Both the position numbers and the translations under genes were made by a program. From NCBI GenBank assembly GCA_965287045.1, contig OZ336890.1:25296001-25360000 (forward strand): 64,000 bases of DNA, in the 5' to 3' direction. Below are positions 1 to 64,000 of this stretch, in pieces (position 1 is the first letter of the stretch; the number at the start of each line of letters is the position of its first letter). The notes beneath the pieces were generated by a model. The model saw nothing but the letters and a program-made list of their open reading frames with translations, did no database searches and was not told the DNA's origin. The DNA is from Carcharhinus amblyrhynchos. Taxonomy: Eukaryota.

Positions 1-965
1 TTAAGCGTTAATCCCTTTTCTTCTGGGCATCCTTCCATTTTGTGCAGTCTGGTTCCTAGGTACATTTCCAGAGGCAATTTGGCCCTGACAACAGCTGGGA
101 CAAGAGCTGCCTCCGTGTTTGTGGGATTTGACAGTGAGAGGAGAGCTGGGTACATTGTACGCCAGCATTAACATGAAGTAACTGTCCTCCATGATAACCT
201 GGTTTATGAGAATTGTACGGAAATTCTACTCAGTAAAAGATTAACCAGACCACTAGTATTCATCTAGATATTGCCAGAACTAGATTAAACCAGTAGATTT
301 TATTCACTTCCATAAAGCAACACATTATTGTGGAAATAGGAAAGCTAATATTATTTATTTTGATGATTTTGGTTGCAAAGTAGTTTCAAAATGAAAATTC
401 TCTGCTATTTACTATTTCATGCCTTCCCACTTGGAGAAAAATGTTGCACACAACTCCCTTTTAATAACAAATGCGGAATTAAAAAAATGTTCTGCTCCCT
501 TGACACATTTTAGAAAATAAAGATTTCCAGTAACAGGCAGCAGTGCAGATCTAAATGCAATCGACAAATAATTTAACTTCAAAGCACACACTGCCAACTA
601 TATTAAACTAAGTGCCTTTGCTTATAACATGCTTACCTTCAATAAGAAGCTATGAAATGATCTATATGAGTGTGGCATGAACTTCATAAATGAAAAGAAA
701 TGGAAGCAGACACAGATAAGTGACACAGAAACGATATGGGTCAGTAATGATGGACTGGGAGAACCCATGCGCAATGTTTCAGGCAGTTAGCACTGGATCA
801 GAATCACATCCCAGTGGAGACTGTTCAAGCTTTGCAAACATTGCTGCACATTTGCTTCACAAGACCCAGTCTTGTGAAGATCATTCTAGCTGTTTCTGAG
901 ATCGTTGAGTTATACTAAACTGGACACTGTAAATATTGCAACCTAAACTATTACACCTGCTGTTA

Positions 966-1095
966 CATGGGTAAGATGGGTTTGGAGGGACATGGACCAA
1001 ACACGCGCAATTGGGACCAGCTTAGTGATTCAAAAAAAAGGGTGGCATGGACGAGTTGGGTTGAAGAGCCTGTTTCCATGTTGTTAACATCTATG
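966..1095 (+). mobile_element. CR1-type LINE 3' UTR fragment
   Basis: gggtttggagggacatggaccaaac...ggcatggacgagttgggttgaagagcctgtttccatg, a typical CR1 3' end hairpin region. Confidence 0.6.
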
Positions 1096-1788
1096 GTTGT
1101 GCTAACCATGCTGAGCTCCTATTCATTAGTCAAGATGTTATCGTGCATTTGGATCTCAGAGACATATTGGAAAAATCTGCAATATCTTTGGAACTTCGGT
1201 TTTAAAAGGAAAACAAAAATGCAAGTTAATTAGTCACCTTTAAGTTTGTGACCATGATATACTTGAATCTCAAAGAAAATATAGATTTATGATGACATTG
1301 CTTTAGGTGTGCTGAATGCTGCAATTATTTTCTTCTTCGTATAATGTCATCAAATAGATTATTTTATGGGTTAGTTGGTAATATTGAGCAGTGCTAATAT
1401 TTTTCAACTACTGAAGTCCACCCTCCAGCTCCATCGACATAAATGATGATGAAGTCAGTGGCAATATGAATAGCTACGGTATTTTTTGTGTCCTAATTTG
1501 CTTGTTCCCTCTGAGGCTTTATCTGGATTTGTCAATACCCATATGTACTAGTACAGATACCAACAGAAAGGATAGACCTGGATTCTGTGGTTGTAATGAT
1601 GATAAAACTATCAATGTTTGTGATGCCATCAACCTATAAAACTGACAGAATTACTGGAGTTTACAATTAGGTAGCTAAACACAGGAATTAAAATGTGCTG
1701 TGAATGATCCCGTGCTTTTCCACACAGTGTGCTGTTGAAATCTCCGTAAGTGGCAAACTATAGAAATCACTGAGTTGAGAAGAACATG

Positions 1789-1983
1789 TCCAAAGATGTG
1801 CGGGTTAGGTTGATTGGCCATGCTAAGAAATTGCCCCTTAGTGTCCAGGGATGCGTAGTTTTGAAGGATTAGTGAGTATAATATGCAGGGATATGGGGGT
1901 AGAGCCTGGGTGGGATTGTGTTCGGTGCAGACTCGATGGGCCGAAGGGCCTCTTTCTGCACTGTCGGGTTCTATGATTCTACG
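1789..1983 (+). mobile_element. V-SINE/HE1-type SINE, 3' half
   Basis: gtccaaagatgtgcgggttaggttgattggccatgct...gggccgaagggcctctttctgcactg...ttctatgattcta, matching the full copies in the window. Confidence 0.85.
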
Positions 1984-3610
1984 AACGTGTCCTTTTACAC
2001 TGTGATGTTGCTGTCAAACACTATGCCTCGACAATGAGGTTTAATTAGGTTTTAGACAGTGTGCTCAGTCTCAACTACTGCTGAAAAACCTCTCTAGCCT
2101 TGGAAAACTGAATTTACATTTGTGTAATGTCCACTCTGATTAAAAAAAGAAATCAATAGTCTTTTAATATATGTACCCCAAACTTTATTATGTTATCATT
2201 TCTTTTAATAAATATTACAATAAATGTATTTATTTCTTAGTTTGTTGTCAATGGGAATACTTGAATGGGATGGGTTGCCTACCCTGCTTGATGACATCAC
2301 TGTCGCTGGATGCCAGGTAATCCCCTTGATGCCAGATTCAACTTAATGTCAAGGAAGATGAAATTTGCGCCACAGAGATTGTTAGATCTTTGTGGGCAGC
2401 TTTCTTCGAGGTCAGCGGAGATTGCTGTTGCTTCACAGCTGATGGCAAAACCTGGGCTATAGTAAACTGAAATGCAAGAGAGCATTTTGATTGTAATCTT
2501 CACAAAGTTCTTGTAATTAAGTGTACATTGCTTGTTATCAATACCGATTCACCAGTGATGCATGTAATACATTGCACTGGTCTCAGTTCAGCAAATGTAC
2601 TAATCTATCATGAATGCCAAAAATACTGTTCTGCTGTGTTCCAGAAGTCTCCAGTGCTGTGAGGCAACAAAGGAAACAGCCTAACCTCCAAGACATTTCT
2701 ATTTTTCTGCTTCCAGCTAAGCCTTGCAAATTTCAAGTTGAAAGAATTGAGCATTAGCATTATGCTGAAGCCTTATAGATTAATTCCCATGGGATTCATT
2801 TAATATCAGAGATCATTAGTGAGACTTGAGGTGAACACAAAAACTAATGGAAATGAGTAACAAAAAAAAACACATCAAAGATGGCTCAGAACAACTGCAA
2901 GAGTACTCTTTGTTCTAAAAGCTTTTAAAATATATCCACCTGGTGAGGCATGTATTCTTCTATCTCAGTGATGTTAGTGACTGGGGATGTTGCTCTTCAC
3001 ATTTTTTTAGGAAACAAAGCAGTGGATATATCAACTGTCCCCAGCACAGGAAGTGTTTGAACAAGATTATATGACTATTATTAGAGCAGAATATTCTGTC
3101 TAAAATAACAAAGAAAACACAAAGTAGCTGTGCCCTATTTTGACAATGTGTATTGTTTTTAATCAATGATCTTGAGATTCTATCTATTAGCATTGGCAGT
3201 AAGCAAAAGTGGAGTGAAACCCTGTCCTTGGAATCCTCAAGTGCTCATATATTTATACTGCAAATCAAGTAATTTCAATGCAGAAATCAGATGCTCTTAG
3301 AAAATAAAAACAGTTTTCCTTGGCTATCAAGTGGCTTTAATTGGCAGTTTGCATTATCAGCTAGGGTTTTCACAGAGTTTTTTTTTAAAGAAACACATTG
3401 ACTGCAAGTCCTACACCAACTTTTAAACCAATGGGAAACACCAAACCAGGCACCATGATTCCCTTTGTGAAATGAAGGCACCTGCTGCAGGAAATATGTT
3501 TAGGTACGGAAGATTGGAAAGGAGGAAATGGAAAATGCACACAAACTGATCAATGGAAAAAGACGAAGTAGACATTTAAAGTAGGGAAAAGAGAAAGATT
3601 GGACCTGCAC

Positions 3611-3703
3611 CTCTATTTTACGACCTTCTACGATTGTTCCATTTAATTTCTCCCGTGCCCTGTCCGCGTCAGCACTGGTTTCGAAAGTTACGAAACCAAA
3701 TCC
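3611..3703 (-). CDS. RBFOX3: RBFOX3 93-nt cassette exon (RNP1, second half of RRM), phase 0/0
   Basis: Translates [31 protein letters not shown]; FETS and LNGTIVE are RBFOX3-type residues. Acceptor ttttccttttctcttacctgcatgcag, donor GAG|gtgcag. The 93-nt length matches the autoregulated RBFOX exon. Confidence 0.96.
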
Positions 3704-3706
3704 CTG

Positions 3707-3742
3707 CATGCAGGTAAGAGAAAAGGAAAAGAGAGACATGCA
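3707..3742 (-). promoter_or_regulatory. Two UGCAUG RBFOX-binding elements at the 3' splice site and branch region of the 93-nt exon
   Basis: Plus-strand CATGCA at 3707-3712 and 3737-3742 equals TGCATG on the transcribed strand, at -9..-4 and -39..-34 from the exon. Confidence 0.85.
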
Positions 3743-6553
3743 TATGATTATACAGGGAATAAGACAGTCTTTTGATATGTTTCAGTACACCAGCTGGAAC
3801 ATCAAGATAGCAAAGTCATTCTACGAGGCCACAGAGCAACCGGATCCAAGAAGGTGAAATGGAAAGTATACTGAGAGGGAAAGATATAGTCGCTGCATTT
3901 GAAAACATATAGTTAGATTATTTACACATTTATTGTAGTTGCAGTTCTCCTGCAGTGAGCTTGCTAGGATCTTGTATTTGATATTTCTGCCATAGGTAAG
4001 GAAGATCAGTTTTCAATGATGGTGACTAAAAATGAGGAGGACCATTAGAAAATAAACAACTCTAACCTGGATCAGACCATTTTAATTTTCTACAGCTCAG
4101 TTTAAGCCCAAATGAAGATCCTTTGCATCACATCACTTTTTTTTTGAAAAGTAACCGGTGAGATCAATTATAAAACATATTAAAATAATTTCCAGTTTTG
4201 TTTCTTGCTTATGGGCTGACATACAATTACATTAGTTTTTGGTGTATTTGATGGAGGCAGGTCAAACCATACTGTCCTGGTTTTAAAACTGACCTTTATA
4301 GTTCACAACATTCATATCTATACAGAAAGTATATAAGATTAAACAAAAATTAGTCAAGGCTGAATGTTACTGTATCCAAATGAAATATATAATAGCACCG
4401 GCCTTTTCTTTGTAGTGCAGGTAGCAAAGGTCTTGAAAGAGAATGGTTGTATTAATTTTGGTTTTATTTTAATTGTATGCCATATCTGCAGGCATCAATC
4501 ATAAACACAAATCTGTTTGGTTTTAGTTTAGTCTTGTAATGGCTGTTAAAATGGGCAAACCACTCATAGGTCCCCTTTGTTTAGTGCACATTCAGCAGGC
4601 CTAGCAAAGCAATTGATTATTAATGTTATGCATGAACTTATGTGCATAGAGGAGAACTCCAAGTAATGGTTCTGTCAGGCACATACTTCCACAAGCAGCG
4701 TGTGTGAAGCTTTGCTGTCTGTATTGTGCGTGAAGCTGTTCAGAGTGTGGAGGTGCAGCTCTTGTGATTCCTGACAAAAATACAGAGGCTTGGTTTAAAC
4801 ACAAACGATCATGGTGCTGCTCATGTCATAATCTTGCAGAGAACTGACAGCCGTGACAGCTTTCCACAGTTGTAAGGAGTCTGGCATTGGAGAGGATATC
4901 CTCATCAAATCCACTAGTCTGCATGGATCTAGACCCAATTTCTGTGCAGTCAGCTAAACAGATATTGGATCACTGGAGTAGATATTGGCTTTGTAGTACT
5001 CAAAGGTTGCCAACAGTGGCAAGGAGAGCCTAGTTTTCTTGAGAATTCTCACTTTTCTGCCAAGCACCCTAGCCCACTTGCTTTTCCCAGTCTAGGTCAG
5101 ATGTGATTACCAAGTCAAAGTGCTGAATCATTGTAATTAGAGAGAGCTTGAACACATTAGTGTGGGGAAAGGTTGAAAACACCACAATCAATCATTTTCA
5201 ACAGAGCTATTGATTGGTCCCCCCTGCTGCTGAAGGTTGCCATTTGGCCATCTTATTTTGAGTGCTGTATCAGCCTTGACTGATTTGGTTTTTGCTAGCC
5301 TTTCATGTGTATAATTAACCATTCTATGGAAGCTGGTATCATCAAGAAAGGAGATAATGCCTCCCCTAAAATATGTATTGGGTGTTAACGAAGGAGCCAA
5401 ATATATTCCAGACAAAGACTCAGTGATGTTCTGACAATAAGACAAATTAAAAGAGAACTAGTGTCCAATTGGAAAATAATCTGTTCAGGACATGGCATCT
5501 CATCTTCTCATTGAAGCTTATAAGACCCTTAAAATGACATGGCTGATGTTCTTCCCTGATACTGGCAATTGGGTGAATTGATTCATTTTAGACTAGTAAT
5601 TAAAATACGCACAAATTTGCTTGCTAGTCAAATGAATATCTATATAACAGATTGTTAGAGGTTAAATACTGAAACAACTTTTGCTTCTCATGGCTTTCAT
5701 TAGTCTCCATTTGTTGATGGAAGGGATATTACTTGAACAACAGTCTGGTCCCTATTTCAGGGTGGGTACAGCAATTGCTGCCTTCCAAACATTTAAGGGA
5801 ACTTCAACTGACAAATTCTGTTGAAAATAATAGATTGGAATCAACCAGCTTCTTGATAAGAACTCTAGTCAGACTATGGCTTAGTCACTCAGCCCAGTAA
5901 CACCTTTTGGTATCTTAAAGACAATTGATTTGGGTTTTGGATGATTGCTGCACATCAATGGAACAAAGCTACAGAATGTTGAATTGAGATGACTTAGAAA
6001 ATACGACAGAACACTTCAGCATTATCCACAGATTTGGGTCAAGTGACTCTGCTCTCCTGGATAAGGATTGCTCTGCTTTTTATACCGGAGGACTGAGAGT
6101 CAAGGATTGCAATTTTCTTTTTTAAAAAATAGGAGTTATTCAGCCTGCCCACTTAACAAATATAATAATCTATTAAAATGTTTTATAGTCTCATGCACAT
6201 GATTACAAGCTTGCCTGGTCATTATTTTTGTTTTCCTGGCTTCCAAAGCCACAGTATCCACATCGTATAAATTTTGCATGTCAGAGTGTTCTAATGTGGT
6301 AATTATAGTAATAAGTATCCTGTACGCCATTCCTCATAGAATAAAAAGTAACTGTTTTCCACTGCACATCAGAATGGCATCCTTCATCATAGTTAGAATC
6401 CTTATGCATGCAAAAACAATTGGTCCACTGTACTTAAAATGCAGTAGCCAAATAATGACTTCTAGTAGCCAAGAGCTACAGGAAATTTTCAAATCTTGTG
6501 ATTCCAGACCTTTTGTCAGACAGAGGATACACATAACATTGTATTAGACTTAC

Positions 6554-6557
6554 CCTG
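6554..6557 (-). other. Candidate 4-nt (or 1-nt) frameshifting microexon in the RBFOX3 intron
   Basis: Minus strand reads gttaattgtctttttctctctctttcctgtcTAG-CAGG-GTAAGT: branch-like TTAAT, long pyrimidine tract, AG, 4 nt, then a consensus donor. Confidence 0.5.
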
Positions 6558-7152
6558 CTAGACAGGAAAGAGAGAGAAAAAGACAATTAACATCTTCAAT
6601 TGCCTTGTAATTAGACTGTTTGTTAATCTCTTCTTGTAATCATATTCATACCATAAACTAGAAAGTTGTATCTTACGTGCTGAAAGGGGTTTACATTCTT
6701 TTGCAAACTAAATTGCTTAAGCAAGCTTAACCCTTCAACCACCAAAGCAGCCTCCCAGCCGAATTTCAAATGCTCTTCCTTACTTTGAAAATGCATTTCA
6801 TATAGATCTCATCTTTTATAAATGCCATTTATCCATTCAGCGTTAAATCTGTTTAATCTGATTATCATCTTCTGGTGGCATATCTTTCTGCCGTTTGTGC
6901 CAATAAGATAGATAAGAACCTACAAAGGACAGTGTTTCTTTTCCCGTATTTCGACTTAATATGGTTGGGTGAGAAAATAAAAAAAAATTGTGTTTCTAAG
7001 TTATTTTATGTTTATAAGACAAAATCAGGAAAAACTGATAAACTATTCCAGAGGAACTGCAGATGTTTTGAGAAATTTTTCTCAAATTAATTCTATTTGT
7101 GCAGGATAAGAAGAGGATAGTGGCAGCTCTAAGGAAATGCTAACATTTTGTT

Positions 7153-7289
7153 TGATGTGGAGATGCCAGCATTGGACTGGGGTAAACACAATAAGAAGTC
7201 TCACAGCACCAGGTTAAAGTCTCACAACACCAGGTTAAAGTACCAAATAAACCTGTTGGGCTTTAACCTGGTATTGTGAGACTTCTTAC
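7153..7289. mobile_element. Penelope-like element terminus remnant with inverted repeat and internal tandem duplication
   Basis: taagaagtctcacagcaccaggttaaag is duplicated in tandem and inverted as ctttaacctggtattgtgagacttctta. Same family as 10426-10681 and 37213-37345. Confidence 0.6.
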
Positions 7290-8059
7290 AGCATTTTGTT
7301 TAGCAGGGGAGTTGGGGATCTGGGATGATGGAAATGATGCATTGGATGGTGCATGCTTAAGGGTATGTCTGAAGCTGACAATCAAACAATATCAGAGACC
7401 AATTTTATTAATCGCATCTGTATTTTAAGTTCCTGTTCTCTGTCATTCTTTTAAGAGGTACAACTGCTATGTTGAATGTTCAGAACATCAGTCTTAGGCT
7501 TCAGTCTTCAAATAAACAAATAGGAAGCAATATACCAAACATGTTCTAAATCTTGCACAGTAAAGTGAAATCATTTGCACCTCGCTTAGGTGCAGATTAC
7601 ACATTTCTGTTTATTTTTGAAATTATTCTGAAGTAGTTGTCTTTCAACATTGGCCTTAAACTTTTTACTGGAAAGTGGCTGCTTTCAGAAATTCTCAAAG
7701 GATGTCTGCAGCGCATTTAAGCGCATCCTCTGCTCATCTAAGCTGCATTAAAGACATGTTCTGTCATTCCTTCCAAATTACTCCATGTTTAGAATAGATG
7801 TTGCTTGATTAAAACATATGGTAAGATATTTGGAACATGTGGGAAGATGTCACTCACTGAACTAAACTACAATACTTCATGAGGTAATATAATGCACCAA
7901 GATTGGTAGAAAGCATGGCAGAAATTTGCATGTTTATATTGAATCTGGAATATTTAGAAAAAATTCTGTTGTTAGTTGTGGTCAATTAACGTCAGTATAA
8001 ATTGAGGGGATCTTGATTGAGACTGCCATTTATTATTGTCACTGGCTAGAGTTTTTAAA

Positions 8060-8690
8060 AATTAATTTATGGGACATGAGTGTCACTGGCTGGCCAGCAT
8101 TTATTGCCCATTCCTAGTTGCCCTTGAGAAGGTGATGGTGAACTGCCTTCTTGAATCGCTGCAGTCCACATGCCGTGAGTTGACTGCAATGCCATTCGGG
8201 TGGGAATTCCAGGACTTTGACCCAGCGACTGCAAAGGAATAGTGATATATTTCCAAGTCAGGATAGTGAGTGGCTTGGAGGGGAACTTGTAAGTGGTGGT
8301 GTTCCCACATATCTGCTGCCCTTGACCTTCTACATGGAAGTGGTTGTGGGTTTGGAAGGTGCTGTCTCAGAATCTTTGGTGAATTTCTGCAGTGCATCTT
8401 GTCGATAGTACACACAGCTAATGCTGAATGTCGGTGGTGGAGAGTGTCGATGTTTGTGAATGTGGTGCCAATCAAGCGGGCTGCTCTGTCCTGGATGGTG
8501 TAAAGCTTTTTGGGTGTTATTGGAGCTGTACCCATCCAGGCAACTGGGGCGTATTCCATCATACTCCTGACTTGTGCCTTGTAGATGGTGGACAGGCTTT
8601 CGGGAGTTCGGTGATGAGTTGTTCAACACAGCATTCCTAGTCTTTAACCTGTTCTTGTAGCCACTGTGTTTATATGGTGAGTTGAGCATG
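8060..8690 (-). mobile_element. Non-LTR retrotransposon (CR1/L2 group) ORF2 C-terminus and 3' end, decayed
   Basis: ORF 8101-8562 (MEYAPVAWMG...IQDRAARLIG...LHHR...SKSWNS) has the RT C-terminal pattern. Related copies at 35895, 38790, 42780 and 57690. Confidence 0.8.
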
Positions 8691-9454
8691 TAAATGGCTA
8701 AAAGATGTTCAGACGCTTGGCATAAATTCTTTACTCTTGGTCACACAATGGGCCAGCTTTTCACTTTCCTCATGGTTAAAATCGGAAGTTGCACTCTCAA
8801 ATACCTGGCCTCGGTTTTTGAAAACCACTGAGAAGCGCAGAGTGAAAATTAAGACCTGTCTTGCTGCTGAAAGGATTCACTGTAATGTTGTTGTGGTATT
8901 AGAAATAACAGTATTTGTAGATGTAGTAAGTAGTGGAAATAACAGTGGGAGATGTGGTAAAGTAATAATAGGGAGTTATAGCAGAGTTGCAGTTGTAGAA
9001 GCAAAGTAGGAATAGTTTTAAGATAAATAATTTAACAAAGTAGAGGTAACACCAACAGCCACTTTGTACAGCCAATGCTTCTGATATGTACACCATGAAT
9101 TTCAGCTCCCTGATCCCAAAGGCAGGCTGGCTCTGACTAAGATATGGAAGTTAGATTTAGCAGTGTAAATGTTAATGGATACTGGTCTCCTGGAATCCAA
9201 AGTAAAAGCACCAATTTCAAAAAATATCTAACTTTGAACTCAAGTTTTCCTCATAACCCCACTTAACTCTCCCAAAAGCTGGTGACAATTCGGTGACAGA
9301 TCAACAGCCCTCATTATCATATGATCCATTCATCCTGCCCCCCACCCACTATGGGTGCTAGCATGAGGCTGGTCTAATAATGGTGCAAACACCATGTCCA
9401 GTTACTACCAACAAGAACGTTTTGTCCTTCTAATCCTATAAACCTATTCTTTTT

Positions 9455-9657
9455 CACATTAACCCAATAAACCTACTGTTTCAAACACTGACCTTTTAAA
9501 CCTACTGTTTCACACACTAATCTTTTAAACCTGTTGTTTTATGCATTAATCCCTTAACCCTGCTGCTTCACACATTAATCCTCTAACCCTGCTGCTTTAC
9601 ACATTAATCCTCTAATCCTGCTATTTCGCACATTATCCCTTTTAAACCTGCAGTTTC
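9455..9657 (+). repeat. Minisatellite, ~29-bp unit, about 7 diverged copies
   Basis: Units such as cacacattaatcctctaaccctgctgctt, tacacattaatcctctaatcctgctattt and cacacactaatcttttaaacctgttgttt. Confidence 0.85.
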
Positions 9658-10425
9658 ACCCCATAACCCTTTCAGGGCAACAGACCATTCTTCCGCCTCT
9701 GAGCAGCATTTCACTTTTTAAGATGTTGAAATCTCCAAAATCATAGTTTGCAACATCCTTAATTACAATATTCTCACACTCATTTTGTGCCGAAGAGCTG
9801 GGATACTTATCACGTGTCTGCAAGTGACACATAAAATGATATATGAGCATCGTGCCCCAAACTGCAGACTGATCCTTAGTCTAACATCCAGTACTTCCAC
9901 ATTCTTGCAGATTGTGAAGGACTCACATGGGCTGGCTCACTAATATTATCTGCACCCTTATTAAAGACAAATAGCAGTGAGGAGATGAATGCTATATCTG
10001 TTTTGCTGCGCTCTGGTGAAGCAGCCGTCATGCCAATATTACTGGGCCTGATGGTACAATGGAGTGGTTAGTATCAGTAAGTGTATAGCTATCAACCTAA
10101 AATGCCTCGGCAATTTTATCACTTGAGCTCCATATGCTAATTTTCATTCTCCAATTCAGTTGCTCATCCAGACCACCTTCACATCAGCACTTGTTACTAA
10201 AATATTCAGCAGACTGTTAACATGGAGCACAGAATCCGTTTTCAAATTGAAATTTGTCCGTACCTCTGTGTATTTCTAATTGAGTCCATTGGGTAATCTG
10301 TCCCATAGTGTAAGCATGCAACCCTTGGGAAATTTGTGATTATTGTTAGCAGGAAAACTACTGATGCCACATGCGCATGTACATATAAGCATTCCGATAG
10401 GCAAAGCTGTCTATAATTAAGAATG

Positions 10426-10681
10426 ACGTGAAGATGCCAGTGTTGGTTTGGTGTGGGCACAGTAAAACATCTCATAACACCAGGAAAAAGTCCAGTAAAG
10501 TTTATTTGGAATCACAAGCTTTCGGAGCACAGCTCCTTCATCAGGTAAGTCGACTCAATAATATTTCTGTATGTCTGCAGGAAATAATGCTGATTTACTT
10601 GATGAAAGAGCAGCGCTCCGAAAGCTCGTGATTCCAAATAAACCTGCTGGACTTTAACCTGGTCTTGTGAGACTTCTTACT
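10426..10681. mobile_element. Penelope-like element remnant with inverted arms carrying minimal hammerhead motifs
   Basis: Arms 10461-10548 and 10596-10681 are reverse complements with mismatches. Each contains a (C/T)TGATGA-stem-GAAA-GCT motif. Confidence 0.7.
10511..10548 (-). ncRNA. Minimal hammerhead ribozyme motif (Penelope-type)
   Basis: Minus strand: uuac CUGAUGA a GGAGC ugu GCUCC GAAA GC UU gugau. Intact core boxes, 5-bp stem II, palindromic AAGCUU stem III, 4-bp stem I. Confidence 0.55.
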
Positions 10682-10838
10682 TTATAATTAAGAATGTGTT
10701 TCATACGATAAACTATGAGTATCCAATAGCCCTGTATGGTACACTCACATATAACATATAATACCCACTGGGTCTCTGTTAAAATCACCGAAACTACATT
10801 AGAAGATCAAACAAATAAGTTGAGAATGTCTCGCTTAC

Positions 10839-10892
10839 CTTAGAACCCCGCTCATTAAAAATTATTTCAACGTCTAAAATTTTACCAAATTG
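10839..10892 (-). CDS. RBFOX3: RBFOX3 coding exon (RRM middle), 54 nt, phase 0/0
   Basis: Not in the ORF track; read by hand as CAA TTT GGT AAA ATT TTA GAC GTT GAA ATA ATT TTT AAT GAG CGG GGT TCT AAG = QFGKILDVEIIFNERGSK. Acceptor ctcttgtttcttttacag, donor AAG|gtaagc. In frame with both neighbouring exons. Confidence 0.96.
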
Positions 10893-11195
10893 CTGTAAAA
10901 GAAACAAGAGAGACAACCATTAGAAATATTGTACTGTGATTCACCATGAACAAACTTCAGGAGCAATCCATAATTGCCCCCTTGCAACAGTCCAGCCACT
11001 CAAGGTGCTGAAGGAGAGCGGAACGGAGAAATTATATAAGGTGTTTGAATATGGAAACATCTGTAATGGGAGTTTCCTGTTCCCAATTCAATTGCTTTAC
11101 AGTATTCAGTTTTATCAAAGGGTTATCTCTGTGACAGAGGAGACAACCCCCATAATTTTCCCATTGAAGGTGTCGGGCCATTAATAAAATGGGGT

Positions 11196-11462
11196 GGCAC
11201 AGTGGTTAGCAGGACCCAGGTTCAATTCCAGCCTCGGGTCACTGTCTGCACATTCTCCCTCTGTCTGTGTGGGTTTCCTCCCACACTCCAAAGATGTGTG
11301 GGTCAGGTTAATTGGCCATGCTAAATTGACCCTAGTGTCAGGGGGATTATCAGGATAAATGTGTGGGGTTACGGGAATAGGGTCTGGGTGGGATTATGGT
11401 CAGTACAGAATCAATGGGCCAAATGGCCTCCTTCAGTACTGTAGGGATTCTATGATTCCATG
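11196..11462 (+). mobile_element. V-SINE/HE1-type SINE with internal deletions
   Basis: ggcacagtggttagc head, gggtttcctcccac core, gggattctatgatt tail. Confidence 0.85.
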
Positions 11463-12029
11463 ATAAATGGCATGACCAGGCATTTTCTGGTTAAAACCAT
11501 TAAACCACAAGCAGATAAAAAATGTACTCTTCAACTTTGACTATTTCACATGATTTTATGCTTATGAGCTGACATCAAAATAACTGCAATGACTGCTCCA
11601 TGAAATTGTTATTTGCACCAGAATTAATAGATTTCAATTAATGAGGTGAGCAAAGTTAAAATATCAACTCTAATGTTTGAAAGTGGGGAAGCACCAAAAC
11701 ACCCCTAAAATTACCCAGCTGAGGAAAGAAAAGTCACAAAAGTGAGCAGCATACAGATGAGCAATAATCTTCAATCCGTCGACTTTTGGCGACTAAACAT
11801 TATGAGTGACAATCCATCCAGTTTAAGGAAGAAAATCGACCTAGAATGCACACATGGCAGCAACAAGTGGGTCGAGGCAGTCACATATTGGTGAGTTGAA
11901 AAGACATTAATAACGTGAGCTTGTGCTTTGCAATTAAAACTTAATCAAAACTCGCTCAGTTAGTGACTTGGTTATCCATCTCTTACCACATGGGTAAGGG
12001 CATAAGCTTCCAACAGCTATCAAGAAAGA

Positions 12030-12538
12030 GAGGGTAATTCTCCCATCCCACTTTGCTGCTTTTGTAGATTGGGTATATGGGGAAGTGGGGGATTGGTGAG
12101 GAGGGGCAGGAGATCAGGGCTGCGGGAAGGGTGGGCTGTTAAGACATGTTTGGGGGCCCAGCGATCAGGCTGTGTGGCCGCGGGGGGGTGGTGGGGGGGG
12201 AGGAGGGGTCACACAGCCGGTGATGTGAGGGTCGTGGGGCTGGTCAGTGATTGAGCTGGCCAACAATCGGGAGCCTGGCAGACAGGGGCCACTGCGCATG
12301 CGCCAATCTTGGCAATGACAGATCAGTGCATACACAATGGCCAGCTCAACGCTATGCTTTTGGCCTCTCCAGCGGGGATAGGCCCCGGCTCCAGCTTTTT
12401 GAACTGATTCACGCTCGTGCATTCTGCAGTGCACAGAGTGTGGGGGATTCATTTTTAAACTTCTTCTGTAAAAAAAGCAGGATTTACTCCAGATTTTGGA
12501 AATTTGACACTTGGAATTTTTACGGGCGACTCACCCCC
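12030..12538. mobile_element. Non-autonomous TIR DNA element (probably PIF/Harbinger-type)
   Basis: 12250-12538 is visibly similar to 59800-60085 (gattgagctggcca, cctctccagcggg, tgcacagagtgtggg, gacactt). Degenerate aattctccc-type termini. Confidence 0.55.
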
Positions 12539-14015
12539 AGACATATGGCTGCAGTGAACAGCAGATGTGTAAAATGATCCTATAAAAGCACAAGTGATTT
12601 TACATCCATATATATATGTGTGCATGAATACATACATATATATACACATCCAAAACTACCTTCCTCTGTACAGATCTGCAATTCATCACCTACTATTGTG
12701 CAAGTCATTTTTTTATTCATGGAAAAGCCTGATCTTATATTGGGAATGAAAGAAAAAATTGGGGATTGTCAGCAATAAAGAGCAACAAGTTGAATACATA
12801 ACTGAAGCGATGGACTTGTGATGCAGATATGGAAATTACAGGGAAATAAGCTTCATGTATTACAGTAAACCACACTCTCCAGTAGCAATACACCGTTTTG
12901 TTTCTCTGCACGTTACAAAGGAAAATTGCAGCTTGCATCTATCATATATAAAAGAATGAGCTGCTGGGCAGAGAGTTTCATGCTTGAGTGAGCCAATCAC
13001 TCCGTGGGAACTGTGGCTCAGATGTGAGGACCATAACAAAGAAATTGCAATGTTTGTGCCAATTCTGGATGCAGCCCCTCTGCATGAGGGTTTATAACCT
13101 CAAAGTTCCCCTGCTCCTCCTCAAAAGCAAACTGTGGACCCTGCCTCGGTCACATCAGGTTAACTCTAACTTTAGTAGGACAGCATGGATCAAGTCTCTA
13201 TGGTCCCTAATTAACTCTTGACCTAGGGATACAAAGGTTGAGACAGTAGCACTCATTGTTTGGGCATTACACATTCCATTTGGTAGCAAAAATAGCATCC
13301 TTGGCATTCATGCACACCTTTAGAGTGACTTGTGCTGGGCACCATATTAATAAAGGCATCAATTAGAGTGCAACACTGATTTCTCACCAGCCATGCCATT
13401 TTAGAGAGCAACACTCCAGCTAACGTCATCTTTTAACATTGCATTGCTAAACATATATTCAGCAGTCAAAAAGAGCCTCTACCAGTACTGCATAAAAAGA
13501 CCATCAACTACCTGCAGTTTTGTTGCAGGTTGATTTCTTCTAATTGTTGCTTCAATTCTACAACTGCTTCCTGCTTTGCATCGCTGTTTAAAGTAGTCTA
13601 CGTTTACAGGGAGTGCTGTGGCAACGAGCAAGGAGGTTTTGCTGATTTCAAGGCTTCTGTACAAACCAATTGCCTTCATACATGGATGCACTAATAGCCA
13701 CTCCCCTTGGATACAGCATGGCCTGGAGAATGAACAGGGACCATGCAGAACAGGACGAGGTACTGGAAGGTGGAGGAGGAGAAGGGGGAGAGGAAAGAAA
13801 GAGCAACCAATGTATTCTCTTTGTGGCCAGGGTCTTTATGATACCAGTAACTGAAACTCAAATCTCCATTCATCGACACTCCCATGGCTTCCCTTCCCTA
13901 TGTCACTGACTATCACAGTGTCCTCTTGATTGTATTGCAGAAAGAAAAGCAAACATTCCAAATCAAATTTATAATTAACATCATTCCATATTGCACATAA
14001 AAAATCAGCTCATCA

Positions 14016-14143
14016 GGAGCGGGATTTTCCAGCCACGCTCGCCTCAAAACTGGAAAATCGTGCCCGAGGTCAATGGACCTTTGCACGGTCTGCCCCTCAT
14101 CTGCTACGATTCCTGTAGTGGGTGGGATGGGAAAACTCCTCCC
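14016..14143 (+). mobile_element. ~125-bp MITE
   Basis: Termini ggagcgggattttcc and gggaaaactcctccc. Internal similarity to 25813-25938 and to the reverse of 35115-35232. Confidence 0.7.
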
Positions 14144-14559
14144 CCTCATGTCTCTGTGCCTTTGCCTGTCCTCATTCCCCTACGCAGTGAAACTCCATTA
14201 GCTGGTGGAAGGCTCCTGACGTTCAGTGGAGGAGTCTGCAAATGGTCTTGAAGGACAACCTTGAGTGGCTGTGGGGATAGAAAGCCCATCTATGCCTCTA
14301 TCACCTTTGTATTTATTGGCAATCGACTGAGCCAGCTGGTTGACAGGCAACATTCTGGGAGTATGAGATAGAAGGATGTTTGTCACTGTGTGCCTTTGTT
14401 ATGTGTTTATTTGACACGGCTGTCATAGTTCAATAATGATGTGTGTACAAACCTTGAGATTTGGTCGCAGTATACATCAAGTACGAGACCTGACTGATCG
14501 ATGTTGTTCAGTGAGTGATGGTGATGGTCTGGTGAGCTGGCTGTTGTCTGAAGTTCATG

Positions 14560-14765
14560 GTACACTGTGATCACTGTGAAAGCACTGATCTTGTAGCATT
14601 GCATCCAAGTCTTCAGGGCTTGACTCCTGATATTTACCTTCAAGATTATCTGCTCCAATTGCCTTCTGAGCATGTGTCTGTTGGGCCTACCGGCTCCTTG
14701 TGAATCTCTTCTCCCTTGTGCCTCCTTTACCAAGGCCTCCAGTGCAGTCCAGAAAACTTAGAACT
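14560..14765 (-). pseudogene. Decayed Myb/SANT-like DNA-binding ORF of a Harbinger-type transposon
   Basis: LEALVKEAQGRRD...LRRQLEQI..KVN.RS...KTWMQC.K resembles the Myb_DNA-bind_5 pattern (LEALV...W..I...VN...RT..QC.KK). Judged by eye only. Confidence 0.5.
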
Positions 14766-16419
14766 TGTACCCTCCCACATTGTGTCATTGCTCTGTCTAT
14801 CCTAGGTCAGATTCAGCTCACAATGACCTCCCAGCACAAGTTCCAGTCAGGCTGGTTTTAAGTAGTCCAAAGTTAGCTTTAACTGATGTTACCCTCGCAC
14901 GATATTCATCCCCTGCTCCATTGAGTGGTCAGCACTTGCTGGACACTGTGGCACCAAGTTGGTGTGCTGTCTGCATTACAGGGTGGGGGTTGATTGTGCC
15001 CTGTTTGAGTGGGTTGGGGGAAACAACTATTGGATTGACCAACTCTTGCCTTCAGATAAAGGATATCTCTGAGTCCAGCCTCTATGATCCAGCCCTCGCC
15101 AACTAATTGTGCACCCAGCCTTCTCACTTATTCCTTCCAATGGTTAAAAATTCCTGCATTCTGTTAGTTTTGAAATATCTCTGTCTATTACATTTCAGGA
15201 AAAAAAAGCTAAATACATAATAATAATCTGTGACCAAGGAGATTTCTACCATGGTTGTCTTATCCAGGTACTCTCATTAAACAAACATTATCATGGTCAT
15301 ACGTGAGCATGTCCATGAATATTGATTGACGGTATAATCTGTTTTGTTATATCCTTAACATTTATACCTAATGACCGAATATTTTTATCTGTAAATTAAT
15401 TTTCAGCGCATGTATTTTATCCACATTTTATAGCCTCCAAAGCCGCTCCTGTGTTTTTTAAATTTAATTTCCCATTATACTGCATTAAGTTTAAGCTAAG
15501 GTAAGAGCGTTTAATATTTCAGCATTGAATAAATCATTTAGTTGAAAGTACAGCAGAAATATTTCTGCAGAAAACTGACTAACAGTCCACTTAGAATTCC
15601 TGGACGATTTTTCATTACTGAATACTTGTTTATTTAAAACTCCAAACACCTTCATCAGAATCACCGCAAATGATTTCCTGCAAATGATTAATTCTGATTA
15701 GAAAACAAATTAGAGGACTGAACAGAGCCACAGATCGTATCTGCAATTTGTAATATTCTGATAGTGAACTGAATTGTCCAATTTTCTGTTCAGGTTTTTG
15801 CCAGTGTTCAAATTTTTATTTAATGCTTATGGGATTCAATGACTATTTCTGATAAGTGAATACAATTCCGGCAGAAAAATGGTTGCACACTAAGCAGCAA
15901 TAGCTTCCAGTTCCACTTTTGTACTCAATTCTATTTGCTCTTTTTATCATTTCATTTGATGGAATGCGAGATTGCTCCAAAACTGCAAATAAAGATTTCT
16001 GTGGCTGTGTTCTGAAATTGTGTGGTTGCAACTAGATGTGTCCGGTTATTGATTTATGAGGGACAGGCTGTGGGTAAAAATTGTTATGTGTTGCAATTAC
16101 TAATCAGACATAAAACATGCCATTCAGTCGTGGATGCTCAATGTTCAATTTGCCAAAGCATTGGCCTCATTGCCAAGTTCAGTGGACCAGTTTTTTAGAC
16201 ATCCCAAGCCTAATGCCTGCTGCAGGACCCCCTCCGCAAATTGGTCATCTCACAAAGGAGGTAGGTTTAGACCATCCTCATTCGTGATATTTCAACGGCC
16301 TCTGCAGTTAGCAATCATAGAGAAGCTTTTGAATCTTTTCCCTCCTTCTTGTAGCCTATTTCAACACCCCACCCCACCCCCAACACACATTGCTACCAAG
16401 CCACTTCCCCCCCGTCCAT

Positions 16420-16846
16420 TTGTAACAGAGCCTATGATCCGAGGGCACAGCCTCAGAGTAAAGGGACAACCCTTTAGAACCAAGATGAGGAGGGATTTCT
16501 TCAGCCAAAGGGTGGTGAATCTGTGGAATTTATTGTCACAGAAGGCTGTGGAGGCCAAGTCATTGATACTTATGGCAGGGTTAGATAGGTTCTTGATTGG
16601 TAAGGGGATCAAAGTTACAGGGACAAGGCGGTAGAACGTGCTTGAGAAACATATCAGCCATGATTGAATGGTGCAGAATGGCCTAATTCTGCTCCTATAA
16701 CTTTTGTCTTATGGTCTTATTGTTGGAGGGATTAGTGGGTAGAGCCCACTAATCCCATGTAGGGATATGGGGTAGGGCCTGGGTGGAATTGTGGTCGGTG
16801 CAGACCTGATGGGCCGAATGGCCTCTTCCTGTACGTTAGGGATTCT
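16420..16846 (+). mobile_element. CR1 LINE 3' end followed by a V-SINE 3' fragment
   Basis: Encodes RGHSLRVKGQPFRTKMRRDFFSQRVVNLWN, then tcagccatgattgaatgg...ggcctaattctgctcctat. SINE tail from about 16725. Confidence 0.85.
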
Positions 16847-17414
16847 AAGTCATGTCTTCTGATCCCTGCGGTTTACCAGACAGGCAGGTGATTACTATTT
16901 GGTTTCTTCCATTGGGAGAGCTGCCTTCAAAGGAGCCAATATTACCAGTAGTTGACCCTGAATATATGGATGAGACCCAATCTTGATCCTTGGGCCTCTG
17001 TAGTGCCAAAGTCGAGCCCAAAAATGGGAGCATATTTTGGCAGCATCATTGTTGCAGGCCACCAGTGGGGGAAAAAATGTCCTGTGTAATTAATGATATT
17101 ACAGTCCATGTATTTTCAATTGTGAACAGAAAAAACATAGGCATCAGTTTTTGAAAATGCCTTTTGAGTGACCCAATTGGCTCATGAATACATGTTTTAA
17201 GCAACTATTTACATTGGTAATTCCCCTTACAAATTTTTACATAGGCAGTTTTATTTGGGGGAGAAATGATACAGGAGGTAAGATTAATGGATGGAAAATA
17301 ACAATTGCGGACAAGGTGTATGAAAATACACAAGACTTTTAATACGATGTATAGATTACCCTATCAAACAATCCAAGTTAGAGTCATCCTTCAGCAATGC
17401 AGAGGAAATGGGGC

Positions 17415-17742
17415 TTTGCAAACAGTAGGACTAGGGGGCACAGCCTCAAGATAAAGGGGAGGCGGTTTAGAACGGAGTTGAGGAGGAACTTCTTCACTCA
17501 AAGGGTGGTGAATCTCTGGAATTCTCTGCCCGTTGAAGTGGTGGAGGCTGCCTCGCTAAATATTTTTAAGAAGCAGGTTGATGGGTTTTTGATAAGAGAG
17601 GGGATTAAGGGTTATGGGGAGAGGGCGGGAAAGTGGAACTGAGCCACGACAGATCAGCCATGATCTTATTGAATGGCGGGGCAGGCTCGAAGGGCTAGAT
17701 GGCCTACTCCTGCTCCTATTTCTTATGTTCTTATGTTCTTAT
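17415..17742 (+). mobile_element. Young-looking CR1 LINE 3' end with (TTCTTATG)n tail
   Basis: TRGHSLKIKGRRFRTELRRNFFTQRVVNLWNSLP...FKKQVDGFL is uninterrupted, CpGs are retained, and the tail reads ttcttatgttcttatgttctta. Confidence 0.92.
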
Positions 17743-18639
17743 AAAGTGAATTGATCCAATTTGAAGGACTAGGAATTAGCAGATGAGATTTATTTTGCTA
17801 AAATGTATTTGACTTTGTTCTCTGCACTATCAATGTCTTCCCTCTCTCACCTTTTAGTGTTGTTTTTGAGGGCATTATTTCTCTCTGTTCAATTGCTGCT
17901 TTGTGTTTTAAATCTTAATGAACCCTCAGGGACAAGTTGAGATACTCATCGCAATATCTCTCCTTTTCTGACAGGATATAATAAAGGCTTTTATCATAAA
18001 TGGCTAATTACTACAAAACTCTCATTTTAATTGCTGCGAAAAGTCTCAGAGTTCTATTTTCTGCTGGAGAAAAGGTGGACTCAAAGTGCTTAGCTGACAC
18101 ATCAGAACATCGGAGAGAGTTGACAGATGCAGAGAAATTCTCGGGGCCTCTTACTAAATGATTGCTAATGTCAAAATGTAACTTGCAGACCATTTAAGCA
18201 AGATCTGTAACATTTTAAAAAATGTGCCCAGTCAACCACAGTAACTAGGAAGGAATATTTCCTGAGCAGGAGGTGACTAGGTCATTTTATTAAAGCACAA
18301 TCCTTTCAGATACATTCCAGGCCAAGTGTCCACAGATTTATCAGCACTGATTGGAAATTGGTGTCATCGTAGTTTGAGTGCTGGTTTTTAAAATGTAGCC
18401 TCAACAGAGAATCATAGAATCATGTAGCACAGAAGAGGCCCTTTGGCCCATTGAGTCTGCACCGACACATTAGAAATTATGACTAAGTCTGTTGAATCAC
18501 GGGCAGTAAGTTCTCATCTGTATTGCCTCGGTGTAAAACATCACCTGTGTGGAAGGCAGAGAAAAAGATCTGGTGGACAACAGCATCACATACCCTGTGC
18601 AGAGCACAGCCAGTTTTCCTTCCATAATGGAGAGGGTCT

Positions 18640-18978
18640 TGCAATCCAGAGACCCAGGCTAATGCTCTGAGGACATGGGTTCAAATCCCATCACAGCAGC
18701 TGGTGGAATTTCAATTCAGTTCATAAATCTGGAATTTAAAGCTTGTTTCAGTAACAGTGACCATGAAACTATCATTGATTGTCGTAAAAATCCATCTGGT
18801 TCATCAATGTCCTTCAGGGAAGGGAATCCACCATCCTTCTCTGACCTGACCGACATTTGACTCTAGACCCTCGGCAATGTGGTTGACTCTGAGATGACTT
18901 AGCAAGGTCAGTGTAAAAGCAAATAGGGATGTGAAACAAATGCTGGTTTTGCCTACATCCCATGAAAGAATATTAAAG
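18640..18978 (+). mobile_element. SacSINE-like tRNA-derived SINE
   Basis: gggttcaaatccc B-box, ccatctggttca...gtccttcagggaagg...gcaatgtggttgactct. Further copies at 30357-30750 (-) and 40780-40990 (+). Confidence 0.65.
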
Positions 18979-18989
18979 AAGAGATTCAT

Positions 18990-19220
18990 AGTAACAGGGG
19001 CAGGCTCTTCAGCCCATCAAGCCCATTACATCATTTAATTAAAATCATGGCTGATTGTCTACTTCAGTGTCACTTTTCTGCACTTTCTCAATATCTGTTG
19101 ACATCGTTAGTCTCCAGAAATCTATTACCATGCTCAGTAAATTCCAAAGATTCGCCACCCTCTGAGTGAAGAAATTCCTCCTCAGCTCAGTCAAAAATAG
19201 TCTACCCCTTATTCTGAGAT
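18990..19220 (-). mobile_element. CR1 LINE 3' fragment
   Basis: Encodes LRIRGRLFLTELRRNFFTQRVANLWN. Confidence 0.8.
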
Positions 19221-19377
19221 ACAATACAAACTGGTTCATTCAGGCTGTCCACACACATGGTAGCTGGAGTCTCCTGTCTGGGCATTTTCAACTTCTCCCA
19301 TAAACATGTAATCGCCTGGAAGAGGTAACGAGATTGAAAAACTCTGGCCCAATAAAATAACAATGTTCTGGAAAGCT

Positions 19378-20869
19378 CCTCTCCAATCCTGTCAGGGAAT
19401 GACACTTGTACAGGAGACCGCATGGGTCCATGTGTTGGCTGTAATGCCATTTAGCCCATGATTGTTGCCCCAGTCAAGCTTTCTCTTAAAGATGCACAAA
19501 GACTCAGCAGCCGCCACACAAAAAAAGCAGAGGTTGACAAGACCAAACGCCTAACCTTGGGTTCATGGCTGTACTTGTGAAAATCCAGGCCACTTGGCTT
19601 TCTCTGACCTTTGTCAGCTGAAGATTTCCCTGACGATTGTGGTATTAGTTTATGGTGTTATCCACACGATATTTCAATTCAGCTGCATTTGCAGTTGTAA
19701 CCAAACCTCAAATTTTGCAGTGAATGTGATTTTGTAGAATAGAATCACAGAATCCCTACAGTGCAGAAGGAGGCCACATCAACAATAATCCCACCCAGGC
19801 CCTACAATTCAATTTCTGTAACCCCACATATTTACCTTGCTAATCCCTCTGACACTAAAGGGAAATTTTAGCATGGCCAATCCACCTAACCCATACATCT
19901 TTGGACTGTGGGAAGAAACCGGAGCACCCGGAGGAAATCCACACAGACACGGGAGGAACATGCAAACTCCATACAGACAGTGACCCAAGGTTGGAATTGA
20001 ACCTGGGTCCCTGGTATTGTGAGGCAGCAGTGCTAACCACTGTGCTACCATGCCAATTTCAGTTCTTTAAGGATCACATGCTGATTATGAATCAAGAGTA
20101 CAGCAATTCAAAAGATGACAAGAGTGAGAGTGAAGGAATTCAATTAATCTTCTGAGGCTAGGGTTTAGCTGCTGATGGTCGGTAAAGAAAGTTAATATTG
20201 CAGTAAACCCATGTTGTATGTAACAGTCATTGCTTCAAAGTATCTCTGGCTGGAAAGAATATTCTAATCCCTGACACTTACCACTGATTTTAATGAAACC
20301 ATGGACACAGCATGCCATTAACATATTGGACAAATGTACACTGCCTTCATAGGAAATACTTTAAAAAATATTGATTCCTGCATACTAACAATCAAATTCC
20401 ATCCATATGGCCTTCTTACAAATGTGAAAGGGCCTGGGTGGGATTGTTGTTGATATGGCCTCCTTCTGCACTGTAGGAGTTCTGTGATTCTATTCTACGA
20501 TATCACATTCACTTAATTTGAATGAATCACATTCATTTAATGTTAGGTTACAACTGCAAATGTAGCTGAATTGAAATATCATGTGGATAACACCATAAAC
20601 TAATATCACAATCATCAGGAAAATCTTCAGCTGACAAGGGTCAGAGAAAACCAAGTGGCCTGGATTTTCACAAGTACAGCCATGAACCCAAGGTTAGGCG
20701 ATTGGTCTTGTCAACGTCTGCTTCTTTGTGTGGCGGCTGCTGAGTCTTTGTGCATCTTCAAGAAAGAGCTTGACTGGGGCAACAATCGTGGGCTAAATGG
20801 CATTACAGTCAACACATGGACCCATGCGGTCTCCTGTACAAGTGTCATTCCCTGACAGGATTGGAGAGG
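19378..20869. repeat. Long local inverted duplication (arms 19378-19802 and 20430-20869)
   Basis: Arm 1 begins cctctccaatcctgtcagggaatgacacttgtacaggagaccgcatggg; arm 2 ends with its exact reverse complement. Similarity continues for about 430 bp. Confidence 0.95.
19737..20052 (-). mobile_element. V-SINE/HE1-type SINE, near full length
   Basis: Reverse complement has the ggcatggtagcacagtggttagcactgctgcctcac head, the V core and a gattct tail. Confidence 0.9.
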
Positions 20870-21539
20870 GACTCATCAGTGAAAAAACTCAGAACTGGCA
20901 GTCAAACAACATGCAGCAGCTGAATCTAAATTAGCTTATTGCTGTTAATTGTGTATTGTCGAGCTGGATGCATGTTTGTTTATACTTTATATATTAAAAA
21001 ATATACTCTGCCACAGTCCCTTTTTTAATGAAAATTCCTACATTCATATTAAACATGTCACATTGTAATTGTCAGTTGATGCGGTACGGCATCACCACTG
21101 ATGAGAGGAAGTAATTATTTGTCTACATAGGCTAGTGTTAAAGGAAAATAGAAGCAGCAGTAGGAATATTAGATCCTTATTAGTCCCTAGCCTCTTTTAG
21201 TCATCAACGAGATCATCCTTATCTGTGACTGAACTTCACACGGACACCCTTGTTTCATATCCTGTAATGGCCCACATTTTCCCGTTTCCAGATCATTGGA
21301 GACCGGAAGTATCACTTATATGCGTGTCCTGATTCTACGGAAGGCCTGTTGCGTGGATTTACATGGGAATTCACTGTTCCTTGGGACCCTCCGTGAATGT
21401 CACTGACTCTATGAGTTAGAGTCAGAAGCTTGGGCAGCTCTGATGGACTTACCTGGATTGTTAGTCAGGAAATGTTGGACAATTTACAACTTAGTCTAAC
21501 CCCTGGCGAACTACAGAACTGACCTCCAAATTTCTTAGT

Positions 21540-21920
21540 GACCACTGCCTTGCTCTGACTATCCCTACCAACCGCCTACCTCCAGATCTGACTACCATCT
21601 CACCCACTTACCACCTCATCCATCTGATATCTCACTCACTGCCTCCCCACCCACCTGGAGCCCTACTGACCTACCACAGCATTTACTTGCCACACTACCC
21701 ACCTACATTTCATCTACAAGCCATTTCATCCATCTGCCAGCCTACTCACCAGCTACACTACTTAACTGCCACTCTACGCATCTGCCACCTCACTTGTCTG
21801 CCAGAGCACTCACATCCCACCCTATCCACCTACCACTTACCCACCTCATTCATTTACCCATCTATCTCACCCAGCTACCCACCCTACCACCTGTTCATTC
21901 ACCCATCCGTTCACTGACAT
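21540..21920. repeat. C-rich low-complexity tract (CCAC/CCTAC/CATC units), probably internal to a decayed TIR element
   Basis: Dense ccacc, ctacc and catcc motifs over about 380 bp. Confidence 0.6.
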
Positions 21921-23131
21921 TCAAACGGGACCTTCACCATATGGCAGCCCGTGCTGAATAAAGGGATTGGCCCTGCCTTTCTCTCCCCAACTCTACTCCA
22001 TTGCAAAGGAGTTCTCCAAGGGGTGCTGCACTCTGTGTCTCTGGGGAATCCAAGCTGGGGAGGAGAAACATGAAGCAGCATTGAGTTGGGGAAATATTTG
22101 AATGGAGTGGCAATCCGATGATGATTGCTACTCCTTGGAAGATCTGGGCCAGCTAGTTAGCAGAAATTAAGCAATCTCAGATTTAAAATGGAGAATTGGT
22201 CCAGCATCCATTGTGGTTTGCAGCATTGTGATCAGTAAAAATTGCAACAACAACATTACTTTAGGCACATAGAATCCCTACAGTGCAGAAGAAGGCCATT
22301 CAGCTCATTAGGCCCTATATCCATAACCCCAGGTATTTACCTTGCAAGTCTCCCTGACACTGCTCTAATTTTAGTCAAAAATCCCTTACACATGTGAATA
22401 TTTACTTAATACTTACTACCAGTCAGAAACCATGGAAGGAAAGCACTCTTAACAACAAATGCACATTCTGCTTTTCATCTAGCCACCGTACCAACAATTG
22501 CATTAAATATTAAAAGCCACATGAGATCACATGTCAAGTGATGGTGTCTATCGACCACTTGCATTTACTAATCAGAAATGTCACTGGCCACATCTGGCTT
22601 CCAACAAGCCCACTTCCATTCCAAATTTGCATAGGATTTTATAATAGGAATATGAATTAAGGGCAATATATTTGACATGGGGATTGAATTATATTTGTGC
22701 ACGTTTGTTCAATTACCTCTTTCTCGAACCCCACTTCACCTGAAGATAATGTTGGGAGTGTTACACAGCTACATAACCACACATGGCCATAAATATGTAT
22801 CTCCATAGTTAATATGCAGCCAGTGAGTTTGTCAAGTATTTCATCATCCAAATGGCCTTTAAATATTACCTCTTATCAAAAGTAAAAATCATTTTGATCT
22901 CCACAGGTGGCTGCATCACTTTAAATTTAATTATTATTCACTGCGGGCAGTCATTTAAGGGGTTATTTTCATGCAACTTTCTGTTTTTTTCCAACAACTT
23001 GCAGTGCCAGCACCAACATGGGCTGAAGGTTGGGGTCACATTATGTAAATACAACTGAACTCCACTTATGCAATTAAACAATTGAAAAATCTACCCCTTC
23101 ATGTTGAGCCTTACACCTGAGCTGTAGTCAG

Positions 23132-23432
23132 GGGCAGCATGGTAACACAGTGGTTAGCACTGCTGCCTCACAGCACCAGGGACCTGGGTTCAATTCCTGA
23201 CTTGGGTCACTGTCTGTGTGGAATTTGCACATTCTTCCCCCCCCCCCCCCCGTGTTTGCGTGGGTTTCCTCAGGGTGCTCCGGTTTCCTCCCACAGTCTG
23301 AAAGACATGCTGATTAGATGCATTGACCTCAACAGGCACCGGAGTGTGGCGACTAGGGGAATTTCACACTAACTTAATTGCAATGTTAATGTAAACCTTA
23401 CTTGTGACTAATAAATAAATTTTAACTTTAAC
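23132..23432 (+). mobile_element. V-SINE with alternative 3' tail
   Basis: Same head and core as the HE1-type copies, but the tail is ggagtgtggcgactagggga...cttgtgactaataaataaattttaactttaact. Confidence 0.85.
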
Positions 23433-23649
23433 TATTCCAGTCACATGCACTTCACTCATTTCCTTGGAACTGAACCTCTGTGAGGAGCAGTATCTTCAGC
23501 AGAGAAAAATCTCTTGTAGGAAATTGCCAAAAGATACAGAGGCTCAAAGACAATCAGTTAGATGGAGATGAAGAGTTTATTGTGTTGCTCTGAAGAAAAA
23601 TAACTTGAATTGTGATTACAAGCTGAGTAAATTTCAAGTGAAATGTTTG

Positions 23650-24240
23650 CAATTTATATAGAATGTTGGTGAGACCACATCTGGAGTATTGTGTCCATTT
23701 TGGTTTCCTTATTTGAGGAAGGATGTGGTGGCATTGGAGGCAGTTCATAGGAGGTTCACCAGATTGATTCCAGGGATGAAAGGGTTGATGTATGAGGAGG
23801 GATCAAACAGTTTTGTGTTTATACTCACTGGAGTTTAGAAAGATGAGAGGTGATCTGATCGAGGTATATAAAATTCTAAAAGAGATTGATAGAGTAAACT
23901 TAGACCAAATGTTGCCTGTTATGGGGCATTTGAGAACAAGAGGTCACTGGTATAGGTTGAGAAGCAGTAGACTTAAAACTGAGATGAGGAGGGACTACTT
24001 CTCGCAGAGGGTGGTGAATTTGTGGAACTCGCTGCCCCATTGCGCAGTAGAAACTGAATCATTAAATGGCTTCAAGAAGGAGATAGATATATTTCTGATT
24101 AAAAAATGAGTAAAGGGATATTGGGGAATGGCTAGGCAAGTGGATTTGAGGGCAGGGAGAAATCAGTCATGATCTAATCGATTGGCAGTGCAGGCTTGAA
24201 GGGCTGAATTTGCCTATTTCTGCTCCTAATTTCTACATTC
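23650..24240 (+). mobile_element. CR1 LINE ORF2 C-terminus and 3' UTR
   Basis: Encodes LYSLEFRKMRGDLIEVYKILK...TRGH...RRDYFSQRVVNLWNSLP. Confidence 0.9.
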
Positions 24241-25164
24241 TTTTGTAAAAGGCAATGTATGCATAATAGACTGATTTGCAGGGTTAAGAGGAAAAATCTA
24301 GGGTGTGTGTCTATGCTGAACAGTGGTTCCAAAAAGCCAGTACAGATATGACATACCGAGTGCCCTCTTCATGTGCGGTAATAGTCGACAATTTTAAGTA
24401 TTGCTTTCTTCCTTTTTCCCCAGATATCACAAGATCAACGCTAAATCTGGTTGTGTGAATGACCAGATGACTTGCTCCCTGGCCTTTTGTCAGTTTTACT
24501 CTGAACCAGTTGTTAGGAGGTGGGAAAGCCAGGATGTTCTCATTGACTTTTCCCTTCCCCTTTTGTGGGTGTCAACGGCCTCCGCTCAGCATTTCGCTGC
24601 AAGTCTGGCAAATATCAAACGTTCAGCAGTGTGGGAGACCATTGGTACAAAATTCATGTCTCGTTATTTCACGGGACCACAGCTCTGCTTCACCACCATA
24701 CTGTTTCACAGTCAGAGTTGTTAAATTATGGAACAGACTGCAGTCTTGTGCAGCGAAATGAGATTTCCTCGATGCTTTCAAAAGATTCCAGATTCAATAG
24801 ACACTGAGGAAAAATGAGTTTGGTGAAAATGATTTTTGTTCCTCCTCTCTGACTTACACTGTTTCTGATCAAAATGGAATTCAGGAAATTGATTATACTA
24901 TGACCAGTTGATCGATGTGTGGAAAAATGACTTGTTTTATGCAAACTGATATTTGCATTTGTTGCAGGATTTTAGCACCATCCCTTGATGCCACTCCTTT
25001 ATATGTAACTGTTCCCCATTGATCCCCATCAGTATCAATAATCCTTTGCCCTTTTAAACTCTTTGAATACTCTTCTTAGCCTTCCCACAGCCTTCTCTGC
25101 TATAGTGGGCACAGTCCTATTTTTCAAGCCTGTCATAATTCTATTTTTTCATGCTTTGTATTGT

Positions 25165-26345
25165 ACGTCTTTCATCTGAAACTCTAACCTGCCCATTCAG
25201 GTGGAGGTGAAATATCTCAGAGCTCTATCGCAGAAGTGCAGGGGAGTTCTCTTGGTGTCCTGGTCACGGGATCATAGTAATGCAGGAACAGGGATAGAAC
25301 ATTCAGCCCCTCGAGCCTGTCTGCCATTTCTTTTGTTCTTGTGAAGATGATTTGCATCATGGGTGATAGAATCATAGGAATGGTTCGAAAAGAAGGCCAT
25401 GCCTCCTATTCAGTTCACATTTGCTCTCTGTAAGGGCTACTCAGCTAGTCCCACTCCCCTACCTTTCCCCCATATGCCTGCAAATGGTTACTCTTCAACT
25501 AATTATCTAATTGCCTTTTGAAAACTTTGATTGAACCTACCTCTATTACAGCCTCAGGCAGTGCATTTCAGATCCAAAAGAAGTGCTGCGTAAAAAGAAA
25601 CGTTTGCCCCCAAGTTGCTTTTGGTTCCTTTGTCAAGCACCTTAATGAACCCACTGGTTCTCTATCCCTCTGCCAATGGGGACGGTTTCTCTCCATCTAC
25701 TCTGTCCAGACTCTTTGTAGTTTTGGACACCTCCATCAAATCTCTCCTGCAGTTGACGCCAAACCAGTGCTTTTTGAAGGATCATCATCACTTGCTTACT
25801 TTTGTACTCTATGGGCAGGACTTTCCAGCTGCGCTAGCCCCAAGGCCAGAAATTCCTGCCTGACGTCAACAGATCTTTTCATGGTCCACCCCCGCCTGCG
25901 CTGATTCCCATGGCGGGTGGGAAGGGAAAATTCCACCCTATGCCTCTATTCACAAAACCGTGGATGCCACCTTTCTTCTTAATCACTTTCTCAACCTGCC
26001 CTGTTACCTTCAATGATTTGTGCACATATACCCTCAGCTCCCTCTGCTCTGGACCCCATTTAGAATTGTGTTCTTTATTTGATTTTGCCATTGCTAATTC
26101 TTGCTGCTAAATATATTACTTCACACTTCTCTGCATTAAATTTCATCTGCCATGTGATTGACACCACTAAAACAGATAAACAAATCATTTATCTCACTGC
26201 TATTTGTTGGTTCGTGTACAAATTAGTTGCTGCATCTGCCAACAAAATAACACTGACTGAACTTTAAAAGTAATTAATTGGCTAGAAAGTGTTTTGGAAC
26301 AATCTGAGACACGAAAGGCACCATTTAGGTGCAAGTTCTTTCATT
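25165..26345 (+). mobile_element. DeuSINE/AmnSINE-like element (about 25165-25266 plus 26160-26345) split by minus-strand CR1 fragments
   Basis: 5' part tcaggtggaggtgaaa...gcaggggagttctcttggtgtcctgg; 3' part aaaacagat...aattaattggct...aaaggcaccatttaggtgcaagttcttt. The intervening DNA is reverse CR1. Confidence 0.55.
25813..25938 (+). mobile_element. 126-bp MITE with 3-bp TAT target-site duplication (PIF/Harbinger-like)
   Basis: Termini gggcaggactttcc and ggaaaattccaccc; TAT at 25810-25812 and 25939-25941. Removing it restores a continuous CR1-like sequence, cttttgtactctatgcctctat. Confidence 0.8.
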
Positions 26346-26811
26346 AGTAAATTTACTCGGCACCTTCTGGTAGCTCCAACATCCTCACTAAAATGAGGTG
26401 CACAGAACTGTACACAGTACACCAATTGCAGTTTGATCAATGCCTTGTACAGATTCATCATCTCTGCCTGATTGTGTTCAAGGTTGAAACCTGGAATTCT
26501 ATTTTGCACACAGAAGTCCTTTAAAAGCTTTAATGAATCAATACCTATTCTCTGTTCCTCTGATCCAGAGTTTTAATGTTTCGGTTACATTTTCATCTTC
26601 TGTCCTTTTTGCAAAAATAAATGACTTCACTATGTACTCAATTTTTAATCTACCATTTTAAAAGTGAAAGAGACACAGCCAGCTGGTCAGTAAGTTGAAT
26701 TGTGTTGAGGGTAGGTACCAAGACCAGGAATCCGGGATCCAGGAGTCTTTTTGGGCCGATGGTGGTTTCCCAGTCGGCTGCTGTAACTTTGAGGAGGGAC
26801 TGGTGGCAAGA

Positions 26812-27127
26812 ACCATAGAACCGTAGAATCCCTACAGTGCAGAAGGAGGCCATTGGGCCCATCAAACCTGCACTGACAACAATCCCACCCAGATCCTATC
26901 CCTGTAATCCTAAGCAATTAATGTGCTAATCTCCCTGACACTAAGGGATAATTTAACATGGCCAATCAACCTAACCCGCATCTTTGGAGTGTGGGAGGAA
27001 ATCGGAGCATCCATACAGACAAGGGGAGAAAGTGCAAACTCCACACAGACAGTCACCCAAGGCTAGAATTGAACCCGGGTCCCTGGTGCTGTGAGGCAGC
27101 AGTGCTAACCACTGTGTCACTGTGCCG
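26812..27127 (-). mobile_element. V-SINE/HE1-type SINE
   Basis: catagaaccgtagaatccctacagtgcagaaggaggcc ... gaggcagcagtgctaaccactgtg. Confidence 0.9.
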
Positions 27128-28802
27128 CAATCCAATCTCATTAGTGCATCGAACAGATGTTTCTGAGAATCATTTGCCCAAACTATTGCAACTTTGGAGA
27201 AGTGTGTAGGATATTCCTGGTACAGTTATTTAAAGGCATGGGGAGGCACAATTAAGGCAAACAGCAATTGGAGTCTGGTCGATGTCTGGTAAACAGAGCA
27301 ATGAAGTTCAGTGCTTTCACAGAACTCAGAGGGTGCAACTGTCAGGGAAGACTGAACAAGCTGCGGCTCTGTTCCCCGAAAAAGAGACTGAGGGCTGGAT
27401 TTAGGCGCGTATTTGAAATCAGGAATTTTTCAAACTCATTGCATCCTATGTAGTAAAAAGTGCCCCATGCCCCAATGTGCACAACTTCCAACCTGCAGTG
27501 TTGGGGGAAGTGGGGACTGGTGGGGGCGTGGTAGGTGTGGGATGGTACTGTATCTGTTCACAGAGTGTAGTCAGCCACTGGGGGGATGAAAAGCTCCTCT
27601 CGGTTCTCTATGACTTTGCTCCAGTTGTCTTGGCACCCCGATCAGCAAGTCGATTCAGCTTACCCATTCTAGCCTCCCTTCCAGCAGATACACCACAACA
27701 GCAGATGGCACAGGAGGAGGAAGATGATAAAAATAATTCAGAAAGAATGGAGAAATAACTACCCCCTTGTAGATGATAATGATGTTGGGAACAACAAGCA
27801 GGATGATGATGGAATTGGGGAGAGATGAATCAGGATTCATTTCGCTGCAGTGGGCCCTTCTCTGCGTTTCATCGAGCCAGCCTCCAGGTCTAACTCACCT
27901 CCTGTTCCACCTGCCTCTTCCCTGCCTTTGCACCGGCACAGATACTTTCATCCAAGACAATTAAATAGCGGCTGATTCACAGAGCACGAGGGGGCTGGAG
28001 GAATGGGAAGTGTCTGATGCTGCACCACTTTCCCAACAGAGGAGAGGCCTCTATCGTTCAAGACATGGGATTCAGAACTCCAATGGGAGGGATGTTTCAG
28101 GAACATCAAACCTACGTTGAGGGTCTGCAGTCAGTCTCCCAGATGCGCAACAAACTGACAGGCATGATTCTCAAGTTTAGAGCTCTCATTTGTGCCGACA
28201 TTAGGGAAGATTTGTCTTTGTTGCAAGCACCAGTGGACCGTGTTCTATCTCCGCAGGATTTTAAAGGTTTGACCCTGTCAGAACTACTGAGGAAAGCAGC
28301 ATGCAGGCAGAGTGGGGAAAAAAAATAACAACACTGCAAAAGAGGATTTCTGGCTGAGAAATAAGGAATGAAGTATACCACACTTTCCAGTTTGGCTTGC
28401 TTCAGATGATGTTGACACCTGCTGCACTGTATAATTCTTGGTTTAAGTTACCCCGAATGCTTTAGCTGAAAAGCAGGACACCCAGATCTGCTAATCTGGG
28501 TTACTTCAGACCCAGGAGACCAGGAATATGGGAAGAAACAAAAGCACAAGGAAATTCAACAGGGCAGGTCTCGGAGCAGAAATCTGGTGTTCATCATGAC
28601 TGAATCCTTACAGAATGTGATTCTGCAAGGTGCCTGTTTCTCTGAGGTCTCTCTGTATGAGACATCTTTCACGGCTAACAAAACAATCTGGTCCTAAACC
28701 ACTAAGGGTTATCACACAAGAATTTTGGCTTTGTGCAATAATGTAGAAGGGATGACAATGAATTGCTAGTCTGTTTCACACTTCCCCCCATTTTTCTTTA
28801 TG

Positions 28803-28983
28803 AAGATGTGCGGGTTAGGTTGATTGGCCATGCTAAAATTGCCCCTTCGTGTCCTGAGATGCGTAGGTTAGAGGGATTAGCGGGTAAATATGTAGGGATA
28901 TGGGGGTAGGGATTGTGGTTGGTGCAGACTCGATGGGCCAAAATGGCCTCTTTCTGCACTGTAGGGTTTCTATGATTCTATGA
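28803..28983 (+). mobile_element. V-SINE/HE1-type SINE, 3' half
   Basis: aagatgtgcgggttaggttgattggccatgct ... ttctatgattctatga. Confidence 0.88.
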
Positions 28984-30356
28984 GACCTTGAACTCTGATT
29001 GAAAACAGTAAGTGGGGGGTCAAAACAGAATTATTATATTTTTCTGCTTTATTTGTTAATGTCACAAGTAGGCTCACATTAGCACTACAATGAAATGACT
29101 GTGAAAATCGCAAACTGATGAGGCCACTCTTTAAGTGACCACTGAGAGAAAAATAACAACAGCCTCAGGCACTACCCATCTCCTTAGTCTTGTGGAACTG
29201 TTCAGTTCTTGTCCGTAATGGGAATGATTTGGGTTATGTGGTAATGTGGACCCTTTAAGGGACAATCCTTTTCAGGCCATGTGATCAGGACAGATGCTAT
29301 TGAATGGCCATGTGGGCCAATCAGAAGCGAAGGCATCCTTGGACAAGGTGGACCTTCAGTTGGAACCAGGGAGGGAGAGAGTAGATCTGTGCATGCACGC
29401 TATCAGACCCTCATCCTGAATATAGATATATTAGTTTAATAAACCCTTTATTGTTGGAGCCACATTGAGCTTTACTCCAGGTTAAAAATGGATGACCTGG
29501 AAATTATTAACCTGAATCAATGTGCTATAGTTCACATTTATGTTCTGTAGCACTATGGCTCATGGAGTTACACGACATCCCCAGTTAGCTTAATAAATGT
29601 TTTTAATATTTAATTCTTTAACTGAAACTGAAATGCATTCATTTTATGATGAGCATTTTCCAATAAATAAAACAATACCAGATATTGAAATTTTAAATCA
29701 ATAACCCTTATTTATGTTTGACAAAACTGTTCTGTTTAATTATAGTGAAATTATATATTAAGCTGATGCATCAAACTGCAACACTATTTCTACAGTGTGC
29801 ATTACATTCCACTGGCAAGGAAGAGATTAAAGGTGGCTCCATGAAATGAAGATGTAAGTCCTGATTTTGTAATCATTGAAAGTCTGGTTAGTGTCCATAG
29901 CCATACTATAGGTATAACTGTGCTGATGACACAAGGATTAAACCACTCACAATTCTACAATCCTAGGTCTTATTATTCATTTATCTGTGGGTGTCGGGCC
30001 TGAATGCCAACTGGCTATCAATTGCAACACTCACTCAGCCAGAAGCATTTAAAGGGATGTTGCTTGTCCTGCGAGTGTATTACAATATTTTCATTCATAA
30101 GATTTTAAACCTAAGTGTAGGTCCAGACACTTCAGCACAGGGCAGGTGTCAGTCGTGGGCTGAGGAAAGCTTAAGTTTGAAAAAAAGCTGAGAAAATACA
30201 ACAGAGGTATATGCTGGAGTACTTCCTTCCTGCACAGGTGACGAGGCAAACTATCTGAAGGTGGGAGGGGTGGGTCAGATTAATGCTGTCTCCCATGTCC
30301 ATCTAACCTGGATGCAAAAATGCTAAAACCTTTGGGCTTCCATTTAAGAGCCAAGG

Positions 30357-30750
30357 TTTCTTTTATTCATTCGTGGGACATGGATGTTGCTGGCTAGCCA
30401 GCATTTATCACCCATTCATCATTGCCCTTGAATTGAGTGGCTTGCTCAGCCATTTCAGAGGGCAGTTGAGAGTCAACCATGTTGCTGTGGGTCTGGAGTC
30501 ACATACAGGCCAGACCAGGCAAGGGCGACAGATTTCCTTCCCTAAAGGACATTAGTGAACCAGATGGATTTTTCTGACAATCGACAATGGTTTCATGGTC
30601 ATCAGTAAATTCTTAGTTACTAGTTTTTTAAAATTGAATTCAAATTCCACCGGCTGCAGTGGCGAGATTCAAACCCAGCTCCCAGAACATTAGCTGAGTT
30701 TCTGTGATTAATAGTCTAGCGATTATACAACCAGACCATCACCTCCCCTC
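30357..30750 (-). mobile_element. SacSINE-like SINE, near full length
   Basis: Reverse complement of the 18640 family, including a tRNA-like head (gatggtctggttg...ctagact...gggtttgaatc). Confidence 0.7.
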
Positions 30751-31124
30751 CAGATAAATAGCAAGTGGCAATAGTTACTATCCTTGTGCAAGCTACCTCC
30801 TTCTCCATGCAAGAGTTGTTGCTCCCTGCTCCCCAGAATTCCAGGTGAAAGGAAGCTGTTTCTGTTTCTACACGGTGCCAATGTGCAGGACACATTTGCA
30901 ATGGCTTTGGTACATCTTTCTCTTGGTACTTGCATGCACTTCTCCAGATGTGGACTAATGGCCATGGCATTGCCACAGAAAGGATCTTTGCAAATGCAGA
31001 GTATGTGGCACCTTAAAGAAAGCTCAATTGCAGAGCACGTTCTCTCCTGAATGTTCTGGAACGGAATGTGGAATCCTAAAACAGCTAGTTAATCATTGCT
31101 GGATCGGAAGGTATAATAACTCCA

Positions 31125-31251
31125 GGAGTAGAAATTTCCAGCTGTGTTCACCCCAACTCCATAGAATCTCACCCAAGAGCAATGGACTTTTGCATGTCCT
31201 GTCCCACCTGCTAAGATTCCCTTGGCTGGCAGGTCGAGAAAATTCCACCCC
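31125..31251 (+). mobile_element. MITE copy (family of 25813-25938)
   Basis: ggagtagaaatttccagctg...caatggacttttgcatg...gagaaaattccaccc. Confidence 0.6.
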
Positions 31252-32309
31252 AGGAATCAGCTGTAAAAGTACTTTATTGCATAAAGTGAAGCAAAGTCAC
31301 AAGCCTGTGGTGAACACAAACAGGTCCCAATTGGGACTTAGCAATGATGGACCCACTCAGGAGCTTACTTTACACAGGACTCCGTATACGAGCTCCGCCT
31401 GATGAGTTAATTACCAATCCCCAGGGAGCTCCTATCCAACAGGAGGTCAATCAGTGATTCCACCCCCCCCATGCAAGTTTTGGGGGTTATCACAGAAAGA
31501 TTTTGACTTTGGGCGATAACATAAAATGCGTGACAATAAATTATTTTACACCTCTCCCCATTTTTTTTTGGAAACCTTGAACAGTGGTTGAAAAACAATA
31601 AGCGGGGATCGAAACAGAATTATTCTTGGAAGGATACAGGTGTAGGTCTATGTACCTGTGGAGGAGTAACCCCTACTCTCCTTTCAGTCAGATATTATGT
31701 GGAGATTACGGTAATAGTGAATCACGTTGCTCCGGGAAAAAAACCTTTGTGCTGCAGGGATAGATCATACTGCAAAGGCGAGTTTTATTTTATATTTAAG
31801 ACATATTACTCAGGTGCTAAGGGTCTAAAAATAATAGCAAGTTTAATGATATTTGTTTTAAAGGCAGGGAAGTTTCTGGATTAATTTATTCATCATGCCA
31901 AGCTGCGGGGTCATATTGGCTGTTACTTCACTTCAATTGATATTTTATGACAAATCCTATCGTCGCTGGAAATATGTAGCAGTTGTTACTGAAATATAAA
32001 ACACTGTTTATATTTCCCTGAAATAATTTTACTGCTAACTGACAGCTTCCTCTCGAGTGTTACTGCAGCAGTGAATATGATTTATCATATTCCACATATT
32101 TAATCTTATGTAGTATTTTCAGTTAATAGCACTTTCAGACAGGCTAGTGAAATATTTATTTTAAAACCAATAATTATAATACAGTGTAGAAATAAGTCAA
32201 GTATTAAAGTTACTTGAGTCAATTTTAAATCATTCTGAAGTAAATGTTTATAAAAGTTAGAAATGTGTGACAAGATTATTTGTTATTTTCAAAGTTTCTA
32301 TATCCACGA

Positions 32310-32602
32310 TATAGTGGCACAGCAGTTAGCTCTGCTGCCTCACAATGCCAGGGACCTGGGTTTAACTCCCAGCTTGGGGCACTGTCTGTGTGGAGTCTGC
32401 ACATTCTCCCTGTGTCTGTGTGGGTTTCCTCCGGGTGCTCTGGTTTCCTCCCACAGTCCGAAAGATGTGCTGGTTAGGTGTACTGGCCATGAATTCTCCA
32501 TCAGTGTACCCAAACAGGCGCCAGAGTGTGTTGACTAGGAGATTTTCATAGTAACTTCATTGTAGTGTTAATGTAAGCCGACTTGTAACAATACTAAATA
32601 AA
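32310..32602 (+). mobile_element. V-SINE with alternative 3' tail (as at 23132)
   Basis: Head and core followed by aacaggcgccagagtgtg...gactaggagattttcatagtaacttcattg...acttgtaacaatactaaataaa. Confidence 0.85.
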
Positions 32603-32754
32603 CCCAGTGCGTAAAAGCATCTCCAGCTGAAATTCTGTGTATTGATTTAGTCAATGAACATTATCAGTTTCTACAGACATATTCAGGGCAATTTTAACTT
32701 GAACTCACTACTGATGGGATTGGGTACAACTTGCTTGACTTTACTCCTCTTTGA

Positions 32755-34343
32755 AGTCTGATGACAGTGATAAGTGGATGGGATGTAAAACTAATGTTCC
32801 AAGCAATCACGTCAGTATATTAAAGGAGGAAATGTTGAGTATCCTAAATTTTATTAAGGTAGACAAGTTCCCAGGGCCGGATAGGATCTATCCCAGGTTA
32901 CTGTGGGAGGCAAGGAAAGAAATAGCTAGATCTTAGCAGATATCTTCACATTCTGTTTGACCACAGGTAAGGTTTCAGAGGCCTGGAGAATAGCAAATGT
33001 TGTTCCCTTGTTTAGGAAAGGAAGCAGCGATAATCCAGGAAAGTTTAGGCCGATGAGCCTGATGTCAATGGTGGCGAGGCTTTTGGATAAGTGACAGGAT
33101 ATATGCATATTTTGAAGAAAATGGACGAGTTAGTGACAGTTTTTGTACAGGGAAGGTCATGTCTCACCAACTTGATTGAGTTTTGGAAGAGGTGACAAAG
33201 ATAGTTGATGAGGGAAGGGCTGTGGGTGTAGTTTATATGGTCTTTAGTAAGGTGTTTGACATGGTCCCACATGGCAGACTTGTACAAAAACTAAAATCGC
33301 GTGGACTGATGAGCTGGCTAGATGGACACAGAACTGGCTTTGTTATAGACGGCAGAGAGTAGTGTTGAAGGGTGTTTTGCAGAATGTAGATCTGTAGCTA
33401 GTAGTGTTCCACAGAGATCAGTGATGGGACCTCCGTTGTTTGTAGTATATGTAAAAGATCCGGAGGAAAATGTGAGTGGACCAAAGTTTGCAGATGACAC
33501 GAAGATTGGTGGAGTTGCTGATAGTGCCATGGACTTGGGCACAGAATGGCATATGGAGTTTCATCCAGACAAACATGAGCTAATGCATTTTGGAGGATCA
33601 AATTTAGGTGTGAGTTACACCGTAAATGTCAGAACCCTTCGGAACATTAACATACAAAGGGATGTGGGTATGCAGGTCACAGTTCCCTAAAAGTGGCAAC
33701 ACAGGTGGCCAAGGTGATTAAGAAAGCATACGGCATGCTTATCTTCATCAGCTGGGCCACTGAGTGCATGAGTTGGGAAATCACGTTGCAGGTATATAAA
33801 ATCTTGTTAGGCTGCATTTGGAGTATTGTGTGCAGTTTTGATCACCACATTACCAGAAGGACGTGGACGCTTTGGAGAGAGTGCATATAAGATTCAGCAA
33901 GCTATTGCCTGGTCTCGAAGATGCTGGCTATGAGAAGAGGTTGAATAAACTGGGATTGTTTTCACTGGACTAGAAAGACAGAGGCTGAGGGGGTGACTTG
34001 ATAGAGGTCTATTAAATTATAAGAACAGACAGGGTGGATAGTCAGAAGCTTTTTCCCAGGGTCAATTACAAGGCACTGCAGATTCAAGGTGAAAGGGGGA
34101 AAGTTTAAGGGAGATGTGCAGAGAAAATGTTTCATACAGAGAGTGATGGGTGGCTGGAATGCGTTGCCAGAGGAAGTGTTTGAAGCAGGCACATTAGCAA
34201 CTTTTAAGAGGCCTCTGGATGTGTACATGAATAGGGATGGAATAGAGGGATATGGACTGAGTAAGGGCAGGAGGTTTTTTTTAGTTTAGTTAGAGCATCA
34301 TGATCAGCACAAACTTGAAGGGCCAAAGAGTCTGTTCCTGTCT
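32755..34343 (+). mobile_element. CR1 LINE, ~1.6 kb decayed reverse transcriptase ORF2 and 3' UTR
   Basis: Frameshifted RT motifs: IKVDKFPGPDRIYPRLL, GPPLFVVYV.D, KFADDTKIGG, and GGKFKGDV...RVMG.WNALPEEV. Confidence 0.92.
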
Positions 34344-34616
34344 TGAGGGATTCCTGGTAGGTTAGGTTAAAATCAGTTCCAGTTTATTCAGCCCTATTAC
34401 CAAGTCAATTCCGTGGACTGTGATGGTCGATGTGTTTGTCAGTTTAGCTGTGCTGAAATGCAGCCTACACTGACATAGCCAAGTTGGGATGAAAAGCTGT
34501 TTCTGTTTTGCAAGTTTTACCTTAATAACAAAATTGCACAAATGTTCCAAGAGCAAACCCGGTTCTAGCTGTTAATTTTGTTACTGTCTGTGTAAAAGTG
34601 TGTTTGACACACTTGT

Positions 34617-34958
34617 GGGCGGCATGGTAGCACAGTGGTTAGCACTGCTGCTTCACAGCTCCAGGGGCCTGGTTTCCATTCCCAGCTTGGGTCACTGCCT
34701 GTGTGGAGATTGCACATTCTCCTCGTGTCTGCATGAGTATCCTCCAGGTGGTCTGGCTTCATCCCACAGATATGCGGGTTAGGTTGATTAGCCATGATAA
34801 AAATTGCCCATTAGTGTCCTGAGATGCATGGGTTAGAGGGATTAGCGGGTAAAATATGTAGGGATATGGAGGTAGGGCCTGGGTTGGATTGTGGTCGGTG
34901 CAGACTCAATGGGCTGAATGGCCTCTTTCTGTGCTTATGGGTTTCTATGATTCTATGA
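34617..34958 (+). mobile_element. V-SINE/HE1-type SINE, full length
   Basis: gggcggcatggtagcacagtggttagcactgctgcttcacagctccaggg ... ttctatgattctatga. Confidence 0.92.
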
Positions 34959-35114
34959 CAAACCTCTCTGAAGGATAAAATAATTTTATGGATATCACTT
35001 TCATATCCCTCAGAAGCACCTCTACATCTTTCCACATTTGGAAGCAAAGACTCCTATTAGATTGTCTGGATACCTTAACATTAAAATGAAATCTGGTACA
35101 GTATCTCTGAAGGG

Positions 35115-35232
35115 AGCTGCGGAATTCTCCCGTCCCACCTGCCACAGGAATCGGGCGGGACACGTACCATACGCGTTGACCTCGGGTGGGATTTTCTGAC
35201 CTTGGGGCGAGTGCGGCTGGAAAATCCCGCCC
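35115..35232 (-). mobile_element. MITE copy, CpG-rich
   Basis: gcggaattctcccgtccc ... ggctggaaaatcccgccc, the reverse of the 14016/25813 family. Confidence 0.75.
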
Positions 35233-35894
35233 GAGGTGTTTTAAGATGATTTTTAGCATTATCATAAGTAGGTGGAAAAGGGGTTTGCTTTATGAATGCA
35301 CCACTCCTTTAAGTAGCAATGGCAGGTCCCTCTCTGTATTAAACCTGTCACCTAAAGCTACTTCTGCAAGTCCACAAACATGACAGGAAATCATTTTTTT
35401 TCTGTAATTGAACCACTAGGAATCTTCTTAAGTCTGAACTTGTTTTTTTATATTTAGATTGTGAGAAGAAGGTTCAGAAAAATGGTGCAGATGTTTTGCT
35501 AAACTTCAAGTTAAATTATTTCTGTTTTGTGAGGTCCGATTTGGCCAGTCACACCTGTGACAAAGACAGGCTTCTCTCAAATACAACCCCACTGGTTGCT
35601 GGGAGCAGAAAAAGACTAATGACAGTCCACTGAAGAACATACACTTTGTAATTGAAAGTACAAGAATTTGCATATATTTGAATTTTATCTTTTCCACTTG
35701 CCAATGGTAATGAATATCCATTAACCTGAAAAGGGACGGACATTTCTCTGAGAATTTCTTCTCTGAGGTTTCGCAGATTGCTCATGGATAAATAGGGAAC
35801 TTTGTAGTTCTCAAATGATGTTCTTCACATGAGAATGTGTGAGCCAGCCACTCAACTATCCAAAAAATATGTTTATAACAATGTGCAGTTCCAT

Positions 35895-37015
35895 TTTTAA
35901 TTCATTCATAGGATACGTGTGTCGCTAGTTTGGCCAGCATTTATTGCTCTTTTCTAATTGCCTTTGAGAAGGTGATGGTGATCTACTTTCCCGAACCTCT
36001 GCAGTCCACATGGGGCAGGCACACACATTGTGTTTTTAGGCAGGGAGCTTCAGGATCTTAATCCAATGGCAGTAAAGGAATGACAACATAGTTCCAGGTC
36101 AGGATGCTGTGTGGCTTGGAGGGGAACTTAGAAGTGTTCTGGTCCCTTACATCTGCTTGTTTTTCTGGAGGTGGAGGTTTAGACAGTGCTGCTGAAGGAG
36201 CCTTGGCGAGTTGTTGCAGTGCATCTTGTAGATGACACACACTGCTGCCACTGTAAGTTGGTGGTGGAGGAAGCAAATGTTGATGATGATGGATGAGTGC
36301 CAAACAAGCAGGCTGCTTTGTCTTGGGTGTTGTTGAGCATCTTGAGTGTCTCATCCTGACAAGTGGAGAGTATTCCATCAAATTCCTGGCTTGTGCCTTA
36401 TAGATGGTGGACAGGACTCAGGAGGTGCATTGCTCACTGACCTGTTTTTTGATCTAATCTTGTAGCCACAATGTTTTTATAATTGGTCCAGTTCAGTTTC
36501 TGGTCAATGGCAACCCCAAGAATGTTGATTGTGGGGGATTCGGTGATGGTAATGCCATGGTTTCCTGCCACTTTTCAACCTAAGCCTCACTATTGAACAT
36601 AAGAACATAAGAACATAAGAAATAGGCCAGATGGCCTACTCCTGCTCCTATTTCTTATGTTCTTATGTTCTTATGTTCTTATTGTCCAGGTTTTGTTGCA
36701 GATGGTAACAGACTGTTTCTGTGTCTCTGCCCCACATGGATTGCAGAGGCTCAGGAAGGTAGCTCACCATCACCTTCTCAAAGGCAATTAGGAACAGGCA
36801 ATGTCAAAGGAAGATGGTTAGATTCTCTCTTGTTGGAATGGCCATTGCCTGGCAATTGTGTGGTACCAATGTTACCTGCCACTTTTCAACCTAAACCACA
36901 CTATTGTCCAGGTCTTGTTGCAGATGCTACCAGATTGCTTCTGTGTATGAGGAGTCACAAATAATCCTGAACATTGTGCACTCATCAGCAAATATTCCCA
37001 CTTCTTGTCTTATGC
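35895..37015 (-). mobile_element. Non-LTR (CR1/L2 group) ORF2 3' region, decayed and locally rearranged
   Basis: Same family as 8060-8690 (ccagcatttattgc...gagaaggtgatggtga; MEYSPL). Confidence 0.75.
36596..36679. repeat. 84-bp fold-back insertion of two opposed CR1 tails with a TATTG target-site duplication
   Basis: 36596-36626 and 36647-36677 form a perfect 31-bp inverted repeat. TATTG lies at 36591-36595 and 36680-36684. Confidence 0.85.
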
Positions 37016-37212
37016 TGGATTTAACTCTGGTTTATACATATCAGGCGGCCAGCATTGCCTGCTGATAAAACATGAAAGCAACCTTAAATCGCAACTTTAA
37101 TGCAAAAAAGGACATGTTTCATTATTTCCCATATTCCTGGAATTTCAATTTACAAGTAGAGACAGCTGAAGGATCACATTTTGTAATCTTGCTTGGCTCT
37201 TTTAGTTGCCAT

Positions 37213-37345
37213 GATGTGGAGATGCCGGCATCGGACTGGGGTAAGCACAGTAAGAAGTCTCACAACACCAGGTTATAGTCCAACAAGTTTATTTGGTAGC
37301 ACGAGCCACAAGCCTTCAGAGCACTGCTCCTTCATCAGGTGAATG
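37213..37345 (-). mobile_element. Penelope-like terminus with a mutated hammerhead motif
   Basis: Minus strand cCTGATGAaGGAGCagtGCTCTGAAGgcttgt, with the GAAA box changed to GAAG. Same family as 10426. Confidence 0.65.
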
Positions 37346-37454
37346 GAAGTTGTGCAGGTGTAGGAAACCAGCAAGGGCACCTTAATTATTTAACACTTTA
37401 ATAGAGAGTTCCCAAACAGAAACAGTATTAGCATTGGGATCCCGCCTTTGTTGG

Positions 37455-38097
37455 CGATCTAGGTGTCCAGATTACCAACAACCTGTCCTGGTTCCTCAGT
37501 GCTGACGCTATAATTAAGAAAGTCCACCAGCACCTCTACTTCCTCAGAAGGCTAAGGAAATTTGGCATGTCAGCTATGACTTTCACCAACTTTTACAGAT
37601 GCATCATAGAAAGCACTCTTTCTGGATGTATCACAGCTTGGTATGGCTCCAGCTCTGTCCAAGATTGCAAAAAACTATAAAGGATTGTGAATGAAGCCCA
37701 GTCCATCATACAAACCAGCCTTCCATCCATTCACTCTGTCTATACTTACTGCTGCCTCATAAAAGCAGCCAGCATAATTAAGGACCCCATGCATCCTGGA
37801 CATTCTCTCTTCCACCTTCTTCCAATGGGAAAAAGATACAAAAATCTGAGGACATGTACCAACTGACTCAGGAATAATTTCTTCACTATTGGCATCAGAC
37901 TTTTGAATGGACCTACCTCGTATTAAGTTGATTTTTCTCCACACCCTAGCCAAGACTGTAACACTACAATCTGCACTCTCTCCTTTCCTTCTCTATGCAC
38001 GGTATGCTTTATCTGTATAGCGTGTAAAGAAACAATACTTTTCACTGTATACTAATAATACATGTAACAATAATAAATCAAATCAAGTCAAATCAAA
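37455..38097 (+). mobile_element. Rex1/Babar-type LINE 3' end
   Basis: Reads KKVHQHLYFLRRLRKFGMS...NFYRCIIES.LSGCITAWYG. Tail aataaatcaaatcaagtcaaatcaaa. A reverse fragment lies at about 42475-42720. Confidence 0.75.
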
Positions 38098-38982
38098 AGT
38101 CTTTGCCCTGTAAACCAAGCTGACATCAGAGTTTTAAAGAGCGCAGTGTCAGAAAATGTATGAGGACAAGTCACATTTTGTGCAGAAAGTAAAATCTGGC
38201 TCAATATTTTCAATGGTAGGCAATAGGGATTTTTCTTTTCTATTGAGTCAGGTTCTTCCTGTCAAAAAATCCTTCACAACTGCAAAAATGGGTTACCAGT
38301 CGGCAATAGATCATTTTCACCTTGATAAGTGGTAATTTTTAATACCATTTTTCTTCAATTTAAACATCCACCAATCAAAATGAATTTTTTTTCATGTGGT
38401 TGATTATATGAAATCAGAATTTGATAAGGGAATGGTAGAAAACCAGCCAATCACAATGCATTATAATCCAGCTTTAATAATAACTAGTAATAAGGCTGTT
38501 TTTATACCCTTCAAGGATCTAAATTGCCACTTAACTGTGCAAGCAAGTTCAATTTTTGTAGTTATAACTCTGTATTCATTTTATAAAACCAGATTTAATG
38601 ATGGCATGTGGCTGACAGTAGATGGTACAGTGCTGTTAACAGTGAGAACTTAAACAAGATGAAAAAAAACTTGGCAAATACAATATTAATACGATACATT
38701 ATAACTTTAAACAAACTGTGATGAAAGTGCCTTGTGGCCTGATAAGGGTGTGATGGAACACTACTCTTCACTCAAAGGTAATTTAACTTTTTTTGATTTG
38801 CTCATGGGATGTGCACATTCCTGGCAAAAGCCAGCATTTATTGTCCATCCCCTAATTCCCTTCGGAAGGTGGTGGTGAGCTGCCTTCTTCAACCATTGCA
38901 ATGGATCTGGTGAAGGCACATCCACTGCTGGGAAGGGAGATCAAGGATTTTGACCCAGAAAGGATGAATTAACAACAACTAC

Positions 38983-40051
38983 GGGGCGGATTTTGTCACA
39001 AAAATTCTGAGCAAAATTTTCTCAGGAAAGTGTAAAATGGTGAGAAAACAATTGATCTTTTCATTGTTTTTCCAGCGAGATGAGTGGTGCTAATTTACGG
39101 CACTCTGTACAATACAGTAGCCGTAATGTGAATCTTGCCAGTGTGGTTGGTGGAGGTGGGGGGGTGGGGGGGGGGGTGCGGAGTCTTACCTTGCCAAAAT
39201 CTGGCTGCTAACCATGAGGGGCACCCACGCACAGGCGCTCTGATATCCCACTATACTGTTATTCCCCCATCCCCCACAGACATAAACTCCACCCCCACAT
39301 GGACATTGCCCCCCCCCCAACAACCCAGCATTGTTATTGTCACCCCCATGAACATCAACCCCCAGACTCCCCGCAGACATAACCCTCACCTCTCTCCACA
39401 GAACCTCCACCCATCGCCGCCCATGCCCCAATCACTGCTCCCCCATACTGATCACTGGATATGACCCATTACTGCCCCCCACAATCAGCCCCCATCCCGC
39501 GCCAACTCTCTCCCATCAGCCCCTTCCCCAGATCACCACCCATATCAATCAGCTGCTGCTCCCATTGCAGAGTTCCCCCCTTCCCTTCCCTCCTACACAG
39601 CCCCATCACCTTATCCCAGGTTCCGCCCCTGTCGGACCCCACCCCTCGGACCCATCCTATTCCAGCCCCGCTGCTATCAGGCCCCACCCCCTTGGCACTG
39701 CTAGGGTGCCAGGTTGGCAGTACCTGGGTGCCAGATTGACATTGCCAGGGTCCTAGGCTGGCAGTGCTCCAGGGGCACTGTTCAACTCTGCCCTTGACCA
39801 TTCCGGGGCTTCAAAGGCCTGTGGTCCCACTGGTGAGGCCATCACATCTGGTCCCAGTTGGTGGGGAACATCAGTGATCCTCACCATGTCATTAATGTTT
39901 CAATCTTCCCGGGCATGAGGCTGATTCTGCTGGCAGAATGACAATATCCCAAGAGGCGAGAAATCAGGTGTAAACCCATTCTTCCGCCTCTCACTCATAA
40001 TTCCCACCCCACTACGCTATTTGTCGAACAAAGCGGGATGGAAAAATCTCC
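38983..40051. mobile_element. GC-rich non-autonomous TIR DNA element (Harbinger-like)
   Basis: Starts ggggcggattttgtcacaaaaattc and ends gggatggaaaaatctcc, with a C-rich interior. Resembles the reverse of 59187-60085. Confidence 0.5.
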
Positions 40052-40129
40052 AGGTAGTTTATGATACATAGATGCGCCTAGATTTTTCCCTCTTGTTGGT
40101 TTTCTCACAATCTGCTGAAAGCCCAATCT

Positions 40130-41620
40130 GACAGATATATCCTTAGAACATGGCCAGCTCAGTCAGTAGTGATGTTAGCCTCTCTTGCTGATTGGTATTG
40201 AAGTCCCCTCTCCAGAGCACATTCATGTCCTTCCTATCCTCAGTACTTCGTCCAAGTGGTGTTCAGCATGGAAGAGCACTGATTCATCAGCTGAGAGAGG
40301 GAAGGAGCTGGCAATCAACAGGAGCAGGGTTCCTTGCCCATGCTTGACCTTAGGCCATTAAGGACTCCCAGGGCAACTCCCCTCAGACTGTATAACAATG
40401 TACTGTGGCCATCTCTGCTGGGTCCTTCCTGATGGTGATACAGGATTGGTGATGAAAGAGTCCAGAACACAGGCTGTACAGCATGATTTGACAAGTATGA
40501 CTATGTCAGTCTATTGCTTGACTACGCTGTGATTTTGGCACAAACCCCCTGATGTTTGTAAGGAGGCTTCACAGTGTTGGAAAGGCTTTGGAGAATCTGA
40601 GGTTGAATCGACCACTGCAGAATACCAAGCCTCTGGCCTGCTCTTGTAACCATAGTAAATATATTGGTGGCCCACTTGAAGTTCTGTTCAATTGTGATGC
40701 TGAGGGAATTTTGGGATAATGTAGTTGAACATCCAATGATCATTTCTTGGCAATTATCTGGAATTATGATTCTATTGATGGCCATAATCCATTCTTGATT
40801 GGTGGAAAAACCCATCTGGTTCACTAAGGTCCTTTAGGAAAGGAAATCTGTCGTCCTTATCTGGTCTAGTCTACATGTAACTCCAGAGCCACAGCAATGT
40901 GGTTGACTGTTAATTGCCCACAAGCAACTAGGGATGGGCAATAAATGCTGGCCAGCCAGCAACACCCATGTCCCATGAATGAATTTACAAAACATTATGT
41001 GATGCAAATGCAACTTACTACTCATCAGCACAAGCCTAAGTGCTGTGCAGGTTTTGCTGCTTAACATCATGGACTAGTTCATTTTCAAGGCATTGCAAAT
41101 GGAACTGAACACTATACAATCATCAACCAATGCACTTGCTTTTGTCCTTATGTTAGAGGTAAAGTTATTGATAAAGCAGCCAAACATGGTTGAACTTATT
41201 TCAGGAATTTCTTCAGCAAAGTCCTGAGCTGAGATGATTAGCTTCCAGCAACCACTTGTCCAGTTAGCGAAGAACTTTACCCTGATTACCACTGACTTTA
41301 ACATTACAAGGATTCCTTGATGCCACACTTGATTCCACGCTGCTCTGGTGTCCAGAATAAACAATCTCACCATGCTTCTAGGATTCAGCTCTGTTGTCCA
41401 TGTTCAGCCCAGGGCTGATCTGGTGTGAACAGTCACGTGAGAACCTAAATGCATCAGAGCGCAGGTTACTGGTGAATAAGTGTCGTTTGATATCTCAGTT
41501 GAAGGCACCTTCCATCAACTTGCTGATGATTGAGTGTCGACTGATAGGATGGATTACTGGCTGATGGCTGGATTGGATTTGTGCTGCTCCCTGGCACACA
41601 TAGACAATTTTCCGCTTTTT
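40130..41620 (-). mobile_element. Old non-LTR ORF2 fragments with a nested SacSINE-like piece at 40780-40990 (+)
   Basis: Peptide traces such as LD..AAW.QVWHQGIL..LKS and FINNF.S.IR...LVDDC.VFS. Confidence 0.6.
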
Positions 41621-42269
41621 CAAGTGTTGGGGAGAAGAAATATAGCTATTTGGCTGTAATGTATTTCATTCTTGAGAAAACTATGCCTTTATTATGAACT
41701 ATAGTATGGACTCACTTCAGTGTTCATAGAGAGGGGATCCTGCAGATCTGAAAGGCGACAGTGTCTGAATCGGGGTGAGTCCCATGCCTGCAGTGCTCTC
41801 TCGCACCCTGCTCCTCCCATTCTCCCACCCGCCTCCCCTGAATGTTTATCAGCAATGCCACTCTCACAGTTTATCCAATATCCTTATTCATAAACCTTAT
41901 TGCTTGGACAAGGGATGGGCATGCTGTCTGTCACACAATACAACGAGGGACATCTTCAATGTAAAGATAGGACTTTATCTCCACAAGTTTGGTCATTCCT
42001 ACCAATATTGTCATGGACAGATGGGTATGGCGGGTGCAGGGCTGAGGATGAGGTCAAGAAGGTTTTTCTGTTCTTATTGGTTGCTATGTCTTTCAGGATT
42101 TGACCAGTTCAGTCAGTGATAATACTTGGTGATGGATACCGAAATGCTCCACCCAGAGTACATTCTGTTAGTGAGGAGGACTTTGCAGAATTGTCTGGAC
42201 TGGGCTTGCCTTTATTGTGTCCAAAAACCTAGATGAAACCTTGGTGGTGTGTCTGTGTTTTTTTAAAGT

Positions 42270-43000
42270 AGTGGTTTGATACAACGGAGTGAATTACTTC
42301 GTCATTTCAAGGGCCAGTTAAGAATCAGCAACATTGCTTTGGTTTGAAGACACATATGAGCCAGACTGTATACAGATGTCAGATTTCCTTCCCTCATGGA
42401 TAAGAGTGAGCCAAATGTGTTCTTATGATAATGCAGTCACTATTACTGATACTAACTTTTTACTTCAGATTTTATTTTTGATTTGACCCGATTTGATTTA
42501 TTTTTGTCACGTGTATTAGCATACAGTGAAAAATATTGTTTCTTGCGCTCTATACAGACGGAGCATATCATTCATAGTGAAGGAAGTGAGTGCAGAAGGT
42601 AGTGTTACAGTCATTGTAACTTAATACAAGGATCAACTTAATACAAGGTGGTCCATTCAAAAGTCTGATGGTAGCAGGGAAGAAGCTGCTCTTGAGTCGG
42701 TTGACATGTGACCTCAGACTTTTAGTAAGTGAATTAAAATTCCTCTGTTTTTTGTATGAGATTTTAGATCATCCAGGCCACTGCTACTGGAGCAAAATCC
42801 TGGAACTCCCTCCCTAACAGCACAATGCGTGTACCTCCACTACATGGACTGTAGCAGTTCAAGAAGGCACTCACTGCCACCTTCTCAAGGGCAATGAGGG
42901 ATGGGCAAAAAATTCTGGCCACAGTGATGCCCACATCCCAAGAATGTATAAAAAGAAGTCCTTTGGATTACTAGCCTGGTAACATAAGTATTATGCCACC
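42270..43000. mobile_element. Nested cluster: SacSINE-like (-) interrupted by a Rex1-type 3' end (42475-42720, -) and a LINE 3' end (42780-42955, +)
   Basis: Each block matches another copy in this window (30357, 37860-38097 and 8060-8250). Confidence 0.6.
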
Positions 43001-43756
43001 GTAGTGTACGTTACCTGCTAATTGAATTGTCTTATGAAAAAGTGTAGAATTTAGTGCATTATTTAATTCAGATTCCCTACTGGTGGCTGAGAATTAACAG
43101 CATTGGAAAATTAAAATCTGCCATAATGAACCTCTGAAGGATAACATTAAATTACTAGCATCCTTGTTGGAATTGAGGAATATCCGAATTTTAAAACCCT
43201 CCATTTACTATATGTGAATCTTTATTGTCCTTATGGTAATGGGGAAAATTGGCTCACAACTGGAGAACAAGGAGAAGCACCTTCCCAGAGATACCATTAA
43301 CAACACATGAAAACAGATTTGTTCAATGAATTGAAAGATGGGATTTAAAAGGTGTTGAACGAGGAAATTGAAGAGGCGCGCAGATGACTGTATAAACCAA
43401 GTGTTAGGCACCATGTTAATCATACATTCACATGTCCCATGCACACTAGCTGTACACAATTGCTGAATAACTCAAGCCTTAACTATACAATACCCAAAGG
43501 ACATATCACAAGGTAATTATGGATGAGGAAGATTATTAGTTCTTGCACCCAGATGCACCATAAAGTTTCCTCAACCTCTCCCCCCTTGCAAACTCCAATT
43601 GTTCTTCAAATGCATCCAGAATTTCTGACTTTGGAGCGAAATCTATTTCAAATGCCAATCATTCACTCTTGTCACAAAAAACTTCTTGATATGTTAAAAT
43701 TATATTTGACAACTTTGAAATCTCTATCCTAATTACACAAAAGGATGGCATGGAAT

Positions 43757-44078
43757 GGCACGGTGTCACAGTGGTTAGCACTGCTACTTCACAACACTAG
43801 GGACCCGGGTTCAATTCCTGGCTTGGGTCGCTGTCTGTGTGGAGTCTACACATTCTCCCCGTGTCTGTGTGGGTTTCCTCTGGGTCCTCCGGTTTCCTCC
43901 CACAGTCCAAAAATATCTGAGTTATGTGGATTGGCCATGTAAATTGTCCCATAGCTTCAAGGGAACTAGCTAGGGTAAATGCATGGGGTTATGGGGATAG
44001 GACCTGGGTGAGATTGTGATTGGTGCAGACTCGATGGACCAAATGATCTCTTTCTGCACTACAGAATTCTATGATTCT
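43757..44078 (+). mobile_element. V-SINE/HE1-type SINE, full length
   Basis: ggcacggtgtcacagtggttagcactgct ... aattctatgattcta. Confidence 0.9.
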
Positions 44079-45214
44079 AAGTAACATTCAAATTCATATT
44101 TTCAAATCCCATCTGATCAACTCACTTTATAAGATCACCCCTCAGATTTACAACAACATTCATTCTTGGGACATGGGCAGCACACATCTTAGAGAGATTG
44201 GGAGTCTCCTGATCATATCAGCCCAGCATGGGGTGAATTGTGAGTGGCCAGTTGCTTCTCCTTTAAGTAGCAGGTCTAAGATAACAAGTGCTGCAACCCA
44301 AACCAGTGAATCAAACATGTCACCAGTGCAGATATAGGAGATTTCTGATACATGGTAATTTGTTTTATTAATTCTATTTTGGCAGAGTGCTCACCTACCA
44401 TTTCTAAACTAATATGCCTCTGAGAGGGACACCCTGGAAAAGGATGGGAGGATGCTCATAAGAGAAAGCAGTGAAAATATAAAAGCAAATTAAATGTGCC
44501 AAGCACAAGTAAACACGCATTACAGTCCAGAAATTACTATTGTCAGAATTAACAGACACATCCTTATCCTGTTTGTAAGACATTCTCTGTACACTACAAC
44601 ACATATCTTTGCCTTTATTCTAGTGCACAGAACAGAAACTGTTAATAAAGAAAAACAGGCAAAAAACTACCAGTTCAGGTGTTGAAAGCCTGTCCATGGT
44701 AAGTGATAATGGCAAACGGTGGAGTTCATAGAAGAGATGGGCAATGAGAGTCACACACAGGTCTCTCAGGCTGCAATTCCTGGTTTGTTACAGATATCTG
44801 CTGTGCATCTTGTCCTTATGGTTTTCCATGGATAACTGCTGCTCCTCATTGACAGAGTGGGAAGTAATGAATGAATGACTTTTTAAAGCTTTTATATTTT
44901 ACACATGCTCCTGTTATCATCGGGTTCAATGTATAGTGGGTCAATGGGCATGGAAATGCCAAAGCTTGGTACATGGGGCATGAGGGGCGGAATACCTGAC
45001 TCCATGAAAATAAGGGACTACATGGCCATGCCGACCTCCACAATGGAGCTGGCCAAGTCAGGAGTGCAGGGTGCAGGTTTGTGCATCCTTAAAAGGCACG
45101 TCTGTAAATCAAAAACCTTGAGAATGGGGTCATAAAAATCTCAGAATCGGATTTTGACCACAATTTATAAAGGTCATTCTGACTCAGTGAAAATCCAGCA
45201 TTCAAATGTTTCAA

Positions 45215-46225
45215 TAAGATTGCCTCTCATTCCTCTAAACTCCAATGTTTTATGGGCCGAATCTGCTCAACCTTTCCTCACAAGGTTTCTCCTTCATCCC
45301 AGGGAGCAACTTAGGCAACCCTTTCTGAATTGCCTCCAATTCAATTACATCCCTTCTTAAAACAATGAGACAAAAACTGTATGCAGTGCTCTAGGTATGG
45401 TTTCACCTAAGTCCTGTACAGACATCCCTCCTTTTATACTCCATTCCCTTTGCCATGAAGGTCAACATTCATTTTGCCTACCTAATTACTTGCTGTACCT
45501 GCATGCTATCCGTTTGTGATTTGCACACTAGGACATCCAGATCCCTCTGTAATACAGCTTTATGTAATCACTTTCCAGTTACATGATATTTTTTGCTTTT
45601 TATTTTCCCTTCCAAAGTGATAACTTCACAGTTTCCCACATTATATTCAATCTGCCATTTTTTTGCTTACTTACTTAACCTGTATCTAACGCTTTTCAGT
45701 CACTTCGTATCCTCCTCAGAAAATCTGACTACCTGCTTTCCTTCATCCTAGTCATTAATATAAGTTAGAGGTAATTGAAGCCCCAACACTGATGCTTGTG
45801 GCACCCCACTAGTTACAGTTTGTTGGCCTGAAAATGATCCATTTATCATGACTCTATTTCCAGTTAGTTAGCCAATCCTCTATCCATGCTAATGTATCAT
45901 CCTGGCAGCTTGAACTTGTATAGTAAGCTGAAATGCAGAGCCTTACTGAATGATTTTAGAAATCCAAATACACTAATCTACTGGTTCCTCTTTATCCACC
46001 CTACATGTTACATCCTCAAAAAATTCTAAGAAATTGGTCAAACTTTCACTCTGCTTGATTGCATTATGTTTTACTTTTAAACGTCCCACCTCTACATTTT
46101 TAATAATGGATTCCAGCGTTTTCCCAATGACAGATGTTAGCAAATTGACATATAGTTTCCTGCTTCCTGTTTCCATCCTTTTTTGACTGGGAGAGTTACA
46201 TTTGCGGCTTTCCTATCTGCTTCCA
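45215..46225 (-). mobile_element. CR1 LINE RT fragment, decayed
   Basis: Encodes LTSVIGKTLESIIK...LTNFLEFFEDVTCRVDKEEPVD. Confidence 0.85.
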
Positions 46226-46257
46226 GAATGTGGTGGGATTGTGATCAGTGAAAGCTC

Positions 46258-46519
46258 TATAATAAATCCACTGAGGTGAAGGTCCCATCACCAAAAGTTC
46301 CTTTATTTACAAGACATGCTATACAACGGAGTGCTCTCTCTGTGCGTTCCCTGTTTCAGCAGGCAGAGAGACTGACACACATGCTTTAAATATGGAACAA
46401 GAGGCTCCCTGATTGAGCCATTCATTAGGACTCAATCAGGGAACTGTTTTATTGAGGACTCAATCAGGGAGTTCATATTCCAGCAGGCCAACCTCATTTG
46501 CCTGACTCAAGTCATCACA
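46258..46519 (-). mobile_element. Solo LTR-like insertion inside a V-SINE 3' fragment
   Basis: The minus strand starts TGTGAT and ends TATTATA (probably decayed TATTACA), with TATTTAAA and AATAAA in the expected order. 4-bp flanks GCTC/GCTT. The SINE sequence is continuous once the insert is removed. Confidence 0.6.
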
Positions 46520-46827
46520 GCTTGATGGGCTGAATGGCTTCCTTCTGTACTGTAGAGATTCTATGATTCTAACCTAGGTTCATAAGATCGTAACTATTGC
46601 AACCACAAGCTTTGCAACCATTCCCTTTCAGTGTTGAATCTTCAGGCCATTGGATCCTTTGTCATCTTTTGCTACCAATCATTTACCTGGAATACTAGGC
46701 TGCTGCACAGTCCTTCAGAATATTCCCAGCACAAGCCTTTAAAAAGGTTTCAGATCCCCTAACAAGAACATTAGTTTTTCATTAATTTAGTAGCATTCAT
46801 TCCAGGCTATGGGCAAGACTCGAAGAC

Positions 46828-47455
46828 ATGGTGGCACAGTGGTTAGTTCTGCTGCCTCACAGCTTCAGGGACCTGGGTTTGATTCAAATTGGGTCACTGG
46901 CTGTGTGGAGTTTGCACATTCTCACCGTGTCTGTGAGAGTTTCTACCAGTGCTCTGGTTTCCTCCCACAGTCCAAAGATATGCGGGTTAGATTGAATGGC
47001 CACTCAATTGACTAGCACTGCTGGCTGTGCAGACACATGGATTTGGGCCTGTGTCTGTGGGAGTTTGTGCATTCTCCCTGTGGTTGCGTGGGTTTCCTCC
47101 GGGTGCTCCAGTTTCCTCCCACACCCCAAAGATGTGCTCTTAGGCTAATCGGTTTTTACCAAATTGACACTATTTCTTCCCTGAATCTGACTGAGTAGGG
47201 TTCCATTCGTAGACATGCAGGGTAGAATAGGTGTAGGGTGATGCGGCGGCGCGGGCTCGTTGGGCCGAAGGGCCTGTTTCCCGTGCTGGGTTGTTCTTTG
47301 TTCTTTGTTCATTGCCCCTTAGTGTCCCAGGATATGTAGGTTAGAGGGATTAGCGGATTAAATATGTGGGATTATGGGGGTTTGGGCCTTGGTGGGATTG
47401 TTGTTCGGCTGATAGGCCGAATGGCCTCCTTCTGCACTGTAAGGATTCTATGATA
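46828..47455 (+). mobile_element. V-SINE/HE1-type SINE interrupted at 47011-47310 by a second, different V-core SINE
   Basis: The outer copy breaks at ...ggccactcaattg and resumes at attgccccttagtgtc. The inner copy has a V core and a ttgttctttgttctttgttc tail. ATTG is duplicated at the junctions. Confidence 0.8.
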
Positions 47456-48562
47456 ATAATGGGAAAGAAAGTCAGGTAACACATGCTACCAGTCGTGTTT
47501 ATTATCATCCACTTCTTAAAAAATTCAAATTAAAACCCAGAGGATCTCAAAATCTCCAGATTCAACGTGATGTGTTGGTATTAGGTTCCATTGGCAACAG
47601 ACAAACACTAAGCCTGGCTTTAAGTTCATAAATAATTTAGTGCAATTGGCAGCCATCTGACCTCTGGAAGAGGTAAGCTACTATGAGCAGTTCATGTGAA
47701 GAATCAAAAATGTTGTGTCCTCAGCTGAAGGTCTGCTCACTTGTAGCGAGAGAAAGTCTACAATCACACTGAATGCACTCATCATGTAAAGACATGGTCA
47801 TGTGATACTGTGACCTAATTTTAATTCTCTGGAAGAATCAGTTAATTAGAGATTTAGAGCATTTAATTCAAATAAACTGTATGCCCTGTTCATTTATTTT
47901 AAAAGAAATGGTACTCATGTAAAGTCATCCTATTTGATATTGCTTGACTTTAAACACGTTATGTCATTTCTATTTTATATATAAAGGATTACATAATCAA
48001 ACCCCTTCCAGAAAGAATGCATCTGTTCTCTGCTTCAATCAACTATTATCACTGTCATGAAACCAATGCCTTGTAACTAAACACTGCCTCAGAGACAGGG
48101 TCTGGGTACAAGTGAACAGGGACACACTGCTGTCCCTGTCTTAACCTCATACAGCTGAAGGAGCTCTGGTAGATAGTGGGTGTTCAAGTCTGCATCAAAT
48201 TTTAAAAAAAGCCAAGTTTTTAACATGTACTAATTCAACAGATTGTTAGTAGAATTGTCAAATTGAAGAATGCAGCTTATTTGAAGTCCTTGATTGGAAA
48301 TGTTGGATTTAAGTGAGGAGTCCCTAATTAAAGTCCATTTTGAAGTGTGCTGACGCTGCCACAATGAATTACTACCATCTCTCTCTCCTGTAAAATTGCA
48401 ATCAATCACCCAATCTGTAAACCATTCAATCAATAAAGATTGTGCTGTCTTGTTCCAAAGCACCCGATGATAGAATGCTGAACAAGTGTGAATATACATG
48501 TCAGGATGTCTGAGGCAAGGCAGGATCCTCGCTTCGTCTATGATTAAAGGCTATGCACCTAC

Positions 48563-48703
48563 CCCAAACATTTGTCGCAGGTCAGGGTCTCTGAATCGGA
48601 AGGGAATGTTGGAGACATGTAACCTTTTGGGCTGCTGTTTCTCTGTGGTCTCTGATGACTGTAGCGGCTGTGACGAATCTGTCTGTGCGGCTTCATCTGT
48701 CTG
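48563..48703 (-). CDS. RBFOX3: RBFOX3 coding exon (end of N-terminal region and RRM start with RNP2), 141 nt, phase 0/0
   Basis: Translates [47 protein letters not shown]. The [22 protein letters not shown] block is the RBFOX RRM start; [10 protein letters not shown] and EKQQPK match RBFOX3 as I recall it. Acceptor ttttgctgttcctccag (AG 48705-48704; tandem CAGCAG, alternative start 48700). Donor GGG|gtaggt. Confidence 0.95.
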
Positions 48704-51329
48704 CTGGAGGAACAGCAAAAGGGAAAAGATAAAACAACAGGAAAGCAAAATACAAAGCATGCCAGCCATGACACAAACGTGAAGTTTAGGTCAGGTGAGG
48801 CATTCTCATTCCCAGAATAGCCATTTTCAATCCAAATTGCCTGTCAAATTGAACAAGCCACATTTGCATGCCTTCCCCATTAGTCACGGTCCCTTTCCTT
48901 CTCCTACTCTCTCTTTTGGAATACAATCTACTTAGTGTTGGAACGTGCATTGTTCTGTTCTACCCAGGGGAAAACAACAAAGGACAATTTGAGTATTGAT
49001 ATATCACTTGCTAACCAAACTCAGATATGAAAATAGTGTTCTTTAGGAAAGGGCCGATATGCAAACATGCAAAATTGGTCCTTTACACTCGCTGTGATTA
49101 CATGAAACTAATTGCTCCGTTTTCAAATAGGTTGCAAAGCCATGTGACTTATTTTGTGATCATGGCAAACTAATTAGTGAGAGGATCTAATAAATTCTCA
49201 GTGCGGTTTGAAGATGGGTTTTCAACGATCGTCACATTTGCAATTCTAATAGGTGATATTTTCATTCGGTTCTGAGTCCATCTTTTTGGTTAAAAACATT
49301 TCCTCACAAAAGAGGAAATTGTGCAATAGCTATGTCCTCCAGAACAATGAGATGATGCTAACAAGAATGCAGTTTTGGCTGACAACCCTGTTTGGCCACT
49401 GCCAGTTTCACCATCTGACCAGGATTCACACTGCTCTTCCCCAATCTCCTTTTGGCTAAACACAAAATCAAATTAACCATTAGGAGTGGAGGAAGGTGGG
49501 GGTGGCGGGAGAGGTGATATAACACAAGAATTTCCTGCCTCCATAAACTCAAGAGAAAGTGCAACCCATCTCTGTGCAGTGGCACTTCATCTCAGCTCTA
49601 AACAAACAACAAAATGAAAACCAGCTTTTTAGCCCTCATACCTTGCCAGCCCTCCATACCCCATCCACGCCAACTCATGCCACCTCATGCCCCCCACCCC
49701 CACCTTTCTGGACCCAATGCCAAATTAGTGCTGATTCTTGCCAAGCAATGCACCCCCACCTATCACCCATCACCTTTTGCTCTTACAGTATACCAACTCA
49801 TCCAAGATCCACCATGTGTAGACCTTGGGGGTCCAATGGCGAGATGAAATAAAGTTCTAAGTATCTATTGATGACTTCACTATTTCTTTGAACTCTTACT
49901 GATAAAAACCTATTCACTGATTTTAAATTCCTTCAATTTAACCCTTTATAAAACAAGCACTGTATTCATAACTCCACATCAAAGACATTAGGACAACTTG
50001 GAGTTCTCAATCAAACTATGAACTTACAATAATGTGACAATGATAGGTTTAAAATTAGCGATACAGTACAAATCATATAATGATAACCCTGAAACCTATG
50101 TCAACAGACGAAGTGAAATAGAAAGCACTGTGCTTTTTTTTAACTAGACTTCTTTTAAATTTAAAGGTCAGGAGATTTAAAGTCTTGTTAGCTTTACAGT
50201 ACCAATGAATTTATTTTTTTTTTACACACATTCATGCTGACTTTTAACAGTCCCAAAGGACATTTGACCTCTCCTCAAGGCATCCCTGGACCTATCCAAA
50301 AGGATGCTGTAACACAATTTCTGAAAGATTAACGCATCTCATGAAAAGGGTAAAGCTCACAACCTGCATTTTGGACATCGCCATAATTGCACCTGTTTGA
50401 AGGCAGCTGCACTTCTACACGAACAGCTGCCTCTTTGAACCATGGATGTGCAAAATGCACCTGCCCCCTCTCCCTCCCAAAATTTCCACTATGAAAATAG
50501 GGAGTGCTGGGTTTGGGCCTCTGGTATCACATTGAATCAGATGGAGACCCCCTGCATCCCCATGAAAATTCAGGCCCTGGCATCAAAAACCTTGCACACA
50601 GCCCACATAGGATAGTAGAACTGAATTCAGTTCATTTATAAAGGGGGAGAGCAAAACTGAGGTCTTATACTCCCACCACATTCTCTGTAACATCCACACT
50701 TCAGCAGTGCCCAAGCCCGCACTGTCAGTATACTGACCATGCACAGTTGTATTAATTATTAGGTTGTCAATTTATACAAATACACTTAATTTATAGTTAA
50801 TTTGGTTTTGATCAAAACTTGTGCCTTAACACCTGACCACTTTTCCTGCCAAATGACCTGTCCTGCAAGCAATGCTTCCGGCTTTATTCTCTTTTCCATT
50901 TCCTAATTCAGTAAGTCTGAAGACACACTCGGTTTGCTGTTGGATGTTTGGGCTCTTTTGAGATTTATCTCATGAAGTTATGACATGTGATGGGATGTCC
51001 AGTACCCATACTCTCCAGTGTGTTAGAAACAATAGAAAGTTTATGGTTGGGCTGAATCAGTCGGCTTGCTGGTTGCAAAAGATCAGACGAATAAGTTTTG
51101 ACTCAAACATTCAAAGAAACTGAGCTCGACTGTTAACAGTGCAGTTGATGTGCTCGGGCACTGAGGATAAAATGGCTGATGAGATACTTGATCTTGTACC
51201 TTGTATTTCAGAATGCCTGCACTGTCTTCCATTATTAGTTCAACAAAGTGGAGTTTTTGTATGATTCCCAAGAACACCTTTACTTGCACTGTAAGTTTAA
51301 TGAAAATAAAACTTCTAATGTTGTACTAA

Positions 51330-51790
51330 AGACCATTACACACAACAGCACAATTAGACCATTCAGCCCATCAAGTCTGCTCCACCATTCAATCATGGCT
51401 GATATGCTTCTCAACCCCATTCTCTAGTCTTTTCCCTGTAACATTTGATCCCCTTCTCAATCAAGAACATATCTGTCTCTGTCTTAAATACACTCAATGA
51501 CTTGGCCTCCACAGCCTTCTATGACAATGAATTCCACAGATTCACCACATACTGGCTGAAGAAATTCCTGCTCATCTCAGTTCTAAAGGGTGGTCTTTTT
51601 ACTCTGAGGCTGTGCCCTCAGATCCTATTTTCTACTATGTCTTCTCCATGTCCACTCTGTTCAGGCCTTTCAATATTCTGTAAATTTCAATAAGATCCCA
51701 CCTCATCCTTCAAAACTCCATTGAGTATGGACCCAAATTCCTCAAACACTCCTCGTATATCAAGCCTTTCATTCCTGGGATCATTATTTG
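51330..51790 (-). mobile_element. CR1 LINE 3' fragment
   Basis: ccattcaatcatggctgat...gacttggcctccacagcc...gaattccacagattcacc...gaagaaattcctgctcatctcag. Confidence 0.85.
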
Positions 51791-51926
51791 ACAATGGTGT
51801 GAGGTTCGGTTGAAATTGCACACTTGCTAATTGATAAAATTTTATTTAGGCTTTTATTAAAATTTTGTTACATTGCAGTTGGTGTGTGTATGCCTGCATG
51901 TATATGTATGTGTGTCTGTCTCTGCA

Positions 51927-51931
<5 letters not shown>

Positions 51932-51973
<42 letters not shown>
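51932..51973 (+). repeat. (GT)21 microsatellite in a degenerate TG/TATG tract
   Basis: Pure GT run, read directly; (CA)n on the transcribed strand. Confidence 0.95.
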
Positions 51974-51974
<1 letters not shown>

Positions 51975-54900
51975 TGCATGCGTATGTGTATCACATACAG
52001 GATGACAGTGTAAGGATATTAAGATACTGTAACATGTATAAGCCCAATATAAATCTGATCTTCCTTGTTCTGCTAATAATAGCTCTTGACAATCATAGTA
52101 ATTGTGATAGATCAATAACAAAAACATTACATTCCCTGGAAAATAAGAATATTAATGAAATTGCCTTTGTCAATATAGAAGAGGAGCTCTTTAAAAAGCT
52201 TTCTTGCATTAAACAATTCTTAGCCTGTCATTGCTGTGTCAGACAGCTGTGAAATTCATAACAATTATAGGCAACAGATAACTCTCTGCAGAGGTGTCTA
52301 GCAGTGGAAGCACTCACAGCAGGTACTGATTCCCCTAGATTATTTGAGTTTAATTTATTTCCTTCACTTTTTAAATGTTCTATGTTATCAATTCTGGTAC
52401 TTTGCAGACAATTGCTTGAACGCACTCTGCAAATAAAATATCCTTATTGCACTGGTCCTGACTGCCTTTGGATAGGTTACATTCCCTCACTCTATTGAAA
52501 ATTTGAGTAACAAACTGCTCAAGGATTTGTGTGATTTTATTTTACCTCCACAATTGTTACACGTTTGGACCTGAGCAGGGCAATAACAGCTGAGAGAAAG
52601 TAAAACCATCCAAAGTTTCCCACCAAAATGAAGAAAATACAATGCGAGTGTTAGAAGGTAACCGATGATAACATTGGATCTGTTGTACTGTGACCAATGG
52701 TCAGAAGCTGTATGGGTCAGCTCACCCAATAAACTATGTAATCAATGACAAAATGATGTGATGATCAGCTGACCAGCTGACTCAGTACAAATAAGAACCT
52801 GCTGGGAATTGTTAGATGGCTTGGAATGGGTCAGGGTGAGGGCTCAAGTGTTGGAGTAATGATTTTTCTTTATTAGACATTTTTCTTTGATTTGTCAGTT
52901 GGAGAAAGTTTTGTTTCATTTTATTTCTCAAAACTGAAGAGTTCCTTCTGCTGGATCAACAGTGAGGTATAACATCTCTTGCAGTCACCATGGGTATGGA
53001 TTCTCAGTTTACCACTGTGTTTAAATGGTGGTAATAGTTTTCTGTTGGTCGACAAAAAACAGTAGCAGAGGGGGAAGTTAATGAAAATGCAGTTGAACTA
53101 TGTTCTAAATAATGATATGCTTGCACACCTGGAATTATAAGTCACACTTCTGGATGAGATGTATAGGATGCTTAAGATGCCAGATTGGGCAAAAAGGACA
53201 GCACAAACTATTCAACTCTTGTTTACTTTGAGAAGGAAAAAGACAAAAAGAAATGTTTGGTCATAGTAAGAACCATTAGGTAAAGACAATGAGTGAGATT
53301 CCCTGGCCTTCCAGCCATGTGTTTCCCATTGGAGGGAGGTGTGCATTGTTTGCGAGCAGTGGGATTCTCTGATTCTGCCATTGTCAAAGGGAGTTCCCAC
53401 TGACATCACCTGACACCTGTAGGAAACCTGCAGGCAGGGGTGTGCTATTGGCAGGACCAGAGAAACCTGCTGGCATGGATGGCCAGAGAATTCCGACCAA
53501 TATCTGAGACATAGCTATACTGTTACCCAAGATATTCACCATTAAACACATTGAATGGTATGAATTTTTTGTTATAACTCACTAAATTCATGAATGAAAG
53601 CTATGGCTTATCTGTTCAAGGGTAAGCAAAGTCTTAATATCACCAAGAAACATTGCTGGCACTGAAAATAAACTTTTACAAATATGTAGTCTCATTCCTT
53701 CAGATTTTAATTATTACTGCCAATTTTAAAAATGGGATTCTTTGCATTTCCTTTTTACCTTCCTTTCTTTCTTCTCCTCTATTTTGCTTTTTGTGCATGA
53801 GTTTGCATTGAATTAAATATTCTAACTTACACTTCTAGGTTTAGGCTGTGAGAGATTTAATGAGCATTCTTCAATTTGATAGGGTGAAGGGAATGTAATG
53901 ATTTCAATGAGGCCATTGAGGTGAGCCTCTTGGAAAGTGAACTCCAGATTGGGCAGGCAATAATAAACTCAATCAGGGAGACATTTCTGTATATATAACT
54001 GGGAGTTTCAGGGCTCCTGGCACTCCGGATGCTGACACATAACCTGTAGCACTCTATCAATTATAATAGAGCTTGTAAATAGAAGGGAATCTGGTGAAGG
54101 GACACTGGCCTGTGTTGACTTATTTCAAGATAATCTGTTTCTTGTTCTGTTTGCAGAAGTTCCAGATCTACTTTAGAGAGTGCCACATGAAAATGGGTCT
54201 CTAATTACCATGCAATGTCATTCAAAAGCTCAGTGAATTTCTCTAGGCAGCTATAGGCATATTAAATGGTGAGTGTTGCTCACTTGCCACAGATTTCAAA
54301 ATCTGGATCAACATGCATTAAAGACTTGACAGTTGCACTTGTCTGAAAGTATTGCAGGATCATGCAAGAAGTATGGATGGAAATTGTCTTAAGCTTTTAT
54401 TTTTGTCGGCGATGCTTAATAATTTAGTAATGGGAATACTCTAAACACCTCAGCAGCTTTATCATTGTAATCTGGTCTTTCTTGCAATGCACGAGCTAGT
54501 GACTGCAAATAAATGGCTGGCCCAGGAAAACTTGAACTCCTTGAGAGGTTGGATCCATGGGTTAAATGCGATAGTCATTCTGTAAAATTTGCAATAATTT
54601 AGAATTAGTGTGTTCAAATCAATATGGATCCCTGTTGCTCTAACTTGAGAAAGCTTAAGATCAATTCAATTTGTAATGAAGGAAGGTCAATTTAAGTGAA
54701 AAATGATCTTGGAGTGCATGCAACATAATGAAAAATGTAAATAAATAATATGGACTCTTCTGGAAACCCTGCAGTCAGTGTTGGACAATACTTGAAATTT
54801 CAGGTGCAAGTGTGAATTTCAAGGAGAATTATCTAAGGCATTTGAAACACGTAATTAGTAGCATTGACTTAGGTTTGCAAATGTATATTTCGATAGTTTG

Positions 54901-56074
54901 CATTTTAACCTTCTGGCAATTGTAGCTTCATTTTGCAGTTAATTCAAGTTAAATGGAAGAATGGGTAACTAGATGTGGAAAACCATTCCAGCAAGCACTG
55001 AGTGAAAATCAACTAACCGTCTAACCCGGCACAGCAGGACAACATACAACAGATGCTGCAATTGCACAACGCTGAACAAGCTCCGACATTTCACCACTTA
55101 CAAAACTTCGATAGTGCAGGCTGATCTAATTTTAACACTTCTAATTACTATTGTGGCAGTATCGTTAATCTCTGCCTATTTAGCTCTTTTTACACTTTAT
55201 TGGAAACTGCTTCAACCTCTTTCAAAGTGAAAGGGTTGCAATAAATAAAGGCTATATCATTATCCTAAGCAGGCTGGACAGAAGGATAGTGCTGGAGCCC
55301 GCGGTACAGACAACAGCAGGAAAAATATAAATACCAGAAAAACAATTACATGTCAAGGGCAACGTGGTCAAAATAAATAGCCAAAATTGACTTGAAAATG
55401 TGCATAATGAGAAGGGAAAGTGGGGAATTAGTAAAGTCAGGGTCAAAGTGCTGAAACATAAATCAAAGTCTGCCTATTAGGAGGTAAGTGAATACATTGA
55501 GGTGAAAGATTATCAGGGTCAATAGTGCTGTCTCAGTGTAGTAGTGCAGCTCTTTCAGTGCTATGAGCTGACATAATGATATAATACACCTGGAGTTCTT
55601 TTACGTGATATTACAATGCCAGGGTAGCTGAGGAACAAGGGACACATTCAAGCACTGGAATACTTCATGTGCATGATCTCTGGGATAAGAAAACCTTTAA
55701 CTGTGTTGAAATACAGAAGAAACGTGGGTTTTTCAGGCTGCAGAGATATCCCTTGCCTCAGGTGGGTCTTGAAATTTCATGGGTTTTATGGTGGTTCCAT
55801 TGGGACCTTGGTGCCCTCCAGTGCTGACTGCACTGAGGGTATCAAGGCAAGCATGCCATTTTGATATATATTATTATACATTTATTAACCTGTCTGCAAA
55901 CCAGAATGACATTGTCCACATTTCCTAGGGTTCCCAGTGAGAAGACCAACTACAAAATGATATATTTCCTGGTCATCAGTGGTTCAAGCTGCTTGCTTGA
56001 CTTAGGCCTGAATGGTGAGGTCTACTTTGCCCTCATAAAAGATGACTTATCTCAATGCCTTTGCTGTCCCAGCC

Positions 56075-56365
56075 TGTTTGAGGATGAGGGGTGAACATTT
56101 TAGGGCTGAGGTGAGGAGAAGTTTCTTCACCCAGAGAATGGTGAATATGGTGGAATTCACTACCTGAGAATATAGTTGAGGCCAAAACATTATGTGATTT
56201 CAAGAAGAAATCAGATATAGCTCTTGGGACTAAAGGGATCAAGGGATATGGAGGCAGGGCAGGATCAGGATATTGAATTTGATGATCAGCCATGATCACA
56301 ATGAATGGCAGAGCAGGCTTGAAAGTTGAATGGCCCATCCAGCTTCTATTTTCTATATTTCTATG
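56075..56365 (+). mobile_element. CR1 LINE 3' end
   Basis: gaggagaagtttcttcacccagagaatggtgaat...gatcagccatgatcacaatgaatggcagagcaggcttgaa...ttctatatttctatg. Confidence 0.85.
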
Positions 56366-57689
56366 GCTCTTCTAAAACATTACTGGACACTGAACAGTCA
56401 AAAAATTCAATGCAGGAACATCCCCACCCTGTTCTAGTCACATTCTGCCATGCAAGGAGTGAACTCCTTTCAAGGCAAGCAGGCAACTAAATAGCGGGAG
56501 TTTGGCACAAGCCCCAGTCTATTTTGTAATCGTATAAATGTGTGCAAGATAGTCGTAGCTGTAGAAAAGGTGAAACCAAAAACTGCAAGGCAATGACAGG
56601 GAAAACAGATACAAACTAGTGAAATGTAACGATAAGATGGAAAAAATTCTATGCGGAAGGTTCAACAAGTGAGATGGACTTGCAGATAGAGTAACAGAAA
56701 AATTCTGGAATAGCCTTCCTGATCCGTCATTAACCTGAAAAGTTTCTTTGTGCTGTTTCTTAAAGATCTGCTTTTAGAAATGGGAAGTAATGGATGCAAG
56801 GTGATGAAGCAAAATGGCTTCACTGCAGGTGAAGCTTCGGAGAACCTGTCAAGAAAAACGTCCTCTCTTTCAGCTGCTTGCAATTGCTCATGAAGAACAG
56901 CAAGTTAGCTGAACGGAAGCCACATGTGTGCCAATCCTTTGAGTAAGTAAGCAAAGAATGTTGCTGGTTTCTTAAGTTGACAAGGTAACTGACTCACATT
57001 TTGCTATTTATCTGATCATGCTTAAGAATTGCATTATTGTAGGCTTGGTATCTCATCACAGGGAGAGAATCTGATAAGTACAACTCATCTACATTGTAAA
57101 TGGCCAGCAATGTCCATGTTTGAGCAATTCCCAAAGTGTTTTCATTTTGAATGATTCTTTTTGAAGATTAATAATCAGACACATTCTTCCATCTAAATTG
57201 TAAATGTGGTGCTTAAAAATGAGGGTTCCGCATGGGTAGAGTGTTCTTTTCGAATGCTTCCCAGAAAGCAGGTAATTCATGCTACTCTCAGCATTCCTCC
57301 ATTCACTCTCTCCTGCTAGTTGGGTTGTCTAGCATCTGCTTCTGACTCATATCTTCACCAGGAATCCACAGATCACAATTTGAGAACTACTGTTGTAGCA
57401 GACACTCTATATTGCTGATCTGACAATACATTTGTCTTATATATAAAATGGCTGCAAGTCTGATTACTTGGGTGAGGTACATGTCTTATATTCCCTTAGC
57501 CAGGGAGGTTTTGCCTGATCCCTGCAACACTTGAGTTCAGACCAAGAAAGCTCTGGCGCTTTTGGGAGTATTTCTGGAGGAAGAAATTGGAGATTTTCCC
57601 CAAACTCATCTCAATAATATAAGCCTTCTTTCTTGGTTTAACCCTTTACTCCTAAGCTATACAAATGCAGTGAATGATCAACAAGAGAA

Positions 57690-58355
57690 TCTAGCTTAAA
57701 CCCCCATCATCAACATCCTGGGGTTTACCATCAACCAGAAAGTTAACTGAGCCAACTATATAAATACTGTGGCTACATGGGCAGGCCAGAGGCTCAGAAT
57801 TTTGTGGTAACTCACCACCAACCCTCCGCACTCGCCCACGTCCTACCACCACAGCCTTTACTCAAAACCTATACACCATTGACAAGGTACAAGTTAGGAG
57901 TGTGATGGCATTCTCTCTACTTGCCTGGGTTTGTGCAACTCCAACAATACTCAACGCCATCCAAGACAAAGCAGCCCGTTTGACTGGCACCCTATCCATC
58001 ACCTTAAACATTCACACCCTACAACACTGACATACAGTTGCAACAGTGTATACCATCTGCAAGATGCACCATAGCAAGCTTCCCTGTACATCATCTTCTG
58101 AACCAGCAACCTCTACCACCAAGAACAGCAGCAGCATGGGAATGCCATCACCTGAAAGTTCCTCAAAAAGCCACGTGCCACCCTAACTGAGAACTATATT
58201 GCTGTTCCTTCACTATCATGGGGTTAAAATCCTGGCATCTCTTCCCAATCAGCACTGACAACAATGCTTCAAGAAGTCACCTCTTAAGGACACTTATAAA
58301 TGGGCAACTAATGCTGGCCTTGCCAATGACACTTAGATTCCATGAACGAATAAAA
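57690..58355 (+). mobile_element. Non-LTR (CR1/L2 group) 3' region, decayed
   Basis: Forward copy of the 8060/35895 family (catccaagacaaagcagcccg...ccatctgcaagatgcac...atgctggccttgcca). Confidence 0.75.
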
Positions 58356-59186
58356 ACAAACATTTATGTAGAATAATGGATCTGGCATATATGCTCTGTT
58401 TAGAGGGGTGTGGCTACATTCTAAATATTATTCTTATCCTGCCCAGGAGTGCACAACAAAGAGGCGACAAAGTAAAGTCCATTCTCAACAAAGCATCTCA
58501 CAGAACCCACAAAGGTCACATCACATGATAACAGGCAGAATAGGATTCTTGAACTAGGCAGGGGGTTGCAGTTTTCGTAAACAGATTTTATATGTGCCAG
58601 AGAGATGCATTATGGGATTTTCACTTCCATCCCCTCCCACTGGAAGCAAACTACCCAGAGTGCACCATGACAATCCACATTCGAAGGCCATGATGTAGAA
58701 AGATCACCAACAATGAGCGATGCCATTGAAGATTAGACAGCAGCTAAAACTTTCCACCTGTGAGGACTACAAATCCTCGATGGGATGTGGGGCAGAAAAA
58801 AAATTGTCTTCCAAAATTTGAATGATTAAGAAGAATGGGTTTGGGGACAAAGGGAAAAGTAAGTGATGTGGTTACATCTTAATCAAACACACCAAATCCA
58901 CTCTGGGAGGTAGGACAAAATATATATTTTAGAATGTAAATTACTAACAAAAAGAGGGCAAATTCTACAAGCCGGCAGTCCCATTGGGGAGCTCCACATG
59001 AAGGGAACATGAATCAAACATAGAGTTGCAACACTGGATTTCTGATTCTCAGATTTCTGTGTTCAGCTTCCTGCTATGAAGCAATTGTTAAATTTATCTG
59101 AACGACTATTGGTGGAAAAATGGAAAATATACCATTTTTATGAAGCGATAGAACATTGGAATATAAGTTACACATCTGTAAGACTT

Positions 59187-60085
59187 GGGCCACAATTCTC
59201 TTAGCGCAGTGGGCCGGGGGAATCCCGCGGCAGCTGATTCACAGGGTTTGCATGAGTATTCGCGCTCCCCTTGCATCTCCCAAATCAGTGGGGAGATGCA
59301 CAGACTATTTAAATGATCATTTCAATATTATCTGAATGTGATTATTGGGCCCAGGACTGGTCTCTGGACCTGCTAGTGCCTCCCACCCTACCAGAGTATT
59401 TCACTCCAGTGGGTATTACACTAGCTCCAGTTTGAGAGAAAGTAGCTCAATTTCACGGGAATAAAGGGGGTACAGTCAGGCCCCCCCCCCCCCCCCCCAC
59501 CCACCCCCCAGGGGGCTGGATAGAAGGTGGGGAATGGTGCCCTCAAGCATTGGCACCCTGGCACTGCCCAAGGGGCAAAGTGCCAATGTCCAGGGGGCAC
59601 CCTGGCACTGCTAATCGGCTATAGGGTGGGACCTATTGGGGGTGACGGGGCGATGGGAAGCGGGCCTAATGAATGATTGGTGGGGGTGAGGGGATCCCAC
59701 TGCCACTCTGCAGTCAGGACTGGTGGGGGAAGGAGAGATGCCAGTAATTGGGGTGGGCTGGGGGGGTTCAGCCGGAGGGAGGATGGGGGCCCGAGAATGA
59801 TTGAGCTGGCCAGCAATCGGAAGGCCATCAGTGTGGGTCCAGAGTGCATGTGCTGATTTCAGCACTGATAGGCACATGCCCTGTGGCCCGCTTAGCGTGC
59901 TGATTACAACCTCTCCAGCGGGAATAGGCTCCACCTGAAATACAATGATATTCACATTGGTGACCACTGCAATGCACAGAGTGTGGGAGATTCTTCTCTG
60001 AACTCCCACTGAAGAAAAACAGCATGAATTACTCCAGTTTTCACGCAAATTCGACACTTCGAATTTTTTTGGGAGAATTCCACCC
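59187..60085. mobile_element. ~900-bp non-autonomous TIR DNA element (Harbinger-like)
   Basis: Termini gggccacaattctc and gggagaattccaccc. Shares its right end with 12250-12538. Confidence 0.6.
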
Positions 60086-63000
60086 TTGTATTTTCAGTAC
60101 CGATAACGTAGATAACACTTTTGCCTCATGGCGATAATACTTGAGTATTGCTTTGGTAGATTACTATAATGCAGTGATGGGCAAATTGTTTTTGCATTTA
60201 GGCTGCTGTTGTAAGCATCAGGCACGGCACTCCAGATCTTGGCCAACCTGTGAATAATGCCTGGGGAGATCTACAAGTATTTATTGATTTCCTTAAATTG
60301 ATTTAATAAGAGTAGTCAGTTGCAGTGGAGTATTATCCATCCTATGGGACCACAGAGGTGGGTAAAGAATATAGTCACCAAAGGTAAGAGAATGGATAAT
60401 AATGTATGTATTCAACTCAGTGAAAACAATGCCTCGCCACTATAAATAATCATTTCAATACAAGGTTAGTTAAAGTGAACAATGCTATGTTCAATGACAG
60501 AGTGAGCTTTTGCTCTGTTTCTCCACTGATCTGTGGAGGCTCTGTTCTTTCCAGCCCAGTGGCATTCTCAGAAACACATGGCAGAACATCTGGCAGTTTC
60601 GACAAACACAAGAGCCCATATTATCTGTAGATTATCAGTTTAATTAAACAATTCGGGAATTATCTTTTGCAAAACAAGTGGAGCAGCACATAAGGTCTGC
60701 GTATTGGGTGTGCCATTGGAGACCCTGGGAAATGATGATCATCACTCAAAAACAGTCCAGTGGGAGGGACTGTCAGACCCCCCAAATAGAGCATGAGATT
60801 CTTTCAAACATGGCCCAAATAAGTGACTATCTTAAGCCATCAGTGATCATTCCTCAATTATGACTTGAGTGAGTACATTACATTTCGGAGGACAAGCCAC
60901 GAGAGACCTGTGTATGGATGGGATTGCTTAGATGTATCAACACGCAATAGTTGTGGTTCAAATATATGGTTGTCGATATGCATATTTTGTATTGGCAGCA
61001 GGAGAGGCAATTCTTCTGTCAGCACTTCCTTCATAGAATTTACAGTATAGAAGCAAGCCATTTGACTAAATAAGCCAATGCCGCAGTTTATGTTTCAGAT
61101 AAGCCTCCTCCCACATTAATTAATCTCACCCAATCAAAAAACCTTTCTTTCTTCCTCATGCGTCAATCTAGCTTCCCCTTAAATAATCTTCACTAATTGC
61201 TTCAACAACTCCTTGTGGTAGCAGATTCCACATCACTTATGTTGGGATTTATCCCATATTTTAGAACTTACTTCGGTGTGACTGCTTACAACCAGAACTA
61301 TCCTGTTTTTCCACCCAAAATCCAGATGTTTTGAACAGATGGATTATGATCGCAATGAATGATTCACATCTCAAAATCTGGGTGGGGGAGAAATTGATTC
61401 TTGGGAGTAGGCGTATTCTAGGCATGATCTCTGGCTCCAATTTCTTCTCCCACTCACAAAAACACCTGGGGACTGAAACAGGCATTATTTGGGCTTTTGA
61501 ATATACTCACCAGGAACCTAAAGGCTCTTTTAGGACAAGGTGTCAACATCTGCAAAAACTTTAAGGGGCCTACACCAAGGTCATGAGGTTCCAGCAGAGA
61601 ACTGATATTTTTTATTGCTTCTGTTTCTTCATTTAAACCGGAGGCAGATGGAGCAGAAGTGCAGCTTTCTGGTATTTTGTAGATGAACCTTTGGCCTCTG
61701 CATTCAGCCACACCTTGCATGCAACTGCCTACTTTGCACCCGTTCTCAATGGAATTCCTATTTCGCAGGCCTCTTTCTTTCTGCCAAGATTACCATTGTG
61801 GAAATCCTGAGTCACTTGCTAAAGAAATAGCCATGTTGGAAGCACCAAAAAATATCCAACACATTGGAAGGTTAAATATCAGCGAGTGTGTAAACATGGT
61901 TAAATAAATGTTGCTCTTTTTTACATTTAATATGCCCTACAGAGAGTTACCTCTTATTCCTGCTGAATTTAATTTGCATGTTAATGAGAATGTGTAGCCT
62001 GGAATTGACACAATAATTGTGTGCCTGTTGGTGAGCTGGTCATCCATATACTGGATTCAGGATTTGTTCTTTGGAATGTCAGACACACATTTGTCTTTGT
62101 ACCGTGGAGACAAGAAGTTGAACCATGGAGAAAAAAAAACAAGCAGTGAGGCATTGGTGTGTGCGTGGCAGGTCCCAACGTATTTTTTAACGACAGGAGT
62201 TGAAATCGACAGAACTCTGACATTGGTAATTTCAAAGAGAAGTTTATTCAATGATCTTTGTGATTCTATATGAACAAGGTGTTGCCTTGAGTTGAACAGA
62301 TGCTTGTGCTTGTTTGAGCCATTCAGTGCACCACATTTCTGATTGGAGACTCCATTCCAAAGTCTCTGACAGCACTATTCTTGAAACAGCCACTAAAGGC
62401 AAACAAGGATAACTCACCACCTGCTCGTCTCTTTATGAAGGGGTTAATTTGGCTTCAGCTTAATATCGGGACTTGGTGGCATGAAGGAAATCATGAACTT
62501 GCCATGCGGAGAAATGATTATGTGCCTTCCTTGCACTACCTTCTCTTCAAGTTAAGACAGATAAGTGCCACAATGTTAAAAGATATTCATCTAAATTTTC
62601 ACCGGTCATCAGAAACAAGTTCCTGACTTACATCCCTGATGTTGTTTATTAAGATAAAATTCAAAGCTAGACAATCCTTTAGCATTGGGATCTAATTGTA
62701 TGTCAATAGCTGAAGGTTTTGCTTTGCACTAATTATCACGGCACCTGTGGCTAAGCCATTTACTCTCTAACAGAGTCAGTACATAAGACTATTTTCCAAA
62801 TGCGTCTGTGGAAAATGACAGCAACCTTAAGTGTGGCCAAGGCAATTACAGACTTGGACTGGGGAGAAGACTTTAAAGTTAGACAGTTCAGAGTAATTCC
62901 AAGTGGTTGGTAAACCGAGATAAGATAAATGCCTTTAGCTTGTCTCCTTAGCATAACTGAGTCCTGCACCTACAGCATTCTTTTTAGTGAAGAGGATTAA

Positions 63001-63849
63001 TTTTCAACTTCCATCTATGCATTTTTTCTTTTGGTCATCCTACCAGTTTCTCTTTATTTTCCCCTCATGGCCCTGATGGGGTACAGTTCCATAAATGACA
63101 CTCATCTGTTAGCACCTCATCCATGGCTATATTTTGAGTGAGCATTGGCTGTAACTGTTTCAATATTATGGCTCAGCAATAATCTGGGAGAGGGAGCAGA
63201 AAGATTGAGGTAGATTGTCCTGCTCCTTAAGTAGAGACAGTGCTGGCCTTGTCAATCACCACACAAAATGTGGGTGGGCGTTGGCACGCTGATTGAAGAG
63301 GTGGATCCATGAGGATGTAAATGTGACTGGAAGATTCACCACATTTGGTCAGAAGGAAGAATCTCAAACTCTTTCCTCATCACGGCAATCGTTTTGGGGT
63401 TTAGAAATTATCATTGGAAAAGGAAAAAGTACGCAAGCAATTGGGAACTGAGAATAGCTTTGGACTGGTTCACGGTGAATTAATTCTGCACTTAAGGAAG
63501 AGCATAAAATATAACTATTGTGGGAGAGTTTTGGTCGTTTTAGTAGTTAAATGGGGAAATTTTTCTGTAGTTTAAAGTATAAGTTACCTGAATAGTGATT
63601 AATTGATTAAATTTTTAGTTTGTTTCATTGAAGTCTTAAAACTTGAAATCTGGTCATGTGATCTTTTGAGTAGAACACTGGAAATTCAGATTTTTTAAAA
63701 AAGTTGTCAATCTCTACAGGGATTATAACACTGGTGAATAGATCGAGGGCTCTATATTGTCTTGGATGCCTAGGAACCTCATTTTCTTCTAATTGTGAGC
63801 TTTTACATACAGCTGAATCACCAGAACAGGGCTGTAACTGGTATTGCAG

Positions 63850-63982
63850 TTGAAGGAAGCCACCTTTGACAAAGCAGCACTCCCACGGTATTATATTGTA
63901 GGGAGTGTCAGCCTAGGTTACATGTTCAAATTGTGATTCAAGCGCACAATATTCTTAGTGAAAAGAATGCTACCCACTGATT
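63850..63982 (-). mobile_element. DeuSINE/AmnSINE-like 5' fragment
   Basis: Reverse complement tcagtgggtagca...ctaggctgacactccc...gggagtgctgctttgtcaaaggtgg resembles the Deu core. Confidence 0.55.
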
Positions 63983-64000
63983 TGTTTTTTTAATCATCAT

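What the first reader, a model, noticed from the sequence alone, without database searches (positions are those of the whole stretch)
6548..6592. Candidate 4-nt poison microexon in RBFOX3, with downstream RBFOX sites
Seen: on the transcribed strand, apparently non-repeat DNA reads gTTAATtgtctttttctctctctttcctgtcTAG|CAGG|GTAAGT. That is a branch-like motif about 30 nt upstream, a 25-nt almost pure pyrimidine tract, a TAG/CAG tandem acceptor and a perfect donor 4 nt (or 1 nt) later. UGCAUG occurs about 140 nt (6407-6412) and about 355 nt (6192-6197) downstream. Either acceptor shifts the frame by +1: ...AAG CAG GGG ATT TGG TTT CGT AAC TTT CGA AAC CAG TGC TGA, stopping at 3671-3669 inside the RNP1 exon. 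Established: RBFOX bound downstream of an exon promotes inclusion, and cryptic NMD-inducing exons are reported near this region of mammalian RBFOX2. Inference: this is a second feedback arm (microexon inclusion leading to NMD), or a recursive-splicing-like site. Aligners would usually misread a 1-4 nt exon as an indel, so it could have been overlooked. I do not know of it being described.
Basis: partly seen in the sequence, partly recalled or inferred. Interest (0 to 1): 0.75.

Follow-up and report, generated by a model that had tools for sequence, protein, structure and literature searches.

The report
Candidate four-base poison exon in RBFOX3
In a shark-like RBFOX3 gene, the strongest splice acceptor and donor inside one intron sit four bases apart and are unchanged in two related organisms, which likely marks a tiny exon that would shift the reading frame and destroy the message, but no RNA read has yet shown it being used.

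Summary
The sequence is as described. On the minus strand, intron 5 of a cartilaginous-fish RBFOX3 gene (between the 54-nt and 93-nt RRM exons) holds a pyrimidine tract, tandem TAG/CAG acceptors and a GTAAGT donor. Either choice (4 nt or 1 nt) shifts the frame to a stop in the 93-nt exon. These are the best acceptor of 234 and the best donor of 357 inside this 7.1-kb intron, and chance is about 0.03-0.15 per 64-kb strand. Two other organisms, about 5% divergent in the upstream flank, keep the motif, its three Gs and both downstream UGCAUG unchanged, inside a ~500-nt block with fewer changes. The motif-only conservation test is not significant (P 0.14-0.17). No splicing was observed. The site is not a classical zero-length recursive site (one extra G) and has no SRRM3/4-type UGC. 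Best reading: an RBFOX-promoted poison microexon, working like Rbfox2 exon 5* in the equivalent intron (0.40). Rivals: unused pseudo-exon (0.33), decoy exon (0.15), two-step use within a longer poison exon (0.12). Not found in ten literature searches. A credible, cheaply testable candidate, not shown.

The parts
6554..6557 (-). Candidate 4-nt microexon CAGG (or 1-nt G at 6554 if the distal CAG acceptor is used)
   Evidence: Sequence; no change or indel in runs X14 and X16; use in RNA not observed
6548..6553 (-). Donor GTAAGT; best predicted U1 pairing (-10.0 kcal/mol) of 357 internal GT in intron 5
6558..6584 (-). Pyrimidine tract with CUCU runs (PTBP-like, recalled motif) ending in the TAG acceptor; best of 234 internal YAG; no UGC in the 40 nt before the acceptor
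6586..6590 (-).
6610..6614 (-). Distal branch-like CTAAT, A 54 nt upstream of the TAG acceptor
   Evidence: unchanged in X14 and X16
6407..6412 (-). UGCAUG 141 nt downstream of the donor (inside the ~200-nt activating zone)
   Evidence: unchanged in X14 and X16; position rule from PMC13542418 section 10
6192..6197 (-). Second downstream UGCAUG (~355 nt)
   Evidence: unchanged in X14 and X16
6150..6660 (-). Low-divergence block holding the element (lower limit not seen; boundaries post hoc)
   Evidence: 7 changed positions in 511 nt versus 29 in 460 nt upstream
10839..10892 (-). RBFOX3 54-nt RRM exon ('exon 5'), upstream partner
3611..3703 (-). RBFOX3 93-nt RRM exon ('exon 6'), the known autoregulated exon; holds the new stop (3671-3669); UGCAUG at 3742 and 3712 in its acceptor
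48563..48703 (-). RBFOX3 'exon 4' used to name the gene
   Evidence: 98% identical to shark, ray and chimaera RBFOX3

Best explanation
This is likely a regulated poison microexon: the intron's strongest acceptor and donor flank 4 nt (or 1 nt) that would be spliced between RRM exons 5 and 6 of RBFOX3, shift the frame by +1 and send the mRNA to nonsense-mediated decay. Shown: the signals, the frameshift, the stop 58 nt before the next junction, and no change in two relatives. Inferred: RBFOX proteins bound at the UGCAUG 141 nt downstream promote inclusion as their level rises, PTBP-type binding to the CU tract represses it in non-neural cells, and the two acceptors give the same frame so either choice kills the message. 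This would add a decay arm to the known exon-6-skipping arm, and would also put exon-6-skipped messages out of frame.
For: Best acceptor of 234 and best donor of 357 in the intron lie 4 nt apart; about 0.004 if independent. It is the only strict pair on the 64-kb transcribed strand, expected 0.03-0.09. The same rule recovers real exons 4 and 5. Runs X14 and X16 span the stretch in one contig each with no change in 6527-6592, the three Gs kept, and none of 62 signal positions changed (permutation P 0.06). Changes are unevenly spread (change-point permutation P 0.001), and the block has 7 and 9 events against about 18-19 expected from the rest of the intron (P 0.003, 0.009; baseline estimated from word shares). 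Paralog precedent: Rbfox2 exon 5*. UGCAUG is enriched downstream of alternative micro-exons and frameshifting micro-exons exist (PMC4317164 passages).
Against: Use in RNA was not observed. Motif-only conservation is not significant (P 0.14-0.17), the motif +/-100 nt has the average rate (9 changes, P 0.57), and the best change-point is at 6445, downstream of the motif. The relatives are close (about 5%) and share 21 of 36 changed positions. No UGC in the 40 nt before the acceptor, whereas 74-79% of SRRM3/4-dependent microexons have one, and shorter exons are recognised worse (10.1101/2024.09.17.613571 passages). UGCAUG density in this intron equals background. 0 of 16 other animal Rbfox intron-5 sequences, judged mostly invertebrate from their protein sequence, show a strict short pair. 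A looser rule gives 0.15 by chance, and the finding was picked from a scan of many windows.
Confidence: 0.4

Rival explanations
1. Unused pseudo-exon: a CT tract and a GTAAGT happen to lie together, too close for joint recognition, and the low divergence belongs to a neighbouring element (for example UGCAUG-bearing control of exon 6, or an enhancer).
For: Chance up to 0.15 per strand with the loose rule and one antisense 15-nt pair; motif-only P 0.14-0.17 and best change-point at 6445; no UGC; Rbfox intron 5 is UGCAUG-rich in other animals without such an exon (1.93/kb in 16 introns).
Against: Best donor and best acceptor of the intron are adjacent (about 0.004); 134 nt around the motif carry one change (P 0.06); the same intron of Rbfox2 holds a known poison exon.
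Confidence: 0.33
2. Decoy exon: the strong sites engage the exon-5 donor or exon-6 acceptor without completing splicing, holding intron 5 in the nucleus or giving RBFOX time to skip exon 6; inclusion is a minor by-product.
For: Conserved cryptic non-coding cassettes in >1-kb introns of splicing-factor genes promote retention (PMC6097662 passages); a 1-4-nt exon is sterically hard to finish; intron is 7.1 kb.
Against: Described decoys are 29-56 nt or longer; no retention data here.
Confidence: 0.15
3. Two-step (recursive-linked) use: the acceptor opens a longer host exon defined by a downstream donor; after joining to exon 5 the internal GTAAGT is used unless the exon junction complex blocks it. 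Either product carries a stop (the read-through frame stops after 13 codons).
For: Internal donors within 15 nt of an exon start give microexons by this route (PMC6224609 passages); read-through stop.
Against: No good downstream donor within 400 nt (best -4.8 to -5.0 versus -10.0 kcal/mol); not AG|GT, so no zero-length recursion; 6446-6526 changes at a neutral-like rate.
Confidence: 0.12

Closest known systems
Rbfox2 cryptic exons 5* (41 nt, intron 5) and 6* (71/74 nt, intron 6); Dredge and Jensen 2011, PMC3126832
   Same: Same gene family, equivalent intron for 5*, frameshift and NMD, RBFOX-driven
   Different: Different paralog (RBFOX3), 1-4 nt instead of 41 nt, +1 instead of +2 frame; homology to 5* could not be tested (its sequence is only in a figure); no RNA proof here
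RBFOX exon-6 (93-nt RRM exon) autoregulated skipping; PMC13542418 section 10
   Same: Same locus; UGCAUG at the exon-6 acceptor is present here and in many other animal loci; exon-6-less shark and skate proteins exist
   Different: That arm is in-frame and yields a dominant-negative protein; this candidate would trigger decay
Bak1 20-nt neural poison microexon (via PMC13542418, PMC4317164 supplement, 10.1101/2025.11.26.689062 passages)
   Same: Frameshifting microexon, PTBP1-repressed, NMD
   Different: Five to twenty times longer, not in a splicing-factor gene, experimentally proven
EJC-repressed cryptic microexons and RS-exons; PMC6224609
   Same: A donor a few nt after an acceptor
   Different: No strong host-exon donor found; not a zero-length AG|GT site

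Membership tests
RBFOX3 gene | Exon 4 and RRM peptides match RBFOX3 | tested here: met
   98% to chondrichthyan RBFOX3; exon 6 100%
Poison (AS-NMD) exon | Inclusion creates a stop more than 50-55 nt before a later junction | tested here: met
   TGA at 3671-3669, 58 nt before the end of exon 6
Poison (AS-NMD) exon | Junction reads exist and rise when NMD is blocked | not testable with these tools
   No RNA run was available to lay (see Tried and rejected)
Poison (AS-NMD) exon | Splice sites and flanks conserved above intron background | tested here: inconclusive
   Unchanged in 2 of 2 covering runs; block P 0.001-0.009 (post hoc), motif alone P 0.14-0.17
RBFOX-activated exon | UGCAUG within ~200 nt downstream | tested here: met
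   6412-6407, 141 nt downstream, unchanged in X14 and X16
RBFOX-activated exon | Binding and RBFOX-dependent inclusion | not testable with these tools
   Needs CLIP or a minigene
SRRM3/4-dependent neural microexon | UGC between branch point and AG | tested here: not met
   0 UGC in the 40 nt before the acceptor, none back to 6611 by reading the sequence; present in 74-79% of such exons, so not absolute
Classical recursive splice site | Acceptor AG directly followed by GT (zero-length) | tested here: not met
   One G lies between CAG and GTAAGT, also in X14 and X16
EJC-repressed cryptic microexon | Host exon with its own downstream donor | tested here: inconclusive
   Only weak donors within 400 nt
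Decoy exon | Promotes retention of the host intron | not testable with these tools
   Needs nuclear RNA-seq or a reporter

The most novel reading that the evidence does not exclude
RBFOX3 of cartilaginous fishes carries a selected, RBFOX-switched poison exon of only 4 or 1 nucleotides, without an SRRM3/4 UGC, whose tandem acceptors both give the same lethal frame. It would be one of the shortest regulated cassette exons in a vertebrate, would convert both full-length and dominant-negative RBFOX3 messages into decay targets, and would have been missed because its spliced form mimics one extra G at the exon-6 acceptor.
Probability: 0.3. Interest if true: 0.75.

Novelty: new variant of a known kind. 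Interest (0 to 1): 0.45.

Why it matters
If used, it would give RBFOX3 (NeuN) a decay-based feedback arm, which the papers I read report for Rbfox2 but not for Rbfox3, and supply a natural test case for how the spliceosome handles an exon of 1-4 nt. It also points to a blind spot: a mouse microexon catalogue filters only exons of 3 nt or more and a human one dropped those under 6 nt (PMC7821500, PMC4317164 passages), and here the included form looks like a one-base indel because exon 6 is itself preceded by CAG and starts with GG.

Tried and rejected
No whole genome is held. Run search on 3550-7100: no RNA holder listed, which says nothing on expression. Of 22 runs listed I laid 4: X18 showed only three short, under-90% pieces with unrelated flanks (a hole proves nothing) and X19 one 156-nt piece away from the motif; neither informs. 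One protein search found nothing because my reference was out of frame. Among 120 + 36 fetched proteins none shows the frameshifted continuation after exon 5, but decay isoforms are not expected in protein sets. A 14-aa insert after exon 5 in 5 skate (Rhinoraja) models has no likeness to this element and fits an exon-5 extension. The 80 metagenome loci look mostly invertebrate by protein sequence; none could be shown to be a vertebrate RBFOX3 ortholog. Hairpin over the proximal branch motif: z -1.67, -1.26, +0.58, not significant. An assembly homopolymer error hiding a true AG|GT site is rejected: the third G is in X14 and X16. Mouse MicroExonator supplements: no hit by gene name, recalled Ensembl ids or recalled coordinate prefixes; one file was too large to read and the table has no gene names, so this is weak. 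The human micro-exon supplement lists only a 42-nt RBFOX1 entry; one file was not searched. Damianov and Black 2010 is not held. Earlier scan notes: nothing on this locus or look-alikes. MaxEntScan and SpliceAI were not available; I used pyrimidine counts and U1 duplex energy instead.

Full report
Gene and place. The minus strand of the window carries three exons of an RBFOX gene: 48703-48563, 10892-10839 (54 nt) and 3703-3611 (93 nt); exon 7 is not in the window. The first exon is 98% identical to RBFOX3 of sharks, rays and chimaera, so the gene call stands. I number the exons 4, 5 and 6 after the Rbfox2 paper, in which exon 6 is the skipped RRM exon. The finding lies in the 7,135-nt intron 5.

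Observation. The motif is exactly as written. It is not part of a repeat found elsewhere in the window or of a tandem array. Using TAG gives a 4-nt exon and using CAG a 1-nt exon; both shift the frame by +1 to a TGA at 3671-3669, 58 nt before the end of exon 6. The donor is AGG|GTAAGT, strong but not full consensus. There is no UGC in the 40 nt before the acceptor. A second branch-like motif lies 54 nt upstream, a distance like that reported for neural microexons (median 45-47 nt; PMC12871342, passages).

Is it more than chance? Within intron 5 the best pyrimidine tract of 234 YAG and the best U1 pairing of 357 GT are this pair, 4 nt apart; about 0.004 if independent. On the whole transcribed strand it is the only strict acceptor-donor pair within 51 nt, with 0.03-0.09 expected by independence for gaps up to 10-30 nt and 0.03-0.07 in 60 local Markov shuffles. 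A looser rule raises the expectation to 0.15, gives one 15-nt pair on the antisense strand, and recovers real exons 4 and 5 plus one unannotated candidate at 22054. Two UGCAUG within 400 nt have P about 0.013 post hoc, but intron 5 as a whole is at background density, 0.42/kb.

Conservation. A run search gave 22 runs from 12 studies, none on record as RNA. I laid 4 of the 22 on 6150-7120. Two (X14, organism D; X16, organism E) span the stretch in one contig each, with 27 and 30 listed substitutions. Neither has a change in 6527-6592, the three Gs are kept, and both UGCAUG are kept. Changed positions number 7 in 6150-6660 against 29 in 6661-7120; a change-point test gives P 0.001, with the best break at 6445. 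Against the rest of the intron (about 3.5% per organism, estimated from word shares) the block has 7 and 9 events where 18-19 are expected (P 0.003 and 0.009). Against this: the 45-nt motif alone gives P 0.14-0.17, the 62 named signal positions P 0.06, the 134-nt run around the motif P 0.06, and the motif plus or minus 100 nt shows the average rate. The two organisms share 21 of 36 changed positions, so they are not independent. Constraint on the region is fairly supported; constraint on the splice sites themselves is suggested only. X18 and X19 did not cover the motif.

Other animals. Eighty metagenome loci with the 93-nt exon look mostly invertebrate by protein sequence. Many keep UGCAUG at the exon-6 acceptor and donor, showing the age of the skipping arm. 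In 16 complete intron-5 sequences picked from them (43.9 kb, near-duplicates and some short introns left out) there is no strict pair within 30 nt, and UGCAUG density is 1.93/kb. So UGCAUG in this intron need not point to a microexon. None of 156 fetched proteins shows the frameshifted form, which is expected for a decay isoform.

Mechanism. Shown: signals, frameshift, position of the stop, invariance in two relatives. From the literature: RBFOX bound within about 200 nt downstream promotes inclusion (PMC13542418 section 10); Rbfox3 promotes Rbfox2 exon 5* (41 nt, intron 5) and 6*, which accumulate under NMD block and are conserved to birds (PMC3126832, passages); UGCAUG is enriched downstream of alternative micro-exons (PMC4317164, passages). 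Inferred: rising RBFOX promotes this exon, CU runs allow PTBP repression (recalled motif), and inclusion removes the message. I give this 0.40. An unused pseudo-exon gets 0.33, because exons this short are poorly recognised and the UGC is missing (10.1101/2024.09.17.613571, passages). A decoy exon gets 0.15 (PMC6097662, passages). Two-step use inside a longer host exon gets 0.12 (PMC6224609, passages); its weakness is the lack of a good downstream donor. A classical zero-length recursive site is rejected: one G separates CAG from GT, and it is not an assembly error.

Why it could be missed. The sequence shows that exon 6 is preceded by CAG and starts with GG, so the 4-nt form reads as those genomic bases plus one extra G, and the 1-nt form as one extra G in a G run. 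MicroExonator lists exons under 3 nt apart without filtering, and common aligners lose sensitivity under 8-10 nt (PMC7821500, passages).

Novelty. Ten literature searches (listings and abstract starts seen, passages of the papers cited above) showed no microexon or poison exon in RBFOX3 intron 5. Supplement checks were weak, subscription papers are not covered, bioRxiv supplements are closed, and VastDB could not be consulted. Other papers seen as passages only, without bearing on the claim: 10.1101/2024.09.09.612108, PMC13247117, 10.1101/2025.11.26.689062, PMC5577181. Poison exons in RBFOX genes and poison microexons (Bak1) are known kinds; a 1-4-nt one in RBFOX3 would be a new variant.

Verdict. 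Observation confirmed, interpretation partly supported. A credible, sharply testable candidate with statistical and shallow comparative support and no RNA proof. Interest 0.45; 0.75 if shown.

Noticed in passing
window 3742-3704 and 3610-3603, minus strand: Two UGCAUG in the exon-6 acceptor, one overlapping the 3' splice site, as in many other animal Rbfox loci; the donor here reads GTGCAG where many loci have GTGCATG.
   Followed up: partly
P0026, P0030, P0121, P0127, P0145 (skate RBFOX3 models): In-frame 14-aa insert between RRM exons 5 and 6 in 5 models, absent in others of the same species; fits a 42-nt exon-5 extension and would interrupt the RRM.
   Followed up: partly
window 6150-6445: The least changed part of the laid stretch (1 substitution, 2 indels in 296 nt); may extend below 6150 and may be its own regulatory element. 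The window lacks 15 nt that both relatives carry at 6367.
   Followed up: partly
window 22054-21840, minus strand: A strong acceptor followed 172-221 nt later by several strong donors in a G-rich stretch of intron 4; possible cryptic exon or repeat-derived.
   Followed up: no
window 48703 and 48700: Exon 4 has a CAGCAG tandem acceptor; both forms appear among shark proteins.
   Followed up: partly
window 54722-54209, minus strand: Cluster of four UGCAUG in about 510 nt upstream of exon 4.
   Followed up: no
window 11007, minus strand: A second strong acceptor 115 nt upstream of the exon-5 acceptor, which would shift the frame if used.
   Followed up: no
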